DNA from: a virus | Length of the DNA stretch: 64,000 nt | IMG/VR virus record: IMGVR_UViG_3300037200_000120 | Location: 34,893 to 98,892 of that record | Reading direction: 5' to 3' (one strand) | Shown here: positions 1-64,000 of the stretch, piece by piece | Position numbering within the stretch: position 1 is the stretch's first letter | How the letters are laid out: every line of letters starts with the position of its first letter | The notes under the pieces: generated by a model | The model's input: the letters and a program-made list of their open reading frames with translations, nothing else | Told to the model about the DNA's origin: nothing | Database searches by the model: none | Made by a program: the position numbers and the translations under genes

Positions 1-14
1 AAGAATGAACCTGA

Positions 15-500
15 TCATTTGAAATACACCGCAGTCCAAGTCCCCGTCGAGGCGACTTGGTTTATGAGGGAGAAGCTGGAAAGGACGGTCGCCCCTTGCT
101 CGAAAAGACAACTCCCCGACAGCAGCGGCGTGCCGACAGTCGGTGCAACTCCTGTCGTCGGCGTGCCGTTCGTGGAGTCGACGAAATTGAACGCGCCCCC
201 GATTGCGCAGACGCGGACGTAGAGAGCTCCGGATGGGATGGTCAGTGTGGTCGCTGACGTGGCTGTCTGGTTGTATTGACCGCCGGCCATTGCCGTGAAC
301 GGATACGGGACGGCGTAGGCATAGGTCGGCGTGCCTGAACTTCCCGCCGGCCCCGTGCAAGGCCCCCCGCCCGTAGGGCAACCTCCCAAAGGCACGACGC
401 TAGGCACGATCGTTCCCCCGCTGTCCTTATACGTCTGCCCCATCGCCGGCAGCATCAACCACGCGAGCGCGAGCGCCGCGAGAAGCGGTTTGCGAAGCAT
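15..500 (-). CDS. Hypothetical exported/virion-associated protein with signal peptide
   Basis: Likely start MLRKPLLAALALAWLMLPAMGQ (basic N-region, hydrophobic core); G/T/S-rich mature part. Confidence 0.55.
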   Translation of the reverse strand: MLRKPLLAALALAWLMLPAMGQTYKDSGGTIVPSVVPLGGCPTGGGPCTGPAGSSGTPTYAYAVPYPFTAMAGGQYNQTATSATTLTIPSGALYVRVCAIGGAFNFVDSTNGTPTTGVAPTVGTPLLSGSCLFEQGATVLSSFSLINQVASTGTWTAVYFK

Positions 501-529
501 TGTCAGAGCCTTTCGGGGGAGATTGTTTC

Positions 530-1579
530 CTAGGATACCGGATAAATGCATTCGAATATCACCTGAGCCCCTGTCAGCGTTACGTTAGTTACCTGGCCCG
601 CGTTAGTGAAAAACTTCGCCGTCGTGGAGGCCTGTACGGGTAGAAGGTACAGTGCCCCAGCCAACGAGGCATAGGATATCTGACACTGCTGTGCATAGGG
701 CGCATTCGCAACCGTCAAGGGAAAACCGCCAATGATCGCGTTCGACGCGCTGGCCGTCGACGGGTAGGTTAACTGCGCGTAGGCGAACACCATGTTGCCG
801 AGACGGGTGTAGCCCGCCGAGACGCCCGTGAAAGTCAGGCTGGCTCCGCTGGCATCGGTCGGCGTCCACGATCCCGGGCTTACCGTTTGATTTGAGATCG
901 CCCCGACTGTCGTCGAGAGCGACCCCGCCGTGTTCGTAACGTCGCCTGTCAATGCCGGGAATTGTGCCGCCTGAAGCGTTCCGGTCAGCGACGACGCTGC
1001 CGGAGTGATCGTCGCCGAACTGACGGCCGTAAGCTGACCAGCCGCGTTGTAGGTGATGATTGGGGCGACCGTCGCGGACCCTGTCGGGCCGCCTGCCGAA
1101 ATGACGCCGCCGAGCGGGACGGTGGACGACGACGTCCCCGTGGGAATCTGAGCAATCGGCACCGTGCCGGAGTTGACCTCGGAGCCCGCGATCGACTTAT
1201 TGGTCAGCGTCTGCGCGTCCGTCGTCCCGACGATCGCGCCTGCGGGAAGGCCTTTGCCGCCGTCCTGGATTGTTTGACCTGTTGTCCCGCTGAACGTCGC
1301 CACGTCGCCGTTCGTCGATGATACGGGGCCAGCAATACATGGTCCACTGCCCGGTCCGAGCACTCCAGAGGCGAACGCGGCGCAAGCCGTGCCGGCCCCG
1401 GTGACGGCCAGATCTCCGGTCCCGAATGTTTGCAGCGCGAGCCAGTTGTAGGCGATCCCGATAATCGCAGGGAGCAGCGGGATCGCGGGCGAATCCTGTT
1501 GCGCCGACGCAGCCGACGCGAAGATGAACAGCCACGCCGCGAGCAGCGCGCGGGCGAGTATGCTCGCCGATCTCATCAT
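530..1579 (-). CDS. Tail fibre-like protein with signal peptide
   Basis: Start MMRSASILARALLAAWLFIFASAASAQQ overlaps the upstream stop (ATGA); TDAQTLTNK fibre-type motif; C-terminal GSWTPT...YTRLGNMVF domain typical of tail fibres. Confidence 0.65.
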   Translation of the reverse strand: MMRSASILARALLAAWLFIFASAASAQQDSPAIPLLPAIIGIAYNWLALQTFGTGDLAVTGAGTACAAFASGVLGPGSGPCIAGPVSSTNGDVATFSGTTGQTIQDGGKGLPAGAIVGTTDAQTLTNKSIAGSEVNSGTVPIAQIPTGTSSSTVPLGGVISAGGPTGSATVAPIITYNAAGQLTAVSSATITPAASSLTGTLQAAQFPALTGDVTNTAGSLSTTVGAISNQTVSPGSWTPTDASGASLTFTGVSAGYTRLGNMVFAYAQLTYPSTASASNAIIGGFPLTVANAPYAQQCQISYASLAGALYLLPVQASTTAKFFTNAGQVTNVTLTGAQVIFECIYPVS

Positions 1580-4524
1580 GGCAACATCCCTTGCGTGCCG
1601 GAAACCGAGGCTGTCGGGGGAGTGACGTTGCCGGCGTTGACCGGGAACAGCCTCCTTGCGAAGATTCCGCAATCGGTCTCTATTTCGATTGTGAACATTT
1701 GCCCTGGATTGTTGTTTGTGGCATGAAATATCCATAGGCCGCTGAGCACGCGGCCGACCGGCAGATACGAAGACCCCCCGCCGCCAACCGTTATGCCGTC
1801 GGAGCCAGTCTTTCCTGCGAAAGACCCCTGCGTTATGACACGCTGGCCGCCCGTGCCTATCTGTAGGGTAACGATCGTCCCGCCGCTGTCGGCGGCATAG
1901 TTCGAGGCTGAGTTGTAGGTAGGGAAGGTAAGCTGAATTGTCGCCGAACTGTTGCTCCCCAACTGGGTCGGCGTCACCGTGATTTTTGTAATGCTTCCGT
2001 ACAGCTCTGCGGTGAATTCATTGACGGCCGCATAATTCCCGGCAAACTCATAAATCCGGTATTCCCAGAACTTCTTGCCCTTCTTGTAGGCGTACGATGC
2101 GCTGCGGACTCGGTCGCTTTCGGTGCAGTCGATGAAATCGTAACCCGCGTCCGCGAACGTCGCCATATTCGCTTTCAGCGGGAACGAAAAACCAGTCGTC
2201 CCGCCGATATTCCCGCTCGAGGCGGACATGACATCGCCTGTGAGATAGCCGCCGGAGCCAAAGTTTGTAATGCTGACGCCGGCCACGCCGCCGCCGGCGC
2301 CCACCGTAATGGTGGCAATCATCCCGGACCCGGAGCCGCCTGTCAGCGCGACGCTGGTATAGGAGCCCGGCGTGCCGCCCGACCCTCCCGTCAAGGTTCC
2401 AGGCAGCAGCGTCCATTGCGGAACCGTCACGTAGCCCGACAGCGACGTGGTGACATAGAGATAGGTCGAATCTTCGGTCACGCTGAGAATGACGCCGGTC
2501 CCCGCATCGCCGACGAAGACGCCGCTCGGACCAAACAGGGTGAGCGTCTGCCCGGGAACCGCGCCGAACAGACCCGCCCCGGTGCCTGCGGATTTCAGGA
2601 CGCTGAATATCCCGTTGGCGAAACTGAGGTTCGTACCGTCGATCGATCTCGTGACGATCGCGTCGAGCAGCGTCACTGAAAATTGCGTATTGAAGATGCG
2701 ACAGGCGTTGAAAATCGCCTCGCTGCGAAAGCCGGCGCCACCCGTTGCGGTGAGCTGGCCGATGTCGCAATTGCGTGCGTAGAAGGTCTTGCACGCCCCG
2801 AGTTGCAGCGTGCCGCTGACCTTGTAGTCGGCCAGGCTGACCCGATCCTGCGAAGCGCTCGCAAAGACCAGCGACGTTCCGCTCAGGTATTCTCCGCCAC
2901 GATACTCGACGGAGCCGAGCAGCTTGTCGGTTTCGGCCACCTGTAAATTTTTGGGGTCCTCGTGAATGACATGGTCTGACATCGTCTCCGAGAAACCGAC
3001 GCCCTTGAAATTGACGGTTTTGATCCGCCGCAAGGCCATGTAAAACCAATATTGGACGGCGTAAAGCGGACAGCCGACAAAGAGGTCGTAGTATTCGTGA
3101 TCGCAATCCCACTCGACGGTCGTAAAAGTGACCGAGGTTGGGGTCGGCGCCTGAACATTGCCTAGATTGAGAGTGTAGGTGTACGGCCCCGTCGTCGTTG
3201 CCCACACGCGGCCCTTCCCGCAGGGAGTGAATCCGGCTCCAGCCGCGGCCCAATCCGGGAAGTCGGGGCGATGCTGATAGCGGATCGTCTGGTCGGTGGT
3301 CGCGATGGCCGTTGCCGCGAGCGTGCCGCCGGAAAGGGTCAGCGAGCCTAGGCCTGGGGTCGCCGCCAGATTGATGACCGTTCCCGCCGATGCGATCGAG
3401 GAGATTGCCCAGCTTCCATTGACGCTCCCGCCGGTTATCCCGCTGACGGTGACGAAAATCCCGTTCAGCGAAACGCCGACGCCAGCGCCGAACGGAGCGG
3501 AGGCGAAGGTCAGCGATAGGACGCCGGTCGACGACGTGTAGGTTGCCGTCGCCGCGAGCGTGCCGGCGTACGAGTTGACTGCAGTGACGAGCACATATTC
3601 GTGCTGCTGAACATTGATCGGAAAACCGCCATATTGGATGTCGAGCGAGCCCAGCATGTACCAACTGCCAGCCGTGACATTGGTGTAGTCAGAGGCGGTT
3701 ACGAACGAAAATCCCTTCGCCCCGACCGTTGTTTGTTGGATGAACCAGTTTTGACCGACGGATGCTGCGTTGAATAGCGGAAGAGACAGCGCCCCAAACG
3801 GGTTCTGATAGTACGCATTGCCGCCGCTTATGCCTGCATTATAAATGTTCTGCCAGAGCGTGCCGTTACTATACCAGCGCAGATACGAAATATTGAATAG
3901 GAATCCCTGGCACTTGGAATGGTCGAAACAATAGGCGTTCCCCGTCGTCGGCTGCGCCTCGACGATAACCTGAATGCCGAGCGAGCTCTGATAGCGCGCC
4001 CATGTCGCCCAATTGTTCAGCGCCGTCGAATTGTCGGTGCCTGGATTGACGATGGTCGGGATGCCGAATGGAATGGCCTGCGTGACGACGCCGTCGCCGA
4101 GCGCGCCGAACCAGTTGATGAATTCCGGGCCGAAATATTGCCGGACCCAACAACCCGAAGCCCCGCTCGTATCTGCGGAAGGCGCAATATTTATGCCCTG
4201 GCCGGGATCATTGGCGACCGCCGTGGACATATTTGAGTATGTCCAGGCGAAGTACCCAGCCCGACCGCTCGGAGATCCAAGATAACATGTCGCCCCCGCC
4301 GCCGGCGCGGCATTGCCGACGATCGGAAGCGCCTGCATCTGAGCGATGCTGGCGACCGTGAACGAATATTGCGGGGTTGCGGCGGAGGCTAATTTGGTTG
4401 CGCCCAGTCCCGCTACGCCGAAGCCGAGCAGCCCCAGCAGCGAGCGGCGATCCTTCGCGGAGTCGAGCGGAGCTCGCGGTTCGGGATCGGGACGTGGCGC
4501 TTTCTTCCTCCATACAAAGCTCAT
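1576..4524 (-). CDS. Tailspike/depolymerase-like protein with twin-arginine (Tat-like) leader
   Basis: 982 aa; DRRSLLGLLGFG leader; INWFGALGDG...TDNSTALN motif typical of the start of beta-helix tailspikes. Confidence 0.7.
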   Translation of the reverse strand: MSFVWRKKAPRPDPEPRAPLDSAKDRRSLLGLLGFGVAGLGATKLASAATPQYSFTVASIAQMQALPIVGNAAPAAGATCYLGSPSGRAGYFAWTYSNMSTAVANDPGQGINIAPSADTSGASGCWVRQYFGPEFINWFGALGDGVVTQAIPFGIPTIVNPGTDNSTALNNWATWARYQSSLGIQVIVEAQPTTGNAYCFDHSKCQGFLFNISYLRWYSNGTLWQNIYNAGISGGNAYYQNPFGALSLPLFNAASVGQNWFIQQTTVGAKGFSFVTASDYTNVTAGSWYMLGSLDIQYGGFPINVQQHEYVLVTAVNSYAGTLAATATYTSSTGVLSLTFASAPFGAGVGVSLNGIFVTVSGITGGSVNGSWAISSIASAGTVINLAATPGLGSLTLSGGTLAATAIATTDQTIRYQHRPDFPDWAAAGAGFTPCGKGRVWATTTGPYTYTLNLGNVQAPTPTSVTFTTVEWDCDHEYYDLFVGCPLYAVQYWFYMALRRIKTVNFKGVGFSETMSDHVIHEDPKNLQVAETDKLLGSVEYRGGEYLSGTSLVFASASQDRVSLADYKVSGTLQLGACKTFYARNCDIGQLTATGGAGFRSEAIFNACRIFNTQFSVTLLDAIVTRSIDGTNLSFANGIFSVLKSAGTGAGLFGAVPGQTLTLFGPSGVFVGDAGTGVILSVTEDSTYLYVTTSLSGYVTVPQWTLLPGTLTGGSGGTPGSYTSVALTGGSGSGMIATITVGAGGGVAGVSITNFGSGGYLTGDVMSASSGNIGGTTGFSFPLKANMATFADAGYDFIDCTESDRVRSASYAYKKGKKFWEYRIYEFAGNYAAVNEFTAELYGSITKITVTPTQLGSNSSATIQLTFPTYNSASNYAADSGGTIVTLQIGTGGQRVITQGSFAGKTGSDGITVGGGGSSYLPVGRVLSGLWIFHATNNNPGQMFTIEIETDCGIFARRLFPVNAGNVTPPTASVSGTQGMLP

Positions 4525-4546
4525 TGGCGCGCCTCAGTTATGGTGG

Positions 4547-4942
4547 TCATGGCGCACATGCCACGAGGTAAACTAAGCCGAACCCGGTTACGTAGGCTGG
4601 GATAAAAAGCCCAGTCGTCAAGTTGGAGCAGGGGGAATTGCCAAAAGTCTGCGTCCCAAGCCCAGTCGTCGATGAGGGCATTACGAGCGATCCGGATATC
4701 GTCACGACTCCCGTGAACGTCGGGGAATCCAAGGGAGCGCCCCATGTCGAAAATACGCTGACGTCAGTGTTCCAAAGAGCTTGTTGATCTGCTCCTGTGA
4801 TCAACCCGAGATGGTTGGTCCAGGGCAATGCGTTGACTTGCGACTGCAGCGTACTCGGCGGCGTCGATGTCGCTAGCGCCGGCGCCGACAGGCTTACCGA
4901 GCACAGCGCCGCAATCGCGCCGATCGCGCGTTTCAGGATCAT
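4547..4942 (-). CDS. Small tail-associated protein with signal peptide
   Basis: MILKRAIGAIAALCSVSLSAPALA leader; APLDSPTFTG fibre-repeat motif. Confidence 0.55.
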   Translation of the reverse strand: MILKRAIGAIAALCSVSLSAPALATSTPPSTLQSQVNALPWTNHLGLITGADQQALWNTDVSVFSTWGAPLDSPTFTGVVTISGSLVMPSSTTGLGTQTFGNSPCSNLTTGLFIPAYVTGFGLVYLVACAP

Positions 4943-4971
4943 TCCGAAAATCCTTTGCTCAACCGACGTGG

Positions 4972-5511
4972 TTACGGCGTTTTCTTCTTCGTCACCGGAT
5001 CGAGCGCGGCCAGCACGCTCGGCGCGAGCGTGGCGACCTTCAGTTCTTCCCGGGTAAGTAGCGTGATGACGATCTTGAAAGGCTTTTTCATGAGATCGTC
5101 AGAATAGTCGCCGACAGCGAGATCCCACTTTTTCTGCTGGTTTTTCATTTCTGGCGTAGGATCAACTCCCGACGATGGAGTCGGCCGATCCCCGATGTTT
5201 CGCATGAACGCCTTCGCCTTGGCCTGTTCGTCGTCGATAATGACCTTGAACGCGATTTCATCGTCGGCAATAGCCTCTCGCGTCGGTTCGGCAAAATCGT
5301 AGGGCTGCGGAACGGCTCTCGATTTGCCCCCTTCCTCGATGATTTTCTGATAGCCGTCGAGGGCCGCGAGGCCTTGATAGGCGGACACAATTTGGGCGTA
5401 GGTCAGTTCCGTCGACTTGTCGGGGACCATGGGCGAGGGAGTCGCGGCCTGCGCGAACGCAAGCGCGGGGAGAGCGCAGCACAATGCAGCGGCGATGACG
5501 ATCTTCTTCAT
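4972..5511 (-). CDS. Hypothetical protein with signal peptide (possible fibre accessory/chaperone)
   Basis: Start MKKIVIAAALCCALPALAFAQA at 5511; charged helical mature region. Confidence 0.55.
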   Translation of the reverse strand: MKKIVIAAALCCALPALAFAQAATPSPMVPDKSTELTYAQIVSAYQGLAALDGYQKIIEEGGKSRAVPQPYDFAEPTREAIADDEIAFKVIIDDEQAKAKAFMRNIGDRPTPSSGVDPTPEMKNQQKKWDLAVGDYSDDLMKKPFKIVITLLTREELKVATLAPSVLAALDPVTKKKTP

Positions 5512-5555
5512 TTCTTCAAGATATCCCTTCTTCTTCGCGAAATCGCTAGCAACTA

Positions 5556-7898
5556 TCAGTAAAACGGCACATACCGGAGAAACCCATTCACCCTGATCTG
5601 CATACACGCCGTCGCAGAGCCACCGCCGCAACCGGACGCATTGCCCGTAGATGTTCCGCCGATGCTGATTTGATTGGTCGTGTCGGTCGGCGCGGGATTT
5701 CCGCCAAACACCGCTCCTCCGTAAAGATTGGATACGCCCGCGACGCTGAGCGCGAACGCGCCGCTCGCCGATATTGTCAGGTCCCCGCTGTTGTCGGTCG
5801 TAAATCCGGGCATGCAGAGCACGCATCCGGTGAAGTTGACCGCCGTAGCGACGATGCCGTTGACGAAATTTCCGCCTGAACTCGTGCCAAAGGTGATGCC
5901 GTTGTCTACCGTTACCTGATTGTTTATTCCGAGCGCCAGCAGCCTCGAGATATGAACGCCCGGGTCTGGCGATCCATTCGTCCCGCCGTTGATCGCGACG
6001 CCGATGCGCTGTCCGTTCGAGTCGGTCCCGGAACCCGCGTTGGAGTAAACGTCAATTTCTGCGGCTTGAATAGGCGAAGTCGGGTTTACGACATTTGTTT
6101 GATCTATGGCTTGTACGTAAAGGCCCATAGCCCAAGCCATCGACGTCCCTGGGGCTTGCCCGTTCAGGATTTTGATTGCGCTTGCCGACACGCCAATCCC
6201 GAGCAATCCCGTCGAGGCCAAAGTCCCGACATATGTGATGGAACTGACGCCGTATTCGCTGCCCGTCTCGTGGAGACCCGTGCTAGTCTGGAAATAGGCA
6301 ACGTCGTAGACGGTGCTGCCTCCCGACGCCGGAGCTATCCTGAGCACCTGGAGAGGGGTGTAGCTGGCGGCATAGTTCGTAGGGGCCGAATATATTTCCC
6401 AACCGCAAGTGACGAGCGTGGAGCAACCGCTCATATCCAGGCCAGGGCTGCCGGCGCCAGCAACGTTGTTGGACAGACCCGGAAGTCCGGGCGTCGCGAA
6501 AGAATATGGTGCAGTTACTAGTCCGTTGGCGTTTGCGGTCAGGACCGTCGCACCGTTGGCGAACGACAGGGAGAAGCTGTTCGAGTTCGATCCCAAACTG
6601 ACGAAATTGTACACGAGTTGTACGAGATTGTTGCTGCCTGTTCCCGTGATGCCTAGCCCGAGATATACTGGATGCCCGCCCCCGAGCGTCGGGTCCAGAA
6701 AACTTGCGATCAGCTCCCCGCCGGCCGCCCCGGCGCTGATTGTCTGTGGAGCGGAGAATATATTGTTGATATTGTCTTCAGTGATCGTTCCCGAATTCGC
6801 CGGAAGGATGGCGAGCGACGTCCCGAGCGCACCCGTCGCCGGTTGAAGCGCGACATATCCGCTGGTCAGATTTTCGAAAACCAAGTTGCCGGTCTCCGAC
6901 CCGGCGATGCCAAGCGTCACTTCGCCGCCGGGAACAACGACGCTCGTCGCCGTCGATAGCGTTACTGGCCCGACTTGGGCCGAGATCGTGAGGCCCCCGG
7001 TCAAGCCGGTATCGGATTGAACGTATCCGGTCGGCGTTGCGCCGCCATTGGCGTAAAGATAGGAGTTGCAAAAGCTGCACCCGCTCAGGGCCGCAGTGAA
7101 TATCGCCCGCGTGGAGCCATTCGAACTGGTTCCGGAATTCTGGGCCTGGAAATTATTTTCAAACCCCGTATTGGCGGAGGTCCAAATAGTGTTCTCATTC
7201 CCCCCTGTCGCGAATGCCCCGCCGACGCCGGCGGGAATGGTCGTCGTGAGCCCGGGGACGCCGCCGGCGGAGGTCGCCAGGATGCTATTCGCCGTGGTCG
7301 TCAGCGGCGAAATCGTATTGCCGCCCACCGCATAGAAGCCTAGATTGTTGGCGAGACCGGTCGCGACCGTCCCACTGCCGCCACCGCCTCCGCCGCAAGC
7401 CCCGCCGGAATCGATCAGGCCGCCGCTGCCGTCGATCTGCGGGCAATGGCCGGATACGAGCGCTCCATCGGCCGTGAGGAAGGCATGTGTGTTGCCGGAG
7501 ATCGTCCCCGCCGTGACCGCGCCTGAGCCGTTGCCGAGCAGGGGACCGCTGAGGCCGGAAAATACCGCGCCCGTGATCGTCGGACTCTGGATCGTCAGCC
7601 CGATCGGAAGCGTGGGCGAGCAAAAAGTCGGGCCGGCGCCGGCGCCCTGAACGAGGCCGGTGCAGGGGAAGATCGGCATTTGAAGGAAGACGTTGACGTC
7701 AGCCTGCGTCGCCGAACTGGCGATCATATTGCTGGTCAGGGCATTGAGCGACTGAGGGGTGATGGCTCCCGAAACGTTGGGAAAGATCGTACTGTTGTTC
7801 TGAATGAGGAGTTGCGAACGCGTTTCCGAGGTCTGCGCCGAAGCGCCCCCGAGAAGTCCCAGCAGACAGCAAGCCGCGAGAAGCCCGCGACGGAACAT
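5556..7898 (-). CDS. Tail fibre-like protein with signal peptide
   Basis: 780 aa G/S/T-rich; MFRRGLLAACCLLGLLGGASAQ leader; C-terminal IRVNGFLRYVPFY fibre-tip-like ending. Confidence 0.65.
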   Translation of the reverse strand: MFRRGLLAACCLLGLLGGASAQTSETRSQLLIQNNSTIFPNVSGAITPQSLNALTSNMIASSATQADVNVFLQMPIFPCTGLVQGAGAGPTFCSPTLPIGLTIQSPTITGAVFSGLSGPLLGNGSGAVTAGTISGNTHAFLTADGALVSGHCPQIDGSGGLIDSGGACGGGGGGSGTVATGLANNLGFYAVGGNTISPLTTTANSILATSAGGVPGLTTTIPAGVGGAFATGGNENTIWTSANTGFENNFQAQNSGTSSNGSTRAIFTAALSGCSFCNSYLYANGGATPTGYVQSDTGLTGGLTISAQVGPVTLSTATSVVVPGGEVTLGIAGSETGNLVFENLTSGYVALQPATGALGTSLAILPANSGTITEDNINNIFSAPQTISAGAAGGELIASFLDPTLGGGHPVYLGLGITGTGSNNLVQLVYNFVSLGSNSNSFSLSFANGATVLTANANGLVTAPYSFATPGLPGLSNNVAGAGSPGLDMSGCSTLVTCGWEIYSAPTNYAASYTPLQVLRIAPASGGSTVYDVAYFQTSTGLHETGSEYGVSSITYVGTLASTGLLGIGVSASAIKILNGQAPGTSMAWAMGLYVQAIDQTNVVNPTSPIQAAEIDVYSNAGSGTDSNGQRIGVAINGGTNGSPDPGVHISRLLALGINNQVTVDNGITFGTSSGGNFVNGIVATAVNFTGCVLCMPGFTTDNSGDLTISASGAFALSVAGVSNLYGGAVFGGNPAPTDTTNQISIGGTSTGNASGCGGGSATACMQIRVNGFLRYVPFY

Positions 7899-8320
7899 CA
7901 GCGAACCGCCTTGTGGAATGGGAATCCAACCACGATCTCGGAACGGTCCCTGTCGTTGATGACGCCGACGGGATCGCCGATGATTTTCGAAAGCGCATCC
8001 GCAATGGCGTGGGAAGCGGGGGTATCCGGGCTCAGCCAGATCCCCTCGTGGCCATCGAGCGCGGCTTCCTCGACGGCGGAACCTCCCTTTTCTCGGATCG
8101 CATCGGCCAAGAGATATGGGAAGGCTCCGGAGCCAGGCCCCGCGAGAACGCGATATCCCGTCTTTTCGAACGGAATTGCGCTCAACGCAACCGGATCGGC
8201 GTGATAAACGGCCGAGACCTGATCGACCGACGGCTTGCCCGACAGACCAAACATGACGCCCGCCAAGGCAATCGCAGCCAGCCCATGCAGCCCGTAATGA
8301 ACCGGATCATGGTTATCCAT
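7898..8320 (-). CDS. Hypothetical membrane-anchored protein
   Basis: N-terminal hydrophobic segment; abuts flanking genes. Confidence 0.5.
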   Translation of the reverse strand: MDNHDPVHYGLHGLAAIALAGVMFGLSGKPSVDQVSAVYHADPVALSAIPFEKTGYRVLAGPGSGAFPYLLADAIREKGGSAVEEAALDGHEGIWLSPDTPASHAIADALSKIIGDPVGVINDRDRSEIVVGFPFHKAVR

Positions 8321-8325
8321 TTATT

Positions 8326-9759
8326 TCATCCCCTCACTGCGACGCTCAACGAAGTCCGGCTCCCCTGCGACCCGCCGCCGGACCATACCGGCGCTCCCGC
8401 GCTGGTAAGTCCTAGCAATGTGGCGTAGTGAAAACCCTCAGCCAGACCGCCGAACGCCCGAGAAACTACGGTCGCCATGAACTGGTTTGCGCCTGTCACC
8501 GTGCCCTGCGTATAAGCGTCCTGCGGGGTCGACGTACTGTCGATGCTTATCGCCGTCGCGACCGACATGGCCGTATTTGATTCGACGCTTCCGTTGATCT
8601 CTATTTGCGCCGAATCGCCGCTCCAAACAAGGAATTGGCACCTTATCTCGCTATTCACTTCTGCATACGAACCCGACGTTGTCGAGCGTCCGGCCGTGAA
8701 AATGTTGATGGCCGCGAGACCGCTTTTGTTGAACCACGACAAAACAAGCTGATTGGCCCCGGAATAGCCCAGGACAGGCCCGGAAGTCGGATACACCATG
8801 CCAACAAGCGAATAGGCGTTGTCGCCGGTCATGATTTCTACGCCGACGTTTCCAGCCGTGGTATCGGTCGCGTGCGCCGTGGTCGAAAAATTCAGCGTCA
8901 GGACGCCGGCGAGCATAAAGGCATAGACGTAATACAGCGTGCTCGCGGTCAAAGCCGTGGCCGCAACCCCATTGACGTACGTGCTGGTTATCGTGGCTGC
9001 GACGCCGCCGGATGGAACGGGATAATCGACCCCTGCGATGGTGAGATAAGCCCCGCCTTTCGGGACGAGAGCTACTGCGGTGGTGCTCGTGGCCGCAAAA
9101 TGGACTTGGCCGAAATTCAGCCCCAACAGCCCCGCCGCAGCGCCGGTAGTCGAAGCCTGGAGGGCCGGCCCGATAGCCGGGCTAATTCCCAACGGGGAAG
9201 TCAACTGGAAACCGCCCGCATCGCTGTTCAGCGCCGAAAGCCATATGCTGAAATATGTCGTTCCGACCGTGACTTCGCTGCCGGTCAGAACTTGCGGGCC
9301 ATCTGGCCCAGGCTGATAGACCTGAAAGCCGCTGAGCGTCATCGCGCCCGTATTTGTATAGCCCGCCGTCCATTCGAAAATTTGGCCGTTGGAAAACGTC
9401 GAGTAGCCGTTGAGGATTTGCGCGTCTGCGGACCCTGCCGTGGTTCCGGCATTGGTGATACCCGAGATCGCGGCGTCCGCGAAGGGATAGACCGGATCGT
9501 AAGTCCAGATCAGATCGCCGGCCGAATCCTCGAGGACGACTTTATAGACGATCGTAGGGTCGAGGAAGACATTCCCGATATTGCCTGCCGAATCCAGCGG
9601 TAGCGGATTCAGATTGTCGATGGATAGGCCGGAATCCTGATAGGTCGGCGTCGGAGTGCTGGTCCCGGTCAGATAAAAACCGAGCGTACCCCCGAAATAG
9701 GGCAGTCCCGTCGCTTGAATCGGCTGCTGAGAGGGGAGGACAAAACGGCTACCGGACAT
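8326..9759 (-). CDS. Tail fibre/tailspike with virion-attachment (head-binding-type) N-terminal domain
   Basis: GGTLGFYLTGTSTPTPTYQD...NPLPLDSAG...YKVVLEDSAG...IWTYDPV resembles podophage tailspike N-terminal domains; no signal peptide. Confidence 0.7.
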   Translation of the reverse strand: MSGSRFVLPSQQPIQATGLPYFGGTLGFYLTGTSTPTPTYQDSGLSIDNLNPLPLDSAGNIGNVFLDPTIVYKVVLEDSAGDLIWTYDPVYPFADAAISGITNAGTTAGSADAQILNGYSTFSNGQIFEWTAGYTNTGAMTLSGFQVYQPGPDGPQVLTGSEVTVGTTYFSIWLSALNSDAGGFQLTSPLGISPAIGPALQASTTGAAAGLLGLNFGQVHFAATSTTAVALVPKGGAYLTIAGVDYPVPSGGVAATITSTYVNGVAATALTASTLYYVYAFMLAGVLTLNFSTTAHATDTTAGNVGVEIMTGDNAYSLVGMVYPTSGPVLGYSGANQLVLSWFNKSGLAAINIFTAGRSTTSGSYAEVNSEIRCQFLVWSGDSAQIEINGSVESNTAMSVATAISIDSTSTPQDAYTQGTVTGANQFMATVVSRAFGGLAEGFHYATLLGLTSAGAPVWSGGGSQGSRTSLSVAVRG

Positions 9760-12700
9760 TCGCCGCTCCCTTTCTCGCATCTTGTCTGTTAGAAATCGCC
9801 CGGGACGCCGCTATGGCCGCTACGCGGTTCAATTGCTGAGTGAATTTGATGTCGCGGCTGATCAACTTGGTCGGAGCCGCCTGTTCCAAAGCAGTGCGCG
9901 CCATTTCTGGATAGAGGATCATCTTCTGCATCAGCGCGGAAACGTCATTCATTCCAGCCGCGCGCTTGGCCTGGATCAGTTTCTTCGCCACGGCGGAGCC
10001 AGCCCCGACGGCGGCGCCAATTGCTTTCGTCATCGGGCCCCCGGGGATTTCTTTTCCGGCGTCGGCGCCGAGCAACATTTCGGCGAACAACGACAAGTGG
10101 CCGTGTCTGCTTTCATTAGCGGTTTTCAGATACTTGACGATATCTTGCGCCGTGGTCGGGCGTCCGGGAAGCCCCTGCTCGTCAGCGAGCGTCGAGACGT
10201 GCTTCAGTTCGGCCGCGACCGCATCGATGCCCTTCAGTTCGTCTTTGTCGAATATCTGCGCCAAGACAGTCCGATTCTGTTTGACGAAATTTTGAAAGAC
10301 GTCGCCCTTGACCTTGTCCTTGTTCGAAATCGCTTTGCTTTCGAGGAAATCAGCGACGGCTTTCCTCAAACCATCACGGGCATCGGGATTGTCTTTCACT
10401 TCCGCCGCGAGTTGGCGCATTGCTTGAATGCGATCCGAGCGAGCGAAAAGTTTACCGATTTCGTCAGTGACGCCTTGGGCATCCGAAAGTCCCATGATTT
10501 TGCCGAGCGCGCCCTTCTGATAGGCGTCTAGCGTTGCGGCGCGCATCGCCGTGGCGTCGGCCACGGCTTCGCCCGCTTTCGCTGCGGTCGCGAATTGCTC
10601 GGGAGAGCCGCCGACCTCGCCGAGGGCTCGCAAGGCATCCGAATGGCTCTTGGCCCAAGCGGCATATTTCGCAGGGTCCATCACACCCTTGTCGTCGACT
10701 GCGGCTTTGCGGAGCGAAAGCGCGGCGGCGTCTGACAGGGTTTGGATCGCGTCGACGTCGTTACCCGTCGCGGTGGCGAACGAGCGAACGGCATCGGCGC
10801 CACCGGGGCCCGGCTTCCAAAACTTGCCTCCGAAACCAGAATCAAGGATGCGGAAATCGTCCTTGGCGCCGCGCTCGGCGAGGAAATCGCCGACAGGGCC
10901 CTTTTTGAACGTGTCGTTCTTTTCTTTCGTGGCTTCCGAAGCGGCCTTGATCCGATCGGCCGCCTCGGCGTCCATATTAGCCTCGAGCGGCGGTTTGGGC
11001 TCGCCGACAATATATCCGGCTTGCCTGGCATTCTCGATCGATCGCTCGTCCATCGAAACCGGCGCGGTCTTCATGCCGGCGTCGCGCATCGCGGCGAAAC
11101 GGTTGCGGCCATCGTCGAAGCCGGTCACGGTTCCATCGGAGAGTCGCTGTACCCCGAGCGAGGGAGCGGCGAAGGTATCGCCGTCTTTCAGCGAACCTAG
11201 GAAGTCGGCCGCGCCTTGCGCTTTGCCTCCCGAGCCTGGAGCGACGTGAAACCCGGTGTCCTTCCAATCCCGATCGACTTTGGCGACATCGACATTAACG
11301 ACGCGCTCGCCCTCTTGGGCGGGGCGAGCGGCGGCTAGGACGCGGGCTTGCTGATCAGGCGAAGATAGGCTTTCACTTCCCGCAGCATTTCCAGATCGCA
11401 CGCTAGGCGGTACTTCTGTTCCAGAAGCGCCACGAACGCCTTCCGATCGGAGTCCGACATTCCGCGCACCGTCTCCGCCAATGTTGATCCTGGCGTTTTC
11501 TGCTGCGGCTTGCTCGAATCCATGCCTTTCCGCCTCTAGCCGAGCTGCCATCGTGTCTTTGGCACGCATGGCATTCGCTTTGACCGCGACGGATTCTTGC
11601 GCGGCCTTATGCTCGGCGGCATCGACAATAGCTTGTTCGATAGCCCCACGCAATTGGGTTAGACGAGCCAGGACGGTAGGCGATCCGTTCGGCCCGCGCT
11701 GCGCCCGCATCTCTTCGGAAACCAGTGAGCGTAGATCGGTGACTTCCTTCAATTTTGAAACCGGGCCGAGGGCTTGAGCTGCATCGAACAGTTTCCGCTC
11801 CGAGCCCTCGATCGGCTTGGCCTTCTTCGCAGTTTCGCTCATGCCGGATTCGATCCGACGTGCGGCGCCGGAAATTGGCGCGGTTCCTAAAGCCAATTTT
11901 CCGTCGGGATCGATCGCATCCCAAAGCGTTTTTTCCCACGCTTTAGCGCCGGCATGGTTCGCCGCGAGTTGGGTTCGGGCGACATTGCCTATGTCTTCCG
12001 GTGCGGCGGTTCCACCGATTTCGGCGGTTTTGGCTTGCGCATGCGTCGTCGCCTGGCGCTGGACGCCAGCCAAAGCATCGTCGAGTTCGGCCAACTGATC
12101 GCGGATATGCGCGGAGACAGCCGCAGGATCGCCGGTCGGTTGCAATGCCTTGATGACGCCGACGCGGGCTTCGTTCTGTTGGGCGCGGCGCTCGTTAAAC
12201 GGGGCTGGATTGGCTGTCTCAGCCTCGCGCTCCATGGAGCCGATGCCGCGATCCCCTATCGACTGATAGCTAGTGAGAGGAACGCCGCCAACGCCGGTAT
12301 CACCGTTTGTTCGCGAATTTTCCAACGCCTGATTTCGATCAGCAACGCCCTTGACGAAAAGGCGTTGCGCGAGCGCGAGCTTTTGCGGACTGTTGGCGTC
12401 GCCTTGGAACGGAGCGGCGTAGTCGCGGATGGCGCTGGCGCCCTCTCTCGCCAGCGTGGGCGCTTCGGCCAGCCCAGCGCCGGCAACGCCGCCAACGAGG
12501 TTCCCTGCCAATCTGGCTACGGGCTGCAAAGGCTCGGGGACGACAGCCGCGGCGCCTTCGCCAGTTCCTCCGGATAGGCCCCCAATAGCGGCGTTCGTCG
12601 CAGTCTGCGCTCCACTGGACCCGGACCCAAACGCGCTTTCGAGCGCCTTCGCCGCCATCGGATAGGCGTTCGCCAGTCCAGTCTTTCCGAGTCCAACGAC

Positions 12701-13318
12701 GCCAGCCTCGGGAACGAGCGCGGATGAAACACCGGACCCAATACCGCGTGCGATCGATTCTGCCGGGGTTTGCGCGACCGTGCTCTCCGGATTCATGCGC
12801 GGATCAACCGCGCCGAAAGCCTGCTTGATCGATTGTGAGCCCCCGACGGGGTTATCGATCGTCGGGATGGTCGACCCCGTCGCCGAGTTGACGGCTTGGA
12901 TGCCTTTGTTCATCAGCCATGCAGTGGCGTCGACCGGCACGCCGAGCGTGTCGATCGCACCTTCGCTCAGCCCGGCGCCGAAATTGCCGACGATCGAGCC
13001 AGCGGTCGCGGGTGTCGTTTTCTTCGGAGGTGGCGGAAGTTTTCCGTCGATGCCGGATTGCAAGAGGTCGAGCGTGCTCTGTCCTGGAGGTGAAGGTGCA
13101 GCGATCGGGGCAGCAGTCGGAGTGGGCGACCCGCTCGGCACGGGCACTCCCGACGGCTTCAGCGTGCCGTCGATCCCGCTCTGCAACAGATCGAGCGTCG
13201 CCTGTCCAGGCTGGCCGGAAACGACTTGGTCGCCGGCAGAGACAGGGCCCGGTGCGCCAGTCGCGTCCGAAGGCGCGGCAGGCGTCGGTGCTTTTGTGAC
13301 GTAGATATCGCCGGACAT
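9749..13318 (-). CDS. Large internal virion/DNA ejection protein (P22 gp16-like position) with ParB-like insert
   Basis: 1189 aa Ala-rich helical; third of three ejection-type genes; internal FDDGRNRFAAMRDAG motif. Confidence 0.65.
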   Translation of the reverse strand: MSGDIYVTKAPTPAAPSDATGAPGPVSAGDQVVSGQPGQATLDLLQSGIDGTLKPSGVPVPSGSPTPTAAPIAAPSPPGQSTLDLLQSGIDGKLPPPPKKTTPATAGSIVGNFGAGLSEGAIDTLGVPVDATAWLMNKGIQAVNSATGSTIPTIDNPVGGSQSIKQAFGAVDPRMNPESTVAQTPAESIARGIGSGVSSALVPEAGVVGLGKTGLANAYPMAAKALESAFGSGSSGAQTATNAAIGGLSGGTGEGAAAVVPEPLQPVARLAGNLVGGVAGAGLAEAPTLAREGASAIRDYAAPFQGDANSPQKLALAQRLFVKGVADRNQALENSRTNGDTGVGGVPLTSYQSIGDRGIGSMEREAETANPAPFNERRAQQNEARVGVIKALQPTGDPAAVSAHIRDQLAELDDALAGVQRQATTHAQAKTAEIGGTAAPEDIGNVARTQLAANHAGAKAWEKTLWDAIDPDGKLALGTAPISGAARRIESGMSETAKKAKPIEGSERKLFDAAQALGPVSKLKEVTDLRSLVSEEMRAQRGPNGSPTVLARLTQLRGAIEQAIVDAAEHKAAQESVAVKANAMRAKDTMAARLEAERHGFEQAAAENARINIGGDGARNVGLRSEGVRGASGTEVPPSVRSGNAAGSESLSSPDQQARVLAAARPAQEGERVVNVDVAKVDRDWKDTGFHVAPGSGGKAQGAADFLGSLKDGDTFAAPSLGVQRLSDGTVTGFDDGRNRFAAMRDAGMKTAPVSMDERSIENARQAGYIVGEPKPPLEANMDAEAADRIKAASEATKEKNDTFKKGPVGDFLAERGAKDDFRILDSGFGGKFWKPGPGGADAVRSFATATGNDVDAIQTLSDAAALSLRKAAVDDKGVMDPAKYAAWAKSHSDALRALGEVGGSPEQFATAAKAGEAVADATAMRAATLDAYQKGALGKIMGLSDAQGVTDEIGKLFARSDRIQAMRQLAAEVKDNPDARDGLRKAVADFLESKAISNKDKVKGDVFQNFVKQNRTVLAQIFDKDELKGIDAVAAELKHVSTLADEQGLPGRPTTAQDIVKYLKTANESRHGHLSLFAEMLLGADAGKEIPGGPMTKAIGAAVGAGSAVAKKLIQAKRAAGMNDVSALMQKMILYPEMARTALEQAAPTKLISRDIKFTQQLNRVAAIAASRAISNRQDARKGAANVR

Positions 13319-16240
13319 TTACGGCAGCAATCCGGCGGTCTGCGCGAGTTTGACCTGAGCGGCCAAGGATTTCAGCACATCCTTGCCTCCAGGCTGAGCC
13401 GCCATTCTCGCCACCAAGGTCTGAGCCTCGGTCGGATTGTCGAGTTGCATCCGATGTAGAACGAAAGCGGCCGGGCTGATGTTCTCGTTCCAATAGGCTT
13501 GGAAATCTCGCCCTTCGGATTGCGGCATCGGACCGAGCGAATTATTGTTCGCAGCACGCCATCCAGCGGCGGCTTGCTGCTTGGCGATGGTGAAATCGCC
13601 GAGTCCCTTCATTTGCGGAATGACGAGCCCGATACCGCCTTCGCTCATTTCCGGGCTCGGCAGCGATTTGTTGATGAGTTGCATTTCCTGCACGCCCACG
13701 CGCGAACTCGTCTCATGCGCGGCCGCTCTGGAAACATTCCCTGCCATCTTGACGAAATCCTGATAGTCGGCGATCGACTGATCCAACCCAGGGGTAGAAA
13801 TGCCGAGACCCTTGGCGACCGATTGCAGGCCCTCGCGAGCGCTTTCCGCGAACGGCGCCCATTTGCCAGGCGTCCATGTTCCGCCCGCTGCGGCTTGCGC
13901 CACTTCATCGAGCGTTGTGTTCATTGTCCGCGCCGAGGATGCGGCTTGATCGAGTTGCGCCGGAAGTTCTCCGTAAGCTTTGCCTTGGCCCTCCTGTTCT
14001 TCTTTTTGCGCGATGGTCATCCCCGGCTGTAGCGTCGTCCATCCTAGAGGCGCGTTGCCGGCGGCGGCCGAGGCGGCGGGAGCGGCGGGCGAGACGCCGG
14101 GAGGCGCAACAGGAGCGGCCACGGGAGCCGGGGCATTCGCCGCGACAGGCTGAACGACAGGCGCTTGACCGGGCGGACCAGCCGCCGGAGCGATATTCGT
14201 CGGCGATGGCACGATGGGCGCGACGGTTCCTTGTGCGGGGGCGACGGGAGCGAGAGGGCTGGTTCCTCGTGCGGGGGCGACAGGAATCGGCGGCACAGGA
14301 ATATTGGCCGCTTGAGCCGTCGTCCCGACCCCTTGGTTGCTTCCGAAAATAGCGGGGCGCGCCCCCGGCGCACCTGCGCTCGGCGGAGGCGCGACCAGAT
14401 TCCCGACCGGGAATTTTCCATTCGCGATCGACTCGGCATAGGCTAGCCGCGTCGGTTCGGAATTGTTGCCGTAACGGATATAGCCGTGAAGCGCCTGATT
14501 GGCCGACGCGAGATCGGTGGCTTTGAGGAACGGCGCGGCAGAAGCGCTTTCCGGCCCACCCATCTCGTATTTGACGAAATCCAATTGCGTATTGAGGTCG
14601 GTAGGAGAAGCGCCGCGCGCGGCGGCGAAAGCATTCAGTGCGTTTCGGCGATCGAGACGCCATTGCAGAAGCCCGATACCGCCCTCGGTCGGGTTCGGCG
14701 CGGCTGGGTTGAATTCGCTTTCCTGCTTCATATTGCCGGTCAGCGCGGCGGCTTGGACCGGCGTGAATCCCCTCTGGATGAGGCCGGTGTAAATTCGCTG
14801 TCCGATATTTTGTGGTGTCACCCCCGCGGTTCCGCCCGCAGTTTCTCGCTGCGCGATGGTCTGCGCGCCTTGCGCATTGTCGGCCAAGACTTGAGCCTTG
14901 GTGGCACCCGCCGTTCCCCCCGCGCTCGGCGCCGCAGGGCCGATCATATTCTGGGGAACTTCGTTCGCGTTGCGGATCGTGCCGGGGACCGCAGGAGCGA
15001 ATGAATTTGCTGATGCAGGAATAGGCGCCGCGCCCGTTGTGGTCAATCCCGTCTTCGGATCGATCGCGTTGCCGCGCGCGTCAGTAGCGACCGGCGTTCC
15101 GTCTGCCGCGCGAGCGGTAGGCCCGCCAGCGGAACCGACAGGCAGCGGCGCGGAAGCCGCTTGAAGCCCGGGAGGCCCGAGCACGCGCCCCGGCGCAACC
15201 GGAGCCGCAGGAAGCCCTTGCGAATTAGCAGGAGGGGCTCCAGGCGGCGGAGAGAGCGGACCTGACGGCAAACCGTTGAACGGCGATGCTGCAAACGGCG
15301 CACCGCCCGCAGGTGTGTCGGACAGCCCGGGGGGCAACCGTACAGTTTGTTGCGGCTCGGTTACGAGCGGCTTGTTCAGTGTCTCAGCGCGCGTGGTCGC
15401 CGCTGTTTTCGCCCCCGCGACCGTAGGCGTATCGGTCGGGGCTATGCCCCCCTGCTGCATTCCCTTGGCAAGCGGCACGAGAGAGGATACCGGCGCCTGC
15501 CACAGATATTGCTCGGTCGCGGCGTCCATCGGCTGACCGGAAGCGGCGCGAACGGCCTTGAACCTTTGGATCAGGTCCGATCTGACTTCGGGAGGCAATG
15601 TTTGCGTCCCGTCAGGATCGGTGACTATTCCGCCGAGGAGTTCCGATGCGATCTGAGCTTTTTGCGTGGCGATGTCGGCTTGCGTTGCGACTGCGGTTTT
15701 GGTGGCGCCAGCCACCGCGCCGACGCCCGCCGCGCCCCCCTCTAGACCAGCGGCCGAGAGGCTTGTGGGATTCTGTGAAAGCCCAATACGTCCTGTGTTT
15801 TGAAGATTGGCCGTTGTCGTATCGGCCATCGTTTTGGCCGCGGTAGCCGCCGTCCCGACGAGGGCCGGCCCGGCCGGAGCCGCAGACATCGGATTGTTCG
15901 GATTGGCTGCATAGGCTCGGTTGCCAGCGATAGTCATCCCGCTCTGGACGTTCCCCAAAATCGCCGTCGATCCCGCCGGATCGGTTGCGCCGAGTCCGCT
16001 ATGGATAAGCGCGCCTTCCGGCTGCTCGCCGTTGGCGATACGGGAATTATAATCCTGAAGCGCGTTGAGCCCGATCGCGCCACGTTGAACATTCTGTCCC
16101 GTCAGAGCGGCTTGCGCTTGCGCTTCCTGCCCGCGCGCGGCCATATATTGCAACTGCGCCAGTGACGTGATCTGTCCGACGACGTCCGGCGGAGGGGCAA
16201 CCTTACCCTGAAGCGCGATCGTATTGTCGATCTCGGCCAT
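13319..16240 (-). CDS. Internal virion/ejection protein with phage tail lysozyme domain
   Basis: RGFTPVQAAALTGNMKQESEFNP...GIGLLQW...DLNTQLDFVKYEM matches the phage tail lysozyme (Phage_lysozyme2) pattern; Pro/Ala linkers. Confidence 0.75.
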   Translation of the reverse strand: MAEIDNTIALQGKVAPPPDVVGQITSLAQLQYMAARGQEAQAQAALTGQNVQRGAIGLNALQDYNSRIANGEQPEGALIHSGLGATDPAGSTAILGNVQSGMTIAGNRAYAANPNNPMSAAPAGPALVGTAATAAKTMADTTTANLQNTGRIGLSQNPTSLSAAGLEGGAAGVGAVAGATKTAVATQADIATQKAQIASELLGGIVTDPDGTQTLPPEVRSDLIQRFKAVRAASGQPMDAATEQYLWQAPVSSLVPLAKGMQQGGIAPTDTPTVAGAKTAATTRAETLNKPLVTEPQQTVRLPPGLSDTPAGGAPFAASPFNGLPSGPLSPPPGAPPANSQGLPAAPVAPGRVLGPPGLQAASAPLPVGSAGGPTARAADGTPVATDARGNAIDPKTGLTTTGAAPIPASANSFAPAVPGTIRNANEVPQNMIGPAAPSAGGTAGATKAQVLADNAQGAQTIAQRETAGGTAGVTPQNIGQRIYTGLIQRGFTPVQAAALTGNMKQESEFNPAAPNPTEGGIGLLQWRLDRRNALNAFAAARGASPTDLNTQLDFVKYEMGGPESASAAPFLKATDLASANQALHGYIRYGNNSEPTRLAYAESIANGKFPVGNLVAPPPSAGAPGARPAIFGSNQGVGTTAQAANIPVPPIPVAPARGTSPLAPVAPAQGTVAPIVPSPTNIAPAAGPPGQAPVVQPVAANAPAPVAAPVAPPGVSPAAPAASAAAGNAPLGWTTLQPGMTIAQKEEQEGQGKAYGELPAQLDQAASSARTMNTTLDEVAQAAAGGTWTPGKWAPFAESAREGLQSVAKGLGISTPGLDQSIADYQDFVKMAGNVSRAAAHETSSRVGVQEMQLINKSLPSPEMSEGGIGLVIPQMKGLGDFTIAKQQAAAGWRAANNNSLGPMPQSEGRDFQAYWNENISPAAFVLHRMQLDNPTEAQTLVARMAAQPGGKDVLKSLAAQVKLAQTAGLLP

Positions 16241-16246
16241 CAGCTA

Positions 16247-17110
16247 TCAGTTCAACAGATACGAGGTGTCGGGATTGTCTTGAATAGCGTCCTGGCCAGC
16301 GTCGGAAAGCCCCCCATAATTGCCCGTTGAATTCTGATATGCGCTGGCCAGATTCGTATTGCCACCCAGACCCAACTTATTGACGAGAAGAGAGCTCGTC
16401 AGGCCGCTACCCAAGCTGGAAAGACCGCCGGAAAGCGCGCTTGCGGACCCAACCGTTCCCGACGCCTGCGCCTGTCCGATCGCCTGTTGCGTATTGCCCT
16501 GCGAATTTCCTGCATTGGCCGAAAGGTTCGCGACTCCCGACGCCGCGCTCTGTCCCATACCAGCCAGCGATTGCAATCGGCTGAAATAGTTGCCGAATTG
16601 TTGCGAGGCCAAGCCTTGGCCATATTGTTCTGCGCCGATCGCAGCGCCGCCGCCGCCTACGGACAAACCCGGCGTGGTTCCCGCCGCAGCCGAGCGATCC
16701 AAGGCTTGCAAACCCTGCTGGAAAGCGAATTGATAGTCTGGCGATTGTGTGAAAGCTTGATCCGCTGCCGCCTGGACTTGTGGGCCGCCTGGGCTGGAAA
16801 TCGCCGAATAGATATTGCCGGGCGTCACGACCCCTGTCGGCGACACGGTCGCAGCGCCAGTCCCAGACGCGCCATAGGCGATCCCGTACAGGTTTGCGAG
16901 TTGATCCTCGGCGCCGAGGCCTACGGTCTCGTAAGGCGCTTCCGCCGCAAGTCCCGTGTTTTCCGCGGCGACTTGAGTGGCCAACGCATTTCGAGCAGCC
17001 GTCGCCTGTTGTGAAGATGCATTATTGGCCGCGCCAGCTTGAAGCGCCGAGCCGCCGAGCCCCAGAACGCCAGCTCCGACGACGGCGGTAGGAAGAGAGA
17101 TGCTCGGCAT
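16247..17110 (-). CDS. DNA transfer/ejection protein (P22 gp7-like)
   Basis: Gly/Ala-rich; SPDYQFAFQQGLQALDRSAAA and YGQGLASQQFGNY...L motifs typical of gp7-like proteins. Confidence 0.75.
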   Translation of the reverse strand: MPSISLPTAVVGAGVLGLGGSALQAGAANNASSQQATAARNALATQVAAENTGLAAEAPYETVGLGAEDQLANLYGIAYGASGTGAATVSPTGVVTPGNIYSAISSPGGPQVQAAADQAFTQSPDYQFAFQQGLQALDRSAAAGTTPGLSVGGGGAAIGAEQYGQGLASQQFGNYFSRLQSLAGMGQSAASGVANLSANAGNSQGNTQQAIGQAQASGTVGSASALSGGLSSLGSGLTSSLLVNKLGLGGNTNLASAYQNSTGNYGGLSDAGQDAIQDNPDTSYLLN

Positions 17111-17113
17111 TTT

Positions 17114-17590
17114 CTACTCCCTTCCGATCCAGAGGAAAAATTCGCGCTTGATGAATATGGCCTTGATCCGGGCGAACAGCGAACCGAGCCGCGCGCCACG
17201 CCCCAACATCCGATGATGCAGCAAGAGATAATCGACCCCGAACGCCCTCAGTTCATGAATCGAGAAATCCAGCATCCGCCTGCACAGATTCAGCCCAGCG
17301 AAGCCGTCGGCGGCATAGATCGCGCCTTGGTTCGCCATTACGAGCCCCCACGACTCGACATCCGGCTGTACGTTCCAAGTGCAATAAGCGAGCAATCGTC
17401 CGTCCAGCCTCGCCGTGACGAGCCGCAAGATCCCCGCATCGTTGATCGCCTGCATCGCCTCGACGTGGACGCGGAACGGGCGTTTCAGGGCCAATTGACC
17501 TTCGACCTCGGCGTAATGCGCGCGGGCCAGGGGTTCGGCGTCAGGCCACATCGAGGCCCACGATTCCCAACCGACGACGAGATCGCTCAC
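17114..17590 (-). CDS. GNAT-like acetyltransferase-fold protein
   Basis: LARAHYAEV...LVTARLDGRLLAYC pattern; position between gp10 and gp7 as in P22-like phages. Confidence 0.55.
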   Translation of the reverse strand: MSDLVVGWESWASMWPDAEPLARAHYAEVEGQLALKRPFRVHVEAMQAINDAGILRLVTARLDGRLLAYCTWNVQPDVESWGLVMANQGAIYAADGFAGLNLCRRMLDFSIHELRAFGVDYLLLHHRMLGRGARLGSLFARIKAIFIKREFFLWIGRE

Positions 17591-18141
17591 GCGAGAAGCT
17601 GCGCTTTCAGTCCTTCGATCCTCGCCTGATTATCGGCGAGATATTTCATGCGGGCGTGGACGTCGATCTGGACGTTGCGCCAAGCCATCTCGCGGTCCCA
17701 AGCCTCGTCCCACGGAATTTGCAGGCAATGCTCGAACAGAACCGCTCGCGTTCTGGCCTGACACAGATCGTCAAATTGAACGGTCAAGACGCCGGGATGC
17801 CCCGATATCTCGTTCAACATCGAGGCGCGCGCGATCAGTTCCCCCATCTTGGCCTCTATTCCAAATTGGGAAAGACTACGCTCGACTTCGGAGACAGGGC
17901 GCCGGATCACCGCGAACTTGGCCTCCGGCATCCGCTCACGGATCAGGCGCCAGCCCAACATCGCGGCGGTTTCGACGGCGCCGATCATTTCGCCGTCGAA
18001 TTTATTGAAGAAATCATTTGGCGTCGAGCACGTCGCCGCGATGTCATGGCCAACACGCCAGTTGCCGCTGATCGGATAGCGAAGATATTCGCGCGTCCAT
18101 GCCGTCCTGCTCCGAGGTAGTGCGAAGACGATGAAGGTCAT
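17587..18141 (-). CDS. Sulfotransferase-like P-loop protein
   Basis: N-terminal FIVFALPRSRTAW (PAPS-binding-loop-like) and VIRRPVSEVERS. Confidence 0.5.
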   Translation of the reverse strand: MTFIVFALPRSRTAWTREYLRYPISGNWRVGHDIAATCSTPNDFFNKFDGEMIGAVETAAMLGWRLIRERMPEAKFAVIRRPVSEVERSLSQFGIEAKMGELIARASMLNEISGHPGVLTVQFDDLCQARTRAVLFEHCLQIPWDEAWDREMAWRNVQIDVHARMKYLADNQARIEGLKAQLLA

Positions 18142-18557
18142 GCCACGCGCCGTTTCGGCACGACACGAATTACGGACTTGTTCGACACTATGAGGCGGGA
18201 ATAGACGTACCAGCGGATTTCTGTTTCGTCCGCGCCGACAGTGTCCTCATTGATCGCGGCGACGCGGATTTTGAAGGCTTCCAGTTCAGGTTTGACGCGC
18301 CAATAGAGAACGCCGGGCCGCTTCGCCTCGTAGTCGAGAACCGCCAGTCGCCAAGTCGCGACCGCGATTTCTTTCGTCGCGCACAAACACGGCTCTTTGG
18401 CGTCGCTGTCTCTGACGCCGCCGCTGCAAAACTCGATGTAGGCTTCGCCCGTGGGCGCCTTCCATGGCTCGCGGTTTTCATCGCCGTCCCAGTCGACACA
18501 GGTAATTCGTTGCGTGATGTCGCGGAGCGCTTCGTCGAGAGTCACTTGTTCACCCAC
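18138..18557 (-). CDS. Hypothetical protein
   Basis: Overlaps both neighbours; plausible composition. Confidence 0.5.
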   Translation of the reverse strand: MGEQVTLDEALRDITQRITCVDWDGDENREPWKAPTGEAYIEFCSGGVRDSDAKEPCLCATKEIAVATWRLAVLDYEAKRPGVLYWRVKPELEAFKIRVAAINEDTVGADETEIRWYVYSRLIVSNKSVIRVVPKRRVA

Positions 18558-18871
18558 CCGGTGCGCGAGCCGTTGACGCCGCTTTCTTTAACCCAGAACG
18601 TATTCGTCGATCCGCCCTGATTGTTCGAATAGAAATCGCCTAGATTGCCGGCGATGACGTTTTCGGGGGAACCTACCCCGGAACTCCATTTCTGGCCATT
18701 GCCGAGCGTCACCGTCGAAGTCGTTCCGGCCACGGTTCCGTTCAGCGCGTTCGTGATGTTGGTCAGAAAGCGCAGCCCTTGACCGGTAAGCAGATGCTGG
18801 GCGCCAGTCGCCATGTCTTTGGTCAGAGCGAGCGCGGCATTGGCCGAGGTGACGAGAGGCTTGTTTACCAT
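18542..18871 (-). CDS. Small virion protein (hypothetical)
   Basis: GVGSPENVIAGNLGDFY...FWVKESG...TGW motif seen in phage structural proteins. Confidence 0.55.
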   Translation of the reverse strand: MVNKPLVTSANAALALTKDMATGAQHLLTGQGLRFLTNITNALNGTVAGTTSTVTLGNGQKWSSGVGSPENVIAGNLGDFYSNNQGGSTNTFWVKESGVNGSRTGWVNK

Positions 18872-20550
18872 CAGACTTCTTCGATGTCGGCCGTGGCATA
18901 CGCCGCGATGAATGTCCTGGGAACCGGATCAGACACCACGATCCTAAACCGCCAGTCCCGAGCCGCGCCCAACTTCTTCCAGATCAGGCGCGTCGCATAG
19001 GCCCCGGTCTTCCCCAAACTCATCCAGAGTTGCCTGATGCCATAGGTTCTGCCTTGATCCTTGGAAATCATCAGCATGATTTGAGGGTCCGAGCCCTGCC
19101 CGGTCTGTGGCGCGTCGCCGACTTGCATGTTCAGTTCGAGTTTGGAGATGAAGACCCGCTTCCGGTCTTTGTGAACCGGGGGCGAATCGGCAAACCCGAT
19201 CATCGGCGATCCGAACTCGGTGTAAACCGAGTCGGAGAGGTAGCCGATCTGGCCGGATTGAGAATCCCCGATCAGGGTTTGATTGTTGAACACGACCGAA
19301 CAGTTGCCGCGCCACGCCCCGTCGAACGGCGTCGCGGCGACATACGATGTCCGCTCATGCCAGAGGCTGGTCGCGATGTCCAGTTCCCACGTCGCGTTGT
19401 TGCTGGGAAATTGCACTGCGACGAACTTGTGGCCGTTGAACGTGTAGGAGAACGCATAGGCATCTCCCGTGTTGGCATATTTCTGCCACGCGCCTTCGAT
19501 AGCGTGCGTGCTCATGCGCCTGAGTAAGACGCCGTCGAGGCGGTAGAACACCAGATCGTTGCCGAGAAAGAAAACCCCGTTGTCTTCCTTGACGATCGCC
19601 AGCGCAGCCGCGCAACCACGCTCGATCGTCGCCCCGTCATACCGGGAGAACGGATCGTTGTTCGCCCCGGTATCGTACCAGGTCTCGATCGTCTTCTGTT
19701 TGAAGATCAGAAGATTTTCTTGCTGGTTTACCGTCGCGAGAACGTAACTGGAATCGACGGAGGCCTCGTTGTAATCCAGCGCCGTATAAGTGGTTCCATC
19801 ATTATTGTTGGAGTAAACCCACTGGTTTGTTCCGGTGACGTCGTTGGTAAAATAGGTATCGAAGAATGTCGTCGTGGCTGCATCAGCGAAATTAGGGATC
19901 TGAGAAAACCCGACCGGAGGGCCAGTAAATGTCAGGTTGAAACTGGCCCCAGAACCGACGCCGGTGGTCGCCGCCTGTTCGGCTGGATTTGTGGGTTCGG
20001 TTCCATATTGGCCCGGCGAGTAGATCGTGAACGAAGCCGCAGCCGAGCCGCTGAGTGTGGCGACTTCGAGGATCGCCGGGTTCGTATAGGTTCCCCCGGC
20101 GACCGTGATCTGATCGCCGATCGCATAGTCCGAGCCGGAAGACCCGCCGACCGGCGTCGCGGCCGAGACATTGAACACGGAAGTCGGAGCATAGATCCAA
20201 CCGGCGACGCCGTTGACGATCTGGACTTGCGTTCCGTTGTTGGCCATCGAAACCGGGCCGAACCCGGCGATGCCAGAGCCCAACTCCGTCACCGTGTCGG
20301 CGACGGTCACGCTGTAGAGCGACTGTCCCGACACGAGGTAGAGGACGTTGTTCATGACGCTGAAGCCGCGGATCGGGCCGTTGCCCACCGTGACCAAAGT
20401 AATGATCCCAGGAGAGGCAATCACAGCGATGTCGGTTTTGGCGTCAGGCGGCTCTTTCTCGGCGTAGAGATTGACACAGCGTTGCGAGGATACCGGGAGG
20501 GAGTCGAGTTTGTACGATTGTGTCGACCATTGGATACGGAGCGGTTCCAT
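18871..20550 (-). CDS. Packaged DNA stabilization/tail hub protein (P22 gp10-like)
   Basis: SQRCVNLY, GPIRG, IERGCAA, TWELDIATSLWHER, SKDQGRTYG...LGKTGAY motifs. Confidence 0.85.
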   Translation of the reverse strand: MEPLRIQWSTQSYKLDSLPVSSQRCVNLYAEKEPPDAKTDIAVIASPGIITLVTVGNGPIRGFSVMNNVLYLVSGQSLYSVTVADTVTELGSGIAGFGPVSMANNGTQVQIVNGVAGWIYAPTSVFNVSAATPVGGSSGSDYAIGDQITVAGGTYTNPAILEVATLSGSAAASFTIYSPGQYGTEPTNPAEQAATTGVGSGASFNLTFTGPPVGFSQIPNFADAATTTFFDTYFTNDVTGTNQWVYSNNNDGTTYTALDYNEASVDSSYVLATVNQQENLLIFKQKTIETWYDTGANNDPFSRYDGATIERGCAAALAIVKEDNGVFFLGNDLVFYRLDGVLLRRMSTHAIEGAWQKYANTGDAYAFSYTFNGHKFVAVQFPSNNATWELDIATSLWHERTSYVAATPFDGAWRGNCSVVFNNQTLIGDSQSGQIGYLSDSVYTEFGSPMIGFADSPPVHKDRKRVFISKLELNMQVGDAPQTGQGSDPQIMLMISKDQGRTYGIRQLWMSLGKTGAYATRLIWKKLGAARDWRFRIVVSDPVPRTFIAAYATADIEEV

Positions 20551-20630
20551 GGGCTAAAAAATCGCCCACACCTGTTGATTGGTGTTGCATCTCATATTAT
20601 ATACACTCCCTCAATCGAGGTGGATCATTC

Positions 20631-21179
20631 ATGGAAGAAATATGGAAACCCGTCACTGGCTTTGAATTAGACTACGAAGTTTCTAACCTTGGCCGCGTAA
20701 AGCGCATCAGCCCGAACCGGGCTGGAAATACAAGGTTCGTCGGGCACATCATAAAACCAATGATGAGGACGCGCGGTTACCTCGGAATCTGTCTATGGAA
20801 AGATAGGAAGCCACACTCCAAACTTATCCATCGTATCGTTATGGAAACATTCGTTGGTCCGAGAGGGAACAACACGACGAACCACAAAAACGGAATAAAA
20901 ATAGATAATATGCTAGATAACTTGGAATACGTGACTCACTCCGAAAACATACAGCACGCATTGAACGTGCTTAAATCATTCAGACCAAGAAGTGGTGAAA
21001 CTCATCATCGCGCGACGATATCTGATGTTGACATGATCAGTATATGCAACAGACTCGACGCTGGAGAACGGCCCGGACCCATCGCTTCAGAATTTGGAGT
21101 AGCATACGGAACCATACGCGATTTCAGAGATCGAAATGGGAGATCAAAAAACGTTACGAAGAAATCATCCGCGCCCTGA
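20631..21179 (+). CDS. NUMOD4-HNH homing endonuclease (free-standing, antisense to structural operon)
   Basis: EIWKPVTGFELDYEVSNLGRVK (NUMOD4); IHRIVMETF...NHKNGIKIDNMLDNLEYVTHSENIQHA (HNH); AT-rich. Confidence 0.9.
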   Translation: MEEIWKPVTGFELDYEVSNLGRVKRISPNRAGNTRFVGHIIKPMMRTRGYLGICLWKDRKPHSKLIHRIVMETFVGPRGNNTTNHKNGIKIDNMLDNLEYVTHSENIQHALNVLKSFRPRSGETHHRATISDVDMISICNRLDAGERPGPIASEFGVAYGTIRDFRDRNGRSKNVTKKSSAP

Positions 21180-22130
21180 TTGATCGAAATCAACACCGAA
21201 AAGCATGGACTCAGGCTCGCGGTCCCATCCTTGGACTATCTCTAGCCAATAGGCAGCTTTCTGAGCGATCTTTTGAGCCCTAGCCTGCCCCACCCCGTAC
21301 TCGGGAACAAGCTCGTCTGCAAGTCCCCAAGTGAGAGCATTCGTCCACTCTTGCGGGAAATTTGGAGTGTCGGACGCATTTGAAAAGTCTCCCAGCGCCT
21401 GTAGGTAAGTGAACTTCATCGCCGAAAGCGAGTCTTGCGGCGCGGGCCACGCCCAGAACTTGCCGATGGTCTGTTGCGGATCATAGAAGAACGTCGTGAT
21501 CGTGCCGCCGGTATATTTGTTCGGCAGATCGCGATAATCGAGCCGGGACGACACGGTCAGTTCGGTCTCGATCAACGACGGCAGATAGAACCGCCGCGCG
21601 TTCGGAATCCGCAACGGCCGCGTCAGTTTGTTGGCGACGGGATAATCAACGACGATGGCGTTCAGATTGGCTTGGAGCGGAAGCGCAGCGGCCAGATTGA
21701 CGATCCCATTGGCGGGAGCGCCGGAGACCGTCGTCCAGAACAGGGTGTTCGTCGCCAACATCACGCCGATATTGTCGCCGGCGCCAAAACCTGCCGTCGA
21801 AACCAGAGAAATCGAAGTCGCGCCTTGGCCGGCCGCCGAAACGAGGGCGCCTTGCGTCCAGTTCGCATCGGTGCAGGCCTGATCCGTATTTGTCCCACCG
21901 AGCGAATAGCTGATTTGCGTCGGCTGAGTGAAGAGAACGCCTTCCGTTTCGGTCCAGACATGGAGTCCCGTGGCTTGCCACCCCGCTACGAGGGCGTTCA
22001 ACGCATCGTAGGCGTCGCTGATTTCCTGGTTGCCGGGGATTTCCCCGGCTTGGATCGCGTTGCACTGCCGGAGCGCCCGCAACATGATCGAGTTGACCGA
22101 GGGCGAGTAGACCGAAGAAGCTATCGCCAT
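21165..22130 (-). CDS. Head-to-tail adaptor/head completion protein (P22 gp4-like)
   Basis: IMLRALRQCNAIQAGE...DAYDALN N-terminus and FPQEWTNALTWGLADELVPEYG C-terminus. Confidence 0.75.
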   Translation of the reverse strand: MAIASSVYSPSVNSIMLRALRQCNAIQAGEIPGNQEISDAYDALNALVAGWQATGLHVWTETEGVLFTQPTQISYSLGGTNTDQACTDANWTQGALVSAAGQGATSISLVSTAGFGAGDNIGVMLATNTLFWTTVSGAPANGIVNLAAALPLQANLNAIVVDYPVANKLTRPLRIPNARRFYLPSLIETELTVSSRLDYRDLPNKYTGGTITTFFYDPQQTIGKFWAWPAPQDSLSAMKFTYLQALGDFSNASDTPNFPQEWTNALTWGLADELVPEYGVGQARAQKIAQKAAYWLEIVQGWDREPESMLFGVDFDQSGRG

Positions 22131-22732
22131 CAGGAAACCGAACTCAGCGCGTCGGCGAGCGATACTTGCGGCGCGCTCAGATTTTGCACGAGGTTTCCCG
22201 CCGATGCAGCGAAGGGGATAGCCGGAGAGATCGCGACTCCGGTATAGCCCTGCGTGCCGACCTGAGAGGGAAACCCAATGCTGAATCCAGCACTGAAAGA
22301 ACCTGGCACTGGATTTGGCTGGAATCCCGTGGCAAAATCGCTATTCCAATCACTGTTGTAATCCCCAGAGGTCAGATCGACGACGGTCGTGAAGAAGTTG
22401 CTTCCATCGTCCAGAATGATAGCGATGGTGTTCCCGGCCACCGCGTCGATCGAATTTTGGAGATAGAGCACATTGTTCTGAATAGCTGCAGCAAGCGCCA
22501 GCGTGGTTTCGAGGCCGAGGAACTGGTTTGCTTGACGCGGGCGCGCTTCGGGAGCGATTTGATTGTCGCGACGGCCGCGCACCCAATCTTGTGAATTACG
22601 GGCTTCCCACTCGCTGGTCGTAACCCAGTACCCCTGCCACGTTTTGCGAGTATTACCTTCTCTTTCTGCAAAACCGCTGAAATCCGAAATGCGGTACCAT
22701 GAGCCAGGCTTGTACCTCAACTTCGTTGACAT
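22130..22732 (-). CDS. Conserved hypothetical phage protein
   Basis: YKPGSWYRISDFSGF...WEARNSQDWVRG...ARPR motif; RBS GGAGGG. Confidence 0.6.
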   Translation of the reverse strand: MSTKLRYKPGSWYRISDFSGFAEREGNTRKTWQGYWVTTSEWEARNSQDWVRGRRDNQIAPEARPRQANQFLGLETTLALAAAIQNNVLYLQNSIDAVAGNTIAIILDDGSNFFTTVVDLTSGDYNSDWNSDFATGFQPNPVPGSFSAGFSIGFPSQVGTQGYTGVAISPAIPFAASAGNLVQNLSAPQVSLADALSSVS

Positions 22733-22855
22733 TATATACCCTCCGTCAACTTAGTTGGAACAGCCACATATGAAAATGAAGAGAATAAATCACAACCTTT
22801 GGCATCACCGCTTGATTAGAGCGAGCTATTTCAACGCCCGTGAGACAAGCCTAAT

Positions 22856-23245
22856 TCACACCCCAGCGATACAATCTAGGCTTATCACGAAGCCGGCCGT
22901 CGCAGAATTTATAGTCGTCGCGCTGATCAGGATATTCCCGTTCGGCGTGCCGGCCGCGTTGGGCAGGCCGGCGGAATAGCTATTCGACCAATCGATGATA
23001 TCCTCGCCCTGTCCGAGATAGGCCAGCGTGGCGGGGGTTCCACCCCCCCACGTCAGCGTAACAACCATGTTGGTGATTGAATATTTGATCCGCTTGACCT
23101 TGAGATGACCAAGCGGATTTTTGACGCACAGCGACCCGTTGAGGAACACGTAGTTGGTCAGACCCGTTCCGTCGGAGACGTCCGCGAGCGTGACGTTGAT
23201 ATTTCTGACGCCGTAATAAGGCGTGAACGTCAGCGCGTCGGCCAT
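22856..23245 (-). CDS. Hypothetical structural protein
   Basis: RBS GGAGGG; beta-rich composition; within structural operon. Confidence 0.6.
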   Translation of the reverse strand: MADALTFTPYYGVRNINVTLADVSDGTGLTNYVFLNGSLCVKNPLGHLKVKRIKYSITNMVVTLTWGGGTPATLAYLGQGEDIIDWSNSYSAGLPNAAGTPNGNILISATTINSATAGFVISLDCIAGV

Positions 23246-23268
23246 CTCGGCGACCCTCCCTTACAGCC

Positions 23269-24687
23269 TTACGAGACCGTCACGCCTTCGGCGAGCGGCC
23301 GATAGCGGATGTACGGCTTCCAAGTGCCGGTCACGGTCGGGCCCGAACCAACAACGATGTTGATAGTTCCCGCCGGCGCCATGATCGTGCCTGGATTGGC
23401 AATCAAATTGGGACCGTTGGCATTTAGCAGCGCCGCCGTGGCTAGCGCCGTGCCGGCCAGGGTAATGGAGGCGCCCGCTGCGGAGCTAGCCACAGAGGCG
23501 GAAGCCGCGCTGATGGTCTGCGTGCTTCCCGTCGTCGGGATCACTTCGAACTGCACCGTCGCCGCCGTCGAATCGCCGCCGACCGCGCAAATCAGGAACA
23601 GCGCCTCAATCAGAATTGGGCCACCGGCCACGGTGAACAGCGCGGCACCCGTGGTGAGCAGAATCGCCGCTTTAGTGATGGTCTTGGGCTGCAAGTCGAC
23701 GACGCCTTGGAGCAGCGCGTCGATCGAGGCCGTAGCGCTCGGCAGATAGACCGCAGCATCGGTCTTGTTGCCGATGACGTCACGCTCGAGGACGTTGGCC
23801 GACGAGTTCTGCGCCGGCACGGCAAAAGTCGCCGCCGAAGGGAGCCCAGCCGGGGTGACAGCGGAGCCGCCCTGGAAAGCCACGCCACCGATTCCATCAT
23901 ACCCGCTGACGAACCATGTCGAGCCGCCGACAGTATCGACCACGTTCTTGGTAATGGCGGTATTGTAGTTGTAGAAATAGCCGCTGACCTGAACGTCCAC
24001 GCAGGCGGTCGTGGCGAAATCGACGACCGCGGTCGACCAGGCGCCGTAGGCATTGACGACGATATCGGCATTGACGACGCCGACCAATTTGACCATCGTG
24101 ACGCCGATGGTCGAGGCTGTGAACCCTTGATGGGTGAGGTTGAGCGTGAGATTCGACGCCGCCGCAGTCGTGATGACGTCCGTCACCGCCCCAACCGTCG
24201 ACGAAACGTCCTGGACCAGCGCCGAGATATTGACGCCAGCGGCCTGAATCGCGAAGATCGTCGCCAGCGAGGCGATGTTGGCGACGAAGACGGGGAGCGC
24301 GCCGGGAGCGCCGCCGATAAAAGTATTCGCCCCCGTGATCAGAATGGTTGCGGTAGTCGCTGTTCCCAGCGTGAATGTCGCCGCCTCGGCGCCGACGCCT
24401 AGATTCCAGAAGGTCAGACCCGCTTTGCTGATCGTGAGGCCGCCGGCCGCGCTGATCGTCTCCGCATGCCCCGCCATCCAGACGATGACGTCGCCGGGGC
24501 TCGCCAGCGTGATCGCGCGCTGCGTCGTCTTGAGCGGCTGCGCGAACGAACCCGCGTTGCCGTCGACGCCCGTCGCCGAATTGACGAACCAGACCGAACC
24601 GGAAGTCGGAGGAATCCCCGCCGTTCCCATGGTAGGAACGCCGAACGAGGTGACGCCGAAAGGAAAATTGGTATAACCCATTGTCAT
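23269..24687 (-). CDS. Virion structural/decoration protein
   Basis: TNFPFGVTSFGVP N-terminus; VWFVNS...GNAGSFAQPLKT...GDVI beta-helix-like start; follows capsid gene. Confidence 0.6.
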   Translation of the reverse strand: MTMGYTNFPFGVTSFGVPTMGTAGIPPTSGSVWFVNSATGVDGNAGSFAQPLKTTQRAITLASPGDVIVWMAGHAETISAAGGLTISKAGLTFWNLGVGAEAATFTLGTATTATILITGANTFIGGAPGALPVFVANIASLATIFAIQAAGVNISALVQDVSSTVGAVTDVITTAAASNLTLNLTHQGFTASTIGVTMVKLVGVVNADIVVNAYGAWSTAVVDFATTACVDVQVSGYFYNYNTAITKNVVDTVGGSTWFVSGYDGIGGVAFQGGSAVTPAGLPSAATFAVPAQNSSANVLERDVIGNKTDAAVYLPSATASIDALLQGVVDLQPKTITKAAILLTTGAALFTVAGGPILIEALFLICAVGGDSTAATVQFEVIPTTGSTQTISAASASVASSAAGASITLAGTALATAALLNANGPNLIANPGTIMAPAGTINIVVGSGPTVTGTWKPYIRYRPLAEGVTVS

Positions 24688-24795
24688 GACTCCGAGAGTG
24701 CCCGGCGTGATTCGAACCGCCGCTTACCCGACCAGGGACACAGAGAGGATTGCGCTACGCGCCGCTGACGCCGGGTTTTGAGCCTTCGGGAGGGC

Positions 24796-25506
24796 TTAGA
24801 GCTTGTGCTTCGCTAGATAGGCGATGGCGCGTTGGAGAATGGCCTGATCGTCTCGACCGTAGCCGAGCATTCGATTGCAGCGGACGCAAAGGAGACCGCG
24901 AACCTTGCCGGTGTCGTGATCGTGGTCTACGGACAACTCTTGGACTACTTTCGTCCTCGAGTTGATGAAACTCTCAGGATTGCCGCATATGTCGCAAACA
25001 TACCCTTGAGCTTTCGCCAGGGCGGCATATTCCGTCACGTCGATGCCGAACTTTTTCTTCAGCGTCCAATTGCGGACGTAATCGGCACGCTCTTGCGGCG
25101 TGAAGTAGTCCTTGACGGGAACCTCAGGCGGCGGCAACCAGAACAGATTGTCTTTCACCCACGGGCCGGTAGGATCGATCAGCCTGAGAACATGCTTTGG
25201 GCCTGGACGCTCCCCGACATCGGCGAGGAAGGCGTCAAACCAGCGCCAGGAGGCCGGATAGTTGCCGGCCCCTAAGCGCAGCCTCGTATTTTTCCAGAGC
25301 GGCTTTAACGGGTGACTGTCCCGCGCGTAATGGTGCGAGCAAAGCTTCTTGGCGAAAACGATTTCCGTGCATCCCTCGATATCGCACGTTCTCGTCAATT
25401 CCGAGTATTCAGACAACGTACCGCTGGTGCGCTCGCTTTCGTAGCACCCAGTGCATAATCCGCGCCCTTGGTTGCGCTTATCTCTACCGCATTTCCTGCA
25501 TATCAT
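24796..25506 (-). CDS. Free-standing homing endonuclease, endonuclease VII family
   Basis: C-terminal KKFGI...Q...CDICG...LSVDHDHDTGKVRGLLCVRCNRMLG = Endonuclease_7 motif; N-terminal Cys-rich zinc motifs; start ATG 25506 inferred. Confidence 0.85.
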   Translation of the reverse strand: MICRKCGRDKRNQGRGLCTGCYESERTSGTLSEYSELTRTCDIEGCTEIVFAKKLCSHHYARDSHPLKPLWKNTRLRLGAGNYPASWRWFDAFLADVGERPGPKHVLRLIDPTGPWVKDNLFWLPPPEVPVKDYFTPQERADYVRNWTLKKKFGIDVTEYAALAKAQGYVCDICGNPESFINSRTKVVQELSVDHDHDTGKVRGLLCVRCNRMLGYGRDDQAILQRAIAYLAKHKL

Positions 25507-25587
25507 CCGGTTACGGCCATGGTAGGCCCCTCTGTTGAAGGAAGCCAACCATGTACCTTTTTGTTGACGACCAATCAAGATCAATCG

Positions 25588-27705
25588 TCAGACGCCAGGC
25601 CATTATTTCACCCTCGGTCGCTATCCCGAAGATCGTCCACTGAGGACTGCTGAACGTTTCCGCTCAGAGAAGACCATATCATGATCTCTCGAAAGAGACC
25701 CTGCGCACTTCCCGCCGCTTGGCGGTACTCCCCGAAGGGATGGCCGTTGAACCTTCCGCTCATTGAGCGGCTCGGCTGCTGATTGTCCAATCTAGTTGCT
25801 TTTCAAACTATCGCGCCCGCCGTTGCCGGCCACGCTGTAGTGAACTAGCTCTAAGGATGTTCCAGCAATTCACGCAGTTATTCGACAGTAGTCGCCTACT
25901 GAAGGACCCAATATGTGGCGTCACATATAGTAACGAGTCCCGTAGATCCCGCGGAAGTCGCTCCAACCGCAAGAATAACGCTCGTAACAAGCCGCTTTGG
26001 CGTTCTTGGTATCGACGCTTATGTTCGATTTGGATAGCAACTCCAAACCCGTCCTAAGTGGACTGCCTCATATTACTATGAGGGCCAGACTATATCATCA
26101 TCCTGAATACTCAGGAGTGGGGCGCTTCGGCTCGCTTGAGCCTACGATCTCGCGATCTAGTCGTTGCACCTTCCGTCTCTCGACGGCTTGGCTCAGGATT
26201 GTCCCCGGCACCACCCGGTAGGAGATTCCCTGAGTTCACCCCATTCTTCGATGCGAGTCACCCCGCAAAGGACCTAATTCCAAAGAATTGAGTCGTTGTC
26301 CTGATCGCTAACTATTCGAAATGAATCGCTAATTCATCCCCGGCTTGCGCCTGCTGCACGTTTCCGCGCAGAGTGGACTATATCTTCATCTATTCAATAC
26401 TGAATAGAGCTAGGAACTTCGGCCCGCTTGGGCCTACGGTCTCGCGACCTAGTCTCTGAACCTTCATCACGATATTACATGATGCTTGGCTGCTGATTGC
26501 CCAATCCTGCAAATTTTCAAACCGTCACGCTCGCCGTTACCAGCCACGTTGTGGTTTTGCAGGCTCTAAGGGTGTTCCAGCAATTCACCTAGTTTAGACA
26601 GCTCCAATCATTAAAGCTGATGCCCTCGCGCTCGTACCACATCATCCCGCGCGGGATATTCGTCCTGATAAACCAGGCGGTCGCGCTGGAGAAATAGTGG
26701 CTGGCGAAGATCCCCTTCGGGAAAGCTCCCATGGCGCGCATCACGTTGATGTTGTTGTTCGCCGTGTCGCTCTGAAGCACGCTCTTGTAGATGCGGTTAG
26801 CTTCGAAGATGAGCTGATAGGGGATATGGAGGGACTGAGGAAGCGCGGAGATTTTCAGCCCGCGCGAATTGACCGTGAGGCCGACCTGGATCAGCAGATC
26901 CTCGATTGCGGTTTCGGACAAGTCCGCCGCCGTCGTGAGGAGATTCGACTGAGAGCCGCCGACAGTCGGATGCGCATTGTTGATCATGCACGTTCCGTCG
27001 CCGCCCGTATAGGCCGTGTTGAATGCACGGTTGTAGACGTTGGCCGCGATGTTTTCCTTGGTCTGCCGCATCGAGAACGCCAATTGCTGGGCGCGACGCT
27101 TGCTGACCACTTCGTAGAGATCGTCTTTCAACTCTTCGTACGTGACGATGTAGCCGAGAGCATAGGCGACGTTCGTATAGCGAGTGACCGAACCCTGGGT
27201 TTCGGTGTCGTACACGATCGAAGTGCCTTCGTTCTTGACCGGCGCCAAGCCGAAGCCGGTGATTTCGACCTCTTCTTCGTACGCCTTGTCTGAGGTGTCC
27301 TGCTCGAACAGATCCGACCATTCGGAAACGTGTTCGTCGTAGGAACGCCCCCACCAAGCCGCGATTCCTGGCCAAAGGGCCTTCGCTTGTTTGTTCGACG
27401 CAATTCGCTAGATTGCGCCCGTCGCTCTAAACGCGACCGCTGCATATCGCTATGCAGGCCTGACTATCTCTTGCCCCTCAATTGATCGATAGGGGCCGCA
27501 CCATTTCGGCTCGCTTGAGCCTACGGCCTTTCGGCCTAGTCGATGAACCTTACGACGTGCTATGATCGTCGTCTTGGCTGCTGATTGTCCGATCGTCGGA
27601 ATCAGAACGAGCGGAGTTCCCGGCAATTAAATGCGATCCCATTGCGCATTACGGCGCAATGGCCCGAGTTTATGCAGGATGTGTGCCTGTAGTAATAACG
27701 GCCAT
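25588..27705 (-). CDS. Major capsid protein, spliced: exons 27705-27676, 27383-26614, 26307-26291, 26015-25936, 25599-25588 (302 aa)
   Basis: RBS AGGAGG + ATG 27705; joined exons give one open frame MAVITTGTHP|KALWPGIAAWWG...EREGISF|DQDNDF|DTKNAKAACYERYSCGWSDFRGIYGT|PGV* (both F codons span junctions); lies downstream of the scaffold gene. Confidence 0.9.
25600..25935 (-). mobile_element. Group I intron 4 in major capsid gene (336 nt, no ORF)
   Basis: P1 GGACU/GGUCC; AAUUGCUGGAA, AAUCAGCAG; covariant P7 GGCCA/UGGUC; GACGCCA pairs with exon 5 UGGCGUC; terminal G. Confidence 0.88.
26016..26290 (-). mobile_element. Group I intron 3 in major capsid gene (275 nt, no ORF)
   Basis: P1 GACU/GGUC; AACUCAGGGAA, AAUCCUGAG, GUGCAACGACUA, AUGAUAUAGUC; terminal G. 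Confidence 0.9.
26308..26613 (-). mobile_element. Group I intron 2 in major capsid gene (306 nt, no ORF)
   Basis: P1 CAGCUU/GAGCUG with U-G at the splice site; P10 GAUUG/CGAUC; AAUUGCUGGAA, AAUCAGCAG, GUUCAGAGACUA, AAGAUAUAGUC; terminal G. Confidence 0.92.
27384..27675 (-). mobile_element. Group I intron 1 in major capsid gene (292 nt, no ORF)
   Basis: Exon ends in U, intron ends in G; core motifs AAUUGCCGGGAA, AAUCAGCAG, GUUCAUCGACUA, AAGAGAUAGUC; two hairpins after the 5' strand of P7. Confidence 0.9.
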
Positions 27706-27735
27706 GTCGGCCTCCTATGTTTCTCCAGCCAGCCC

Positions 27736-28365
27736 TTATTCGCCGGTGGTGTTGGTGAACTGATGCAGGTTGATCGATGTCAGCCACTTGGCGTTGGTCC
27801 CAAGAACGTTGTCGGCCTGTTCCAGCAATCTGAGAACGCGCATCTGAAGCGCGCTGGTCGAGAGCGAGGCGGAACCCAACTGCCAGCCGGAATATCCGGT
27901 GACGGTGGAACCCGCGCCCGCGACGAGATCGACGTTCTTGCCGGGCCCCGGAACGGAGCCGGCGGTCGGGGTCGCGCCCGCCATGTTGCCGTTTTCCTGC
28001 GCCTCGAAGAGCAGGAACGGATCGTCGGCGACCAGGATATACCCGGCCGTCAGCGCCGGCAGATAGACGTTGCTGGCCTGAGTAATCGGGATGATCGGCT
28101 CGCCGCCGTTGACCCGACCCACGACGGAGCCGATCAGGCCATAGGTGCCGATGCCGGAATCGGTGCCGTTGCCAGCGGTGATGATTTGAACGGCGGGGAT
28201 GCCGTTACCGTCGGCCGAACCGCTCAGGATTTGAACGGGATCGCCGATGTAGAGCGCCGTAGCATTGGCCGCCGGAACGTAATAGATGTTCGCGGCGCCG
28301 TTGTACGGGGCTCCTGACCTGTAGCGGTAGGGGATGAGCCCGCGCGCTACGACAGCGTTAGCCAT
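27736..28365 (-). CDS. Capsid-associated (decoration/cement-like) protein
   Basis: Immediately upstream of MCP; ALYIGDPV...YILVADDPFLLFEAQ pattern. Confidence 0.6.
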   Translation of the reverse strand: MANAVVARGLIPYRYRSGAPYNGAANIYYVPAANATALYIGDPVQILSGSADGNGIPAVQIITAGNGTDSGIGTYGLIGSVVGRVNGGEPIIPITQASNVYLPALTAGYILVADDPFLLFEAQENGNMAGATPTAGSVPGPGKNVDLVAGAGSTVTGYSGWQLGSASLSTSALQMRVLRLLEQADNVLGTNAKWLTSINLHQFTNTTGE

Positions 28366-28474
28366 GGGGCTAATCCTTCATGTCGGAGTTTTGGTAGCCG
28401 CTGGCATGATTGGCTGCGGCGCGAAATCGCTGTTGATTGACCCGGAAGAACGAGCCGGGGCCGATGCTCTATGG

Positions 28475-29146
28475 CTATCGACGGGCGTGCGTGGTCGAGA
28501 TCTTGATCCCCCGACCTTCCGAACTGGGGTAGAAACGTTTCTGATCCACCGCGTCCTTGGCGTTGACCATGCCGCGGCGAATGGCGTCCTCGCGCTGGGC
28601 GACATCCTGCTCTTGAGCGGCCATGTCGTCGGCGTGCCATTCCTCGGGGATTTCAAGGAGATGGGAATATTGCGGGACGCCGCCTTCGCGGACGCCGGTC
28701 ACGCGCTGGACGTTCTTGCCTCTGGCATCCTTGACCGGAGTCCAACCGCCTTCTTCGAGTGCGAATTCGATACGACCTGGATTGTCGACGAACCAGTGAC
28801 GATAATAGCCGGGACGGGAGGGATAGGCGAGCTTCTGTTGCGTGGACCCGAACGGGCGCCGATTGGCGCGGGTGCGGCGCGGCGCGTCCGAGGAGGCGTC
28901 GGCCGTGACGCCAGCGCCGACAGGGAGGGCATCCGAAGGCAACGGAGAGGCGCTGGCTCCTTCGAGGCCCTGATTGGCCGCTGAGGGGCTCTGAGCGGCT
29001 TGCTGGGCTTGCGGCGGAGCTGGGTTGACCCCCGCGAGTTGAACGGCGCGGGCGGCGCGCATTTCCTTGGTGAAACCGCGAGGGCGCGGAGCGTCGTGTT
29101 GGGCTGCGTCGGTCATTGATCGATCCTCGCTCATTATTCCGGCCAC
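28475..29146 (-). CDS. Conserved hypothetical head-module protein
   Basis: RPGYYRHWFVD.PGRI...GW...LLEIPEEW motif; between scaffold and capsid genes. Confidence 0.6.
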   Translation of the reverse strand: MAGIMSEDRSMTDAAQHDAPRPRGFTKEMRAARAVQLAGVNPAPPQAQQAAQSPSAANQGLEGASASPLPSDALPVGAGVTADASSDAPRRTRANRRPFGSTQQKLAYPSRPGYYRHWFVDNPGRIEFALEEGGWTPVKDARGKNVQRVTGVREGGVPQYSHLLEIPEEWHADDMAAQEQDVAQREDAIRRGMVNAKDAVDQKRFYPSSEGRGIKISTTHARR

Positions 29147-30033
29147 TCGTACAGCGAGACGTATTCATCGCGGGTGAATGGCTTCTTCAGGTGGGCCATT
29201 TGCTTGACTTGCTTGTCGCAAGCCTTCTTGGCTTCCGGAGGAAGGTTTTCGAAGGAATGCGCGTTCTTCTGCCGGGCCGGGGCGCCGTTGGAGGTTCCCA
29301 CGGCGGTCGGCGCGGCACGGCGCGCATTGCCGGCGTCCTCGGTCGTGACGGTCCTGCCGAACTTCTCGGGATGCAAGCGCTGGACCTCCGCTTTGACTTT
29401 GGCGAGCCTGGCCGTGATTGTCAGCGTCGGCTCGTCTTCGCGCAGATCATTGTCGATCGAAGTCGCGGCGCGCTTCAACTGGCGATCATCGTTGAACCAA
29501 GGGTTGGCGTCGATCCACGTTTGAACCTCGGGGGCCAGTTTTACGGCGCCTTGCGTTTCTGCGGCGGACACGACCTTCTTCGGCGGTTCCGGCTTCGCCT
29601 CGTCGAGTTCCTTGAGCTTGGCCTCGACGCCCTTGACGGCGCCGACGTCGGCTTGCGTGATCGCGGTTTCCCGCTGCGCTTCCAATTCGGCGCGGGCTTT
29701 CTCGTAAGCCCGAATTTCGGCCCTGGTCGCGAACTCCCGATAGCCGTTGAACGCCTCCGCCATTTCGGCGAGCTGGCGTTCCATCTTGCCATATTTGTCG
29801 TCCATCGTCCGCAAGGTCTTCTTGAGGACAGGCATGGATTCGGTGGCGATCTCGATATATTGCTCGGGAGGAATCCACTTGTCCTCTGGACCTTTGTACT
29901 GGTCCTTGGGACGCCAGCCCATGCGAAAGGCGCGGGCCTCGATATCGATCTGAGGCGCGGCAGCGGTCTGACTTTCGGCGCCGGCGGTTTCGGTTTCGGC
30001 GCTCGTTTGATCCGCGCCAACTTCGACTTCCAT
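29134..30033 (-). CDS. Scaffolding protein
   Basis: EARAFRMGWRPKDQY...coiled coil...WIDANPWF...TRDEYV; typical of podophage scaffolds. Confidence 0.7.
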   Translation of the reverse strand: MEVEVGADQTSAETETAGAESQTAAAPQIDIEARAFRMGWRPKDQYKGPEDKWIPPEQYIEIATESMPVLKKTLRTMDDKYGKMERQLAEMAEAFNGYREFATRAEIRAYEKARAELEAQRETAITQADVGAVKGVEAKLKELDEAKPEPPKKVVSAAETQGAVKLAPEVQTWIDANPWFNDDRQLKRAATSIDNDLREDEPTLTITARLAKVKAEVQRLHPEKFGRTVTTEDAGNARRAAPTAVGTSNGAPARQKNAHSFENLPPEAKKACDKQVKQMAHLKKPFTRDEYVSLYEWPE

Positions 30034-30223
30034 TGTTACTTGATCTCCTTGATAGTGGGGCCGCTAGTGACACCCACGGAACTTGCCAACCCACGACCCG
30101 CGAGAACTCGATGGATCGTCTCGCCGACCGCATGAACGGGAACTAGAGTTGGACTCGCTGGCTCGGCGGATCGCGCCTTGCGCTCGGCGTAGGCTCTGGC
30201 GAAGTCGCGCTCGGTCTGATGCA

Positions 30224-31039
30224 TTAGACGAATCCGTCGCCGAACGCGCGGACTCGCGGCCGAGCGCAATCGTCGACCGGCTTACCATCAGGTCCATCAT
30301 TTATGACTGGAGCCGCCTCTTCCCTGATCTCGATCGTCCCGAGGTCGGGTTGATCGCCCTTCCTCAGTTTGGCCAACGCACCCCAGTCGAATGTCGCAAC
30401 CTTAACCGGGTCCAATGTCGCGAACCTAACCGGATGATCGACAGGCATCCGCCACAGACAATCGAGAACCGCATTCCTGTACGCGTAGCCGCGCCCCTTG
30501 TCGTCGCGAATAATGCAAGGAGCGGGCATATCGTTCCATGCGGCGTGGCCGTCCTTCACCACGATTGCAACCTCGTGGATGCAATTGTGAAGGTTTTCGA
30601 AGAGCGTGATTTCTCGCTCTTCCTCGGAGCATTCCCTGATCTCGATCGCCCCGATGCAGTTCTGTTCGCATAGCCGATAGACCTTGCCATCCTTGCCGAG
30701 AACGAGTTGGCCGGAATAGCGCTGCATGTAGATCCGGTCGCCGGGCGAAGGCTTCAACCCTTCCCATCGGCGGGTACGATCGGCATTCCAGAGATAAGCA
30801 TCGGAACCGAGCGCGACGACGACGCCGGATTCGGCGGCCATAGACATCCGATCGGTCGTTTCGACGGTCAGGACTATACCGCCGCTGGTCTTTTCCGCCG
30901 CGCAATCGGGCGCGATCAGCACCATATCCCCGAGGGGATGATAGCCGGACTCGTTGGAGCCGGTCCATTCGGCGGCGACGAATTCGTGTTGCTGGGAGGA
31001 CTTGAGAAGACGGGGCTTGACTTGATCGTGAGGCTTCAT
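30224..31039 (-). CDS. groES: GroES-like co-chaperonin with C-terminal extension
   Basis: PLGDMVLI...EKTSGGIVL...GVVVALG...PGDRI...YSG motif. Confidence 0.8.
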   Translation of the reverse strand: MKPHDQVKPRLLKSSQQHEFVAAEWTGSNESGYHPLGDMVLIAPDCAAEKTSGGIVLTVETTDRMSMAAESGVVVALGSDAYLWNADRTRRWEGLKPSPGDRIYMQRYSGQLVLGKDGKVYRLCEQNCIGAIEIRECSEEEREITLFENLHNCIHEVAIVVKDGHAAWNDMPAPCIIRDDKGRGYAYRNAVLDCLWRMPVDHPVRFATLDPVKVATFDWGALAKLRKGDQPDLGTIEIREEAAPVINDGPDGKPVDDCARPRVRAFGDGFV

Positions 31040-31335
31040 AGTTGTTCTGGGGTTGCGGGCTCAGCCTCTTCGTCTGGCCCTGGATAGAAAGTAACCATCG
31101 ACGCGAACGTAAGTTCAGCGATATCGTCGAGTTGCGCGACACGGCCTCTGATTTCGAGATCGCGAACTTCCTCGGTTTTGCCGGCCAACCATTCGGCGAG
31201 ATGCTGTTGGACCAAAGCGCCGCGGAAGTCGGCGAAATACTGCGCGACGACCTTGGAAACGGGATGATGCTTCCAGAGTTTGAAGTCTTGTTCGTTGACG
31301 CCAGAGACGATGGGGGTGGCTGGTTCAGCGCTCAT
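31036..31335 (-). CDS. Hypothetical phage protein
   Basis: FKLWKHHPVSK motif seen in small genes downstream of portals; start inferred. Confidence 0.5.
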   Translation of the reverse strand: MSAEPATPIVSGVNEQDFKLWKHHPVSKVVAQYFADFRGALVQQHLAEWLAGKTEEVRDLEIRGRVAQLDDIAELTFASMVTFYPGPDEEAEPATPEQL

Positions 31336-31571
31336 CGATCTGGATGCCATCTTTGATCTGGTGACAACGACGCGTACCACTCAAGGAAGTTCAACTTGCG
31401 TTCATCGTCATGGCGGACTAGGTCGCTAATAGGTTCGATCGCATCAAGCATACCGCCGCGCCGCGTCCACGCTTTGTCACCATCGATAGCCACGATGATC
31501 GCTGTAGCGCCAGTACGCGATATGTGGCAGACCAAGTCGCCACGTTTGAAGTTGAGCGGCTCGTCAGACAT
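31332..31571 (-). CDS. Hypothetical protein
   Basis: FKRGDLV SH3-like start; overlaps neighbours. Confidence 0.4.
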   Translation of the reverse strand: MSDEPLNFKRGDLVCHISRTGATAIIVAIDGDKAWTRRGGMLDAIEPISDLVRHDDERKLNFLEWYASLSPDQRWHPDR

Positions 31572-31817
31572 AGATCACAGCCTTGACGCCATCGGCGCCG
31601 ATCACGGGCTTGTTGCGGAGCACGATGGGAGCCCGGTTCCGTTCCCATCGACTCGGATTGCGGATACCGTCGGCGATGGCCTCGAGGATAGCTCGCTCGC
31701 GCAGAGATTTGGCTTCCGGCAGGCGATCAAGCTTGTCGGCAAGGGCGCGAGCCGGCGTCGAGAGATAGCCGGCCGCCGCGGTCTGGAACGCAGGCGACAG
31801 ATAGTTGGGGTCGAATG

Positions 31818-32123
31818 TCATTTCGGAAAATTCGCCACAAAGAGTTTCGTCAGATCGCCGGGATGAAACGCGTTCGACGGTATATCCTCGACACGCTTGC
31901 CGTCGGCCAAGAGATACGGCGGCGGCTCGAATTCGCTGACGCCACAGCCAGGAATGGCTCGGAGAATCGCGGCGCCGAACTTGTCGCGATCGATCTCCAT
32001 CACGATCTTGAGGCCGTTGCCGTCGGTCGCGGTCGACTGGATAGCGGCGATCATGGCGTCCAACGCGGACATGAACGGCTTTTCTCGGATAACGATCATG
32101 TCGGGACCAATTCGTTTGTTCAT
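31818..32123 (-). CDS. Hypothetical protein
   Basis: Start overlaps the portal stop codon. Confidence 0.4.
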   Translation of the reverse strand: MNKRIGPDMIVIREKPFMSALDAMIAAIQSTATDGNGLKIVMEIDRDKFGAAILRAIPGCGVSEFEPPPYLLADGKRVEDIPSNAFHPGDLTKLFVANFPK

Positions 32124-34423
32124 GGAGTAACCGCGCCTTGAGCCTGGGGCGCAGCGCCGGGCTGGCCCGTCGAGGCGTCGATCTCCGCGCTGGGATCGTT
32201 CGCCGCCGCGGTTCCGGCAAGCCCGGCGTTGGCTTGGGCATCCATCGCCGTCTTGATCACGTCCAACTGATGCGTGGCCCAGGCCACGTCACTCTGCCCG
32301 ACAGCCTTATCCGCATTGGCCAGGGCCAGAATAGCCTGAGCCCGGAAGTTCAACGCCTTGGCCTGTTCGGATTCGATCAGCGCGGCGTCGTGACGCTCCC
32401 TGAGCTGAAGCCCAGCTTCTTTTTCGGCCTGCTGCATATCCACGGTTTGCTTCTTGATCAGCAGTTCCTGCATCTTCGCCACGATCGCAGGATTCGGCGG
32501 CGGGTTCGCGGTAAAGAGATCGTCGATGTTTTCGATTTGCGCCGCTTCGAGATTGCGGCGGACCAGCTTCTTCTGATCGAATAGCGGATTGCCTTCGTAT
32601 TGTTTGAGAAACCCGGCGCGGCCGAGTTTCTGCATATCCGTGACCATCGTCGGATCGGAGACCGGCTCGACGCCAGAGCCCCTCTCGTAATCCGCACGGG
32701 TGATCTTGCGCCAGTCAGATCCGACCTTGTATTCGGTGTCCTGGTCGAGATAGAGCCGGTTCAAGCGATAGAGCTTGGCGAGCTCCGCTTTGAGCGAGCG
32801 ATGAACCCGCTTGTAGATCGCAGTGAACGTCTTCAACCCCTGTTCGACCATCGCGAGCATCGTCGTGGCAGGCGTATTGGCTGGCATCGCTTCGCCGGTT
32901 AGGACATCCTTGACCCCTGCCACTTCCTTGCCAGCTTCGATCAAGAGGCCGAGCAGCTTGAACAGCACTTCATTCGGGCCCGGAGCCGGGAGCGGCACCA
33001 GTGAATCCCGAACCGATTGGCCAGGCGAGTTGACCGGCTTCCACTCGCCGGGCTGAAACCGGATCTGGCCGGAATTCATCGACAAGCCCTTGCCGATGAA
33101 CCCGCCGCCGACCACGGCGAGATGACCGGCATCGATCATCATGTTGAGCGTCGTGTTGATCGAGGCGTTCAGCGACTTCAATAGTTGCCCGAAGCCAAGA
33201 CCGTATATACCGCCTTCCGTGTTCGGAAGGAAGTTGTAAATCGTGTAATAGTGAACCGGATCGATCTTTTGAATCCGGCCCTTGGTGAAGTTGTACTTTA
33301 TTCCGTCCAACTCGAACCGGGCCACAATCCTGACGACTTTTTGTGATTCCTGGTGAACGGTGACGATATACGGTTCAGGATAGCCGTCATCATCCATATC
33401 ATACCAACGATGCTGCTCCAAGAACAGAATAGGAGCATCAGTATCGCCGTCTTGACCCGTCTGCGGATACGTGATTTCCAGCCAAGTGCCGGCAAGTTCC
33501 TTCTCCTTGATTTCCAAGGGATAGAACGTGATAAGTTCCGTAAGGCGAGGCGCAATTTCCAGCGCTCTGGCCTTGTAATTGATGCAGAGGTCTTTGGCCT
33601 GCACCATCAGGCTCGAATTACGATCCTTGTCGGCGTCGAAGAACGACTTCCGGAACACGCACCCCACGATCGGGAGGATATGCAGGAGTTGATCGGTTTC
33701 CGGCTCCCATTCCGGTTGCTCGTCGAGGAGCTGCCAGGACATGTGTTCGCCGACGCGATCGGCTCGGGTTTGTTTGTAGCCGGGAACCTGGGGCGTGCCG
33801 TCCTTGCCGACCATCCATTGTGACGGGTCGTTGGGATCGGCTTGTAGCGGAGGACCGCCGTTGTGACCTATGCCGGGAGGCGCCGGCGCTTGACCGGGAG
33901 GAGCGCCGGGTTGTGGCGGCTGCTGTTGCGCTTTGGCCGCAGCGGCGGCGGCCACCGCTTGCGGATTGGGAACGCCGTCGTCGGACCCGATGACGACGCC
34001 TTTGACGACTTCCTTCCCGGCGATGATAGCGGGATAGGCGCGAGCCGCGAACTGAATCGCCGCGGTCGTCATCAACGGGAAGATCACGGCCGATGCTTTC
34101 GGCCATGGGTACGACTTCGGCTCCGCTTGCTGCATCGCAAGCTTCATCGCTTCCTCAGACTTGTCCAGCCATTCGGAGCGCGAGTTTTCGTCGATGTCGT
34201 ATTCTCGGCAGACCAGGGCGCCGATCTTGATCAGTTCGTTATCGTCGGGGCCATCGGCTTCCAGCGCGATATTGTTGGAATTGGCCCAGCGATGGAGGCG
34301 TTCGAGGACTTCGGGCTCAGGCGGCTTCAGCGAGGCAAGCTTCGGCGAGCCGTCAGGCGCTATCGGGTTGTCGTCGTCAGTGTCCGCGTCGCCGAGATCG
34401 GCGAGGCCCGAGAGATCGTTCAC
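32120..34423 (-). CDS. Portal protein (P22-like)
   Basis: 767 aa; SRSEW...PWPKAS...TAAIQFAARAY; YGLGFG; NMMIDAG; downstream of terminase. Confidence 0.9.
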   Translation of the reverse strand: MNDLSGLADLGDADTDDDNPIAPDGSPKLASLKPPEPEVLERLHRWANSNNIALEADGPDDNELIKIGALVCREYDIDENSRSEWLDKSEEAMKLAMQQAEPKSYPWPKASAVIFPLMTTAAIQFAARAYPAIIAGKEVVKGVVIGSDDGVPNPQAVAAAAAAKAQQQPPQPGAPPGQAPAPPGIGHNGGPPLQADPNDPSQWMVGKDGTPQVPGYKQTRADRVGEHMSWQLLDEQPEWEPETDQLLHILPIVGCVFRKSFFDADKDRNSSLMVQAKDLCINYKARALEIAPRLTELITFYPLEIKEKELAGTWLEITYPQTGQDGDTDAPILFLEQHRWYDMDDDGYPEPYIVTVHQESQKVVRIVARFELDGIKYNFTKGRIQKIDPVHYYTIYNFLPNTEGGIYGLGFGQLLKSLNASINTTLNMMIDAGHLAVVGGGFIGKGLSMNSGQIRFQPGEWKPVNSPGQSVRDSLVPLPAPGPNEVLFKLLGLLIEAGKEVAGVKDVLTGEAMPANTPATTMLAMVEQGLKTFTAIYKRVHRSLKAELAKLYRLNRLYLDQDTEYKVGSDWRKITRADYERGSGVEPVSDPTMVTDMQKLGRAGFLKQYEGNPLFDQKKLVRRNLEAAQIENIDDLFTANPPPNPAIVAKMQELLIKKQTVDMQQAEKEAGLQLRERHDAALIESEQAKALNFRAQAILALANADKAVGQSDVAWATHQLDVIKTAMDAQANAGLAGTAAANDPSAEIDASTGQPGAAPQAQGAVTP

Positions 34424-34728
34424 GCCGCGCCGTTACCGGATGGTCGCGTGCAAATCTCGCCGTCCCCGTCTATCGCCTTCGCAAACCTTCGAACCATTCT
34501 ACCAATCGCGGCGTCGAGATGCCACGCTTGGCCAGCAGAAGCGCAGAAATCGCTTTCGATGGATTCCCCGCTCAGATCGCGCTTCATGACGACCGCGACC
34601 GCGGCGCCAACCACGATTCCGGCTTTCGCCTGTTCGAGATATTCTTCGAAAATCGCGACGATATTAGCCACCGGCTCGCCGTGTGGCGTCGGCACCGAAT
34701 AGCCGGGAAGGGCGACGACTTTGCTCAT
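34420..34728 (-). CDS. Hypothetical protein
   Basis: Overlaps portal start; plausible composition. Confidence 0.5.
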   Translation of the reverse strand: MSKVVALPGYSVPTPHGEPVANIVAIFEEYLEQAKAGIVVGAAVAVVMKRDLSGESIESDFCASAGQAWHLDAAIGRMVRRFAKAIDGDGEICTRPSGNGAA

Positions 34729-34881
34729 TGCACACTCACTCGCACGTTCTCCGCCACGCCCATACCTGCCCGTGTTCGTCCATGACGAGAATCTCGCTCG
34801 GCGAAATCGTCCACGCGAGTCCGCAGCAGCGGCGCATCCCGAACCACGCGCAAAGTTCAGCGCTCATCTTAATCGGGTTTT

Positions 34882-35103
34882 TCAATGCAGCTTCCCCGCT
34901 TCCGCGCGCTCTTCGTCCGTCACTTCGGCCGCAATCCATTTCCCACCCGGGAATGGCCCGGCGACAACACGCAGACATTTGCGGACGCTGACGAATTCCG
35001 CGTCGTCGTCGCCATCAAAAAAATAGTTGGTGATTGGCGCGGTTTCCGAACCGCGCTTGACGACACCGTCGAGAAGATCGACCGAAACCTCGCGTTCGCT
35101 CAT
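34882..35103 (-). CDS. Hypothetical protein
   Basis: Start overlaps the upstream stop (ATGA). Confidence 0.45.
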   Translation of the reverse strand: MSEREVSVDLLDGVVKRGSETAPITNYFFDGDDDAEFVSVRKCLRVVAGPFPGGKWIAAEVTDEERAEAGKLH

Positions 35104-35345
35104 TTCGCGATCTTCGCCATGCTGCGGACGTGCTCAGCGGCTATCTTCTTGACCGTTTTCATCAGCGATGGATTCGCCTTGTGCTCCTCGGCTCGCGCAA
35201 TGGTCCGTAACGCATCCTCAGCCTGATATCGCCGCTCCCGAGCGCGATCCTCTTTTGACGAACGCATCGGCGTGTGCATCATCGGGATATCGGCGAGGGC
35301 GACGATCGCTTTGGTTTTCTTCGAAGCGAGTTTCTTGGCGGCCAT
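35100..35345 (-). CDS. Hypothetical basic protein
   Basis: YQAEDALRTIARAEEHK motif; in operon. Confidence 0.5.
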   Translation of the reverse strand: MAAKKLASKKTKAIVALADIPMMHTPMRSSKEDRARERRYQAEDALRTIARAEEHKANPSLMKTVKKIAAEHVRSMAKIAK

Positions 35346-35593
35346 GGCTTATGTCTCGATCAACGTTCGCTTCGGATCGGCGCCGACATTCTCGGGGCGC
35401 GCTTCGATCTCGTCCATGATCGCCTTCACGCGAGCACGATCCTCCAATACGCTCGGATCGCCATCGTGCATGGCGAGTTGGATGGCGTTCCAATCGGTCA
35501 GGGACATTCTGATCGGCTGCTTGTCTTTCACCAGATCAACCATCTTGTCGCTCGCTCCACGCCGCGGACAATGGAGGAATTTTGCCGTCCATC

Positions 35594-37165
35594 TCAATAC
35601 CCCGTCACGGGCGACCGGCTCTGATAGCCGTCGTCGGCAAAACCGTCTTCGTCAGGATAGGCGCCCTGCATGTCGATGACGGGCTCGGCGAAGGTGAGGA
35701 TAACGCTCGACCACTCGTCGGGCGACGGAACGCCGCGCGACCTCATGTGTTCGCCGGATTCGATCACGAGTCTTTGGTTCATGTCGTAGCCGTAACCAGG
35801 CGCGCACGCATCAGCGTGGAGGCTATCGAGATCAGGGATATCAGCCCCGCCGACGTCAAGCAACCAATCTTTCGACCGCATCCACATTTCGTCGCGGCGC
35901 AGCCGCCCGCCGGGCTTTTTGGTTCCATCGTCGAGAACGATATATTCATTCTGCGGCTTGGACCCGAAATTGACCGCGACGCAAATCCGGGAATAGGGCA
36001 AGCCCCACGAAACCAGAATGTCGAACACCCCAGCGCCGAGGCCCCCGACGTCGATGAAGCAGCGATCCGGACGCATCTCGTCGATTTCCGACTTGACCCA
36101 GTTGGCCCCAGAAACCACGTCGATCTTGTTCTTGGACTGGACGCCGAGGATTTTGCGACCACAGCGATAGGAGATCGAGAAACGGTCGTTGCCGAACCGA
36201 GCCGGATCGACACCCATGACGAGCGGACCGAAGCCGTCCAGTTTGGCTTTCCTAGCGCGAAGAATGTCGACCGGTTTGATGAAACTGTCGTGGCCGGTGG
36301 TCTGGAAGCTCTCCGCCGCCGTCGCGGGGTATTCCTGCTTGAAAAGCATCGGGTCTTTCAGTTCGGCGATCTTGTTGCGGCGCCAAGCCATTTGTTCTTG
36401 GTCAAGGCTGTAAGCCTCGGCGTAGTCGAGTTCTTCGTCGTCCAACTCGAAATCCTCTGGGGCAGGCCGACGATATTCGTCCTGCCAAAACCACGGAACG
36501 AAGATCGGAACGAAATCACTCTTGCCTCGTTCAGCGTCGACCCAATCGGAATGGAACAAGTTGTTCATTCCGTTGGCCGTGCTCTCCTTGATAACCTCAG
36601 TCCCGCGCTCGTCCGGAACGGTCTGCATGATGCCGGCGGAATGCGAGGCCGCAAACTTCCAGAACGCCATCTCCGAAGCGTGCAAAAGTTGGATTGTCGA
36701 CGATCTTCCCACGCCCTGAGAGCCGGCCGTTCCCACCTTGTACCCGCTGTCCAATCCTGGAAACATCAACTCCTTGGCATTCGCGTTGCCGGCCATGGGC
36801 CGCACGAGTTCGGGGCAATGATCATGAAACCGCTGCACCATATCGAACAAGTTTTGTGTCGCCGCATCCTCGTGCGTCAGGATGAAAACCCGCAACCCAC
36901 GCGAATGCGTGATGCGATGATAGAACCGCCCCCCGACGTATGTGGACGTTCCTTGTTGACGACCCTTCAAGATTTGAGCCCGGACGCGGCCCGTATCCCG
37001 CCGCTGAGCCTCAAGCCGCGCGTGGATAAACCGCTGCGCCCTGTTGAACAAGAAGGGAAGCGTCGTTCCGCTCTTGGTCCGTATCTTCAAACACCTCGAC
37101 GCGTAGTGTTCGAGATCGTCCTTGAGGCGCTGGCGGATCGCCCGTTCCTCACTTGAGGGCGGCAA
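35594..37165 (-). CDS. terL: Terminase large subunit
   Basis: ILKGRQQG Walker A; LLHASEMAFW Walker B; ESTANG; GVDPARFGND nuclease motif. Confidence 0.95.
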   Translation of the reverse strand: MPPSSEERAIRQRLKDDLEHYASRCLKIRTKSGTTLPFLFNRAQRFIHARLEAQRRDTGRVRAQILKGRQQGTSTYVGGRFYHRITHSRGLRVFILTHEDAATQNLFDMVQRFHDHCPELVRPMAGNANAKELMFPGLDSGYKVGTAGSQGVGRSSTIQLLHASEMAFWKFAASHSAGIMQTVPDERGTEVIKESTANGMNNLFHSDWVDAERGKSDFVPIFVPWFWQDEYRRPAPEDFELDDEELDYAEAYSLDQEQMAWRRNKIAELKDPMLFKQEYPATAAESFQTTGHDSFIKPVDILRARKAKLDGFGPLVMGVDPARFGNDRFSISYRCGRKILGVQSKNKIDVVSGANWVKSEIDEMRPDRCFIDVGGLGAGVFDILVSWGLPYSRICVAVNFGSKPQNEYIVLDDGTKKPGGRLRRDEMWMRSKDWLLDVGGADIPDLDSLHADACAPGYGYDMNQRLVIESGEHMRSRGVPSPDEWSSVILTFAEPVIDMQGAYPDEDGFADDGYQSRSPVTGY

Positions 37166-37670
37166 GAGCTTCCTCTTGGGATATCGTCACGCGCAACTCG
37201 CCCTTCTCTGTGAACATGCCGAGATGGCGCCCGAGATCGACCAACGCGGCCCGCTTGTCGTGGAACTTAATCCGGATGCCTTCTTTGGTCTGCGCAACCT
37301 CTGAGATCGCCGCAGCGGCGTCGTCGCTGATTTCAGTGGAGTTGAGCAAGCCCACGCCATTGGCGATCTTCGTTCCACCTTCGCCGTCGGGAACCGCGAT
37401 GCCCGAGCCCCAAAACACGGCGCGTCGGATATCGCCGAAGCCGATCTTGGCGAGTTCGGCCACGACCCTCTCGACGGTGACGCCCACTTTCGCGCACGCT
37501 TCGTTCAGGATTTCTTGGACCCGATCTCGAATCCTGTCATTTCCTTTCAGACGCGAGGCATTCCCGTCGTTTTTCGCATAGCCCGCACTGACGTAAGCCT
37601 CAGAACACGGCGTCCCCTTGGCAATTTCCTGTGCGAACTTTTCATGCTTTGAATTTTCAAGAATGGGCAT
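37149..37670 (-). CDS. terS: Terminase small subunit
   Basis: KHEKFAQE...AYVSAGY...ASRL HTH; VVAELAKIGF; IKFHDKRAALVDLGRHLGMF. Confidence 0.9.
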   Translation of the reverse strand: MPILENSKHEKFAQEIAKGTPCSEAYVSAGYAKNDGNASRLKGNDRIRDRVQEILNEACAKVGVTVERVVAELAKIGFGDIRRAVFWGSGIAVPDGEGGTKIANGVGLLNSTEISDDAAAAISEVAQTKEGIRIKFHDKRAALVDLGRHLGMFTEKGELRVTISQEEALAALK

Positions 37671-37768
37671 TTTTCAACGTTCGACCTATTTTTAGTGTCG
37701 ACAAAGATTTCTCTTGCGCGAGTGCCAAATCAGTGCCATAAGAGTGTCACGCACACGGGAGACGCGAA

Positions 37769-37984
37769 ATGCTCATGCAGATCATCACCGAAGCCGCCGC
37801 GATCGAGTACGTGAAGCAACTCGAACTTGAGTGGTACGGCTCGCACAGCGTCAAGCCCTACATCGTGGCTTCGTATCCAGACCGCGAATCGACGGCTGAA
37901 TTCCCAGCCTACACCGTCCGAACCGGCGAGAACTATTGGACAGTCTGGATGGAGCCGGATGGCCACGTCTACGGCGAGTGCTGA
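37769..37984 (+). CDS. Hypothetical protein (plus-strand cassette)
   Basis: RBS GGGAG; promoter-like TTGCGC-17-CATAAG upstream. Confidence 0.55.
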   Translation: MLMQIITEAAAIEYVKQLELEWYGSHSVKPYIVASYPDRESTAEFPAYTVRTGENYWTVWMEPDGHVYGEC

Positions 37985-37993
37985 ACGCCGGGA

Positions 37994-38167
37994 ATGATCA
38001 AGATCGAGAACATCAACCCCCGCGCTCAGAAGCGTGGGCGCCCTCGCATCGAGGAGATGGCCGACACGATTGAAGCGGCCAAACCGTGGATCGCTCTCGG
38101 CATGAGCCGACGCACATGGTATCGTAGGCAACGCGAGAAGGCCGACAAGGAGAAGAACGGGAAATGA
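37994..38167 (+). CDS. Small DNA-binding protein (57 aa, not in ORF track)
   Basis: KRGRPR and KPWIALGMSRRTWYRR HTH-like motif; stop overlaps next ATG. Confidence 0.6.
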   Translation: MIKIENINPRAQKRGRPRIEEMADTIEAAKPWIALGMSRRTWYRRQREKADKEKNGK

Positions 38168-38412
38168 CCGAGATCGAGGAACTACGCGAAGAGAACGAAC
38201 GATTGCGGAATCGCCTCCACAACATCCACCTCGGACGCGATCCGAATTACAACGTAACGCCGGAATGGCGAATTGTCGGCCCTGACGGGGCGATCAAGCG
38301 AGAGGGCGCCCCGGTTCAGTGGCAGACCAAAATCACACTGAACGAGCCAGCGCCGCCAGCCGAACCCGAAAAGCCATACAATCCGTTCGACCCGAAGAAT
38401 TGGGGAGTGTGA
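38164..38412 (+). CDS. Hypothetical protein
   Basis: ATGA coupling to upstream gene. Confidence 0.45.
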   Translation: MTEIEELREENERLRNRLHNIHLGRDPNYNVTPEWRIVGPDGAIKREGAPVQWQTKITLNEPAPPAEPEKPYNPFDPKNWGV

Positions 38413-38551
38413 TGGACAACAACGCTCTCATCATCACCGCAACCACCGTGATATTCTTCGTGTTAATGCTCTTGAATGCGCGCTGCAATGGGTTTGCCAG
38501 ACGCCTAGAAACGCTGGAAACTGACCGCGTTGCTAGAATGCGCGAGAGGCG

Positions 38552-38812
38552 CTAACTCGCCCGCAACCCGTCGATCTGCATATCCGACATCCTCGAATCC
38601 AGAATAGCGGGGGAATGCTGGCGGCAGAACATATCGGATTGGACGACGGGGAATCCCGACCACTCCGCCACGATCCGAGGCCCTTTCGGGTTCCATTCGA
38701 TGATCGGAACCAAAGTCGGCGGATTGAGATGGCAGCGCATGATCCCGCCATTGTCCTTTTGCATTGCGGCGCAGGACGTGCAGGTTTTGGCGCGGATGAT
38801 CGTCGGCGGCAT
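38552..38812 (-). CDS. Small Cys-rich phage protein
   Basis: CxxC...CHLNPP...FPVV...FC.H pattern. Confidence 0.5.
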   Translation of the reverse strand: MPPTIIRAKTCTSCAAMQKDNGGIMRCHLNPPTLVPIIEWNPKGPRIVAEWSGFPVVQSDMFCRQHSPAILDSRMSDMQIDGLRAS

Positions 38813-38993
38813 TAAAACGCCTTCTTGCCCTTATGCCCGAATGCCATGGCGTGCTGTGCGGCGCCGGGGAACGCCACAGCGTCTTTCGCGGGCGTCCGTG
38901 CCAGCAATGGCCGCTTGGCCGGCATTGGCGGCGCAGAGGCCATTGCAGCCCCGCCGGGGAGGGCAATGGGTACAGAGCCTTCGGTGATAGGCA

Positions 38994-39251
38994 TTAGGGA
39001 GTCCTCTGCGCAGTCGACTGACGGGGATTGTCGTGGGCCATTTGGCCGCGCGAGAAGCCGAGTTTTCGATCAGCTACCTTGCGCACGTGTGCAGCCTGCT
39101 CGGCAGTGATATTGCCGACGTGCAGGGCTCGTGTGGCGCCGCTCAGCGCCGAACGGGCGTGAGAGGCGTCGGGCATCGGAAACCTCTTGCCGGGCAAGGC
39201 ATATTCGCTTTGCGGCATTGCCTTGCGCGATTCAGTGCTGAGCTTTGCCAT
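38994..39251 (-). CDS. Conserved small phage protein
   Basis: RKAMPQSEYALPGKRFPMPDASHARSALS motif. Confidence 0.6.
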   Translation of the reverse strand: MAKLSTESRKAMPQSEYALPGKRFPMPDASHARSALSGATRALHVGNITAEQAAHVRKVADRKLGFSRGQMAHDNPRQSTAQRTP

Positions 39252-39273
39252 TGGCGCTACTCCACAGTGACGA

Positions 39274-39603
39274 TTAGATCGTCATATCGCCAGAACGCTT
39301 CTGCATCCCGCCCATGGGCATCTTCTTGCCCGTATCCATCGGCCCGTGGGGGCCATGATCCGGGGCTGCTTGGGCCGGCATCATGCCTTTTGAATGCTTC
39401 ACCGGCATCCCGGCGCCGCGATCCCCATCGCTGAGCATCTTCGCGCTCGGAGGCCCCATGGAGGCGCCCTTGCAGCAATCGATCGGCGCTACGCCGAAGT
39501 TTCCCGTACCCGTTCCGCCACCCATGGAATACCTCGCTCTCGTGCCATTGGAATCCGATAGATCGGCCATATCGACCGACAGTGCGTCCTTTGCCATTTC
39601 CAT
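39274..39603 (-). CDS. Met/Gly-rich hypothetical protein
   Basis: RBS AAGGG before MEMAKD. Confidence 0.5.
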   Translation of the reverse strand: MEMAKDALSVDMADLSDSNGTRARYSMGGGTGTGNFGVAPIDCCKGASMGPPSAKMLSDGDRGAGMPVKHSKGMMPAQAAPDHGPHGPMDTGKKMPMGGMQKRSGDMTI

Positions 39604-39642
39604 GCCCTTTAGTTGTGATCGCCCTTTGCGATCGGCGCCGCC

Positions 39643-39744
39643 CCATGCGGCGAGGCTGTCTTTGCCACGGCTGAAACCGAGAAGCACGCGCGGCCCATAC
39701 TCCGCTCGCACCTGGGCGATGATTTCGGGGCTGGGGGCAGTCAT
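39643..39744 (-). pseudogene. N-terminal fragment of a PP-loop/PAPS-reductase-like gene
   Basis: VLLGFSRGKDSLAAW (SGGKDS-like loop) followed by abrupt loss of similarity. Confidence 0.55.
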
Positions 39745-39947
39745 TTAGCGCTGGCTTTCGCAGCGACTTTTTCCCAAGTTGTCAACGCCTTATCCAACAA
39801 GGCGCGGATAGCGGCAGACTCGCTCGGACACCGCTCGGCGAACCGATAATTCTCGACGCGCTTAAGCAAAGCATCATCGATCGGGGTGATGACGCGCTTA
39901 GGCTTTGCCGACTTTGCGGGTTCTTTGCTCATGCCGCTTTCTGGCAC
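39741..39947 (-). CDS. Ribbon-helix-helix (CopG/Arc-like) regulator
   Basis: RVITPIDDALLKRVENYRF...SESAAIRALLDKAL. Confidence 0.7.
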   Translation of the reverse strand: MPESGMSKEPAKSAKPKRVITPIDDALLKRVENYRFAERCPSESAAIRALLDKALTTWEKVAAKASAK

Positions 39948-40001
39948 GAAGCGAAAAGATTGTCAATCGCATATTTTTCTCAGAAAAAGCGATTTTTTTG
40001 C

Positions 40002-40045
40002 TTGACGCCTTTCCGCATACATGACATAACAGACATACCGAAACG
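40002..40045 (+). promoter_or_regulatory. Sigma70-like promoter with GACATA repeats
   Basis: TTGACG-17-CATAAC; GACATACCGAAACG shared with 42225-42238. Confidence 0.55.
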
Positions 40046-40058
40046 AAAGGCAACGCCG

Positions 40059-40379
40059 ATGACAACCTACAGCAACCCGAGAATGCAAGCCACGATCGAA
40101 AACTGGCCGAGCGGGAAACATCGGGTTACGGCGACTTTCGCGATCGAGGCGGACCCGAAGCGAGGCGAGCGCGCGGTGCGCACCACCACGGGAGCGCCGA
40201 AGAAACTGACTTTCGCGCGCAAGGCGCGGATTGTCGACGGCGACGATGGCCGAACCTACATCGCGGAACTGACCATTTTCGCGCATATTACGATCATGCG
40301 CGGCGATATGAAGTTCCATCACGAAACCATCTTCGCGAGCGACCCGCGCTACGCCGAGTTGCTTGCCCTTTTCGCCTGA
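40059..40379 (+). CDS. Hypothetical protein
   Basis: RBS AAGG, ATG 40059. Confidence 0.6.
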   Translation: MTTYSNPRMQATIENWPSGKHRVTATFAIEADPKRGERAVRTTTGAPKKLTFARKARIVDGDDGRTYIAELTIFAHITIMRGDMKFHHETIFASDPRYAELLALFA

Positions 40380-40401
40380 CGCTCAAACCGGAGCAACGCC
40401 G

Positions 40402-41142
40402 ATGAACAGCTATGAGGCCAAGCAAGAGGCGAAGCGCGAGCGGATACAGGCTCGCGCGGATCGCCTCGCAAAGGAAGCGCAATCCACCTTCGCGCGAGCG
40501 CAGGAACTCGGCTCGATCATTCCATTCGGCCAACCGATTTTGGTAGGCCACCATTCTGAGGGCAGAGACCGGCGCTACAGGGCGAAGATTCGCGCGACCT
40601 ATGAACGCGCCTTCGAAACCGACAAGGCCGCAGGCGAGGCCGCGGCGCGCGCTGCATCGATCGGAACCGGGGGAATATCCTCGGACGACCCTGACGCTAT
40701 CGCAAAGCTCAAAGCCGAACTTGCCGAGCGCGAAGAAAGGCAAGCGACCATGAAAGCCGCTAACAGCGCATGGACGAAAGCCGGCCACAAGATGGGGCGC
40801 CAGACCGATGGGACTTGGATTGACCCGCCGAATCCGGCTTTCCGGCTTTCGAACAATTCCCAAAACATGGCGCGCATTCGCGCTCGGATCGCCACCTTGG
40901 AGCGCAACTCGACGCGCGAGACGAAAGAGCGGGAAACCGCAAGCGGAGTCCGCATTGTCGAGAACGCCGAAGCAAACCGGCTGCAGCTTTTCTTTCCCGG
41001 CAAGCCCGATGCGACGATCCGCGCCGAGTTGAAATCGGCCGGCTTTCGCTGGGCGCCGAGCGAGGGCGCCTGGCAACGCCAGCTAAACCCCAATGCGATT
41101 TATATGGCCAATCATATCCTGGCCAAAGAGGCGCAAAAATAA
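40402..41142 (+). CDS. DUF3560-family protein
   Basis: IPFGQPILVGHHSE signature; C-terminal RLQLFFPGKPD...LKSAGFRWAPS.GAWQR. Confidence 0.8.
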   Translation: MNSYEAKQEAKRERIQARADRLAKEAQSTFARAQELGSIIPFGQPILVGHHSEGRDRRYRAKIRATYERAFETDKAAGEAAARAASIGTGGISSDDPDAIAKLKAELAEREERQATMKAANSAWTKAGHKMGRQTDGTWIDPPNPAFRLSNNSQNMARIRARIATLERNSTRETKERETASGVRIVENAEANRLQLFFPGKPDATIRAELKSAGFRWAPSEGAWQRQLNPNAIYMANHILAKEAQK

Positions 41143-41174
41143 TTCATGCGCCATTGCGCCATTCCGATATGCGC

Positions 41175-41203
41175 TTGACATACCCTATGTCATGTGAGAC
41201 AAA
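41175..41203 (+). promoter_or_regulatory. Promoter with palindromic operator TGACATA-N3-TATGTCA
   Basis: TTGACA at 41175-41180 overlapped by a perfect inverted repeat 41176-41192. Confidence 0.5.
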
Positions 41204-41217
41204 GACATCACGGAATG

Positions 41218-41440
41218 CAAATCCGCTCTCCCACTCGAGCGGCGCCGGAAAAAACCGAAAACGAACTTCGGGCCGGCGCTGGGGAACTTTAGGGGTGTTC
41301 GCCGCCGACCTTGCCCAGGCAAGCTAGGCAGAGGCCCCAAACGGTAGCGGTAACATTCCCCTCGACGGCCCCTAGGCCACGCTGCGAAGCGCGCCAAACG
41401 GGACCGGCTGAGATACGCGCCAGACTCTGACGCGGATTTG
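41218..41440 (+). ncRNA. Candidate structured RNA/leader
   Basis: Closed by CAAATCCGC/GCGGATTTG; several nested stems; no convincing ORF. Confidence 0.35.
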
Positions 41441-41920
41441 AGCCGAGCAATCAAACCGGAGCCGACCCGCTATGTCAAAACATTCGAACAAGGTCACAAA
41501 GACTCGCCGCACGCGCCGCATTCTGAACCGGAGCGACGAGGCGACCAATGTCACCGGCCGACGCCTCGCAATCATCCGCTACGGCGACGGTATTTCCCGC
41601 CAGCAGGTCGAGACCCGCGACCAGCGCTAAGCGACCGCAAGCCCATGGCGCCATTGGAACCGGCGCCATGATCGAGCGATCAAACGAGATAAACCCAGAG
41701 CAACGCCCATGGCCCGCAAGCTCAAGCCCGACCCGCACTACCGAAAGAACCTTATCCGCCGCGCCGCGAGTCTGCCGACCCGCGACCGCGCCCCGCTGAC
41801 GCCTGAGCAAATCGCCCGCGAGCGGCAGGCCCGCGAGGATCGAATGGTTTTGGCCTATGTCGAGGAAGGACTCGGCGGGTAACATTTAATCTACCATAAC
41901 CCATTGAACGGAGCAACTAA

Positions 41921-42164
41921 AATGGAATTCGAAGTTCGCGATGAAGGCACGGCATGGACCGATGCTCCGCGCACCCTCTCTCCCCATGAAGTCCAGCAAA
42001 TGAAAGAGGCTCTACAGTCTCCCCAGCAAGGCCACTTAGCGGGAGGAAGGATTGCGGCGATCCGGCTGCATCGCCAACTCACCAACTCGACGCTGCGCGC
42101 CGCGATTCGGTGTGTTGACCAAATCATTTCTGACGCGAAGCTTCCCTCCTCGACCTCGCCTTAG
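41921..42164 (+). CDS. Small protein resembling the ribosomal L7/L12 C-terminal motif
   Basis: GRIAAIRLHRQLTNSTLRAAIRCVD resembles KIxAIKxxRxxTGxxLKEAKxxVD; start approximate. Confidence 0.4.
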
Positions 42165-42185
42165 AATAATTCATCGACGCTTCAT

Positions 42186-42238
42186 TATGTCACTTGACAT
42201 ATAATATGATATCAGCATATAAGTGACATACCGAAACG
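42186..42238 (+). promoter_or_regulatory. Promoter bracketed by 10-bp inverted repeat
   Basis: TTGACA-18-TATAAG inside TATGTCACTT...AAGTGACATA. Confidence 0.55.
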
Positions 42239-42249
42239 GAGTGACGCAG

Positions 42250-42432
42250 ATGGCCACCGAAACCTTCAAATTTGGCGATAAGGCGACGATTGTTTTCGAG
42301 ATCAACGGGCGCCGGATCGAAAAAACCGGAACGGTTGTCCGGAGTTTCCAGCCCGGCGAAAAGCGCCCCGGAATCGAATGGGGGCATTGCTGGGTTCCGC
42401 TGGCCCGCGCGATTTCAGTAACCCGCGCCTAA
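42250..42432 (+). CDS. Hypothetical protein
   Basis: RBS GGAG, ATG 42250. Confidence 0.5.
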   Translation: MATETFKFGDKATIVFEINGRRIEKTGTVVRSFQPGEKRPGIEWGHCWVPLARAISVTRA

Positions 42433-42599
42433 CCCTCTCGGCGCCCTACGCGGGCGCCCTCCCTCCTCGAACCGGAGAGTAAAGACGATGAACGCCACGC
42501 GCGGACCAGGCGACCGGACTTCATCCGGAGATCGGCGGTCTGCCAGACGGGAATATCCGCGCCTTCGATAGGCGGCCAGTCGTCGAGTTTCATCCGGCT

Positions 42600-42930
42600 C
42601 CTTTACGGCAGAGGCCGGCCCAGAGTGTATGGGCTTTCGAGCGGGCTGGGGCGCAACTCCCGGCTTTCGACGTGAGGCCCTCTCAGTCCTAACCGCATTT
42701 AAGCGGGTCGGTTCTCTTTGAGAGGTTCGTCCGCTCGGCAAGAGACGCCGCCGCTCGAAACTGTACCCTATAGGGAGAGGCTGCCGGCCCGATCATTCTC
42801 TCGCTGCGATCGGGATGACTTGTCGGGTTTTCGTCGGGCCGGCTTGGCCGTCTGCTCTGCTCTGGGGTTTTGTCCATGCGCCCTTTCGGGCGAATCTCTA
42901 CAGCGCTTCGGGCGCGCAACTCCATTAAAG
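42600..42930 (-). ncRNA. Candidate large structured late-leader RNA
   Basis: Nested long-range inverted repeats and GAAA tetraloop downstream of a TTGACC promoter-like site. Confidence 0.4.
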
Positions 42931-42959
42931 CAGTTTCCTACCTTAGCCCGTTAACGGGG

Positions 42960-43868
42960 TCAAGAGCTGCGGCGCCAGTTTTTCCCCTTTGAATAGTGGT
43001 CGGCGAGATTTTCGAGGCCAGCCTTCAGGCGATCGAGCGCCACGGCCCGGCATTGAGGAATATTCAAAGGACCATTGTGAAGCTTTCGTCCAACAGAAAC
43101 CAAGTCCATTTCGTACAAAACCAAGTTATCGACCGCGCCCTGAAACCGAGAGTATATAGACTCTCTAGCATTTGTCCACAAAATAAACTGGTCCCTCTGC
43201 CATTCGTTCTGAAAATATCCGCTAGGGACTTGCGAACCGTTCACGAATGGTTTAGAAAAGTCCATGGCTGAGATCGAATGCTTGCCTGCATTGCTCCATT
43301 CTTCAAAGTATCTCCTGCCGACTTGAGCGAGAAGCGCGTTGGCGAACTTATCCCCAGGCGCGAGAAGATTGCGGTCGCGCAGCATCAGCAACGGCACGTC
43401 CGCCAAGCGGATTCGCTTGCCCTTGATCTCTTGCGTCGCCGGCTTGCCGTCTTCCCCTTGGATTTCGACCTGCTCTTCGAAACTTTCGGTTGCGAACTCG
43501 CCCCCGGCATGTACGAGCCGCTCCGCTGTCGGGGCGTCCGGCGCCGTAGAGCCGCTATTGCGAAAGTCGTGGATGAAACGCCGCTGGTCTTTCACGCGCT
43601 TGCGTACAGCCGCGGCAGGGGCGGCATTGGGCCATCCTGGGTCTACCGGGAGTTGTCGGACGGCGAACGCCTTCCGATCCGCCTCGGATTCGATCCGCTT
43701 CGGGTCCAAGCGAAGAGGTTTCCTCGGCTGCTCGATCTTGCCGGGAAAGGTAGATGCGGGGCGCGGCACCTGGGATTTCGGCAACACATCGGCCTCCGCC
43801 TCCGCCTTGGCGAGGTTCTCTTCACCGTAAGATCCGCCGTAAGATCGATTCGCCATTGCAGCTCCCAT
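42960..43868 (-). CDS. Putative late-gene transcription regulator (Q-like position, DUF6456-like)
   Basis: Last early gene; C-terminal HTH-like ...DRLKAGLENLADHY. Confidence 0.5.
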   Translation of the reverse strand: MGAAMANRSYGGSYGEENLAKAEAEADVLPKSQVPRPASTFPGKIEQPRKPLRLDPKRIESEADRKAFAVRQLPVDPGWPNAAPAAAVRKRVKDQRRFIHDFRNSGSTAPDAPTAERLVHAGGEFATESFEEQVEIQGEDGKPATQEIKGKRIRLADVPLLMLRDRNLLAPGDKFANALLAQVGRRYFEEWSNAGKHSISAMDFSKPFVNGSQVPSGYFQNEWQRDQFILWTNARESIYSRFQGAVDNLVLYEMDLVSVGRKLHNGPLNIPQCRAVALDRLKAGLENLADHYSKGKNWRRSS

Positions 43869-44474
43869 TTCAGGTCTCCAGTTGTCCCGACGCGTTCACG
43901 CTCTCACTCTGGATACCGTTTACGATGAGGCGTGAGGAACTCCTCCATCTCTCCGGAAACCTTGATGGGCGACGTTTTGAACTGCCCGTCCGACATGCTT
44001 ATGCACATCCGGACGTGATTGTTTAGAAACCACCAGTTCTCGCCCGTGTCGTCTTGAAAACAACCGTACCAGACGAGTCGATCGATATGAAGTAGGCGAG
44101 CGCCGGCCCTAGTGGAGTCAGAACGGGCAACGGCGGGTTGAGTTGGACGGGTTGTTCTGGCGTCATGAATTTTCATCTTTCCGCAGCTTGCGGCGCCGGA
44201 TAGAGCCGGCCCAGTTGATCGAGTCCGAGCCCGAGATGCGCCTCGGCGATCGGGATGGGCGGCCCCAACTTGCCTTTGCGCTCGGCCTCGTTGAGCATAT
44301 CCGCGCCTTCGAAGCGGTTTTAGAGCCGCTGCAAGCAAGGGCCGCGCGGACCGCAAATCCAGATAAGCCAGGATTTCCTCACGACCAGGAACTTACCTTC
44401 GCTGAAATTCTCAGTTTTCGCCCATGTTTTCATAGACCATCACCTCCTAATATGCTATCAAACTCAACGAGTTG

Positions 44475-44912
44475 TCACCACAATTCGAAGCCATGCATTT
44501 TCTGAAACGCCGTCCGCAACACATTCCGCTTTGCGATCGTCGCTGCTTGCTTGGTGGCCCGCTCGACCTCGCGCTCGCGCTGGATTCGAAGCTTCGTCGC
44601 CAGGCTGAACGAACGGTTGACCGCCAAATCAGGATCGAGCCGATTGACGTCGCGAGCCTGTTCCCGGATTCGATCGGTCACGAACGCAGGAAGCGCGTTC
44701 ACGGCGAGATAGCCCACCATCTTTTGCGCAATCGCCCCTTCGTCGGCGATCGATGCAGGCGCCGCGCTCAATTCGCTGACGCCCGAACTGACGCCATAGC
44801 CGAACAGGCTCGAGACGCCGCCGCGAAGCCCGCTAGCTTGCTCTGCGGAGCCCGCGATGATCGCCGCTGGCCCCAGTCCCAAAGCCCGAAGGAATGTTCG
44901 TCTACCGAGCAA
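44475..44912 (-). CDS. Hypothetical protein with twin-arginine-like N-terminus
   Basis: GRRTFLRALGLGPAA. Confidence 0.5.
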   Translation of the reverse strand: MLGRRTFLRALGLGPAAIIAGSAEQASGLRGGVSSLFGYGVSSGVSELSAAPASIADEGAIAQKMVGYLAVNALPAFVTDRIREQARDVNRLDPDLAVNRSFSLATKLRIQREREVERATKQAATIAKRNVLRTAFQKMHGFELW

Positions 44913-44960
44913 CTGCCATCTCCAATTTCAACTCGCCCAGATCCACCGTCTCTAGGCCCG

Positions 44961-45731
44961 CTACGCCGCGCCGAGATAGCGCTCGTGGCCGGGAGGCGTT
45001 AGGCGACAGGATCGACAGGAACGCTCCCCAGCGTGCGCCCGAATGGTCGCGCCGATCGAATCGGGGATAGCCTCAACCGAGACGCCGTGGGCGCGACAGA
45101 GATCGTGGAACTCGGCTTCAGCGCGGCTCGGCGACGGCGTCGCGGCCTCGAGCGCGCGCGTGGCTGGAACTTTCGCTTGAAGCGCGCGAATCTTGTCCCT
45201 GACGACGGCGCGCTCGGCATCGGTTGGCTCGTGGAAGACCTTGGCTGCGAGAACCGCCGTGATCTGATCCGCCTCCGCGTGGGCGCCCTGAGCCTTCTTG
45301 CGGGCCAAGACGAGCAGCTCCGGGGCGCCGGGACGAAACTTGGCTCCGCTCTCGACCACGGCCCGGCAAGCCGCGTTGATCGCCCAGAGCGGTTGCGAGG
45401 ACAGCACCCGAGCGTAATCCGTCACGGTCGCCTCGACCGAGGCGGCATCTATCCCGACCATCGGCAGCAGGCCGAATAGTCTGGCAATGCTGCGCTTGGC
45501 GTCGTCTAGGTCGGCCCCACGCACCGCGGCGCCGAGAACGTCACGGCGCCCCTCGAGCGCGCGCCGCTCGTCATCGCGAAGCGCAGTGCGGTCTGAAATT
45601 TCATACCCGATTCCGATCGGCTCCATCTCGCGGCAACACCTCGACAACGCTTCCCTCGATCGTGGGTCCAGCGGAACCGGAGGTTTGGCCGAAATCGAAA
45701 CTGTCGTCAGGCTGTTCGTGGCGTTTTCCAT
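44961..45731 (-). CDS. Replication accessory protein (helicase loader-like position)
   Basis: DYARVLSSQPLWAINAAC...FRPGAPEL; overlaps the initiator 3' end. Confidence 0.5.
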   Translation of the reverse strand: MENATNSLTTVSISAKPPVPLDPRSREALSRCCREMEPIGIGYEISDRTALRDDERRALEGRRDVLGAAVRGADLDDAKRSIARLFGLLPMVGIDAASVEATVTDYARVLSSQPLWAINAACRAVVESGAKFRPGAPELLVLARKKAQGAHAEADQITAVLAAKVFHEPTDAERAVVRDKIRALQAKVPATRALEAATPSPSRAEAEFHDLCRAHGVSVEAIPDSIGATIRAHAGERSCRSCRLTPPGHERYLGAA

Positions 45732-46434
45732 CGATAATATCTCGTAAAATTGAGGACGTAGAGGGCTTGGCGGAGTGGCCGTTGAGCGGCCCGGCGCGGG
45801 CTGGCGGGAACGTGGCGTTTTTGAACCAATCGAGTCGGAAACCCTGCCAACCGCGGTCGATCATCATCCGAGCCGCGTCCTGCGGCATGCCCGTCGCGAC
45901 GAATTCGTTCGCCAGCCGCGCGGCAGCTTGGGGCGTCAGCGGTTTGCGCATCCGCTGCCGGTGATCGATTACCTCGGCCGCCAGTTCGTCGCCCAAGGCT
46001 TCCGAGAGTTCCTGCCGAGGGGTTGGCTTCCGAATGGCAGTGGGCTGGGTCGGCGTTTCGACTTGGGGAACAGAATGCGTAGCATTCGTAAGGGGTATAA
46101 TTACTTCTTCTGCGCCATAAAGAACGGGCGTGGGCGCACATACGCGAGGCTCTGGTTTTTGTTTCCTAATTTCCTTTGAAATCATTGAAGAATTTTGGTC
46201 CGCAATAGGCGCGACGGTCGCTTCCGTGTCGCTTCCATGTCGCGCGACAGTCGCTTCTATGTCGCGCGATGCTCGTTCTTTTGCTTTTTGCGCCGCGCGC
46301 TTTGCCTTCCTGGCAGCCTCGACATTATCGCGCGCTTCGATCGCCTCCACGGCAAGCGCGATGGCCTCTGCTGGCGCCCCAGCATCTGACATGGCGCGGA
46401 TCAAGGCTGCGATGCTCACAGACGACCGCGCCAA
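45601..46434 (-). CDS. Replication initiator (O-like)
   Basis: IDHRQRMRKPLT...MIDRGWQGF C-terminal motif of phage replication proteins. Confidence 0.6.
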   Translation of the reverse strand: MARSSVSIAALIRAMSDAGAPAEAIALAVEAIEARDNVEAARKAKRAAQKAKERASRDIEATVARHGSDTEATVAPIADQNSSMISKEIRKQKPEPRVCAPTPVLYGAEEVIIPLTNATHSVPQVETPTQPTAIRKPTPRQELSEALGDELAAEVIDHRQRMRKPLTPQAAARLANEFVATGMPQDAARMMIDRGWQGFRLDWFKNATFPPARAGPLNGHSAKPSTSSILRDIIDGKRHEQPDDSFDFGQTSGSAGPTIEGSVVEVLPRDGADRNRV

Positions 46435-46907
46435 TCTTCAGGCGTGATGTCCGCAGCGTCAGCGTGGAAGACATATCGCCCCTTCCACTCGCTCATCATG
46501 AGATCGCACTTGCTGCTATTGCAGGGCCTGCATGCTACTACGAGATTCGATAACTCATTCGTCCCGCCTCTCGCCAACGGAACGACATGATCGACCGAGA
46601 ATGGGCCTCCCTCATCATTGCAGTAGTAGCATTTGCGGCCATCTCGCCGATACACCACTCCCGTGAGAGGCAGCCATTCCTTTTCCGGAAGCCGGGGAGT
46701 CGCCGCGATCCCGAGCGTTCTGTGCGCCAAGGGAGCCGCGATTCGACGCAAATACCTCCGTTCGGAATAGACTTGAGCATCCTTCCTTTCGGCCTTGGCC
46801 GACCGCTTGCCGATTAATCCATCGGCGACGGTTCCCATCTGTTTTTTAGTGCATCCGGCTAGGCGCATCTGTTCAATCACGTCCTCAAGGGTCATGCGCG
46901 CCGCCAT
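46416..46907 (-). CDS. HNH endonuclease
   Basis: RDGRKCYYC...VDHVVPLARGGTNELSNLVVACRPCNSSK. Confidence 0.9.
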   Translation of the reverse strand: MAARMTLEDVIEQMRLAGCTKKQMGTVADGLIGKRSAKAERKDAQVYSERRYLRRIAAPLAHRTLGIAATPRLPEKEWLPLTGVVYRRDGRKCYYCNDEGGPFSVDHVVPLARGGTNELSNLVVACRPCNSSKCDLMMSEWKGRYVFHADAADITPEDWRGRL

Positions 46908-47061
46908 TCGGAGAGAAGGCGATCACCCCGCTTCGAAACTGAACGGGCAAATCTCTTGTCGACCGCATGCCCAGGATGCGCGTGCGCGGCGTTCAGCACG
47001 GCGCCGGAGACGATTCGGAGCATTCTGAACTGGGCGCCGTTCGCCCTTTTCCAAAGGGAAC

Positions 47062-47310
47062 TCACGAATCCTCCCCCGCCGCCAGATCCTCGAACGCAGC
47101 CGCAGCCAACAAGAGAGGAGAGACGCCCAAAGCGCGGGCGAGAGAGGCGAGAGTCCCGACGCGAAGCGTGGCGACGCCGGAACCGTCCATGCCCGCACCC
47201 TCAATGCGTAGGACTAATTCCTCCGCCAGATTGGCCTTGTCGGCGAGGCCTTGGAACGTCATTCCGAGCCTCTTGCGGTGATGCGCGATCTTGTCGCCGA
47301 GAGCGGTCAT
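47062..47310 (-). CDS. XRE-family HTH regulator
   Basis: LGDKIAHHRKRLGMTFQGLADKA...IE...LARALGV. Confidence 0.75.
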   Translation of the reverse strand: MTALGDKIAHHRKRLGMTFQGLADKANLAEELVLRIEGAGMDGSGVATLRVGTLASLARALGVSPLLLAAAAFEDLAAGEDS

Positions 47311-47831
47311 GCGAGCACCTCAACTTCAACCGAGTGCGTCAGCGACCACCGGCCATATATCTGATGACGTTCAGCTCGTTGGACACATTCTTTCAGAATC
47401 CATGGAACCAGTTTCTCGCTCCAATCGTTCAATGAAGTCCAGCCGGAACCGTTGGCCAATGCGTTCACGTCAAAAACGCCGACCGTACCGTCCTCTCTCT
47501 TCGCCGAGCCGACCCAATGCGTGTACCGATAGGCGGCTCGCGGTGAGACGCCAGGGGCACTCCAGGGGCCGTGCCACTGGATACGCGCTAGACCCCATGT
47601 CGGCCACTCCAAGGGCTCTCGGCGTCGTTTCCAGACCACGCCGAGTCGGCCCAATATTTCCCACATCAGCGTCGGATTGGTGTATCGCTTCTGCTCGAAA
47701 TCTCCGAGGAAGGGACGCACCTCGAAAAGCGTCAGCCCTGTGATCGCAGCAATGGCCGCAGGCCCGCAGTTGCACCCCCACGCATTGAATGCGGCCTCGG
47801 CGTCTTCTCGGGTGAACCGGGGCGCTTTCAT
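47307..47831 (-). CDS. Hypothetical protein (papain-like Cys-His pattern)
   Basis: NCGPAAIAA ... HWV pattern. Confidence 0.45.
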   Translation of the reverse strand: MKAPRFTREDAEAAFNAWGCNCGPAAIAAITGLTLFEVRPFLGDFEQKRYTNPTLMWEILGRLGVVWKRRREPLEWPTWGLARIQWHGPWSAPGVSPRAAYRYTHWVGSAKREDGTVGVFDVNALANGSGWTSLNDWSEKLVPWILKECVQRAERHQIYGRWSLTHSVEVEVLA

Positions 47832-48027
47832 GCCGCCACCTCGACCTTCCGCCGCACTGCCACAACGGCCTTCAGAAGCCATTCTCTATCCACGCCTTCA
47901 AAGCTGACATCACAATCCATGAGATCGTCGACCAGGGCGTCGTTGGACATGGCGGCTAGTTCGGGACCGTAGCCGTTCAAGGTTGCCCGCTTGATGGATT
48001 CGGAGACGAGATGGTCGAGGGAGGTGG

Positions 48028-49722
48028 TCATGCGGATGAGCTTTCGTGACGGGCGGCGTCGGCGAGGATTCTTTCGCCGATCCATCTGACAACCGGAACC
48101 GCGAAACTGTTGCCGAGTTGGCGATACCTAGCTCCGTCGGCTTGACCTTTTCCAGTCTCGTCGGGTATCAATGTATAATCATCAGGAAATCCTTGTAGGC
48201 GCTCACACTCTCGTAATCGCGGGGTTAGACGACGAACGGCCCAACCCCCAGCACCTCCTTTCCCGTGGGCTACGTCGCCACGGTCGGAGGCGAATTGTTG
48301 GCTTTCGTCATGCCCCATGGAGCGCAGCGTCGGCGCGAGGTCTGAGGTCGCATCGGCGCCGTGATCCTTGCAGGAAAACGCGATTGGCCCAGTCTGGTAG
48401 GCGATTGCCGGCTCGGCGTTGGCGACGGCCCGCAAAGGATGGCACGGATCGCCGACCTTGGGGTTGCTGAAATTTGCCGGATGATGAATCTGGCGCGGAT
48501 CAAACGCAATTGCCAGCGGGTGCGCGCCGGCAGCCAGCGGATGGCAAGGATCACCGGGTTGCGGATTGGAGCGGTTCGTCGCGCTCGTGATCTGCGTGGT
48601 GTCGAAGGCGACGGCCCACGGCTTGACTGTTTCCAGCGTGCCGCAGATGTCTTCCGACACGGGCGGGGGCCGATCGTAGCCGCGCCCGTCGTCCCCGCGG
48701 AAACGATCCTGAAAGGCTATCGCCTGGCTGAAGCCGTCCGTATCGAGAGGCGCGGCATGGTCGCCGTAGACGCAGACGTCGCTCTGCCGAGCATCGAAGG
48801 CCGTCACACCGGCTTTGTGGGCGACGACGTCGCCCACAAAGCCGGTGGTTTGGTTGGCGCCTACCGTCAGACTGTCGGCAACTTCGCATGCGATCATAGT
48901 GGTGGACTCGTAATCCTGAGACGCGCCCTCGCGCGTTGCGACGCAACGCGCGAGGGCGGGCGCTGCAATCAATCCTCCGTCGCGGTCGAAATCTGTTCCG
49001 AGCCCGCCACCGCCTCGAGTGCGCGCCGCAAGAGTAGGGGCAACTCTTTCCCGCGTTTCTCGGCGCGGCGCAGAATCCCCCTGCACGCTTTTGCGCTCAA
49101 ATAATATCGACGCTGGATCAACCCTGTCTCCAAAACCGATGACAACGAACACACGGCGGCGTCGTTGGGCGAGTCCGTGGTATTGAGCATCCCGAACGAA
49201 CCACGCAAGCCGCGCCCGTGGTCCATGAACCATACCGACGTCGGGCCATCCTCCCCCTCTAGGCGGTACGAGGGCGCGTTCGCTTCCGACAAACGCTCCC
49301 AGCAAACAACCGAAGGCGTTGTCTGGGGTATTGAGCAGTCCTGGCACATTTTCGTAGAGGGCGCCGCGGAGTCCGCATAGTCGAACAAGTTCATGAGCGA
49401 GCACCACATAAGCCAGTGTTAGATTTCCGCGCGCGTCATCCAAAGAAAGCCGCTTTCCTGCGATAGAAAACGCTTGACACGGCGGGCCTCCTATCAACCA
49501 ATCGACCCTACCTAGACTTGCGGGATCAATCAAGGTAAAATCGCCATAGTTGGGAACGCCGTTTCGCGATAGCGGCTCGCCCGGCATGTTCGACCCGTAG
49601 TGATGCGCCAGCACGCGCGACGCAGCCTTGTCGATTTCCGCAAAGCCTACGGGCGTGAAACCGAGCGGCTCCAATGCGCAGCTCGCCGCCTCGATCCCAC
49701 TGCACACGCTCAGGAAACGCAT
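48028..49722 (-). CDS. dcm: DNA (cytosine-5) methyltransferase with long repetitive variable region
   Basis: SVCSGIEA (motif I), GGPPCQAFS (IV), ENVPG (VI), QRRRRVF (VIII), ERLQGFPD (IX), LGNS (X). Confidence 0.92.
   Translation of the reverse strand: MRFLSVCSGIEAASCALEPLGFTPVGFAEIDKAASRVLAHHYGSNMPGEPLSRNGVPNYGDFTLIDPASLGRVDWLIGGPPCQAFSIAGKRLSLDDARGNLTLAYVVLAHELVRLCGLRGALYENVPGLLNTPDNAFGCLLGAFVGSERALVPPRGGGWPDVGMVHGPRARLAWFVRDAQYHGLAQRRRRVFVVIGFGDRVDPASILFERKSVQGDSAPRRETRERVAPTLAARTRGGGGLGTDFDRDGGLIAAPALARCVATREGASQDYESTTMIACEVADSLTVGANQTTGFVGDVVAHKAGVTAFDARQSDVCVYGDHAAPLDTDGFSQAIAFQDRFRGDDGRGYDRPPPVSEDICGTLETVKPWAVAFDTTQITSATNRSNPQPGDPCHPLAAGAHPLAIAFDPRQIHHPANFSNPKVGDPCHPLRAVANAEPAIAYQTGPIAFSCKDHGADATSDLAPTLRSMGHDESQQFASDRGDVAHGKGGAGGWAVRRLTPRLRECERLQGFPDDYTLIPDETGKGQADGARYRQLGNSFAVPVVRWIGERILADAARHESSSA
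48969..49409 (-). CDS. Overlapping alternative-frame ORF within dcm (M.EcoHK31I beta-like)
   Basis: KMCQDCS...RG...MLNT..SP....CSLSSVLET...YYLSAKACRGILRRAEKRGKELP. Confidence 0.6.
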   Translation of the reverse strand: MWCSLMNLFDYADSAAPSTKMCQDCSIPQTTPSVVCWERLSEANAPSYRLEGEDGPTSVWFMDHGRGLRGSFGMLNTTDSPNDAAVCSLSSVLETGLIQRRYYLSAKACRGILRRAEKRGKELPLLLRRALEAVAGSEQISTATED

Positions 49723-49888
49723 GGCTCTTGCCCCGCTTCGATCCTATCCACCATCGCAACCATCTCCCGACGCGTTTCCTCGAGGTCGAAGCCGTCTTCT
49801 TCGGCTTCATCGAGGATTTCTTCGTCGGACATGGCCATGATGTCTTCGACCAGGAAGTCGGATAGACGCATGAGCTGTTCGTGCGCGC

Positions 49889-50158
49889 TCATGCTGGTTC
49901 CTCAGGAAGTTCGATTGCGGTCCAATGCGTATGGTAGCCGGGCCAGCCGCCGACGTCGGTAGTCACCGTTCTCTTGGCAGCCTTCGTGTATGTTCTCACA
50001 GCTATATCAACTTGCACCGTGTACCCACAATCGAGCGGCGTCCCGACATACGGCGGTTCGTTGACAGGAAATCTCCACCACAACACTGGGCCGAAGTCTT
50101 CGTGCCATTCCGAAAGATGGCCGGCTTTCTCGGTTGATTGCTTGTTAGATATTGACAT
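49889..50158 (-). CDS. Hypothetical phage protein
   Basis: EWHEDFGPVLWWRFPVNEPPYVGTPLD...WPGYHTHWT motif. Confidence 0.6.
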   Translation of the reverse strand: MSISNKQSTEKAGHLSEWHEDFGPVLWWRFPVNEPPYVGTPLDCGYTVQVDIAVRTYTKAAKRTVTTDVGGWPGYHTHWTAIELPEEPA

Positions 50159-50307
50159 TTCACGCGCCTCCAGTCAACATGGAACGCAGCAATTCTAACT
50201 CATCTGCGATGATCATGCGACCCTCGCAAATTCGCCGAAATGTTCGAGCGCGGCGCGCACGTAAGCCTCATCCTGAGACGGAAATGGTCGGCGCCGGCCG
50301 GTCATTG

Positions 50308-50979
50308 TTATTGTCCCCCCAGCATTTTTTTCAGCAGAGCGAGTTCTTCCCGCAAAGTTGGATCAATTGCGCATAACGACTCGATCCTTTGAACCGCGTG
50401 GATCGCCGTAGAATGATCACGACCGCCAAACTTACGGCCAATCTCTGGGTATGACCGCAAAGTCAATTGCTTCGCCAGATACATCGCCAATTGGCGAGGC
50501 CTCACGATGATCGCCGTGCGCCGCGACGATAGGATGTCTCTCACGGTTACGGGGAAGTATCTCGCCGCCACCACGCGGACGATGTCTTGGATCGTTGGGG
50601 CATTTTTTACGGGAGGAACTTCCGATTCCGTTTCAGCTCGCTTGGCTGCGATCAACTCGAGTTCCGCAATACGCGCCTTGAGAGGCCGCAACGCGCGTTC
50701 GATCCGAGCTTCGGTGTTGTCCTCCTCGGGAGTAGTCTCGGGCGTTCTGATCAAAGACAAAGGCTTCATCACGACTTCGGGCTGCTCTACCCGCTTGAGA
50801 ACAGTAGCCGGCAAAGTTCGCGGATCGCGCGCGCGCCTGGCCGCGTGGGCCTTCCGCAGGGCTTCCCCGGCATTGGGACCGAGGCGTTCCGCTTCCTGCT
50901 CTGGCGACGTTCCTATCTCGATCGGGCAGCGGGAACTGAGGCTGGCGGAGTAGGAGCCTTGGGAGAAGATGGCGGTCAT
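50308..50979 (-). CDS. DnaA C-terminal (domain IV) HTH protein
   Basis: [44 protein letters not shown]. Confidence 0.88.
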
Positions 50980-51458
50980 ACGGCATTCCTCACTAACCAA
51001 CCCAGAGATCGCGCATTGTAGAGCGCCGCGACCCCACGCGCTCCGATCGCCATCAGCGCCGTTCCGGTTCCTGGCGATTTGCCGATAGTCCCGTCAGGGC
51101 GTTCGAATTTGACCTTTGGCGAGATGAACAGGACCGCATCCATCTTCGGAGCGGCCCATTGAAACCATGGGGCTGACGTGCGATCAGGAACAAGGCAGAC
51201 CCCGTTGGCGTGGGCGACGAAAGTTTCCAGCCAAGGCATGAGGCCGTTGCGTTTCCCAAACGGGGCATTCATCCAACAGAACCCGTCCCACGACCACGAC
51301 GTCTCTTGGCCCTTGAAGATCCATCGATTCGCCGGCACATGGCGCGGGCCTTCCTTGGGCGCGGCAACGTCGACGTCGAACCTGACGCCGAGCGCCTCGA
51401 AAATATAGGCGGGAGTATGCCACTCGTCGCTCTGGCCTTCCGTTTCCCATGCGCTCAT
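50976..51458 (-). CDS. Phage DNA N6-adenine methyltransferase (Dam-like)
   Basis: DEWHTP, FDVDVAA, WMNAPF. Confidence 0.8.
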
Positions 51459-51516
51459 GCGCGCACCTTCGCCTTGGAATCGTGGTGCTCGCGGAACTCG
51501 TGCACGACGGCGATAT

Positions 51517-52335
51517 TCATGACTGCTTCTCCGCGTTACGCTGCTCGAGGGCCGATCTTTGTTTAGGTGGATCGCCCATCAGTAGGGCCGTCAGGTTTAC
51601 GGGCAGGCGTTTATTGCGCGCATCGACAATTCGCTCTTCCAAAGGCGTTGCCGGAAGAGAAGAGTGCGAAAATTCGGTTTTTCTTTCGTGGCGCGAGCGC
51701 TGGAAGTCATCGAGTGCGCGCGCGGCCGGCGACGGCTCAATGTGTCTCGGCTCAGTGGGCGCGGAGCGAGAAATGGCTTTTTGCTCTGGTCCTAGTTTCT
51801 CGACGATCTGCGGATGCAGTCCACGCAGTTCGTCATCCGTGATGTTCGTGAGGCGAAGGGGCGGAAGGGCGGATATGTCGGGATTAGCCGCGCCGACAGT
51901 GCGATCGAATATCTTGGGGACAGGTACGACGAGAAGATCGGAGAAGGGGATATCCTCATCGGCAGGCGGCGCGGCGGGCGCGGCCGCACGATTCTGGATC
52001 GCGGCTTCGGCCTCAGTCGCGTTGATCGCCGCATTGAGCGCGGCCTTGACGGTTTCGAGGTCCGCGTCGCGCCACCATGAACCTCGGACTCTCTTCTCTC
52101 GGATCGCTTGGCGGGTATGTCCGCTGGCCTTCGGGTTTCCACAGAGGATCGCGAGCCTAGTGGCGACGACCCTTGGAAAAACTTCCAGCAGCGCCGCTAA
52201 CGCGAGCCAGCGGCCACGCACGGTCGCACCCTCGACGGTCAGGATTGGGTCCTCGTCATGCAGACGAGCTGCGGTGACGATCGCGACGGCGATCTCTCTC
52301 GCTGTAGGCCAGGCGATGGGGCGAGCGTCGGTCAC
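51517..52335 (-). CDS. Hypothetical protein
   Basis: Coupled to upstream gene; ends LMGDPP. Confidence 0.5.
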   Translation of the reverse strand: MTDARPIAWPTAREIAVAIVTAARLHDEDPILTVEGATVRGRWLALAALLEVFPRVVATRLAILCGNPKASGHTRQAIREKRVRGSWWRDADLETVKAALNAAINATEAEAAIQNRAAAPAAPPADEDIPFSDLLVVPVPKIFDRTVGAANPDISALPPLRLTNITDDELRGLHPQIVEKLGPEQKAISRSAPTEPRHIEPSPAARALDDFQRSRHERKTEFSHSSLPATPLEERIVDARNKRLPVNLTALLMGDPPKQRSALEQRNAEKQS

Positions 52336-52964
52336 GCGGCGACCTCGGGCGGATAGTCGCTATCCTTTTCGAGGCGACGACGACACGGCGGTATCCAATG
52401 AAGCCTTGTGCCCGACGCCGCTCCATTTCTCCACACCAACCAACAATAACTCGTTGCCGTCGAGCCGTGACGGTCCAGCCGTCCTTTGAACATCGGGACG
52501 CGCTCGACGAATTGGAGTACGTCGGTTGGGGGCGTCTTGCTGAAAAGCGAATTGAACCGAGCGGCGCTTTCAAGGAAAGCCGTTCGAACCAGAATCGCCG
52601 ACGCGACGCGGGAAACTTCGCGCATCTTGATCGCGAATTGCTCCGCTAAACGAAATGGGGGATTCGTCACCGCAAAGTCGACAATCCTATCCGTTGCGAA
52701 CAGGAAATCCTCGACCTTGCCGAAGCCATAATCGTGAACGTCCGACGAATAGACTTCGCCGAAATACTCCGCCAGCGCGCAACTCATATGGCCCTCTGCG
52801 CATGCAGGCTCCCAACAAGTGACTTGCTTCAAGACGCCGGCGGCGCCTTTCTCTAGCCACTCACAAAGCGCTCGCGTCGCGAAAGGAGGCGTGGGAAAAT
52901 GGTCAAGGCTATCGTTCGCCTCGATGCGCGTTGCCATGACAGCGTTACTGCGATTTTGCGCCAC
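52332..52964 (-). CDS. SAM-dependent amino (N6A/N4C) DNA methyltransferase
   Basis: DHFPTPP, WEPACAEGHM, VTNPPF. Confidence 0.8.
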   Translation of the reverse strand: MAQNRSNAVMATRIEANDSLDHFPTPPFATRALCEWLEKGAAGVLKQVTCWEPACAEGHMSCALAEYFGEVYSSDVHDYGFGKVEDFLFATDRIVDFAVTNPPFRLAEQFAIKMREVSRVASAILVRTAFLESAARFNSLFSKTPPTDVLQFVERVPMFKGRLDRHGSTATSYCWLVWRNGAASGTRLHWIPPCRRRLEKDSDYPPEVAA

Positions 52965-53428
52965 TATCTCGTCCCCGCCCGTTGCGCCAGCTCAGCGCTC
53001 GTATCTGGCCTTCCGACCGTGATCACTCTCATGAGCGCCTCGCGATCAATCTTGCCAGCAGCGAAAAGCGCCAGCGCCTTGTTCTTCGTCTCGGGATCGA
53101 CCAGGACCTTCCTCGGCTCACGCCCGGTGAACACTTTGCCTGCCACAGTACCGCCGGTTCGAAACGTCGCTTCTCTTTCCTTCTTTCGTTGCTTCTCGCC
53201 GTTTTCGTCGAAGAACTCACGGACCGTGGACTCGCTTCGATGCACGGCTTTGGCGATAGCGGCGAAACCCATTTTCAAGGGTTCAGCGCGGAGTCTGCGG
53301 GCTTCCATATGCCACGAAGGCGGAAGCTCGCTCTTGGTGGACCTGGTGTTGCGGTTGCGGGGACGCACTACCGCAACCAACTCGGGAGCGTCGTCTCCAT
53401 CAGAGAACGGGAAAGCATCGTGCGTCAT
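52964..53428 (-). CDS. HTH-containing hypothetical protein
   Basis: MGFAAIAKAVHRSESTVR. Confidence 0.5.
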   Translation of the reverse strand: MTHDAFPFSDGDDAPELVAVVRPRNRNTRSTKSELPPSWHMEARRLRAEPLKMGFAAIAKAVHRSESTVREFFDENGEKQRKKEREATFRTGGTVAGKVFTGREPRKVLVDPETKNKALALFAAGKIDREALMRVITVGRPDTSAELAQRAGTR

Positions 53429-53663
53429 GCGGAGACCTCGAATGTTGACCCAGCATCCGCCGCCAAATCCGGCGCGACATGCCAACTGCAATGGACCGAA
53501 TGTTCGCAGACCGAATAATAGACCTCACATTGGCCCGTGAAACGGCAGATATTCGAAAGCCCGTGGGCGATATCCAGAATCGTGAAATGCGAGGTCTCAG
53601 GTTCGAGCAAGTTGAGCAGGATAGTTGGGCCGTGGATGCGTTTGATGGAGGCCACTACGTCAC
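53425..53663 (-). pseudogene. Truncated HD-domain (YfbR-like) nucleotidase
   Basis: DIAHGLSNICRFTGQ...YSVCEHSV, then stops before the LLHD motif. Confidence 0.65.
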
Positions 53664-54223
53664 TCCCCCTTCGCCGATTCATCGCCGGACTTGGTCCACC
53701 GAGCGCTGGGAACGGTCAGCGTCCATCGGGCTTGATCGTCGCCGAAAGCCGTCCGAGGCGAACCAGCCTGCGCATCCCCTGGCGCACCGTCTTTCGTGCC
53801 GCCCCGGCCATCGCCAGCCTTGTCAGAAGCGCTACGGCTGAGAAACACCGGCTGGCCCTGCCCGAGCTTCTGTTGGGCTTGCCGGAGCGCTTTGCGCATT
53901 TCTGGGTCGGGAACGACCGTCACCGCGAGCGGAGTCGGTTCATCGGGGCCGGCGATCCAGAGATCAAACGATTTGTCGTCAACGGAGTGCATCGCGAAGA
54001 GTTGAAATTTATCTGGCAGCTCGCTCATCGCGCGTGCTTGCGGGTATCCGAGGATCGCGCGCGTAGCCAGAGGCGTCCAGCACGCCAGCACCGCGAGAGA
54101 CAGCGCAAGCGCGACTTTCACCCCGATCGCGCCGGCGGACGTCTTGAATATCCACGTCACGGCGCAGACGAGTAGGCCGAGTAGAGCGGCGTCGGTGAGA
54201 ATGAATGTGGAAAAGGGCGTCAC
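53660..54223 (-). CDS. Two-TM membrane protein, third gene of MotA/TolQ-like module
   Basis: GTG start 54223; two hydrophobic helices then LGYP...FDLWI...EPTP soluble domain. Confidence 0.55.
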   Translation of the reverse strand: MTPFSTFILTDAALLGLLVCAVTWIFKTSAGAIGVKVALALSLAVLACWTPLATRAILGYPQARAMSELPDKFQLFAMHSVDDKSFDLWIAGPDEPTPLAVTVVPDPEMRKALRQAQQKLGQGQPVFLSRSASDKAGDGRGGTKDGAPGDAQAGSPRTAFGDDQARWTLTVPSARWTKSGDESAKGE

Positions 54224-54399
54224 GGCTTCTCTCCCCACCGATATAAGAACGGCTGGCAACTGAACTTGTCGCCAGGATTGCGTTCCACAAGCTCGTAGCC
54301 GTCGCCTTTGCATAGAGCCTCTGTGGGATAACGCATGTGTAGAATGTATGGATCGACTGTCGGCGACCAAACAATGAGCAACCAAAATCCAAACATCAT
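54220..54399 (-). CDS. Small hydrophobic protein (59 aa, not in ORF track)
   Basis: MMFGFWLLIVW...; ATGA/GTGA overlaps at both ends. Confidence 0.5.
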   Translation of the reverse strand: MMFGFWLLIVWSPTVDPYILHMRYPTEALCKGDGYELVERNPGDKFSCQPFLYRWGEKP

Positions 54400-55061
54400 G
54401 GCGTCCCCGGCGTCGGCGCCGCTCCTGGTGTATGTGACGAAGCCCCCGGCGGCCCCTGATAGAACCTCGCCGTGATCGGTTCGACAGGAAGTTCAGCCTC
54501 GACGAAACCGCCATCAGGCATGACGTCCATCGACCAAATATTGACCGAGTCCCCTTCAAATTCTAAAATGACGTCGGCGCGGTGGATCATGACGACCTTC
54601 GGGTTGATTTTGACGACCTCGACGTGAACCACGATTCCGAGCGCGTGAGGATCGCGAACGCGGTGGTCGTCGGCGGGGCGCGTCTTGTACGCATGGACGC
54701 CGTAGACGTAGTGGCCTGGGACGATACCGCGGAGCGACATGGTTTCTTTGTGAGGCAGGTAAACCAAGTGGTTATCGACGATCAGCCGGTCGTCGAGGTA
54801 TCCTCGCGAATCGCGATCCAACGAAAGCGCCCCGCCCTCCAGATTTTGATAAAAAACAGGATTTTTCGGGTCTGGGGGACCAACGGCCCAAAGGTCAATG
54901 TCGTCGTCCAACTGGGCGCTCCACTCGATGGTCACGAGATACTCGGCCTTGACTTGAACGCCGTCAGCAACCTTCTTCGGCGCAACCGAGACGATCAAGA
55001 TAGCTACAATCACAAGTAGCATATCTACGTAGGCCAAAAGCGTGCCGGCGCGGCGTTTCAT
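54396..55061 (-). CDS. MotB/ExbD-like single-TM protein with soluble beta domain
   Basis: AYVDMLLVIV TM with Asp; IEW...DIDLW...LDRD...E. Confidence 0.6.
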   Translation of the reverse strand: MKRRAGTLLAYVDMLLVIVAILIVSVAPKKVADGVQVKAEYLVTIEWSAQLDDDIDLWAVGPPDPKNPVFYQNLEGGALSLDRDSRGYLDDRLIVDNHLVYLPHKETMSLRGIVPGHYVYGVHAYKTRPADDHRVRDPHALGIVVHVEVVKINPKVVMIHRADVILEFEGDSVNIWSMDVMPDGGFVEAELPVEPITARFYQGPPGASSHTPGAAPTPGTP

Positions 55062-56944
55062 ACGGAGACCTCGGCGAAAAGAGGACCATGATCTGCAGGC
55101 TTACCTTTGAGCTTCGCCTTGATGCTCTCGCGTGCTCGCTCGTCGGGGCCGGCGAGACACAGTTTCATCCGACGTTCGATATCGGCGAGGTATTCGGTCT
55201 CGCGTTCAATCAGGACAGCGTTGAAGCCTTCGCGATATGATGCCTCGCCAGTCGTGCCCGTGCCAGCCATCGGATCAAGGATCGTTCCGCCGGGAGGACA
55301 GAGCAACCGGCAGACCCATTGCATGAGATCGACAGGCTTGACGGTCGGGTGTTTGGAACCAAGGCGCGATTCGCTGTCAGCCTTTCCCGAGTAGTGGAAT
55401 CGCTTTGCGAATTTTGTCCTCGCATCCTTCGGCGATTCCTCGCTCGCGGTGGCGCATTCGATGGCATGAAATACAGAGCCAAACAATTGCTTCAGGCTTG
55501 TTGTAGTCGTTATGATGTCTGTGTTTTCCCGCCCCTCCACATGAAGCGCAAGGTTGTGGCGTAGGATTCGCGCGCTGCGCTCTGAGATAAAATCCGGCAA
55601 CGGAAGTGATTCCAAGTCGCGGCGAGTCTTTGGCCCGGCAAGCCCTTGAGCAATAGCTGTTGCGCATAAGTCGCACAGGTCCGCCGCAGACCTTACATTT
55701 TGGACGATCTTTGACGGAAGCAGCGGCGGCGCACTCGGTTGAGCAGAAGCGCCGTTCAGCGGATGGCATTCCTTTGAATGGCTTCCCGCATTGGTCGCAC
55801 GGCCGCTCGACGGATTGCTCTTGTCCGCGCTTTCTGGCGCTTGCAAGACCGCTGCATTGACGGGAACAAAAGCGTCGCTTTGGATGTTTTGAGTCTGTGA
55901 CGCCGATTCCGCATTGTTCGCATTGCATAGCTGATTGGTATCTGATTGGACACCGCAAAGCAAGCCGCAAAGATCGCAACGGGGCTCATTTTCTTGAGGA
56001 AAAGAAGCAAAGAACCGCGCCGCAGAGCCGGAATCGCCAATGTGGCCGCGTTCATCCTGCAGCTTGAACTCGCCATAAACTCCGTTCGTCTTTGGCTCGT
56101 TGCGGCGGCCGCTGAATGTTCCGCTGGTGGTGTCCGGGAACGCCGCCAGCACTTCATCTGATCCGTCGTGGACAAGGTTCGCGGGCCATCGACCAAGCGG
56201 GCTGGCGGTCACGTTTCCACCGTTCGGCTTGAACGAAATATTTGCGCCGTCGAGATCGCTACCCACAGACGTCTTGTAGCCGTTCTGAATGCGGTAAAGA
56301 GGATTGGTTGCTGCGTTCTTTGTGTCCTCGTAGGCGATCCGAGTGGCATCAATATTCAGCGCGCCGACGCCCCAACGCCTCACATTTGCCTCAACAGTGC
56401 GCTCTGATAAAGGCTTCCGCGCCAAGCAAATCGGCTCCCACGCGGGCTTCAAGGCCCCGCCCCAAGGTCCAATCGGGTTGCCTTCCTCGTCTTGAAAAAT
56501 GTAACCTTGTTTGTTGAAGCCAGTTCCATAGGTCCACGCTAATTGATCACGAATCTGGAAACCAGCGTCTTCGATTGCGCACGCGAGCCGATGGTACGTC
56601 CGCGTTCCTCCGAACGCTGCGAGGTGGCCACCAGGCTTGAGCACACGCCGGGCCTCGCGCCAAAACTCGACGTTGTGCGCAATGCCAGTCCCGTCCCATT
56701 CCTTGCCCATGAACCCGCCAACGGGCCGATTATCTCCGTTGACGCCTACACGGGCGCGCGCAAATGGCATGTCATTGAGAGGAGGCGGGTTCTTTCTGTT
56801 TGCCTGCGTAAGCTCATAGGGCGGATCGGTCACGACAGCATCAACCGAATTGTCGGCAAGCGTTTTCACCACGGCTATGCAATCGCCAGCGTGGACGATG
56901 ACCCGACCGCCAAGAAACGAAACCGCCTGCGCGCCGTCACCCAT
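55058..56944 (-). CDS. Beta-class N6A/N4C DNA methyltransferase with ~200-aa insertion
   Basis: VTDPPY, RVLKPGGHL, GRWPAN, HPTVKP, ILDPMAGTGTTG. Confidence 0.88.
   Translation of the reverse strand: MGDGAQAVSFLGGRVIVHAGDCIAVVKTLADNSVDAVVTDPPYELTQANRKNPPPLNDMPFARARVGVNGDNRPVGGFMGKEWDGTGIAHNVEFWREARRVLKPGGHLAAFGGTRTYHRLACAIEDAGFQIRDQLAWTYGTGFNKQGYIFQDEEGNPIGPWGGALKPAWEPICLARKPLSERTVEANVRRWGVGALNIDATRIAYEDTKNAATNPLYRIQNGYKTSVGSDLDGANISFKPNGGNVTASPLGRWPANLVHDGSDEVLAAFPDTTSGTFSGRRNEPKTNGVYGEFKLQDERGHIGDSGSAARFFASFPQENEPRCDLCGLLCGVQSDTNQLCNANNAESASQTQNIQSDAFVPVNAAVLQAPESADKSNPSSGRATNAGSHSKECHPLNGASAQPSAPPLLPSKIVQNVRSAADLCDLCATAIAQGLAGPKTRRDLESLPLPDFISERSARILRHNLALHVEGRENTDIITTTTSLKQLFGSVFHAIECATASEESPKDARTKFAKRFHYSGKADSESRLGSKHPTVKPVDLMQWVCRLLCPPGGTILDPMAGTGTTGEASYREGFNAVLIERETEYLADIERRMKLCLAGPDERARESIKAKLKGKPADHGPLFAEVSV
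55377..55928 (-). CDS. Zinc-finger HNH endonuclease nested out of frame in the methyltransferase
   Basis: Three CxxC...(F/Y)CSxxC repeats plus CASCG...HHNDYNKPEAIVWLCISCHRMRH. Confidence 0.8.
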   Translation of the reverse strand: MQCEQCGIGVTDSKHPKRRFCSRQCSGLASARKRGQEQSVERPCDQCGKPFKGMPSAERRFCSTECAAAASVKDRPKCKVCGGPVRLMRNSYCSRACRAKDSPRLGITSVAGFYLRAQRANPTPQPCASCGGAGKHRHHNDYNKPEAIVWLCISCHRMRHRERGIAEGCEDKIRKAIPLLGKG

Positions 56945-57431
56945 TCCGGCGGGCCTTCCGCAATGAGGCGTTGAGTACATGAGACAGCACCAGCACGATC
57001 GCGAAGCCGGAAACGCCAGCCAAAGTGGAGAACAGCGATGTCCCGAGCATCGCCAGCACATCGCCGCCTTCCCGGAGGGCCACAGCTTGTTGAGAGAGCC
57101 CGTACACCGTGCCGCACAACCCGATCGCTGGCGAGAGGTCGGCCGCGATGCCTCCCCACTCGGCTGAATCCTCGATCTCGGCGACCGTGTCGAGTTCGTC
57201 GGCGTAGTTCCCAGCATCAGGCACCCGCCAACACAAATACCCGATATAGGCGGCCGTCCCGATCACGAGCGCCGCCACGAGCGACGAGGCATGGCTCAGA
57301 TCGTCACGCCAGATGCGACTGAGAAGTCCGAAATGGCCGGCATAAAAGGCTGCGATCCCCATCGCTACGACGATGGACAGCCATTGGAGAAACGCCGGCT
57401 TGCGGGCGGTCATGGGTTCCATCCTAGACAA
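56937..57431 (-). CDS. MotA/TolQ/ExbB proton-channel family protein
   Basis: Four hydrophobic helices; PAIGLCGTVYGL and GTSLFSTLAG match the family motifs PxxGxxGTVxG and ALxTTxxG. Confidence 0.7.
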   Translation of the reverse strand: MSRMEPMTARKPAFLQWLSIVVAMGIAAFYAGHFGLLSRIWRDDLSHASSLVAALVIGTAAYIGYLCWRVPDAGNYADELDTVAEIEDSAEWGGIAADLSPAIGLCGTVYGLSQQAVALREGGDVLAMLGTSLFSTLAGVSGFAIVLVLSHVLNASLRKARRNG

Positions 57432-57560
57432 ATATTATGGTCCGGAGCAGCCCAAACGAGGAACGCCACAAAGGCAACCGCGAAAAGCGTCACGACGATA
57501 AATTCTATTGGACTGGTCATATGATTCTCCGCGAGAAACCCCCTTCAGGGCGGGGATCGG

Positions 57561-58010
57561 TTACTGATCTTGACCCTGAGGCGGTTCGTGTTGAACATCA
57601 CCGACTTCGTTGAGCAGGGTGACGAGCGCCTGGGGGACAGGCATGATATCGCAAGCCCTTGAGGCGTCGATGAACACCACCAGCGACTTATCGCCGTTCC
57701 GCGCCAGCGCCGCCGCACCGCCGTAGGGAATGCCTTCAGGCGTATGAGGCGCCATGATCGAGACGCCGCGTAAAAATTGGAATTGATCCTGCGTCAGATC
57801 GATCCATGTCGCCCCATTGGTGGAGGCGACTCGCGATTTCATCTCGGCGAGTTCCATACAGTGGTGCGGAGCCGTAGCGCCATCCGCCCGCGCGTGCTGA
57901 TACGCGGCCATTTCCCCGCAAAGGGCGAGGCCTAGAATCGCGGCGCAAGTAAGCGCGCGGCGATCTTTGATTGCAAAACGCACTGTTTGGTCTACATTGA
58001 ACCCTCTCAT
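57561..58010 (-). CDS. Hypothetical membrane/exported protein
   Basis: Hydrophobic segment after RR; RBS GGAAGGG. Confidence 0.45.
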   Translation of the reverse strand: MRGFNVDQTVRFAIKDRRALTCAAILGLALCGEMAAYQHARADGATAPHHCMELAEMKSRVASTNGATWIDLTQDQFQFLRGVSIMAPHTPEGIPYGGAAALARNGDKSLVVFIDASRACDIMPVPQALVTLLNEVGDVQHEPPQGQDQ

Positions 58011-58669
58011 GATAGATTCCCCTTCCTTTGAAACTCTCGCGCCGCCGCGAGCAGACGACAGACTTCCGGTTCTTTCCGATTGATGATCTTGGCGATTTCC
58101 GCCGTGTCCCGCCCGCGTCGAAACAGATCGAGCACGGCGGCGCCGGCCCGGTCCCATTTCGAGAGAGATTGGATTTCAGCATCGGAAAGAATGGTCACGA
58201 CTGCGCCGCCTTCCATACCTCGAACGAAGCCGCGTTGGCTGCGATGATGTTGAGATCCTTCCCGACGATCGTGAGCGCGGCCAGAATGGCCTTCTGCCGA
58301 ACGACCCAGGCCTCGGTGCGTTTGAGTTCGCCTTTTTCGGCGCGCTCAATCAGGTTGAGGTTGCCTCGGTATAGGAGGTGCATCTCTTCGGAGACGCCGA
58401 GATAGTTGGTCGTCATGGCGCAGCCCCCGCGTCCATCTTCTCCCGCTCCACAATCAACATCGTCTTGCAGAGCCTTTCCATATGATGGAGAATGCGATCG
58501 TTGCCCGCGAGGTCGCCCAAGAAATTACGCACCTCTGCATCTTCGGTTCCGAACTTGCCGGACGGAGAGGCGTCGGCGAGCGGAGGTAGTTGCGAGCCCC
58601 AATGATTGACCGCGAGGGAGAAGGCTGACTCGGGGTTCAATGCCTCGATCTCGGCGACTGAGGGGAGCG

Positions 58670-59128
58670 TCATGCGCGACACTCCCGGGTCGGAACATTC
58701 CATTGGGCAAATGCGTCGCGCACGTCATCAATCGAGCGGGCGACAACGTGGGGGACGCCCATCTGGATCAACGCGCCACGAAATGCGATCTGGTCGTCGG
58801 ATAGTTCGCTCTTGCCTGTCTTGACTTCGATGAATGCGGCGCGCGGGGCAAACATTCCGTACCATGGGAGCACAAGCGCGAGGTCGAACACGCCCTTGCG
58901 GAGCCCCGGGACAGCGTTCGAGGCCCGACCGCCCGCTGTGCGACGGCTTGCGTTGGGAACCGCGTAGCAGAGCACCGTAGGGGCCACTGCAGCGATGTAA
59001 TCACAAATCGCTTTTTGGATGGCGGCTTCGGGCTGCGCGCGCTCGCGTCGGGGCTTGGCGCCCGTTCGCGGGGCTCTTGCCTGCGGAGGGGGCTTGCCTG
59101 TGGCGTGGAGGGGGAAGTGAGAGCCCAC
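58670..59128 (-). CDS. VRR-NUC (PD-(D/E)xK) nuclease / resolvase-like
   Basis: EAAIQ...YAVPN...GLRKGVFDL...FIEVKT...SDDQ...VARSIDD. Confidence 0.85.
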   Translation of the reverse strand: MGSHFPLHATGKPPPQARAPRTGAKPRRERAQPEAAIQKAICDYIAAVAPTVLCYAVPNASRRTAGGRASNAVPGLRKGVFDLALVLPWYGMFAPRAAFIEVKTGKSELSDDQIAFRGALIQMGVPHVVARSIDDVRDAFAQWNVPTRECRA

Positions 59129-59463
59129 TAGGCGTGCGCCGCCATCTGCGAACGCACCGAACCGACAGCATGCTTGATCGCCGCTGCGCCAAGCGGGAGA
59201 TCGCTCAGCATGCCTAGGGATGCCATGTACAGGCCGAGGATCTCCTCTTCTTCGCGGCGTTTGTCCGCGTCCTGCTTACGCAGGGCTACGATCTTGCGCA
59301 TGATCTTCACGTCGAAGCCGTTGCCCTTGGCCTCGGCGTAGACATCCTTGATATCGCCCGAGAGCGCCTTCTTCTCTTCCTCGAGGCGCTCGATCCGCTC
59401 GATGAAGGCTCGCAGGTGGCTGGCGTTGACATCTTCGGAGCCGGCGACGACGGGTTCGCTCAT
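59128..59463 (-). CDS. gapR: GapR (DUF2312) nucleoid-associated protein
   Basis: [47 protein letters not shown]. Confidence 0.92.
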
Positions 59464-59818
59464 GTTCAATTCCTCACAACCTCGTTACCGCTTGGAACTC
59501 GACGCGACGCACGTGTGTTTCGTTGTCGGTAGGCTAGGCCGCGAAGCTAACTGCCCGCTTCGCTTTATTTCGTTTCGTTAACCTAGATCAGTTGACCCAT
59601 TCGGTACGGCGTCGTACGCTCACAAGGGGGCGTCCGACCTGATTGACGCCGCGACGGGTCAAAAAAAAGCATCATCGTCTTCGAACTTCTTCGCCTTCTC
59701 TGGCCACGTCCCCGAGTCGATCCGAACCGAGAGACGCATGATTCCGTCCCCCAGGCTCGTCATGCCCAAGTCGGCTACCAGAGCGCCCGTTCCAAAGACT
59801 CCCGACGCCAGCGCGCGC

Positions 59819-60187
59819 TTAGCCACCCTGATCCACCCCTGAATTTTCATTGTTTTGGCCGCCCAATTCTTTGATCCGTTGGTCTAGCTGGACGCGCTGC
59901 AACTCGAGTTGACGCAGTTCCTCCAGACGCCGCGCCGGCTCGATCCAGACGCGGCTGTTCGGGCAGACGGCGGCGAGAAACTCCGGCCCGTAGGCGCCTA
60001 TCAGCGCGAGCGTATGCGTCCAGCGCGGGGTCGACTCGCCCCGCAGCCAATGATGCACCGTGTTGGCCGAAATCCCGGTCTCCACCGATACGCAATCGGC
60101 CGTTTTCACGGGATGCTTGGCCCTCAGAAACGCCAGAGCAAACTCGATACGATTTCCATCAATGTTGATTTTTGATCCATCAGACAT
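59819..60187 (-). CDS. HTH regulator (CII-like position)
   Basis: KTADCVSVETGISANTVHHWLRGESTP; start uncertain. Confidence 0.6.
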   Translation of the reverse strand: MSDGSKINIDGNRIEFALAFLRAKHPVKTADCVSVETGISANTVHHWLRGESTPRWTHTLALIGAYGPEFLAAVCPNSRVWIEPARRLEELRQLELQRVQLDQRIKELGGQNNENSGVDQGG

Positions 60188-61020
60188 TGTCGAACGTCCC
60201 CGCCAAGATGCACGCGGCCGGGGCGAGCGCTTGGCGGCGCTGCCCTCTGTAGAAAACGGCGTTGGCGCGCCGTTGTATGCTGACGAAGCGAGAGACATCG
60301 TGCTCAGACACCAAGAGGACTTATTACGGCACACTCAGCAACTAGACGCGTGGGAGCCCGTGGGCTTGGCGGCCCTAGGGGTAGTGATTCAACTGACGGG
60401 AAAAGAGAAAGACGTGGCGACGCGGGGAGCGCGCCACGTCAGTCTTCCTGAGACTCCTGTGGGCAGGAGAGCGGCGGAACCGGGATTCCGGTCCAAATCT
60501 GCGAAGGAATGCTCTAGCGTCACAAAACCGCAATCGAGGCATGTCCCGATGAGGCGCTGACCTAGATCGTCGGGTTGCTTTTGGGCTGGAGCGTCGGCGC
60601 CGCAACCGCCGCATTCGATGGTGTGGCCCGTCATAGCCCGCGCTCCATGGATACCGGAGCGAGAGTGACGGGGATATTGCGCTGTTCAAGACTCTTGTTT
60701 TGCCGACCCTTGATCGACCTTGAAAAAGCACTCAGCTTTTCGCGGCTGACTTGCTGCGCTACGGCAAAGTTCTTGAGCGCGGCTCGACGCCGATTGTAGT
60801 GGGCGACGATCTCGGGGGAAGGGGGATCCTGCAGCTCGCTCATCGTAGACGTCCCCGGCGCGCTATGGCGGCGTATCTTGCTTCATAACTGGCCTGGAGC
60901 GCGGCGGCGGGAGCGGCGCATTCGAGGGCGCGTTTCTTGATCGCTTCAACCTGGGCAGCGCCTTTGCGAAGCATGCGGAACGTGACTGCTCCCCGGCATG
61001 AAGTCCGGGGCGCTGATGAT

Positions 61021-61512
61021 TTATCCATGAGTAATCGCCTCCCTGTCGGAATAACGTTCCCTTCGGTAATCCCGAGAAAGGTCTCTAGCTCTTTGGCAGG
61101 CAACACAATTAAAACGACCATTATCTGCCCTCATTCTGAGGTTAGGGCCTTCTAAAATATGCCCACGCTTGCACACACCAAATGGTCGCATGCGGTCAAG
61201 TCTAGCTAGCGCCTCCGCCGAACTAATTGACCGGCGTTTTCCAAAATACTGGCTGATATGACCAAGCACCAATCTTACGCCGTGACGGCCTGAAACACTC
61301 CATACCCACGATGCTTTGTGCTTGGCGTCAGTGGCTTTCCGTGTTTGGATTGTTCCTACTTTTGCAATATCATATATCCGGTGAATAATATCTTCATCAG
61401 TCATCTCAACTGAGAGTGTTACACCGTTCTTAGAACGAAAATAAATGCAGCCTTCCCCCTCAAAAAGGCCAGCTAACCACGCCCACTCTGCTGCATCGTT
61501 CGTCACTATCAT
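61021..61512 (-). CDS. LAGLIDADG homing endonuclease with C-terminal zinc motif
   Basis: WLAGLFEGEGCI; MTDEDII; C-terminal CKRGH...CVAC; AT-rich. Confidence 0.8.
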   Translation of the reverse strand: MIVTNDAAEWAWLAGLFEGEGCIYFRSKNGVTLSVEMTDEDIIHRIYDIAKVGTIQTRKATDAKHKASWVWSVSGRHGVRLVLGHISQYFGKRRSISSAEALARLDRMRPFGVCKRGHILEGPNLRMRADNGRFNCVACQRARDLSRDYRRERYSDREAITHG

Positions 61513-61704
61513 ATTCGCCCCCAGACGAAATTGACCGCTCGCGCCTGCCGGTTGAGTTCGGCCGCGTGCTTATCGCGAAGGCGGAATTTGAATGTGAGCC
61601 GTTGACGCGCTATAGGCGTCTCAGCCGCAGGGTCCGGTTCCATCGGTCTCTCGGTTAGAGCCGAGGCGCGTGTTGCAAGCACTCGCTTCGGCTCGCTAAA
61701 TGTA
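61509..61704 (-). pseudogene. IS200/IS605-family tnpB 5' fragment with upstream hairpin
   Basis: LTFKFRLRDKHAAELNRQARAVNFVW = TnpB N-terminal pattern; imperfect hairpin ~61658-61694. Confidence 0.6.
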
Positions 61705-61792
61705 GCAGAAATCGCAGGCCGCTGCAACCACCGCTCGCTATTCACGCCATGAATGACGGGGCTTGCGCTCGCTCCGTGGAGTTCGGTCAGCG

Positions 61793-62248
61793 TCATGCCG
61801 CATCCCCTGCCAGGAGCGAAGCCAACGCGCTCGCTGAGCGCAGCGTCGCCTCGCTCACCGGGCCGCAGTATTTCCTGATTGTGTCGACGAGGGTAGAGAA
61901 TTGATGACGGCGTGCCGTTTCGGCGATTTCCTCACGGAGCTTGTCTGTCCAGAGTTCGACGCGTCCGTAGCCGCGATGGCTGGGCGCATGCGCGGTCCAT
62001 TCTCTCCCAGCGCTCCACGTTGCGCACGAAGGCTTCCATTGCACATTGTCGTCGAGTAGGAAGTTGCCGTTCTTGTAGACTCTCGTGATTGTCGCCGATT
62101 TGACCGCTACGCCGAAGCCCCACCTCGCGCGATGCGCGATTGCGACCTCGAGTCCGACAACGAACGGGCTGATGGACTCGGAGGGCGCGGGCGATGGGCC
62201 GACTTCGCGCTCGGAATGGCTGACGATAGCATCTTGCACCGATGTCAT
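61793..62248 (-). CDS. Hypothetical protein
   Basis: ATITRVYKNGNFLLD beta-barrel-like pattern; start uncertain. Confidence 0.4.
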   Translation of the reverse strand: MTSVQDAIVSHSEREVGPSPAPSESISPFVVGLEVAIAHRARWGFGVAVKSATITRVYKNGNFLLDDNVQWKPSCATWSAGREWTAHAPSHRGYGRVELWTDKLREEIAETARRHQFSTLVDTIRKYCGPVSEATLRSASALASLLAGDAA

Positions 62249-62354
62249 CCCTGCCCCATCGACGCGCTCGCGCGGTCCAGTGCGAGAAGCCCTGAGGTGA
62301 GGGATCGCGCTCATGCGGCCACCGTTGCCGTCGAGTAGACGTGGCCGGTGGCGC

Positions 62355-62600
62355 TCATTCCGCAGCCTCGCTACGCGAGAACGGCGCCGTGCGAGCCTCG
62401 CCAATGATCTTTCGCGGCTCAAACTCTCCAGGGGTAAATGCTCCGCCGGTCGCATCTGAAATCCGCTTGAGGATATCAAAGGTCCAATTCCCATATCCAT
62501 TGCGAACTTTGTTGATGGTCCCCTGCGAACATCCAGCCTTGTCGGCTAGACTCGCTTCAGTGACATCCTGATGGGATCGGATATAAACATCAAGCCTCAT
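62355..62600 (-). CDS. Cro-like HTH repressor
   Basis: MRLDVYI...LADKAGCSQGTINKV...ISDATGGAFTPGEF. Confidence 0.75.
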   Translation of the reverse strand: MRLDVYIRSHQDVTEASLADKAGCSQGTINKVRNGYGNWTFDILKRISDATGGAFTPGEFEPRKIIGEARTAPFSRSEAAE

Positions 62601-62720
62601 GCCGATATTATTCGCATGAGGCATTGCGGCCTGTCAAGCCTAAAAATCGCGCAGCGAATTTATTTTGAAAGAAAAGCACCTTTGGGGCTTGACGGCCTTT
62701 ATTCCCTATGAGAATATCTC
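62601..62720. promoter_or_regulatory. Divergent promoters with three operator-like imperfect palindromes
   Basis: TTGACA (minus, 62632-62637) and TTGACG-17-GAATAT (plus, 62689); ATTCGCATGAGGCAT, AATCGCGCAGCGAAT, ATTCCCTATGAGAAT. Confidence 0.6.
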
Positions 62721-62859
62721 CCCTGTAAGCAAATCGGCTGATCCCGACGCACCTCACCAAAAGGAGGCCGCCATGATCCGAGCCGGTGAAAGACCGGCGG
62801 TCGCTACTGCGCTGTTTTCACCCGCAGTGCGGTAGCGATGCTGGACAGGAGAGCGAGAG

Positions 62860-63171
62860 ATGGCCACGCATACCGCTACGCCAGAAACCAGCTTTGAGCG
62901 ACTAAAGCGCCTTCGGAACGCGAAGCGCGAGAATGTCAAAATCGATCTTAGCCTGAGCGCCGGCTCGCATCGGCTGGATCTGGTTGCGGCAGTTTGTTTC
63001 GTCCACGACAAGCAGGACAATACCACGGCCAGTCACGGAGTGACCTCGCTGGCGATTGTCGAGAGACGCAAGGAAATACAGCAGGCGATCTGCCCTGAGT
63101 GGCTGGAGGATTGGATTATCGAAAATCTGACCGATGCGGACCTGATCGCCAAAATAACCTTGGAGGATTGA
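62860..63171 (+). CDS. Hypothetical early protein
   Basis: RBS AGGAG. Confidence 0.55.
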   Translation: MATHTATPETSFERLKRLRNAKRENVKIDLSLSAGSHRLDLVAAVCFVHDKQDNTTASHGVTSLAIVERRKEIQQAICPEWLEDWIIENLTDADLIAKITLED

Positions 63172-63394
63172 TCCATATGGCCGCCAGCCTCATGACCAAA
63201 CCCGACGCGGCCGATAGGCGATTTACGACGCGATTTGCGACGGCGAGGGGCGAGCGACGGCGAGCTATCTCAGGCGCCATCTGGCCAAGCGCGGCCTCTT
63301 GATTGTCGACGCCGCTCATTTCGCCCGCTTGAGACTGAGGGCGGGACTGGTCGATTCGGTTGCCGCCGAACTCGCCAAGCTGGAGGCATGAACC

Positions 63395-63787
63395 ATGTTT
63401 GACCGCACCGCAACCCCCGCCGAGCCCTGCCTGATCTTCGCTACCGGCGCTTACGACGAGTCCGCCATCGCCGCCGAGATCGAGCGACGCATGGAAGGCC
63501 GCGAGCCCTGGCAACGCGACATGATCGCCGCCAAGGTTCGCGACGCCGCCCACGCGCAGCGCTGGCCCTTTGTCGAGCGCGCTGTCGAGGCGGAGTGGAC
63601 TGCCGCCGAGGACGCCGAATATTGGCGGCTCCAGGATGCCAAGCACGCGACGGGTGTTTCCGCGCCGGGCCTCGCCGAGTGGGATCGCATCGCCAGACTC
63701 CAGGCCAAGCTCGAGGATGCGGTAAAGGCGCGCGCCCTGGCGAAAATCGACGCGCCTGCGCCGGCGCTCATGCAAGCGGCAGAGTGA
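63395..63787 (+). CDS. Hypothetical early protein
   Basis: RBS GGAGG. Confidence 0.6.
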   Translation: MFDRTATPAEPCLIFATGAYDESAIAAEIERRMEGREPWQRDMIAAKVRDAAHAQRWPFVERAVEAEWTAAEDAEYWRLQDAKHATGVSAPGLAEWDRIARLQAKLEDAVKARALAKIDAPAPALMQAAE

Positions 63788-63818
63788 CAATCAACCATTC
63801 CTTCGAAGGAGCAACCCT

Positions 63819-64000
63819 GTGAACTCAGACAAGATTTTCATCCTCGTGAACGACCGCAGCACTTCACTGGCGCAACTCGCCGCGATGGATAAGCAGACAA
63901 TCAAATACCTCTGCGCGAGCGGTTGCACCGCCCTGACGGCGATCGACGCGCCTGCGGCCGAAACCCTCGACGCGAGCGGTTGCACCGCCCTGACGGCGAT
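63819..64000 (+). CDS. Leucine-rich-repeat protein (partial, runs off the window)
   Basis: RBS AAGGAG, GTG start; 57-nt period encoding LxASGCTALTAIDAPAAET. Confidence 0.6.
   Translation, partial: MNSDKIFILVNDRSTSLAQLAAMDKQTIKYLCASGCTALTAIDAPAAETLDASGCTALTA

Follow-up and report, generated by a model that had tools for sequence, protein, structure and literature searches.

Seven consecutive genes (A to G) that close the tail operon of an uncultured, 99-kb phage from peat, by sequence analysis a P22/SU10-like podophage, begin with export leaders. Leaders combined with paired cysteines on proteins that are fibre-like in all cases but B make it very probable that the host-recognition proteins of this block are folded outside the cytoplasm. 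Tailed phages assemble in the cytoplasm, where their fibres are expected too, and extracytoplasmic folding is not part of the textbook picture.

The leader-bearing block

The seven genes form a single tight minus-strand block with a leaderless tail fibre on one side and the endolysin on the other. The features are as follows, in coordinates of the window, i.e., the whole 64,000-nt stretch of DNA that was analysed (the vertical bar marks the predicted cut):

8326..9759, minus strand: tail fibre, leaderless, 477 aa; occupies the tailspike slot behind the ejection proteins; 1 Cys; phrog_26190 at residues 22-97
7898..8320, minus strand: g140, 140 aa; stop overlaps the start of A (TGATG); no Cys
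5556..7898, minus strand: A, 780 aa; Sec-type leader ending GGASA|Q; fibre-like
4972..5511, minus strand: B, 179 aa; Sec-type leader ending ALAFA|Q; charged, no Cys
4547..4942, minus strand: C, 131 aa; Sec-type leader ending APALA|T; 2 Cys
1576..4524, minus strand: D, 982 aa; putative Tat-type leader, LASA|A; 12 Cys
530..1579, minus strand: E, 349 aa; Sec-type leader ending SAASA|Q; 4 Cys
15..500, minus strand: F, 161 aa; Sec-type leader ending LPAMG|Q; 4 Cys
1..18 (ATG at 18-16; genome 34910-33342, equal to L015:7342-8910), minus strand: G, 522 aa; leader ending ICMA|Q; mostly outside the window

All six leaders quoted in a preliminary description of this DNA were found in the sequence as given there, but its count of six consecutive leader genes was short by one, as the window holds only the first 18 bases of G. 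Intergenic gaps across the block are 0-44 nt, and three junctions overlap: g140/A (TGATG), D/E (ATGA), and F/G (ATGA). Consensus scans of the block gave no excess of promoter- or terminator-like sites over shuffles. The whole block is covered by a single 86.9-kb contig, and a second peat study yielded identical short contigs across the junctions F/E, D/C, and B/A, which together exclude an assembly artefact.

Leaders were called by a home-made rule requiring a basic n-region, an uncharged hydrophobic h-region of about 7-15 residues, and small residues at -3 and -1; six leaders are Sec-type and one, that of D, is twin-arginine-like. The observed h-regions measure about 10-15 residues. The leaders of A, B, C, E, F, and G fit the criteria for Sec-type (signal peptidase I) leaders, each ending in a small-x-small site (A ASA|Q, B AFA|Q, C ALA|T, E ASA|Q, F AMG|Q, G CMA|Q), and predicted cleavage exposes an N-terminal Gln in five of the seven proteins. 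The leader of D has a 26-residue n-region with DRRSLLG after 24 residues, a Gly-rich h-region that is the least hydrophobic of the set (mean Kyte-Doolittle 1.97 vs 2.2-2.8), and a TK, with its c-region Lys, before LASA|A. On sequence criteria these are the traits of a classic Tat leader. D matched neither of the curated Tat models PF10518 (Pfam, E 0.01) and TIGR01409 (NCBIfam, E 0.1); short models of this type overlook many true Tat leaders, so the missing match only weakens the Tat call. A strict version of the rule (leader plus Shine-Dalgarno-like motif) flagged 8 of 141 other called genes, several at implausible internal starts, and at that background rate seven consecutive leaders would arise by chance with a probability of about 1e-7.

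Cysteines, receptor-binding head, and chaperone domain

The mature parts of A to G contain, in this order, 12, 0, 2, 12, 4, 4, and 8 cysteines; the counts are even and the cysteines locally paired, as had been noticed earlier for several of the proteins. Their density is 1.47 per 100 aa, about four times the 0.36 per 100 aa of 15 leaderless structural-region proteins. Protein E, with cysteines at positions 66/81 and 299/344, consists of a leader, fibre shaft repeats, and a C-terminal receptor-binding head of about 120 aa, whose family has 3359 representatives. Of 77 leader-bearing members, 57 have a cysteine pair aligning with C299/C344, but only 1 of 64 leaderless relatives does (Fisher p 5e-21, kinship ignored), and when the nearest leaderless/leader pairs at 45-60% identity were compared, the cysteine pair was exclusive to the leader-bearing partner in 23 of 35. 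A kinship-corrected test of leader against cysteines was underpowered, with 5 supported pairs, about 2 of them in the same direction and 0 in the opposite one. In a reducing cytoplasm, neither the density and even number of the cysteines nor a pair that goes with the leader would make sense.

The AlphaFold2 (AF2) model of E residues 230-349 (pLDDT about 97) has the fold of viral receptor-binding heads, with Foldseek matches (prob 0.9-1.0) to the Det7 tailspike, AP22 gp53, the reovirus sigma-C/sigma-1 heads, and lactococcal phage RBP heads. Leaderless members of the family have a fibre N-domain; many leader-bearing members are a leader and a head alone, 130-200 aa long and thus too short for a shaft to span to the virion.

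Protein G is arranged as a leader, a beta-rich body with 8 cysteines, an ICA/S74-like domain, a 21-residue membrane helix, and RRRKP. The AF2 model places a beta-rich domain at residues 60-142 and has pLDDT >90 at residues 400-510, and Foldseek matched G to the MyRF ICA domain (7dc3, prob 1.00, TM 0.60-0.65), the endosialidase chaperone 3gw6 (prob 0.93-0.98), and 3gud (prob 0.99). Profile comparison matched G to 6f45, a long tail fibre distal subunit (E 1.4e-5), and its SLEELK, with S404 and K409 spaced five residues apart like the catalytic Ser and Lys of the SDxxxK type, aligns with SDERLK of the tail fibre in PDB 8jov (E 0.0035). S404/K409 and C385/C401 are nearly invariant among 83 relatives. 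G itself has no match in Pfam, PF13884 included, at E 0.01; PF13884 is present in about half of its relatives. G is a divergent member of the Peptidase S74/ICA group. The C-terminal helix and basic tail are common to G and 16 relatives, and the predicted topology (N-out, C-in) fits that expected of a periplasm-tethered, self-released fibre.

The view in the preliminary description that the mature parts mostly look like fibres or spikes held for A, D, E, F, and G and failed for B. The Gly/Ser/Thr-rich, fibre-like body of A has six close cysteine pairs, part of them in a module, SGHC..IDxSG..D.G..CGGGGGGSGTV, that was found again in 13 IMG/VR loci (9 distinct proteins, 7 of them with leaders); the nearest Atlas clusters are viral with no assigned name, which is a lead only. 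The mature part of B, with 28% charged residues and zero cysteines, is not fibre-like; it has no relatives in any fetched locus and no family matches, and might be a periplasmic accessory protein or chaperone. The mature part of C is 107 aa long with 2 cysteines. D is a near-orphan whose relatives have in common just a Gly-rich domain of about 100 aa; it is probably a beta-helix spike or depolymerase, and the Atlas structure search gave a weak likeness, as a lead only, to P22-type tailspikes and the K1 capsule depolymerase (TM 0.37-0.55). F, with a beta-rich mature part of 140 aa and 4 cysteines, weakly resembles the middle of E (E 1e-7). The neighbouring g140, like C without family matches in profile searches, has an acidic N-tip (MDNHDPVHY) followed by a 17-residue hydrophobic stretch and is possibly an N-out membrane anchor.

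The fibre upstream of the block was confirmed to have no leader. Its first 90 or so residues are a fibre N-domain (phrog_26190), which matches a home-made fibre N-domain HMM at E 5e-38 and shares 32% identity with the domains that follow the leader in the L013 and L010 fibres described below; its C-terminal half is akin to a myophage fibre in locus L001.

Relatives and known systems

Conservation among homologues had been proposed as a check on the leaders. In relatives of A, E, and G the leader is kept as a feature while its sequence differs: it is present in 5 of 6 relatives of A and 107 of 116 relatives of G, and it is retained across hundreds of diverged relatives of the three proteins. 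The suggestion of periplasmic folding is thereby strongly, if indirectly, supported, by conserved leaders, cysteine pairing, the leader-tracking pair in the E head, and the topology of G.

In other phages, a leader stands directly ahead of the podovirus fibre N-domain (L010, L012/L013, P0010) or of T4_gp9_10_N (P0245 and P0246, the latter additionally with S74). The leader-bearing fibre gene of L013 sits in the tailspike slot of a P22-like module, and that of L010 is the sole gene with a fibre N-domain in a record that is 86% complete. Canonical podovirus fibres and tailspikes have a docking N-domain and no leader, whereas A to G all bear leaders and gave no match to the fibre N-domain HMM, even at E 10; profile searches of A to G likewise returned no recognised virion-docking domain. 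The particle might do with the leaderless fibre only. In two distant relatives of the phage (L016 and L017), the leaderless fibre directly adjoins the lysis genes with no block between them, which makes the block accessory. Among 50,697 deposited phage records, A and G had no match and E had a single weak one.

We found no paper describing exported tail fibres in tailed phages, and the nearest known system is that of the mosaic adhesive trimer (MAT) fibres of Bdellovibrio bacteriovorus, which are exported, phage-fibre-like, cell-surface adhesins that catch prey (Caulton et al. 2024, PMC10769870). MAT fibres combine a signal peptide, followed straight away by a shared, conserved beta-rich N-domain of about 130 aa, with a trimeric fibre-like body capped by a self-cleaving S74 domain that has an S..K dyad, like G, or by a variable binding tip, like E. 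Signal peptide, fibre body, and S74 or other tip are thus found in G (S74 type) and E (head type). The block therefore has a MAT-like architecture, but we do not file it as a MAT family. MAT genes lie in a predator chromosome, whereas the genes here belong to the late set of a tailed phage, placed between its fibre and its endolysin, and in G the chaperone domain is followed by an additional membrane helix.

The 120 residues of G before the helix share the ICA fold with MyRF (7dc3) and with the phage chaperones of the K1F endosialidase (3gw6) and the T5 L-shaped fibre (4uw8). The MyRF ICA domain descends from phage intramolecular chaperones, and it is followed directly by a membrane helix, as in G, an arrangement in which the trimer would leave the membrane upon self-cleavage. 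The cleavage of MyRF frees a transcription factor into the animal-cell cytosol, whereas that of G would free a fibre into the bacterial periplasm. To our knowledge, the phage chaperones solved so far all come from leaderless cytoplasmic fibres without a membrane helix.

The phages CBA120, G7C, and PhiK64-1 carry multi-receptor-binding-protein sets, in which one anchoring fibre is followed by several fibre or spike genes that close the tail operon, and the block is likewise a run of differing fibre/spike genes after a single fibre. In contrast to the block, these sets and the P22 tailspike lack leaders, are poor in cysteines, have docking domains that can be recognised, and are assembled in the cytoplasm. 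Phage proteins that use host export include signal-peptide and SAR endolysins, spanins, and Cor/Llp-type exclusion lipoproteins. Porphyromonas phages have genes of unknown function that encode signal peptides, none of them named as a tail fibre or spike, and some of their leaders expose an N-terminal Gln (Matrishin et al. 2023, PMC10367356), as do most of the leaders here. Known phage Sec substrates thus differ from the block in being lysis or exclusion proteins or small unnamed genes.

Probable export and possible sites of action

We consider it highly probable that the leaders are functional. Late in infection, A to G would cross the inner membrane, signal peptidase I would remove their leaders, and disulfides would form in the periplasm. 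G would be anchored at the membrane through its C-terminal helix, trimerise via its ICA domain, and cut itself at Ser404, freeing the mature fibre into the periplasm. The head-tail particle with its leaderless fibre would meanwhile be assembled in the cytoplasm, and once the holin opened the inner membrane, the compartments would mix and the periplasm-matured proteins could dock onto the particle. Phages of the P22 type add the tailspike in the final assembly step, which proceeds spontaneously in vitro and makes late docking physically plausible, and leaders ahead of fibre N-domains or T4 gp9/10-type docking domains in relatives favour joining the virion. To the whole chain up to docking at lysis, in which A to G serve the particle as accessory proteins for receptor binding or depolymerisation, we give a little less than even credence. 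More tentatively still, and as a rather unlikely generalisation, some tailed phages may have a second, periplasmic branch of virion assembly, with Sec/Tat export, disulfides, sometimes a tether and self-cleavage, and loading at the holin breach, represented here by seven accessory proteins beside one cytoplasmic fibre. If so, a particle with one cytoplasmic fibre would gain seven accessory host-recognition proteins.

The lack of a docking domain in all seven proteins and of the block in distant relatives is compatible with action at the host surface, and we regard it as a serious possibility, somewhat below even and close behind the virion role, that A to G are exported but act on the envelope of infected or neighbouring cells instead of being virion parts. 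They might bind or cut receptor polysaccharide in transit through the periplasm, giving superinfection exclusion and keeping progeny off debris, or be displayed at the surface as adhesins. The very short leader-and-head proteins common in the E family, the surface role of MAT fibres with their signal peptide, beta-helix, and S74 or other tip, and the weak depolymerase- and tailspike-like leads for D are all in keeping with this; a Cor-like lipoprotein (E 0.006) lies near the block, and the slot between fibre and lysis genes also houses exclusion genes in phages. Nevertheless, the genes lie in the late operon, junctions overlap, and the consensus scans gave no sign of a separate promoter, so that synthesis would fall within minutes of lysis, late for exclusion, and seven differing fibre/spike bodies look more like a multi-receptor-binding-protein set than an exclusion device. 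Searches of the block proteins for a lipobox and for T9SS, PEP-CTERM, and autotransporter signals found none, and so no signal that could lead them beyond the periplasm, and the relatives with leaders ahead of virion-docking domains also speak for the particle.

That the leaders go unused, with downstream starts, transient membrane tethering, or bypass and then cytoplasmic folding, would suit the textbook expectation for tailed phages, and F and G do have an in-frame Met 2-3 residues ahead of the predicted cut, as the L013 fibre has an internal Met within its leader. We think this improbable. True starts downstream of the leaders had been named as a refutation of the export idea, but it is at the leader ATGs that an AGG/GGA-type Shine-Dalgarno-like motif lies just 5', or else an overlap with the preceding stop, and no start codon lies close to the cut in A, B, C, D, and E. 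The longer reading frames of B, E, and F run into the gene before, which makes the leader ATG the sensible choice of start. The persistence of leaders in diverged relatives, the cysteines, and the helix and RRRKP of G also count against cytoplasmic folding.

Least probable of all, and slight indeed, is the chance that the block is a moron, a captured bacterial adhesin cassette serving the lysogen and unrelated to infection, as its accessory nature, its MAT-like architecture, and the transposases and IrrE/ImmA-type peptidase encoded in the genome (typical of temperate or mosaic phages) might suggest: no integrase was found among ten early proteins scanned, no separate promoter or terminator emerged from the consensus scans, neither G nor the tail fibre had a relative in 185,579 species genomes searched by pattern scans, the placeable relatives of A, E, and G sit in viral contigs beside tail or lysis genes, and the GC content and codon-usage score of the block are the same as those of the remaining phage genome.

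A leader-bearing gene block between tail fibre and lysis genes

The window forms the final 64 kb of one virus record of 98,892 bp, which comes from a peat metagenome. An array of 57-bp tandem repeats lies at both ends of the record (genome positions 1-420 and 98810-98892, the latter being window positions 63918-64000), so circular permutation or terminal redundancy of the record across this array is probable. The minus strand encodes a structural module of the P22/SU10-like podovirus type, and the slot between the tail fibre and the lysis genes is filled by a block of genes, here called A to G, with intergenic gaps of 0-44 nt. Each of these genes begins with a leader, i.e., a predicted N-terminal export signal. 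The preliminary description had counted six consecutive leader genes; the leaders of A-F are present, but the run comprises seven, the seventh, G, starting at window position 18. The same description held the fibre preceding the block to be leaderless, which was borne out, and this fibre contains one cysteine.

Features of the structural module and the block (window coordinates unless stated; starts of A-F refined)
32120-34423, minus: portal
structural module, minus: adaptor
18871-20550, minus: gp10-type head-closure protein (phrog_578, E 5e-98)
structural module, minus: three proteins of the ejection type, including one that has a tail lysozyme domain
8326-9759, minus: leaderless fibre, 477 aa
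7898-8320, minus: 140-aa protein with hydrophobic N-terminus, between the leaderless fibre and A
7898-5556, minus: A
5511-4972, minus: B
4942-4547, minus: C
4524-1576, minus: D
1579-530, minus: E
500-15, minus: F
ATG at window 18, end at genome 33342, minus: G, 522 aa, translated past the window start, ATG overlapping the F stop

A Shine-Dalgarno-like motif or an overlap with the stop of the preceding gene marks every leader ATG of A-F, and downstream of G a short non-coding stretch is followed by an endolysin gene (Amidase_2 plus PG_binding_1). Promoter- and terminator-like sites were no commoner in the block region than in shuffled sequence. A strict leader rule flagged 8 of the 141 other genes of the record, several at implausible internal starts; a run of seven leader genes is far beyond chance. 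An assembly chimera was ruled out because one 86.9-kb contig of the source peat sample covers the whole stretch and because identical short contigs in a second peat study bridge the F/E, D/C, and B/A junctions.

No close relatives of the block were found in the searched data. Megablast of the first 10 kb of the window against deposited phages gave no match, tblastn against deposited phages returned none for A and G and one weak match for E, and pattern scans of species genomes recovered no relative of the leaderless fibre or of G. Two loci fetched through the endolysin, L026 and L027, are unrelated Mu-like phages sharing only the endolysin gene.

In the 140-aa protein, an acidic N-tip leads into a hydrophobic stretch of 17 residues and a Lys, and the stop of its gene overlaps the start of A. 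The protein retrieved no relatives or family matches; judging by this layout, it could be anchored in the membrane with its N-terminus outside and its body in the cytoplasm. Near the lysis region, in the part of the record before the window (L015), are three more envelope-directed genes, encoding a 204-aa protein with a strong Sec leader (genome 28164-28778, L015:2164-2778, minus), an 83-aa lipoprotein with lipobox LSGC and a weak match to Cor exclusion proteins (genome 31149-31400, L015:5149-5400, plus; E 0.006), and a 65-aa single-helix protein (genome 31397-31594, L015:5397-5594, plus).

The encoded proteins and their leaders

The expectation that the mature parts would mostly be fibres or tailspikes holds for E and G by fold, for A by composition, and for D through weak leads, but not for B. 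None of A-F matched Pfam, PHROGs, or NCBIfam. E consists of shaft repeats and a C-terminal head whose predicted fold (pLDDT ~97) is like those of the Det7 tailspike, AP22 gp53, reovirus sigma-C and sigma-1, and lactococcal phage receptor-binding proteins; on this model, E is a fibre with a head resembling viral receptor-binding heads. A, with six partial relatives in the searched data and weak Atlas leads, is fibre-like by composition, a repeated cysteine module, and its viral neighbours. D is nearly an orphan, and the Atlas search gave it weak leads only, to P22-type tailspikes and a K1 capsule depolymerase. F, small and beta-rich, shows weak similarity to the central part of E, C is a small protein with two cysteines, and B, which is charged, free of cysteine, and not fibre-like, might at a guess be a periplasmic helper. 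The Gly-rich domain of about 100 aa in D (window 2155-2470, D residues 685-790) is also inserted in gp10-type head-closure proteins of two unrelated podophages (L013:2175-2468 and L010:2383-2676) and occurs in a Polynucleobacter flagellar hook protein; by its distribution it is a putative mobile decoration domain.

G runs from its leader through a beta-rich body and an intramolecular chaperone (ICA) domain to a hydrophobic helix of 21 residues, and its last five residues are RRRKP. The chaperone domain was modelled by AF2 with pLDDT >90 and matched the MyRF ICA (7dc3, probability 1.00) and the endosialidase chaperone (3gw6, probability 0.93-0.98) in Foldseek. Ser404/Lys409 is nearly invariant in relatives and aligns with SDERLK of a solved tail fibre, and Pfam PF13884 is present in many relatives; by its predicted fold, G is an ICA-chaperoned fibre or spike. 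As in MyRF, the ICA domain is followed by a membrane helix, and self-cleavage would free the trimer from the membrane. Among relatives of G without the C-terminal helix (P0169, P0175, P0177, P0178, P0230, P0238, and others), a hydrophobic C-x6-C motif, e.g., CQASWKCRIFG or HKCFFGLLVC, often closes the part that follows the chaperone domain; this may be another membrane-association device removed along with the chaperone.

Six of the seven leaders are Sec-type with small-x-small sites, and Gln is the +1 residue in five of the seven. The leader of D combines an n-region of 26 residues with the motif DRRSLLG; its h-region is less hydrophobic than any other in the set, and a Lys precedes LASA|A (the bar marking the predicted cut). 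By sequence these are textbook Tat traits; the leader matched none of the short curated Tat models, and relatives of D are too few for a conservation test. Far from the tail module, a 145-aa ORF (window 44475-44912, minus) starting MLGRRTFLRALGLGPAAIIAGSAE has a near-textbook twin-arginine motif and may be a second Tat substrate of the phage. Among the relatives (P0016-P0287), the first polar residue to follow the h-region is Gln in 45 of 77 leaders of the E family and 58 of 109 of the G family, and an A-[HNRE]-A|Q pattern occurs in many more leaders of both. This preference recalls the Q-rule of Bacteroidetes cited by Matrishin et al. and may hold a clue to the hosts or to pyroglutamate at the N-terminus. 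Matrishin et al. (PMC10367356) described signal peptides following the Gln +1 rule on unnamed genes, capsid proteins, and spanins of Porphyromonas phages; unlike in the present block, no tail fibres were among them.

Evidence that the leaders are used

Four independent lines, namely conservation of the feature, cysteines, a leader/cysteine link in the E family, and the topology of G, argue that the leaders are used, and genuine export of the A-G proteins is on these grounds very probable. The proposal that the parts fold outside the cytoplasm is thereby supported as far as export goes, while their later fate divides between two readings, neither of them firm.

Conservation of leaders among homologues, suggested earlier as a check, was found in 5 of 6 relatives of A and 107 of 116 full-length relatives of G; the cysteine module of A occurs in 13 viral loci representing 9 distinct proteins, 7 with leaders (gene calls in fetched loci being simple ORF picks). 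In all three sets the leader is conserved as a feature while its sequence is not. Paired cysteines, also noted previously, were confirmed: the periplasmic parts of A-G contain 12, 0, 2, 12, 4, 4, and 8, mostly in close pairs, or 1.47 per 100 aa, against 0.36 per 100 aa in 15 leaderless proteins of the structural region.

The E head family comprises 3359 representative clusters, of which the best 150 were compared (77 with a leader and 64 without). A pair aligned to E C299/C344 was present in 57 of the 77 leader proteins and 1 of the 64 leaderless ones (Fisher p 5e-21, which kinship could inflate), and most leaderless members of this sample have 0 or 1 cysteine. Of the 35 nearest leaderless/leader pairs at 45-60% identity, 23 have the cysteine pair in the leader partner only; a sign test on the tree, with just five supported pairs, was underpowered. 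As for G, a cleaved leader combined with a C-terminal stop-transfer helix and basic tail is, in sequence terms, the predicted signature of a periplasmic body, and sixteen relatives share this ending. That the leaders go unused is improbable against these lines, and downstream or dual starts are no general explanation, because a Met close to the cut occurs in F and G alone, where no SD-like motif precedes it.

Virion parts or envelope effectors

We tentatively favour docking of the A-G proteins on particles at lysis. In P22, spontaneous addition of the tailspikes is the final step, and the lesions made by holins are wide enough for periplasm and cytoplasm to mingle while the outer membrane still stands. 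The block genes are late, several are translationally coupled to the fibre operon, and seven different fibre or spike bodies resemble a multi-receptor-binding-protein set. Some leaderless members of the E head family open with the fibre N-domain that the fibre of this phage also has, and a leader directly precedes that domain in L010, L012/L013, and P0010 (fetched loci and a relative protein). In L013, such a gene sits in the tailspike slot of a P22-like module; in the 86%-complete L010 record, the leader-bearing gene is the sole one with the domain. The relative proteins P0245 and P0246 have a leader followed by T4_gp9_10_N (above the Pfam threshold), and P0246 also has S74.

Nevertheless, no docking domain is recognisable in any of A-G, two distant relatives (L016 and L017) go directly from leaderless fibre to lysis genes, many leader-bearing E-family members are little beyond leader and head, and exported fibre-like proteins are proven cell-surface adhesins in Bdellovibrio. 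We rank an envelope-directed, non-virion role second, at only slightly lower probability. Searches for signals beyond the periplasm (PEP-CTERM-like models for the tail of G, T9SS, lipobox, autotransporter) found none.

In the textbook view, the particles of tailed phages are put together entirely in the cytoplasm. A limited full-text literature search, which is not proof of absence, brought up no account of tailed phages whose tail fibres bear leaders; the nearest architecture is in a bacterial predator, Bdellovibrio (Caulton et al., PMC10769870). The window adds what appears by sequence to be a Tat-type member among the block genes, G's predicted design of leader, ICA domain, and membrane helix, the link between leader and a specific cysteine pair across E's family, and a clean one-operon contrast of one leaderless docking fibre with seven putatively exported proteins. 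The E head and G families are large, with 3359 representative clusters and more than 140 relatives, respectively. Their members are known solely from uncultured soil, peat, and freshwater sequence, and this may be why the pattern has so far gone undescribed.

Should the outermost host-recognition proteins of a sizeable environmental phage group prove to be exported and to fold oxidatively, pipelines for host range prediction and annotation would err for such phages in dropping "secreted" proteins from the virion gene set, recombinant fibres or depolymerases of this kind would need periplasmic or oxidising expression, and assembly would come to include the timing of lysis. Proteins acting on the envelope of the infected cell instead would represent a new class of envelope effectors, derived from fibres and expressed late.

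Ten proteins of the early region were scanned and none was an integrase; the region (L024:12218-13348, minus; L025:1979-3052, plus; L025:7990-8577, plus) contains two TnpB (Cas12f-like TNB) genes and an IS1595-type transposase, as well as RecT and an IrrE/ImmA-type peptidase. Runs of leader genes are not peculiar to this phage, because other viral contigs have two or three consecutive ones at the end of the tail module (L004:7854-11593, L014:6958-11587, L013:8711-13155, and L018:8114-12117), directly before the lysis genes in L013 and L018.

Follow-up and report, generated by a model that had tools for sequence, protein, structure and literature searches.

A free-standing Endo VII-motif nuclease gene behind the capsid gene

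The locus lies in a window of 64 kb (the whole stretch of 64,000 nucleotides analysed here), which forms the right-hand part of a 98,892-bp virus record that is ~95% complete according to CheckV. In the ORF list of the window, positions 24796–25587 of the minus strand form a frame that is open between two stops; the C-terminus of this frame matches the Pfam family PF02945 (Endonuclease_7, E = 6e-22), and no other Endo VII-type gene occurs in the whole virus record (Table 1). Megablast of 12 kb against GenBank phages returned no match. A protein search of 5.8 billion sequences recovered ~30 full-length homologues of the nuclease, with 43–56% identity, together with more distant ones. Because all ~30 homologues begin with M-x-C-x-x-C at the position of the window ATG at 25506, we set the start there, and the true product is most likely a protein of 236 aa. 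Counted from this ATG, the gap to the capsid stop TGA (25590–25588) is 81 nt, so that the preliminary description of an Endo VII-motif nuclease with N-terminal zinc motifs starting ~80 nt past the capsid stop is borne out.

Table 1. Features of the capsid–nuclease locus, in the order of transcription
Feature	Position in window	Strand	Evidence
Capsid exon 1 (MAVITTGTHP), AGGAGG ahead	27676..27705	(-)	Sequence, homologues
Group I intron 1, 292 nt, CDS nt 30	27384..27675	(-)	RF00028 50.5 bits; boundaries by homology
Capsid exon 2, 770 nt	26614..27383	(-)	Pfam Phage_capsid_4 (weak); homologues 52–96% identical
Group I intron 2, 306 nt, CDS nt 800	26308..26613	(-)	RF00028 82.1 bits; RNA circle contig
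Capsid exon 3, 17 nt	26291..26307	(-)	Restores F-D-Q-D-N-D-F, invariant in relatives
Group I intron 3, 275 nt, CDS nt 817	26016..26290	(-)	RF00028 67.7 bits; L093 comparison
Capsid exon 4, 80 nt	25936..26015	(-)	Matches to relatives (blastn, tblastn)
Group I intron 4, 336 nt, no ORF, CDS nt 897	25600..25935	(-)	RF00028 52 bits; boundaries by homology
Capsid exon 5 (P-G-V-stop)	25588..25599	(-)	Matches conserved T-P-G-V/A-stop end of uninterrupted homologues
Leader, capsid stop to nuclease ATG, with two hairpins (25565–25590 and 25515–25557)	25507..25587	(-)	RNA fold
Nuclease gene, 236 aa + stop, free-standing Endo VII-motif (DHHRN) endonuclease	24796..25506	(-)	ORF, homologue starts, PF02945, PHROG endonuclease VII families, AlphaFold2
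Two N-terminal Cys/His zinc-type modules, aa 3–21 and aa 41–59	25330..25500	(-)	Invariant Cys/His columns, PHROG match
Catalytic beta-beta-alpha-Me / Endo VII domain, aa 149–232	24811..25062	(-)	Pfam, invariant columns, F-CphI identity, PDB matches

The first N-terminal module has the form CxxC...CxxC, with invariant C3/C6/C18/C21, and the second the form C-x4-C-x9-C-x2-H, with invariant C41/C46/C56/H59; residues 3–65 are similar to the N-terminal part of an HNH-endonuclease family in PHROG, and the two modules presumably constitute the DNA-binding part of the protein. The C-terminal domain carries the motif CxxC...DHDH...R...CxxC-N (C171/C174, D194/H195/H197, R203, C207/C210 and N211), the residues of which are invariant or nearly so among 33 homologues, with D, H, H, R and N complete in the window nuclease. 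The pattern CX2C...DHDH...R...CX2C-N defines the DHHRN family of F-CphI, which splits into an endonuclease clade and a resolvase clade (PMC6083498). BLASTP against F-CphI, taken from the record of cyanophage S-PM2, aligned ~98 residues at 37% identity (F-CphI aa 51–142, E = 4e-18); F-CphI likewise has its Endo VII motif at the C-terminus, with D, H, H, R and N conserved, but at 142 aa it is much shorter than the window nuclease, which adds the two zinc modules and a middle domain. The best sequence matches in the PDB were Hpy99I (E = 9e-6) and T4 Endo VII (1e7d, E = 0.29 with 28 residues aligned), and by pairwise E-values the nuclease is nearer to F-CphI and Hpy99I, of the endonuclease clade, than to T4 Endo VII, of the resolvase clade. 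An AlphaFold2 model (mean pLDDT 89.5) was matched by Foldseek to Hpy99I and T4 Endo VII over the last ~92 residues only, the N-terminal and middle domains yielding no Foldseek match. These comparisons place the protein in the DHHRN family with its catalytic residues intact.

Four ORF-less group I introns in the capsid gene

The capsid exons were placed by comparison with MW202785 and Alcaligenes phage QDWS535, in both of which the capsid gene is uninterrupted. The resulting model of 30 + 770 + 17 + 80 + 12 nt yields a joined frame of 909 nt encoding a 302-aa protein, which aligns gap-free from end to end with the products of the relatives' uninterrupted genes at 94–96% identity. The exons are separated by four group I introns, which share the strand of the nuclease gene and were detected by Rfam between 25650 and 27681 (RF00028, 50.5–82 bits, cut-off 50), and Rfam found no other group I intron elsewhere in the virus record. 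Each intron follows an exonic U and ends in G, its removal restores the capsid frame, and the four are mutually paralogous, with a mean column identity of 61%. As described earlier, the introns are ORF-less: at 275–336 nt, none contains a nuclease-sized ORF. The earlier placement of three of the four in the last ~110 coding nt likewise holds, the insertion sites being CDS nt 30, 800, 817 and 897, with the last three within the final 109 nt. Introns 2–4 fall in the most conserved coding stretches of the gene, F-D-Q-D-N-D-F-D-T-K-N-A-K and G-T-P-G-V, and only the 12-nt last exon and the 81 nt behind it lie between intron 4 and the nuclease gene.

A circularly permuted RNA contig from peat metatranscriptome X3 joins the 3' G of intron 2 (26308) to position 26606, the eighth nucleotide of the intron, and this junction was absent from the DNA runs. 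A junction of an intron's 3' G to an internal 5' nucleotide marks a circularised group I intron. RNA contigs with directly joined exons were rejected as proof of splicing; they are 93–95% identical to the window and may derive from intron-less relatives. All of these RNA data are at the level of contigs and do not amount to proof of splicing or expression for exactly this phage.

A structured leader ahead of the nuclease gene

The leader that separates the capsid stop from the nuclease ATG is predicted to fold stably (-33.1 kcal/mol, z = -3.1). Its hairpin at 25515–25557 buries a GAGGGG Shine-Dalgarno sequence and the AUG of a 5-codon uORF (25503–25520), the stop of which overlaps the nuclease start as AUGA, and the nuclease ATG is without a Shine-Dalgarno sequence of its own. 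We conjecture that translation of the uORF and of the nuclease is coupled. A hairpin over the ribosome-binding site or start of the nuclease gene was also predicted for eight of the nine relatives' loci that were folded. Hairpins that hide the ribosome-binding site are known for the phage homing endonuclease genes I-TevI-III, segB and mobE (PMC2988022). A scan of 24600–25750 found neither a sigma-70 promoter nor a terminator, and the nuclease would probably be expressed by read-through from the capsid message, damped by the hairpin over the ribosome-binding site. None of the RNA contigs of runs X3 or X7 fell on the nuclease gene, which has no bearing on its expression.

The nuclease gene is optional and keeps its place behind the capsid gene

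Capsid-based searches yielded 113 related loci, 33 from IMG/VR and 80 from metagenomes, which comprise ~62 distinct lineages with downstream DNA. A nuclease homologue is present in 14 of these lineages (the window included) and absent in ~48, and its presence or absence changes state at least 11 times on the capsid tree. The homologues in these lineages are 31–51% identical to that of the window and always lie directly behind the capsid stop. Compared with locus L089, the window segment 25587–24797 stands in place of a 65-nt spacer, and the two sequences become homologous again exactly at the nuclease stop; compared with L091, the nuclease segment of L093 replaces 80 nt. We rejected L093 and L091 as an isogenic pair, their capsid genes being 88% and their flanks 72–77% identical. 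Four of the nuclease-free relatives contain no Endo VII gene anywhere in their contigs of 37–58 kb. A 9-nt likeness to exon 5 just past the nuclease stop was considered as a copy of the target site and discarded, because it aligns with ordinary intergenic DNA of L089.

A search starting from the nuclease alone retrieved 13 loci with distant full-length homologues (31–40% identical). In 11 of the 13, the homologue lies 10–120 nt behind a capsid gene of the same family, with 35–53% capsid identity; in L008 the gene ahead of it encodes a P22-type coat protein, and the remaining locus begins too near the nuclease to tell its upstream gene. Since the homologues keep following capsid genes while the gene downstream of the nuclease varies among loci, the capsid gene is the constant partner of the nuclease. 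From its distribution among genomes, the nuclease gene behaves as an optional mobile gene.

Probable exchange of nuclease alleles and the capsid 3' end between close relatives

The nuclease tree contains two deep clades, which are interspersed among close capsid relatives and conflict with the capsid tree. The clearest case is provided by three loci, L099, L100 and L006, the DNA of which is 90–97% identical over >5 kb ahead of the capsid gene and on through it, with capsid bodies that are 96–99% identical at the DNA level. Behind these capsid genes stand three nuclease alleles that are unalignable as DNA. Between L099 and L100, the capsid genes show 7 differences in nt 1–743 and 44 in nt 744–909 (~26% diverged), and homology ends at the stop codon; the remaining pairs of the trio are 96% identical in the capsid body and 73–82% identical in the last 162 nt. 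We read these patterns as the trace of conversion tracts in which a nuclease allele travels along with approximately the last 165 nt of the capsid gene. Introns 2–4 of the window all lie inside this ~165-nt tract (nt 744–909).

A smaller 3' drop occurs in some nuclease-free pairs (96% vs 86% for L086/L087, 94% vs 80% for L148/L151), and because of these pairs the tract is not tied solely to present-day carriers; the drop could reflect past visits of the nuclease or a general hot spot of recombination. In pairs with and without the nuclease, relative divergence was raised at both ends of the capsid gene (3' end, p ~ 0.003; 5' end, p ~ 0.0003), a weak hint given that the pairs are non-independent and one partner was used five times. 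A search of the capsid 3' end and the intron sites for nuclease-linked immunity substitutions found no position that separates carriers from non-carriers, and the capsid positions associated with the nuclease are dispersed over the gene, with phylogeny as a confounder.

A homing endonuclease as the probable nature of the locus

The locus probably represents a free-standing DHHRN (Endo VII-motif, F-CphI-like) homing endonuclease gene that has its home directly behind the capsid gene and whose spread converts the last ~165 nt of the latter. The two N-terminal zinc modules and the middle domain would provide sequence-specific DNA binding, and the C-terminal beta-beta-alpha-Me site would cut DNA, presumably in a site-specific manner. 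In a mixed infection, the enzyme may cut a nuclease-free genome in or beside the conserved capsid 3' end, and repair from the nuclease-bearing genome would copy in the nuclease gene and approximately the last 165 nt of the capsid gene; both the position of the target and the direction of transfer are presumed. The ORF-less introns at nt 800, 817 and 897 would be carried along passively, because all three lie inside the exchange tract, and such passive carriage would be trans or collaborative homing in a loose sense. The case for mobility of the nuclease is comparative throughout.

The preliminary description had proposed that the introns hitch-hike with the nuclease. This part of the proposal is plausible, as the exchange tract covers introns 2–4, but the converse dependence does not hold for the family: more than 20 loci carry a nuclease homologue behind an uninterrupted capsid gene, and because of this introns are not generally needed for self-immunity. 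Some of these loci, such as L006, are nearly identical to the spliced window sequence across intron sites 2–3.

Origin of the introns and alternative readings

The capsid family harbours at least seven intron sites (nt 30, 37, 45, 58, 800, 817 and 897), which cluster at the two most conserved ends of the gene, but introns interrupt it in few of the relatives. Besides the window, nuclease and introns occur together in L093, L094 and L126, with introns at nt 58 and nt 817; the latter occupies the site of window intron 3 and is 71% identical to it. The other introns are at nt 37 in L144, where the nuclease is absent from the 1.1 kb downstream, at nt 58 in L175, where another gene stands directly behind the capsid gene and the nuclease is absent, at nt 58 in L123, where the capsid stop precedes a different gene and the nuclease is probably absent, and at nt 45 in L185. 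The introns of L175 and L185 each contain a GIY-YIG gene, that of L185 being confirmed by the Pfam models GIY-YIG and NUMOD3. Introns at the 3' end are restricted to nuclease carriers (2/2 lineages, one-sided Fisher test, p = 0.048), whereas intron presence taken over all sites showed no association with nuclease presence (p = 0.13 or weaker). The co-occurrence of nuclease and introns that had been put forward as a check on the preliminary description is hinted at by the two lineages with 3'-end introns and not seen for introns at large, L144 and L175 having an intron without the nuclease.

It is possible, although we lean against it, that two independent parasites coincide here, the introns having arrived through endonuclease genes of their own, since lost, or by reverse splicing, and the nuclease homing alone, with both favouring the conserved ends of an essential gene. 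The number of distinct intron sites, the introns without nuclease, the intron-borne GIY-YIG genes, the paralogy of the four window introns and the lack of association between nuclease and introns in general all fit such a coincidence. It accounts less well for the packing of three introns into the 109 nt nearest the nuclease and for the occurrence of 3'-end introns solely with the nuclease; moreover, the exchange tract would move the introns with the nuclease however they arrived.

Strict collaborative homing, along the lines of the preliminary description, in which the nuclease would cut intron-less capsid alleles at a 3' intron site, the introns would split that site and protect the phage, and the pair would spread as psbA and F-CphI do in S-PM2, appears unlikely. 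In its favour are the enzyme family and the layout, as in S-PM2 (PMC6083498), and the position of introns 2–4, in the most conserved coding stretch and inside the tract. Also consistent with it is the window's capsid clade, in which intron 3 and nuclease are either both present (window and L093 type) or both absent (L086–L092 types), as well as the restriction of the 3'-end introns to carriers and the locus-based tree, in which the window and L093 nucleases are each other's nearest neighbours. Against this reading stand the >20 loci that combine the nuclease with an uninterrupted capsid gene, L006 among them with its near match to the spliced window at sites 2–3. There are, furthermore, only two independent intron-plus-nuclease lineages, and close linkage alone gives co-occurrence; three introns spread over 97 nt are not explicable by one recognition site, and the relatives' introns with GIY-YIG genes of their own fit loss or turnover of intron endonuclease genes, an alternative discussed in PMC10448857.

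A more specific variant, which we consider rather improbable, is that the nuclease recognises an intact capsid site at about nt 795–825 (the invariant F-D-Q-D-N-D-F-D-T), which would be interrupted by intron 2 and again by intron 3, 17 nt away; this would turn the locus into a collaborative-homing island with several ORF-less introns, which the enzyme would drive and which would shield it in return. If correct, this would make the locus a natural intermediate between a free-standing endonuclease with a bare intron and a mobile intron.

A role as a phage Holliday-junction resolvase or debranching enzyme like T4 gp49, clearing branched DNA before packaging and placed in the late operon for timing, is very improbable: the gene is the only one of Endo VII type in a genome in which RuvC and RusA were looked for and neither was found, it lies in the late structural operon and its product shares with T4 endonuclease VII (gp49, a Holliday-junction resolvase) a related fold with a zinc-bound beta-beta-alpha-Me catalytic core, but in T4 Endo VII, the product of a core gene, this core is N-terminal and followed by a dimerisation domain, whereas here it is C-terminal, with no counterpart of the dimerisation part, sequence similarity to T4 Endo VII is far weaker than to F-CphI (E = 0.29 vs 4e-18), the extra zinc modules are of a kind common to HNH homing-type enzymes, and the gene is optional, being absent from about three quarters of the related lineages, and from the whole 37–58 kb contigs of four, and swapped as different alleles between near-identical phages.

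Comparison with known systems

The locus resembles, in the homing reading that we prefer, several described arrangements. The psbA intron of S-PM2 together with F-CphI has been termed collaborative homing (PMC6083498), and the likeness in layout noted in the preliminary description was upheld: in both phages, a free-standing nuclease gene lies on the same strand ~70–80 nt (66–81 nt) behind a conserved gene that bears an ORF-less group I intron (PMC6083498; S-PM2 record). Unlike in S-PM2, the neighbour is a capsid gene with four introns rather than psbA with one, and most nuclease-carrying relatives are intron-free. In T4, mobE and the defunct I-TevIII intron provide a case of trans homing, with a free-standing endonuclease beside a self-immobile intron that is inherited by co-conversion of flanking DNA, and with an RNA hairpin over the ribosome-binding site that limits translation (PMC2790892; PMC2988022); mobE, however, is of the HNH family and located within the nrd genes, whereas the enzyme considered here is of Endo VII type, follows a capsid gene and has three introns in its tract. 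Endo VII-motif enzymes at the DNA-polymerase introns of T7-like phages share the catalytic family, the group I introns and the association with an essential gene (PMC6083498, PMC10448857), but are intron-encoded or lie beside the polymerase gene, in contrast to the present nuclease, which is not intron-borne and accompanies capsid genes over a range of 35–95% capsid identity. The homing-endonuclease islands of ICP1 and other phages also stand beside essential genes, including capsid genes, and mark sharp breaks in identity (PMC10448857); these cases involve the T5orf172 and IPA-HNH families, unlike the DHHRN enzyme described here, whose identity break was mapped ~165 nt into the capsid gene.

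Precedents exist for the enzyme family, for free-standing endonucleases next to an essential gene, for homing of the trans or collaborative kind and for introns in capsid genes (PMC6083498, PMC2790892, PMC10448857). New are a subfamily with twin zinc modules that is tied to capsid genes over deep divergence, the mapping of a natural exchange tract and the coincidence of three bare introns with that tract. The locus offers many natural alleles, with or without the nuclease and with 0–4 introns, which in one small capsid gene occupy at least seven sites. To our knowledge, the combination of a free-standing endonuclease with an endonuclease-less intron is limited to a handful of cases, of which S-PM2 is the only one with an enzyme of Endo VII type, and the present locus would be a second, richer case beside it.

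The divergent nuclease alleles at one fixed locus and the measured tract make direct tests feasible. Whether bare introns are mobilised by nucleases of this kind and how carriers escape self-cleavage can be asked here, as can the part that homing endonucleases play in making an essential structural gene mosaic among uncultured phages of soil and peat. Should the enzyme prove specific for a conserved capsid sequence, it would be a candidate weapon between co-infecting phages (compare PMC11620839). The phage, itself from peat, was detected again in a second peat study (X2), 100% identical and including the nuclease gene as well as introns 2 and 3.

RNA evidence for probable intron 2 circles

In the peat metatranscriptome run X3, we found a 292-nt contig of intron 2 of the capsid gene (window 26308-26613), with ~96% identity to the window, which runs to the 3'-terminal G of the intron (26308) and then resumes at 26606, and is thus a circular permutation of the intron. 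A permuted junction is expected of a group I intron circle minus its first 7 nt, and the joining of 26308 to 26606 matches this expectation. No circularly permuted intron 2 contig was present in the two DNA runs.

Intron sites in the capsid gene and possible traces of past insertions

Among the related loci from IMG/VR and metagenomes, two (L175 and L185) carry capsid introns with GIY-YIG endonuclease genes, both close to the 5' end of the capsid gene (Table). Further capsid introns lie at CDS nt 37 in L144 and at CDS nt 58 in L093 and L123, counting all of these and the four sites of the window, at least seven intron sites exist in this small gene. Exactly at CDS nt 37, the site occupied by the L144 intron, L093 contains a 13-nt insert (L093:5706-5718), which introduces a stop codon within the capsid frame and is immediately followed by a GTG at which translation could restart. 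Imprecise loss of an intron may have left this insert as a scar; alternatively, it may reflect an assembly error. Two nuclease-free loci carry, directly behind the capsid stop, a 32-nt duplicate of sequence from within the capsid gene, where it encodes the A-W-F-I-R-T-N region (L091:4379-4410 and L092:2618-2649), which could be a remnant of a past insertion and excision behind the capsid gene.

Table. Coordinates of homing-type genes and other elements in the window and related loci
Feature	Location	Strand	Remarks
Homing-type HNH gene, free-standing	window 20520-21179	+	NUMOD4 + HNH_3; PHROG HNH endonuclease
Conserved intergenic element, T-arm-like GGTTCGAATCA core	window 24700-24760	-	upstream of 472-aa gene
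Nuclease homologue and P22-type coat protein gene	L008:632-2580		
GIY-YIG endonuclease gene in capsid intron	L185:248-1069		intron at CDS nt 45; Pfam GIY-YIG + NUMOD3
GIY-YIG endonuclease gene in capsid intron	L175:1-617		intron at CDS nt 58

Genomic context of the nuclease and the capsid module

A homologue of the Endo VII-type nuclease (32% identity) is encoded in L008, 63 nt downstream of the gene for a coat protein of the P22 type (PF11651, E=4e-37), which belongs to a different family from the capsid protein of the window. The window's genome measures 98.9 kb, compared with ~60-65 kb for near-complete relatives with a shared capsid module (one such genome has 64 kb at 97%), and the flanks of the shared structural module show ~66-72% identity at the DNA level; the structural module seems to be all that these genomes have in common.

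Besides the Endo VII-type nuclease, the window contains a second free-standing homing-type gene, of the HNH family, antisense within the minus-strand tail operon. It is a clean insertion relative to L087-L090, relatives in which the same spot comprises only 6 nt. No tRNA was found by ARAGORN for the T-arm-like intergenic element, which is also contained in L098 and L086.

Follow-up and report, generated by a model that had tools for sequence, protein, structure and literature searches.

The window, a 64,000-nt stretch of the 98.9-kb (approximately 99-kb) genome of an uncultured peat phage with an estimated completeness of 95%, carries on its minus strand, from 27705 to 25588, the only major capsid gene of that phage. 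The gene consists of five exons and four group I introns without open reading frames (ORFs), at the coordinates first read from the DNA (Table 1), and gene callers give just a 219-amino-acid fragment of it. Matches to a covariance model and a gap-free homolog alignment confirmed this anatomy, including the exact junctions and a 17-nt micro-exon. Exons of 30, 770, 17, 80, and 12 nt join into a 909-nt frame, the introns of 292, 306, 275, and 336 nt make up 1,209 of the 2,118 nt, and the spliced frame encodes a 302-amino-acid protein ending in GIYGTPGV; when recomputed, all of these figures agreed with the original prediction, and the strong ribosome-binding site that it had placed before the ATG was present. 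Introns 2, 3, and 4, inserted at coding positions 800, 817, and 897, all lie within the final 110 nt of the coding sequence.

Table 1. Features of the capsid locus, with positions in the window
Feature	Position	Strand	Basis or remark
Shine-Dalgarno box AGGAGG	27711-27716	-	5 nt 5' of ATG; sequence reading
Exon 1, 30 nt, MAVITTGTHP	27676-27705	-	ATG at 27705-27703; colinear with homolog N termini; final base T
Intron 1, 292 nt, phase 0, ORF-less group I	27384-27675	-	RF00028, 50.5 bits (27440-27681)
Exon 2, 770 nt, body of HK97-fold capsid protein (P0001)	26614-27383	-	PF25209, phrog_371; ~8000 homologs
Intron 2, 306 nt, phase 2, splits Phe267 (TT/C)	26308-26613	-	RF00028, 82.1 bits (26354-26623)
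Exon 3 (micro-exon), 17 nt, C GAT CAG GAC AAC GAC T	26291-26307	-	Without it, colinearity with invariant FDQDNDF is lost
Intron 3, 275 nt, phase 1, splits Phe273 (T/TC)	26016-26290	-	RF00028, 67.7 bits (26066-26295)
Exon 4, 80 nt	25936-26015	-	Colinear alignment
Intron 4, 336 nt, phase 0	25600-25935	-	RF00028, 52.0 bits (25650-25945)
Exon 5, 12 nt, PGV and TGA stop	25588-25599	-	C terminus GTPGV-stop common to homologs
Free-standing Endo VII-motif nuclease gene, candidate homing endonuclease	24796-25506	-	Frame open from 25584; likely ATG at 25506
Predicted junction peptide, spliced product of the window allele			...EGISFDQDNDFDTK...

The product is an HK97-fold major capsid protein, as originally predicted. 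Exon 2 alone matched PF25209 (Phage_capsid_4) with 27.3 bits, against a cutoff of 27, and this domain was present in every homolog listed. A PDB search with a protein sequence profile returned no meaningful match, and a fold search was used instead: the predicted structure of the 94%-identical homolog P0002 (pLDDT, 78) matched the HK97, T5, and D3 capsids and encapsulins with E values of about 1e-9. The neighbors of the gene include terminase, portal, and head-closure genes, which constitute a head module, and a check of the whole genome found the capsid gene in a single copy.

The spliced product aligned without gaps with 12 homologs of 301 to 303 amino acids, across all four junctions, in the comparison with intron-less proteins that had been proposed as a check; uninterrupted homologs of 302 to 303 amino acids number in the hundreds. 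An invariant SFDQDNDFDTKNAKAACYERY block in the 12 aligned homologs bridges junctions 2 and 3, where the two Phe codons said to be split by introns 2 and 3 were indeed restored. The micro-exon between these introns contributes its first 6 nt to the P10 of intron 2 and its last 4 nt to the P1 of intron 3.

The inserts were searched with the Rfam group I intron model RF00028 (cmscan; gathering score, 50 bits; model positions 1 to 253), which had likewise been proposed. All four matched above the gathering score, on the minus strand and over the full model length, and there were no other matches in the 98.9-kb genome, with introns 1 and 4 barely exceeding the threshold (50.5 and 52.0 versus 50). 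The splice-site rules, U-G P1 helix, and P/Q/R/S core of the original prediction were present in all four. Each intron is preceded by an exonic T (U) and ends in G, and each forms a P1 with a U.G pair, the helices being 5, 6, 4, and 6 bp long in introns 1 to 4: AUCCU/GGGAU in intron 1; CAGCUU/GAGCUG plus 3 bp in intron 2; GACU/GGUC, only 4 bp followed by a C.A mismatch, in intron 3; and GGGACU/GGUCCU in intron 4. Intron 2 also pairs with the micro-exon in an uninterrupted P10 of 6 bp, so that one continuous 12-nt guide lines up both exons; introns 1, 3, and 4 have no contiguous P10. In the cmscan alignments, the core elements AAUUGC.GGAA, CAGCAGCCAAG, AAGGUUCA.CGACUA, and GAUAUAGUC were common to the four introns, and an insert of about 31 nt with two hairpins followed the 5' strand of P7. 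We take these hairpins to be P7.1 and P7.2, which the introns of T4 and Twort also have, and on that assumption assign the capsid introns to subgroup IA.

An in-frame stop codon lies 6 to 25 nt inside every intron (TAA at 6 nt in intron 1 and TGA at 15 nt in intron 4), and no homing endonuclease ORF was found within the four introns, where the longest ORF has at most 60 codons in 275 to 336 nt. By nucleotide similarity, the intron cores resemble introns of many cultured phages, including staphylococcal and Bacillus phages. Recent duplication of one intron within the gene was rejected as their origin: pairwise likeness was 57 to 67%, no closer than to the introns of the related loci L012 and L048. 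Because the Rfam model ends 46 to 56 nt before the 3' splice sites, the 3' ends of introns 1, 3, and 4 rest on protein colinearity, and that of intron 2 is marked independently by an RNA circle junction from a 96%-identical relative.

Peat DNA from a second study contained contigs 100% identical to the window over intron 3, the micro-exon, and intron 2 (26173 to 26377) and over intron 2 and exon 2 (26392 to 26622). The two samples with identical intron-bearing sequence were filed in 2018 and 2020 by different studies. An assembly artifact or chimera is thereby excluded, since independent contigs span the micro-exon and both flanking introns.

RNA was sought in public metatranscriptome contigs, in which uncovered parts of the gene carry no information. 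One peat contig, 96% identical to the window, fuses 26308, the predicted terminal G of intron 2, to 26606, base 8 of the intron, with an unambiguous break point and a shorter side of 48 nt. This is the junction of a truncated circle, a usual product of group I ribozymes that are active, although it comes from the 96%-identical relative. The same metatranscriptome, X3, also contains joined exon 1-2 and exon 2-3-4-5 forms, which diverge 5 to 7% from the window and had no match among the retrieved related loci; at that divergence they may stem from a relative whose RNA is spliced or, as transcript or DNA, from one that lacks the introns. The expectation that junction-spanning RNA would be found was thus borne out only in part and indirectly, by a circle junction and joined exons from relatives 93 to 96% identical to the window, and not for the exact allele of the window. 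Guanosine-dependent self-splicing of the capsid introns is accordingly a prediction, and we infer splicing of the window's own allele.

If at least one insert no longer spliced, the gene would be dead and the phage nonviable or helper dependent. The borderline Rfam scores of introns 1 and 4, the short P1 of intron 3, and the derivation of the RNA contigs from relatives would fit such a defect. Against it, the five exons are intact and in frame, and the protein is 94 to 96% identical to those of uninterrupted relatives; nucleotide differences (13 to 18%) far exceed amino acid differences; the core elements and both splice-site rules are preserved in all four introns; and the identical sequence recurred in the two samples from different studies. 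A dead gene is therefore extremely unlikely.

About 60 related loci were sampled, and almost all were uninterrupted, including the closest (94 to 96% protein identity), from which all four introns are absent. Introns do occur in several relatives, between one and three per gene and at sites that coincide in part; a GIY-YIG ORF is present in one case, and L012/L013 carry a homologous intron at the exact site of intron 3. Intron number and position thus differ between lineages, and the insertion sites fall in the most conserved nucleotide stretches of the gene. The nearest relatives differ from the window by 13 to 18% in DNA, with nucleotide differences far outnumbering amino acid differences. 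The absence of all four introns from the closest relatives indicates that they are recent, dispensable mobile elements, and their variable number and position suggest optional, recently gained selfish elements rather than a conserved regulatory device. A prophage/host scan of genome contigs found no relative. One homolog, P0017, is labeled as coming from a Methylocella metagenome-assembled genome.

This distribution bears directly on the proposal, made when the gene was first described, that the four splicing steps could control the timing or dosage of capsid output. Such an adaptive control might, for example, couple capsid synthesis to GTP/Mg2+, translation, or host state. The sole capsid protein obligatorily needs all four introns spliced, and condition-dependent splicing has been reported for the psbA intron of phage S-PM2 (PMC5931967). 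Nearly all relatives, however, including those with 94 to 96% identity, encode this protein in a gene without interruptions, intron number and sites vary among lineages, the introns, like homing elements, occupy the stretches of highest nucleotide conservation, and no sensor is indicated anywhere in the sequence. The proposal did not hold up against these observations, and we consider it very unlikely.

The reading that we favor, and regard as very probable, is that of a single capsid gene bearing four compact, ORF-less, IA-type selfish group I introns and spliced to a 302-amino-acid product. The late pre-mRNA would lose all four introns by two-step, guanosine-initiated transesterification, in which the internal guide of each intron would pair with the last 4 to 6 exon bases, with U.G at the splice site, and the terminal G of each intron would be used at the 3' splice site. 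The product would be a 909-nt mRNA translated into the HK97-fold capsid protein, and the early in-frame stops would keep ribosomes away from the ribozyme cores. The introns would be selfish mobile elements, inserted where the gene is most conserved, and not adaptive parts of it. Counting against this explanation, skipping of the 17-nt exon would break the reading frame.

The four introns encode no endonuclease, and their most likely means of spread is recombination triggered by double-strand breaks that another gene's product introduces; the obvious candidate would be the nuclease gene directly downstream. Its 262-amino-acid ORF matched PF02945 (6e-22; residues 175 to 258), phrog_2914, and phrog_307. 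The nuclease gene follows the capsid gene in the window, in L012/13, in L048, and in at least 10 other loci, and it is missing there in L005-L009 and about 17 others; in L005-L009, the capsid gene adjoins a homolog of a 472-amino-acid ORF. It is thus an optional gene between two conserved genes, with a C-terminal Endo VII motif as in F-CphI.

An optional Endo VII-type nuclease directly downstream, like F-CphI in S-PM2, makes collaborative homing plausible, if unproven. The nuclease would cut intron-less capsid alleles near the C-terminal sites, the introns would interrupt the recognition sequence and protect their own genome, and repair would transfer the three clustered introns to the recipient along with the nuclease gene. 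The position of the catalytic motif as in F-CphI (PMC6083498), the optional occurrence of the gene, the adjacency of three of the four introns, and the precedent of the S-PM2 psbA intron with F-CphI (PMC5931967, PMC6083498) are in line with this route, as is the presence of the nuclease gene in each of the three lineages that have introns and a known downstream region (the window, L012/13, and L048). The same gene, however, also stands beside at least 10 intron-less alleles, where introns are therefore not needed for self-immunity, and the nuclease-intron association is weak (3/3 versus about 10/27; Fisher's test, ~0.07, uncorrected for relatedness). Moreover, no difference in insertion-site nucleotides separates nuclease-plus from nuclease-minus alleles, and intron 1 sits 2 kb of DNA from the nuclease gene. 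Identity to relatives is flat along the gene, with no visible co-conversion footprint, although a co-conversion-tract test is beyond range at the 13 to 18% DNA divergence of the nearest relatives. Since a genome-wide check found it to be the sole Endo VII-domain gene, the nuclease could instead be the junction resolvase of the phage. On balance, collaborative homing as the specific route of mobility is somewhat less likely than not.

A bolder version, which we consider rather unlikely, is that the three ORF-less introns beside the nuclease gene, which lie within 97 nt of coding sequence, move as one co-conversion unit that a single free-standing F-CphI-like nuclease mobilizes. Each intron would break part of the target and so give immunity, and the micro-exon would be what repeated insertions into a single target region of the nuclease had left behind. 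If true, collaborative homing would reach beyond the single intron to a cluster of several in an essential structural gene. A capsid family with several insertion sites, both ORF-less and GIY-YIG introns, and an optional Endo VII nuclease offers a natural system for studying the joint spread of introns and nucleases.

Unless the annotation of uncultured soil and peat phages takes introns into account, genes of this kind will be overlooked or cut short in classifications and abundance estimates that rely on capsid genes. In addition, intron circle junctions can be caught in public metatranscriptome contigs and so provide in situ evidence of ribozyme activity in uncultured phages. A virus that tolerates four obligatory ribozyme reactions, one of them over a 17-nt exon, for its most abundant protein must splice fast and accurately.

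The original framing of phage introns as residing mostly in nucleotide-metabolism genes, usually one per gene, was too strong, since capsid (PMC3706429), three-intron (PMC11878797), and five-fragment capsid (PMC7886860) cases have been published. The orf142 gene of Staphylococcus phage Twort is described as having three group I introns (Landthaler and Shub 1999, as cited in PMC11878797 and PMC6669764), and DNA polymerase and terminase genes of Bastillevirinae have up to three (PMC11878797). As in those phages, several small IA-type self-splicing introns with the same core motifs are clustered in one essential gene; the present gene differs in having four introns in 909 coding nt, with 57% of its span intronic, all ORF-less and one exon of only 17 nt, in an uncultured GC-rich peat phage rather than a Firmicutes phage. 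In the crAss-like Zeta-group genome OLRF01000054, four inserts likewise leave the major capsid gene in five fragments (Yutin et al. 2021, PMC7886860); three of those inserts were recognized by intron-type protein domains (endonucleases), whereas the inserts described here are short ORF-less ribozymes, verified by covariance model and with base-exact junctions. Group I introns also occur in the capsid genes, the most highly expressed late genes, of mycobacteriophage LittleE and lactococcal phage Tuc2009, and the LittleE intron is spliced efficiently, as determined by RT-PCR and N-terminal sequencing (PMC3706429). Those genes have one intron each, with an endonuclease ORF in LittleE, compared with four here and none with an ORF. 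The S-PM2 psbA intron and the free-standing Endo VII-motif homing endonuclease F-CphI define collaborative homing (PMC6083498, PMC5931967). The capsid locus resembles that system in the sequence of ORF-less introns in a conserved gene followed by an optional gene with a C-terminal Endo VII catalytic motif, and it differs in having several introns, in the occurrence of the nuclease gene beside intron-less alleles as well, and in that its candidate nuclease is known from sequence. The four-intron capsid gene is thus unusually dense, yet not unprecedented, among selfish introns in essential phage genes.

The virus record (98.9 kb; estimated completeness, 95%) came from peat, according to look-ups of the sequencing runs, and only a 219-aa fragment of its capsid gene appears in the ORF listing. 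The original prediction had proposed that this gene is interrupted by four ORF-less group I introns. A whole-genome search with the Rfam group I intron model RF00028 matched all four above the gathering score of 50 bits and gave no further match. The introns measure, in 5'-to-3' order, 292, 306, 275, and 336 nt, and their removal leaves exons of 30 + 770 + 17 + 80 + 12 nt, or 909 nt encoding 302 aa. As predicted, each intron follows an exonic T (U in the RNA) and ends in G, and introns 2 and 3 divide phenylalanine codons, Phe267 (TT/C) and Phe273 (T/TC), respectively. Approximately 8,000 homologues, overwhelmingly of 302 to 303 aa, were found with the exon 2 protein piece P0001, and when the spliced product was aligned with twelve of these in MAFFT, no gap fell at any of the four junctions; the block SFDQDNDFDTKNAKAACYERY, built from exons 2, 3, and 4, was essentially invariant. 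The junctions, the intron and exon sizes, and the gap-free alignment indicated that the predicted gene structure was exact, and its structural interpretation is supported.

Features of the capsid locus and the head module (window coordinates)
Feature	Position	Strand	Details	P1 helix
Capsid locus	27705-25588	minus		
Intron 1, RF00028 match	27440-27681	minus	50.5 bits, full model length	AUCCU/GGGAU, splice-site U.G
Intron 2, RF00028 match	26354-26623	minus	82.1 bits, full model length	CAGCUU/GAGCUG, splice-site U.G
Intron 3, RF00028 match	26066-26295	minus	67.7 bits, full model length	GACU/GGUC, splice-site U.G
Intron 4, RF00028 match	25650-25945	minus	52.0 bits, full model length	GGGACU/GGUCCU, splice-site U.G
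Endo VII-motif ORF	24796-25584 (likely ATG, 25506)	minus	directly after capsid stop	
Head-closure gene	18871-20550	minus	capsid's strand	
GroES-family ORF	30224-31039	minus	head module, 271 aa	
Portal gene	32120-34423	minus	capsid's strand	
Terminase gene	35594-37165	minus	capsid's strand	

In the cmscan alignments, all four introns carried the core motifs AAUUGC-GGAA, CAGCAGCCAAG, AAGGUUCA-CGACUA, and GAUAUAGUC, together with a two-hairpin insert of ~31 nt after the 5' strand of P7, which we take to be the P7.1/P7.2 known from phage introns of subgroup IA, including T4 td and Twort. Nucleotide searches matched the same core in Staphylococcus, Bacillus, Listeria, Vibrio, and other phages. One P1 helix per intron, with the splice-site U.G, was located by script. 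Intron 2 has a textbook guide: 12 continuous nucleotides (intron nt 4 to 15) that pair with the 6 nt on either side of the junction between exon 2 and the micro-exon; within the 17 nt of that exon, the first 6 nt (intron 2 P10) and the last 4 nt (intron 3 P1) are used without overlap. Each intron has an in-frame stop 6 to 25 nt past its 5' splice site, a feature noted for phage group I introns, in which translation into the core disturbs folding (PMC3984707). In agreement with the description of the introns as ORF-less, the ORF listing showed that none has room for an endonuclease ORF. Pairwise identity among the four was 57 to 67%, no higher than that to the introns of relatives, which rules out their being recent copies of each other.

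In support of the capsid assignment, exon 2 alone matched Phage_capsid_4 (Pfam, just over threshold) and PHROG 371, a major head protein. A structure modelled for P0002, a 94%-identical uninterrupted homologue, from a 38-sequence alignment (pLDDT, 78; pTM, 0.74) matched the HK97, T5, and D3 capsids and encapsulins (E about 1e-9). No second capsid homologue was found in the genome, and all four introns must therefore splice for virion production. The head module also contains an ORF matching the phage co-chaperonin GroES family over residues 33 to 132 (phrog_3188, 2.8e-10).

Public runs, available as assembled contigs rather than raw reads, supplied evidence on both DNA and RNA. A peat DNA run from a different study in 2018 (X2) contained two 100%-identical contigs, one spanning intron 3, the micro-exon, and intron 2 (26173-26377) and the other intron 2 and exon 2 (26392-26622); a second sample thus contains the interrupted form as real DNA. 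In the peat metatranscriptome X3, a contig on exon 4 continued directly into the micro-exon and the exon 2 end on its upstream side and to the GTPGV stop on its downstream side, and exons 1 and 2 were joined in another. Both contigs differed from the window by 5 to 7% and matched none of the fetched loci; they show that a joined form exists, whether spliced RNA or not. A further X3 contig (292 nt; depth, 6.8; 10 differences in 244 nt) joined position 26308 to 26606; read as RNA, it links the G predicted to end intron 2 with intron base 8, giving a 299-nt circle without the first 7 nt of the intron. The joint coincided exactly with the 3' end predicted from protein colinearity, and no shared sequence that could explain misassembly was present there. 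Excised group I introns classically give rise to truncated circles as by-products, as in the L-15 and L-19 circles of Tetrahymena. We take the contig as evidence that a relative's intron, 96% identical to intron 2, was catalytically active in situ, which does not in itself prove activity of the window's own allele. Another metatranscriptome, X4, yielded a very abundant RNA contig (590 nt; depth, about 2300) that shared only a 34-nt P5-region segment (26552-26585) with intron 2; its source is presumably either an unrelated group I intron with high expression or another RNA of the peat community.

The capsid gene was uninterrupted in nearly all of the relatives' loci examined (33 from IMG/VR and 42 from metagenomes, in partly overlapping sets), including the closest, at 94 to 95% (L005-L009 and L039-L041) and 96% (L038) identity. 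The exceptions included three loci (L012, L013, and L044) in which one intron sits precisely where window intron 3 does and is its nearest relative (69%), and a further intron follows about codon 19; L048, with a strong intron (102.6 bits) near its 5' end; and L066 (289-1141) and L062 (1-680), in which an ~850-nt intron near codon 20 contains the ORF of a 202-aa GIY-YIG endonuclease (Pfam, 1.5e-09); as the ORF divides the core, the Rfam scores were under the gathering cut-off (39.5 and 35.8 bits). The family is a hot spot for introns: its insertion sites number at least five or six and coincide with the best-conserved parts of the gene, where K11, F267, and D270-F273 are invariant or almost so. 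The window carries the highest load of full introns among the sampled loci. The proposal that four splicing events act as a timing or dosage control on capsid output is not supported: with nearly all relatives uninterrupted and intron number and sites varying between lineages, the distribution is that of optional selfish elements, which counts against it.

Several irregularities were seen in these loci. The L048 contig (1-390) begins within another group I intron, of which it has only the 3' part, followed by ~25 to 30 nt of apparent exon and the complete intron; on a tentative exon reading, this may be another micro-exon arrangement at the 5' end of the gene. In L012 (3705-3717; likewise in L013 and L044; 81% identity), a 13-nt insert, GAACCATTATATG, preceded by T and ending in G, disrupts the capsid frame. 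It lies after ...AAGGCCT, and a full group I intron, with a 5' exon that likewise ends in GCCT, follows 21 nt downstream. Removal of the insert and the two full introns restored a perfect 301-aa protein, and the short exon upstream is evidently translated in frame, since its differences from the window are mostly synonymous. The insert may be a deletion remnant, as it resembles the 3' end of the L048 intron at nearly the same site. In otherwise conserved capsid C termini, L042 has TAG where CYERY has its Glu, and L063 has an in-frame TGA; sequencing errors, dead gene copies, or recoding could account for these stops.

The ORF directly downstream of the capsid gene, the sole Endo VII-type gene in the genome, matched Endonuclease VII in its C-terminal 84 residues (6e-22). 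Like F-CphI of cyanophage S-PM2, it is a free-standing gene that encodes an Endo VII motif at the C terminus and immediately follows a conserved gene interrupted by introns; in S-PM2, the psbA intron interrupts the nuclease target, an arrangement termed "collaborative homing" (PMC6083498, PMC5931967). That the adjacent nuclease mobilizes the capsid introns in this way is plausible from the architecture, and we hold the idea only tentatively. Of the intron-bearing lineages, the three whose downstream context is known all have the gene, but so do at least 10 of the approximately 27 without introns (Fisher, about 0.07, uncorrected for relatedness). It is optional, being absent from L005-L009, where the capsid gene is followed directly by the homologue of the 472-aa ORF. 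No insertion-site differences were detected between nuclease-plus and nuclease-minus alleles, and no co-conversion tracts were detected along the gene.

Capsid-gene group I introns and phage genes with three introns are already known. The former include mycobacteriophage LittleE, with RT-PCR and protein evidence (PMC3706429), and lactococcal phage Tuc2009, as cited there; in addition, our nucleotide search matched an intron core within what is annotated as the capsid gene in Bacillus phage SP-15. Twort orf142 and the DNA polymerase and terminase genes of Bastillevirinae are reported to contain three introns each (PMC11878797), and Yutin et al. described a crAss-like Zeta-group capsid gene in five fragments with intron-type domains in three of four inserts (PMC7886860). 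What is particular here is the combination, not the kind: four ORF-less introns, each verified by covariance model and together making up 57% of a 2.1-kb gene span, a 17-nt exon, an adjacent F-CphI-like gene, and a circle junction in environmental RNA.

Follow-up and report, generated by a model that had tools for sequence, protein, structure and literature searches.

A three-gene cassette of phages and Alphaproteobacteria that is probably a reduced relative of ion-driven membrane motors

Why would a phage carry genes for small membrane proteins that resemble the subunits of ion-driven motors, with a DNA methyltransferase gene lodged among them? The question was raised by a 64,000-nt stretch of DNA from a peat phage, hereafter the window (IMG/VR record IMGVR_UViG_3300037200_000120, positions 34,893 to 98,892), in which a first-pass annotation had proposed a MotA/TolQ-MotB/ExbD-like module. 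The three genes concerned, here termed A, B and C, lie on the minus strand where that annotation had placed them. We consider it very likely that they form a reduced, undescribed relative of the flagellar, Ton and Tol ion-driven membrane motors. Our literature search found no paper on the A-B-C cassette.

Gene order and the methyltransferase insert

This part of the window is one translationally coupled operon that runs U, a 36-aa open reading frame (ORF), A, the methyltransferase, B, a 59-aa ORF and C. The start/stop overlaps described at first pass are all present. The stop of A and the methyltransferase ATG share 8 nt (ATGGGTGA), ATGA links the methyltransferase stop to the ATG of B and again the stop of B to the ATG of the 59-aa ORF, and GTGA links the stop of the 59-aa ORF to the GTG start of C. 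The first-pass annotation had made its proposal depend on the three genes travelling together elsewhere, and they do: the order is A-B-C on one strand in 111 of 111 independent loci that have all three families, and in the loci compared C always follows B. This arrangement is far beyond chance.

The N6/N4 DNA methyltransferase gene (55058..56944, minus strand; PF01555, 6e-26; phrog_67) is assigned a start at 56944 because its ATG lies in the 8-nt overlap with the stop of A. The other 123 loci with both A and B have no methyltransferase at this place. A is followed by B in 124 loci. The median A-B gap is 22 nt, and the gap is 1,905 nt in the window compared with at most 310 nt in every other such locus. 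The third-position GC content (GC3) of the methyltransferase is 0.61, against 0.68–0.75 for A, B and C, and its ATG occupies the 8-nt overlap where a relative (L012) has the ATG of B. Judged by these sequence comparisons, the methyltransferase is a later insertion that lies outside the cassette and preserved translational coupling, and so it does interrupt the module, as first suggested. Its presence indicates that the operon tolerates large inserts if coupling is kept.

The gene status of the two small ORFs is uncertain. The 36-aa ORF (57410..57520, minus strand; GC3 0.49) encodes a single helix, its stop overlaps the ATG of A (ATGA), and it is an orphan with no homologue in the fetched loci. 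The 59-aa ORF between B and C (54220..54399, minus strand; GC3 0.58), with a hydrophobic N-terminus and two Cys, is likewise an orphan, with no homologue in any fetched locus. Small unrelated inserts occur between B and C in other loci too.

The predicted subunits and their known counterparts

Gene A (56937..57413, minus strand) encodes a 158-aa minimal channel subunit of the MotA/TolQ/ExbB family. A TTG at 57431 (56937–57431) offers an alternative start, and the ATG at 57413 is the more likely one because homologues begin there. Family membership, claimed at first pass, is borne out by a match to Pfam MotA_ExbB (PF01618) at 26.1 bits (cut-off 22.9) and by three homologues that score 30.3, 27.4 and 27.3 bits (L008, L002 and L010). 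When the family profile was compared with the PDB, the top eight matches were all TolQ or MotA; the best was TolQ (E 0.005), and matches to solved motors were all weak (E 0.005–0.1). The PxxGxxGTVxG motif reported earlier is present as SPAIGLCGTVYGL, and the conserved channel positions align with TolQ GLFGTVWG and with MotA. Across 116 sequences GxxGT102xxG, T130 and D38 are conserved, with G98, G101, T102, G105, T130 and G133 each kept in 102–105 of the 116.

The four transmembrane (TM) helices proposed for A resolve into three that are strongly hydrophobic by hydropathy and a fourth, amphipathic channel helix. Positive-inside counts fit an N-in orientation for both A and B, and the charge bias of A is N-in, C-in. 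The TM2-TM3 loop, about 30 acidic residues, is variable in length, and A lacks a sizeable cytoplasmic domain of the kind that forms the MotA torque interface or the ExbB/TolQ helical bundle. A is thus a minimal variant of the family in which the channel helices and both conserved Thr residues are kept and the cytoplasmic domain is almost absent. It is the smallest MotA-type subunit that we found described, and is therefore attractive for structural and mechanistic work.

Gene B (54396..55061, minus strand) encodes 221 aa, one N-terminal helix followed by a predicted beta-sandwich. The helix contains LAYVDMLL, in which Asp13 lies near the cytoplasmic end at the position typical of MotB, ExbD and TolR, and an acidic residue (Asp or Glu) is found in this helix in about 137 of 143 full-length representatives. 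Here the MotB/ExbD likeness drawn at first pass holds, but it does not extend to the soluble domain. MotB_plug is matched at the N-terminal helix by 3 of 100 B relatives (best E 0.0067), and the helix matches ZorB chains 8qyd_F and 8vvi_A at the same place (E 0.28–0.29), both weakly. Pfam searches gave B no sequence-level match to the ExbD, TolR, MotB or TerD families, and gave neither B nor 100 relatives a match to PF02472, PF02342 or OmpA at E<=1.

The AlphaFold model of B (pLDDT 74.7) places the soluble domain closest to two TerD entries: Streptomyces SCO6318 (2QZ7; chain 2qz7_B, VIA-align Z 9.8, 137 aligned residues, rmsd 3.9) and Klebsiella pneumoniae TerD (2KXT; Z 9.0, 143 aligned, rmsd 4.3). 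The match after these scores only 5.9. Foldseek also recovers TerD-type entries (E 1.6e-3 to 8e-3), and a comparison of B with PDB sequences returned no TerD match. W47, D54, D56, D84, G87 and E106 are invariant among 100–147 diverse representatives, and the acidic clusters (DxD 54-56, D84-x2-G87, E106) are ones that we take to resemble the Asp-rich metal sites of TerD. On the model, the soluble domain of B is a TerD-fold beta-sandwich with invariant acidic clusters; it is probably periplasmic and, by analogy with TerD, probably binds Ca2+. We rejected B as an ExbD/TolR or MotB protein beyond its helix because the modelled domain is TerD-like and PF02472 and OmpA matches are absent. A weak alternative lead is DUF2135/YfaP (2 of 100 members; Atlas score 0.85). 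Known members of the TerD family reside in the cytoplasm as soluble proteins and are not known to carry a stator-type helix.

Gene C (53660..54223, minus strand; GTG start) encodes 187 aa: a TM hairpin (residues 3–28 and 33–58; AlphaFold, pLDDT 67), a small beta/alpha domain (about residues 61–131) and a disordered tail rich in Gly, Lys and Asp. In the family alignment a conserved (M)LGYP follows helix 2, and G59, P61 and W89 are conserved across the 106 sequences compared. C has no Pfam match, its soluble domain has no significant fold match, and neither B nor C has a model in Pfam, NCBIfam, PHROG or PADLOC. With two helices, no TolA/TonB-type SHLS/His motif (and no His in either helix) and no C-terminal TonB/TolA domain, C does not qualify as a TolA/TonB force transducer.

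Upstream of A, gene U (57561..58010, minus strand) encodes 149 aa, a protein that is either secreted or anchored in the membrane and has two conserved, paired Cys residues and a single hydrophobic N-terminal segment (residues 19–37). Its homologues lie directly upstream of A in seven loci (L021, L022, L025, L026, L027, L034, L042) and directly downstream of C in five (L013, L014, L015, L029, L036). By this placement U is an accessory fourth partner, confined to the soil/peat clade.

The closest organizational parallels are TolQ-TolR-TolA and ExbB-ExbD-TonB. There too, three inner-membrane genes stand in a row and are translationally coupled: a PF01618 protein with GxxGTxxG and a further Thr is encoded first, then a one-helix protein with an essential-type acid near the cytoplasmic end, and last a membrane-anchored protein that projects a soluble part. 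Unlike these systems, the cassette has an A with four helices and hardly any cytoplasmic domain, a TerD rather than an ExbD/TolR fold in the periplasmic domain of B, and a C with two helices instead of one. A shares its MotA-type four-helix topology with the MotAB/PomAB stators and ZorAB, and the B helix recalls MotB and ZorB. However, the cassette lacks the torque-generating interface of the stators and the OmpA-like peptidoglycan-binding domain of their B subunits, and unlike Zorya it lacks the long ZorA tail, ZorC and ZorD. Among described categories the nearest is the 'generic ion transporter' class (PMC12505986), whose cytoplasmic domain is condensed to two or three helices; the loop of A is shorter still. 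Another parallel is with putative motors that combine a predicted TolQ-like pentamer with a non-ExbD, non-MotB partner, the transpore-helix vWA proteins (Mol Biol Evol 2025, PMC12204202). There too the partner shares only the Asp-bearing helix and carries a different periplasmic head, but that head is vWA and the gene pairs are heterologous, whereas the cassette has a TerD-fold head, a single B and an obligatory two-helix C. The same paper makes no mention of the A-B-C family or of phages that carry one.

Distribution in phages and Alphaproteobacteria

The cassette is common to many phages and Alphaproteobacteria. The B family comprises about 1,700 clusters at 50% identity, and one pattern scan found the cassette on at least 119 contigs of viruses. 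Among cultured phages, those of Rhizobium and Sinorhizobium carry it in early or DNA-metabolism regions, and their B proteins are all annotated as hypothetical. It corresponds to p038-p042 in Sinorhizobium phage 16-3 and to 191-193 in Rhizobium phage P10VF, and Azospirillum chromids have it as well; in these tractable systems its function is therefore directly testable.

A longer, cellular version, A-B-C plus a lipoprotein, sits among housekeeping genes in Alphaproteobacteria, so the cassette is not specific to phages. This form adjoins apt, rpoZ-spoT-folK or thrB in small, streamlined alphaproteobacterial genomes of 0.8–2 Mb. Its A proteins score 38 bits to PF01618, and its lipoprotein is a further likeness to tol-pal. 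Its gene context suggests a constitutive envelope system. The cassette has no linked TonB-dependent receptor, TolB or Pal.

Possible roles at the cell envelope

The roles put forward at first pass were superinfection exclusion, interference with host Ton, Tol or Zorya complexes, and envelope remodelling. We consider it probable that A and B, perhaps with C, constitute an ion-driven motor. A and B would form an A5B2 complex in the inner membrane like other family members, and flow of ions, probably protons, via the Thr ring and the Asp would move the B dimer against the A ring. Since A lacks a cytoplasmic face, we infer that the output would be in the periplasm or membrane; it would pass through the probably Ca2+-binding sandwich of B, and through C. 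C would bind the A ring in the manner of TolA and TonB and project into the periplasm, where U would serve as a further partner in its clade. More tentatively, the role may be that of an early-expressed accessory envelope machine, with which the phage would take over or replace the A-B-C-lipoprotein system of an alphaproteobacterial host, keeping or reshaping the envelope in infection. To this explanation as a whole (a motor cassette, an envelope role and an inserted methyltransferase) we assign a probability of roughly 0.45. Counting against it are the missing sequence-level matches of B, the absence from C of a TolA/TonB-type motif and of a recognisable soluble fold, and bare chromosomal islands and endolysin neighbours in two loci, which fit other roles equally well. 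The family tree, midpoint-rooted and unevenly sampled, is compatible with transfer in either direction between phages and cells.

Alternatively, though we think it unlikely, the cassette could serve superinfection exclusion or abortive infection. The A-B channel would be plugged until the B sandwich, C and U sensed envelope damage by an incoming phage, whereupon it would open and membrane potential would collapse; phages would carry the cassette to keep competitors out, and in bacteria bare copies would be retained for defence. Bare A-B-C islands do occur in bacterial chromosomes, amid ordinary metabolic genes on Roseiarcus-type contigs (L012, L016, L017), and have lower GC3 than neighbouring genes. 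Their existence would suit a defence role, as would the early, accessory-rich regions that the cassette occupies in phage genomes and its patchy distribution (B is present in 55 of 401 sampled Alphaproteobacteria genomes, 14%). A MotAB-like defence motor has a precedent in Zorya (PMC11946911). Counter to this, PADLOC recognised none of A, B, C and U, the 132 loci show no linked effector gene, and the cellular form, fixed beside housekeeping genes in its small genomes with a lipoprotein partner, argues mildly against pure defence. Conservation of the channel residues is like that of working motors, but this does not separate exclusion from the motor reading.

Less probable still is a lysis-associated module that would depend on the proton gradient and time or complete envelope disruption. 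It might, for instance, keep the envelope together until the holin dissipates the gradient, or act on the outer membrane in the way of a spanin. The two endolysin neighbours are the evidence for it: a GH19-like enzyme directly upstream of A in L014 and an Amidase_2/PG_binding_1 enzyme directly downstream of U in L036. In the phage of the window, however, about 56 kb separate the cassette from the sole Amidase_2 endolysin found, the neighbours in cultured phages and most loci are DNA-metabolism genes, a search of 132 loci that took in the longest C ORFs revealed no fusion to a lysozyme, and a cellular form in a housekeeping context is unexpected for a lysis gene.

We give slightly less credence to a passive ion channel or membrane scaffold that reuses the MotA fold. 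This would accord with the lack of a cytoplasmic torque or coupling domain and of a known output partner, and with the weak matches to solved motors, but no positions of A and B are better conserved than those that define ion coupling in the family, the Thr ring and the partner-helix acid, which are described as essential (PMC12204202). That A and/or B would mix into host TolQR, ExbBD, MotAB or ZorAB and disable them, as was also proposed at first pass, is very improbable: A is very small and without a cytoplasmic domain, as a dominant-negative form might be, but the cassette is always inherited whole, the channel Thr and Asp are strongly conserved across the roughly 1,700 B clusters, and a decoy would need no conserved dedicated partner, periplasmic domain or cellular counterpart.

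The preferred reading, a motor acting on the envelope, bears on how energy leaves the inner membrane. To our knowledge, ion-driven 5:2 motors are the only route known in Gram-negative bacteria by which inner-membrane energy reaches the periplasm and outer membrane. With each new class of motor to date (Ton, Tol, gliding/T9SS, Zorya), a new process has come to light. The cassette represents a large family, two of whose three proteins are without database models. It is conceivable, if speculative, that A-B-C constitutes a further functional class of 5:2 ion-driven motors, next to the flagellar, Ton/Tol, gliding/T9SS and Zorya classes, with a Ca2+-binding, TerD-fold rotor head. Such a class would be largely a viral invention or speciality, a proton-gradient machine that phages place in the inner membrane of the host and that acts on the envelope, and one lineage of it may have been domesticated as an alphaproteobacterial housekeeping operon.

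The cassette proteins and their relation to ion-driven motors

Protein A (56937-57413, minus strand), which the first-pass annotation had placed in the MotA/TolQ/ExbB group, matches Pfam MotA_ExbB at 26.1 bits against a curated cut-off of 22.9, and this bears out the assignment. The protein contains SPAIGLCGTVYGL. A profile of the A family searched against the PDB placed TolQ (E 0.005) at the head of its top eight matches, followed by six MotA sequences, all covering the GxxGTxxG helix and the helix that follows. Conservation across 116 non-identical phage and cellular sequences is highest at G98, G101, T102, G105, L127, T130, G133 and D38. The two conserved threonines correspond to the threonine ring that coordinates the Asp of the partner protein. 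Charge bias places both termini in the cytoplasm and the acidic TM2-TM3 loop, variable in length, has only about 30 residues; from these features we deduce a MotA-like topology lacking a cytoplasmic working surface. In this respect even the forms with a 'condensed cytoplasmic domain' listed in PMC12505986 are larger than A. Neither a tblastn search of cultured phages nor a single-protein scan of viral contigs returned a match to A.

Protein B (54396-55061, minus strand; 221 aa) is the putative partner. Neither B nor C has a family in Pfam, PHROG, NCBIfam or PADLOC, and PHROGs holds none for A or for the 59-aa ORF that separates B from C. The Asp of the LAYVDMLL motif is present at the aligned column in 119 of 147 B representatives, and most of the others have an acidic residue (Asp or Glu) displaced by one turn. 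Over this helix a few relatives match MotB_plug and ZorB chains align as well, both non-significantly. In one small subfamily (P0155, P0188, P0194, P0196, P0221) the membrane Asp is replaced by Asn (TNF[SA]LT) and a Lys lies seven residues further on; these proteins may be variants with a swapped or relocated charge.

The soluble 180 residues of B are modelled as an all-beta sandwich (pLDDT 74.7). In an exhaustive structural search with this model, TerD proteins alone stand out, with Z scores of 9.8 and 9.0 over 137-143 aligned residues (next 5.9), and Foldseek agrees weakly. By this model, the head of B has a TerD-type fold. Sequence methods recovered no TerD relationship: the B profile had no match among solved structures, a wider profile gave non-significant matches only, and DUF2135/YfaP and PPC-type sandwiches recurred as weak leads. 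Residues W47, D54, D56, D84, G87 and E106 are invariant in alignments of 100-147 diverse sequences, and the acidic ones among them would be compatible with a putative metal site.

The model of protein C (53660-54223, minus strand; 187 aa), with a pLDDT of 67, combines a helical hairpin with a small beta/alpha domain and a tail that is disordered. Its fold searches are dominated by the hairpin; the soluble part drew only insignificant OB-like matches, and none was convincing. Alignments of C diverged too far to support a pattern scan.

Gene junctions, the methyltransferase and the genomic setting

The three ORFs are present where the first-pass annotation placed them, and a base-by-base reading of the junctions confirmed the start/stop overlaps it described. 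The TGA of A and the ATG of the methyltransferase gene (55058-56944, minus strand) share ATGGGTGA. ATGA joins the methyltransferase stop to the start of B and, again, the stop of B to the start of the 59-aa ORF (54220-54399, minus strand; two Cys), whose own stop overlaps the GTG of C in GTGA. The true start of A is probably the ATG at 57413, which gives 158 aa in agreement with homologues and overlaps, also as ATGA, the stop codon of a single-helix ORF of 36 aa that lies upstream (57410-57520, minus strand). Homologues of the 59-aa and 36-aa ORFs occur in none of the 132 related loci fetched, and their GC3 values are 0.58 and 0.49, respectively. They may be recent inserts, or no genes at all.

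The methyltransferase is a secondary insertion that preserved translational coupling, as the earlier description of an interrupted module implied. Three observations carry this conclusion. The interval between the A and B matches has a median of 22 nt and reaches at most 310 nt elsewhere, compared with 1,905 nt in the window. In a close relative, L012, the ATG of B occupies the 8-nt overlap with the A stop, exactly as the methyltransferase ATG does here. Finally, GC3 is lower in the methyltransferase (0.61) than in A (0.75), B (0.68) or C (0.71). Small unrelated inserts are found in the B-C interval of several other loci too. None of the metagenome contigs aligned with the window spans a methyltransferase-free junction.

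The Pfam match of the methyltransferase falls in two separate stretches (approximately residues 18-254 and 515-591), with about 250 unmatched residues between them. This unmatched stretch holds an out-of-frame ORF of 200 aa with many CxxC motifs (55377-55979, minus strand), listed separately in the first-pass annotation as a possible HNH nuclease.

The virus record, of peat origin, is 98.9 kb long and about 95% complete; the window covers its bases 34893-98892, and almost all window genes lie on the minus strand. The cassette is surrounded by DNA-metabolism and accessory genes, including several methyltransferases, a VRR-NUC-type nuclease and a DUF2312/GapR-like protein. A promoter and terminator scan gave signal no higher than shuffled background. 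Short contigs identical to parts of 56243-58225 (parts of the methyltransferase, A and upstream genes) are present in a second peat metagenome from an independent study, so the same or a very close phage recurs in peat. One contig has a 1-nt deletion at 56835, at low depth.

Distribution in phages and cells

Close metagenomic homologues (60-87% identity) number a few dozen each for A, B and C and sit on same-sized contigs across all three lists, which indicates that the genes travel together. For a broader comparison, loci drawn from viral contigs, cultured phages, species genomes and metagenomes were scored with HMMs built from our own alignments. Co-occurrence of the three genes elsewhere had been set in advance as a test, and it was found: among 132 distinct loci, A and B are together in 124, B and C in 118 and all three in 111. 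The order is A-B-C on one strand in every one of these 111. The B family is large: a profile searched against 1.84 billion representatives recovers 1,697 clusters at E<=1e-3, of which 1,001 pass E<=1e-10, and nearly all are 190-240 aa long. One pattern scan picked up at least 119 viral contigs, some above 300 kb.

The gene for B is also present in 29 records of cultured Rhizobium and Sinorhizobium phages, annotated as hypothetical in all; cassettes include 16-3 p038-p042, P10VF 191-193 and RHph_N3_19 065-067. In Sinorhizobium phage 16-3, a temperate phage that has been well studied (L009, 2271-4132), where every cassette gene is unnamed, p038 matches MotA_ExbB weakly (E 0.14), p040 is B, and p042 is probably C by position only, as the C profile has no match in this locus. 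The small extra genes p039 and p041 separate these three, and p036, just upstream of the cassette, encodes a periplasmic-type serine protease.

Gene U (57561-58010, minus strand) encodes a secreted protein upstream of A and recurs in twelve soil/peat-clade loci, either directly before A or directly after C; it is in neither the aquatic nor the cellular forms of the cassette. This shift of position within the module argues for U as a functional associate of the cassette.

Cellular genomes carry a related system. Of 401 genomes sampled from Alphaproteobacteria, the class to which a Roseiarcus MAG belongs, 55 encode B. In the cellular form, as seen in eight inspected genomes (some as small as about 0.9-2 Mb), A is longer, with about 215-220 aligned residues, and a fourth gene encodes a roughly 250-aa lipoprotein that has a lipobox Cys followed by E-x-x...FPL and a below-threshold match to DUF3108_like. 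This cassette adjoins apt, glyQS, rpoZ-spoT-folK or thrB, and forms an operon after apt or rpoZ-spoT-folK in L063 (7547-10333), L066 (7454-10147) and L065 (7735-11116). Chromids of Azospirillum brasilense and A. argentinense (H70-H76, 1.75-2.05 Mb) each have two matches to cellular B at 31-35% identity, so that Azospirillum offers a carrier of the cellular system that can be cultured and genetically manipulated. In the B tree, the clade with long A is placed among viral clades; given midpoint rooting and uneven sampling, we do not read a direction of transfer from it.

The closest relatives of the phage copy are bare A-B-C islands on Roseiarcus-type MAG or metagenome contigs, with B 66-67% identical (L012, 4445-6193; L016, 3234-4982). 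RNase D, racemase-like, formamidase-like and ABC-transporter genes surround them, and GC3 in the islands is below that of neighbouring genes. Judged from sequence, these patterns suggest that the islands are phage-derived and hint at Roseiarcus as the likely host lineage of the phage.

Possible function of the cassette

The family membership of A, the retention of ion-coupling residues in A and B, the TerD-type fold of the modelled B head, the strict synteny and coupling of A-B-C, and the origin of the methyltransferase by insertion are established. A and B would form a complex of the 5:2 type, with the proton gradient as its driving force. Because A lacks a cytoplasmic domain, B and C would pass the output on to the periplasm, as in TolR/TolA, ExbD/TonB or GldM. 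Our leading reading, held tentatively at a probability of about 0.35, is a role in envelope takeover or maintenance, related to the host A-B-C-lipoprotein system.

Exclusion or abortive defence ranks second and seems unlikely. A link to lysis is more doubtful again. Its sole contextual hint is that endolysin genes adjoin the module in L014 (3936-4541; GH19-like, 23.2 bits, just below cut-off) and L036 (6901-7737; Amidase_2 with PG_binding_1). The only Amidase_2 endolysin found in the phage genome lies about 56 kb from the cassette; no C in the 132 loci is fused to a lysozyme, and the C ORFs of greatest length (224-289 aa) lack such a domain too. That A and B make a channel without motor activity is slightly less probable than a lysis function, and a decoy of host motors is very improbable.

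In the searched literature we found no description of the cassette, and the motor-diversity surveys PMC12505986 and PMC12204202 do not include it. We place the cassette with the MotA/ExbB-family 5:2 motors, as a probable variant. To this variant the window contributes the model-based TerD-fold assignment of B, the accessory gene U, a unique methyltransferase insertion, and bare islands in the probable host lineage.
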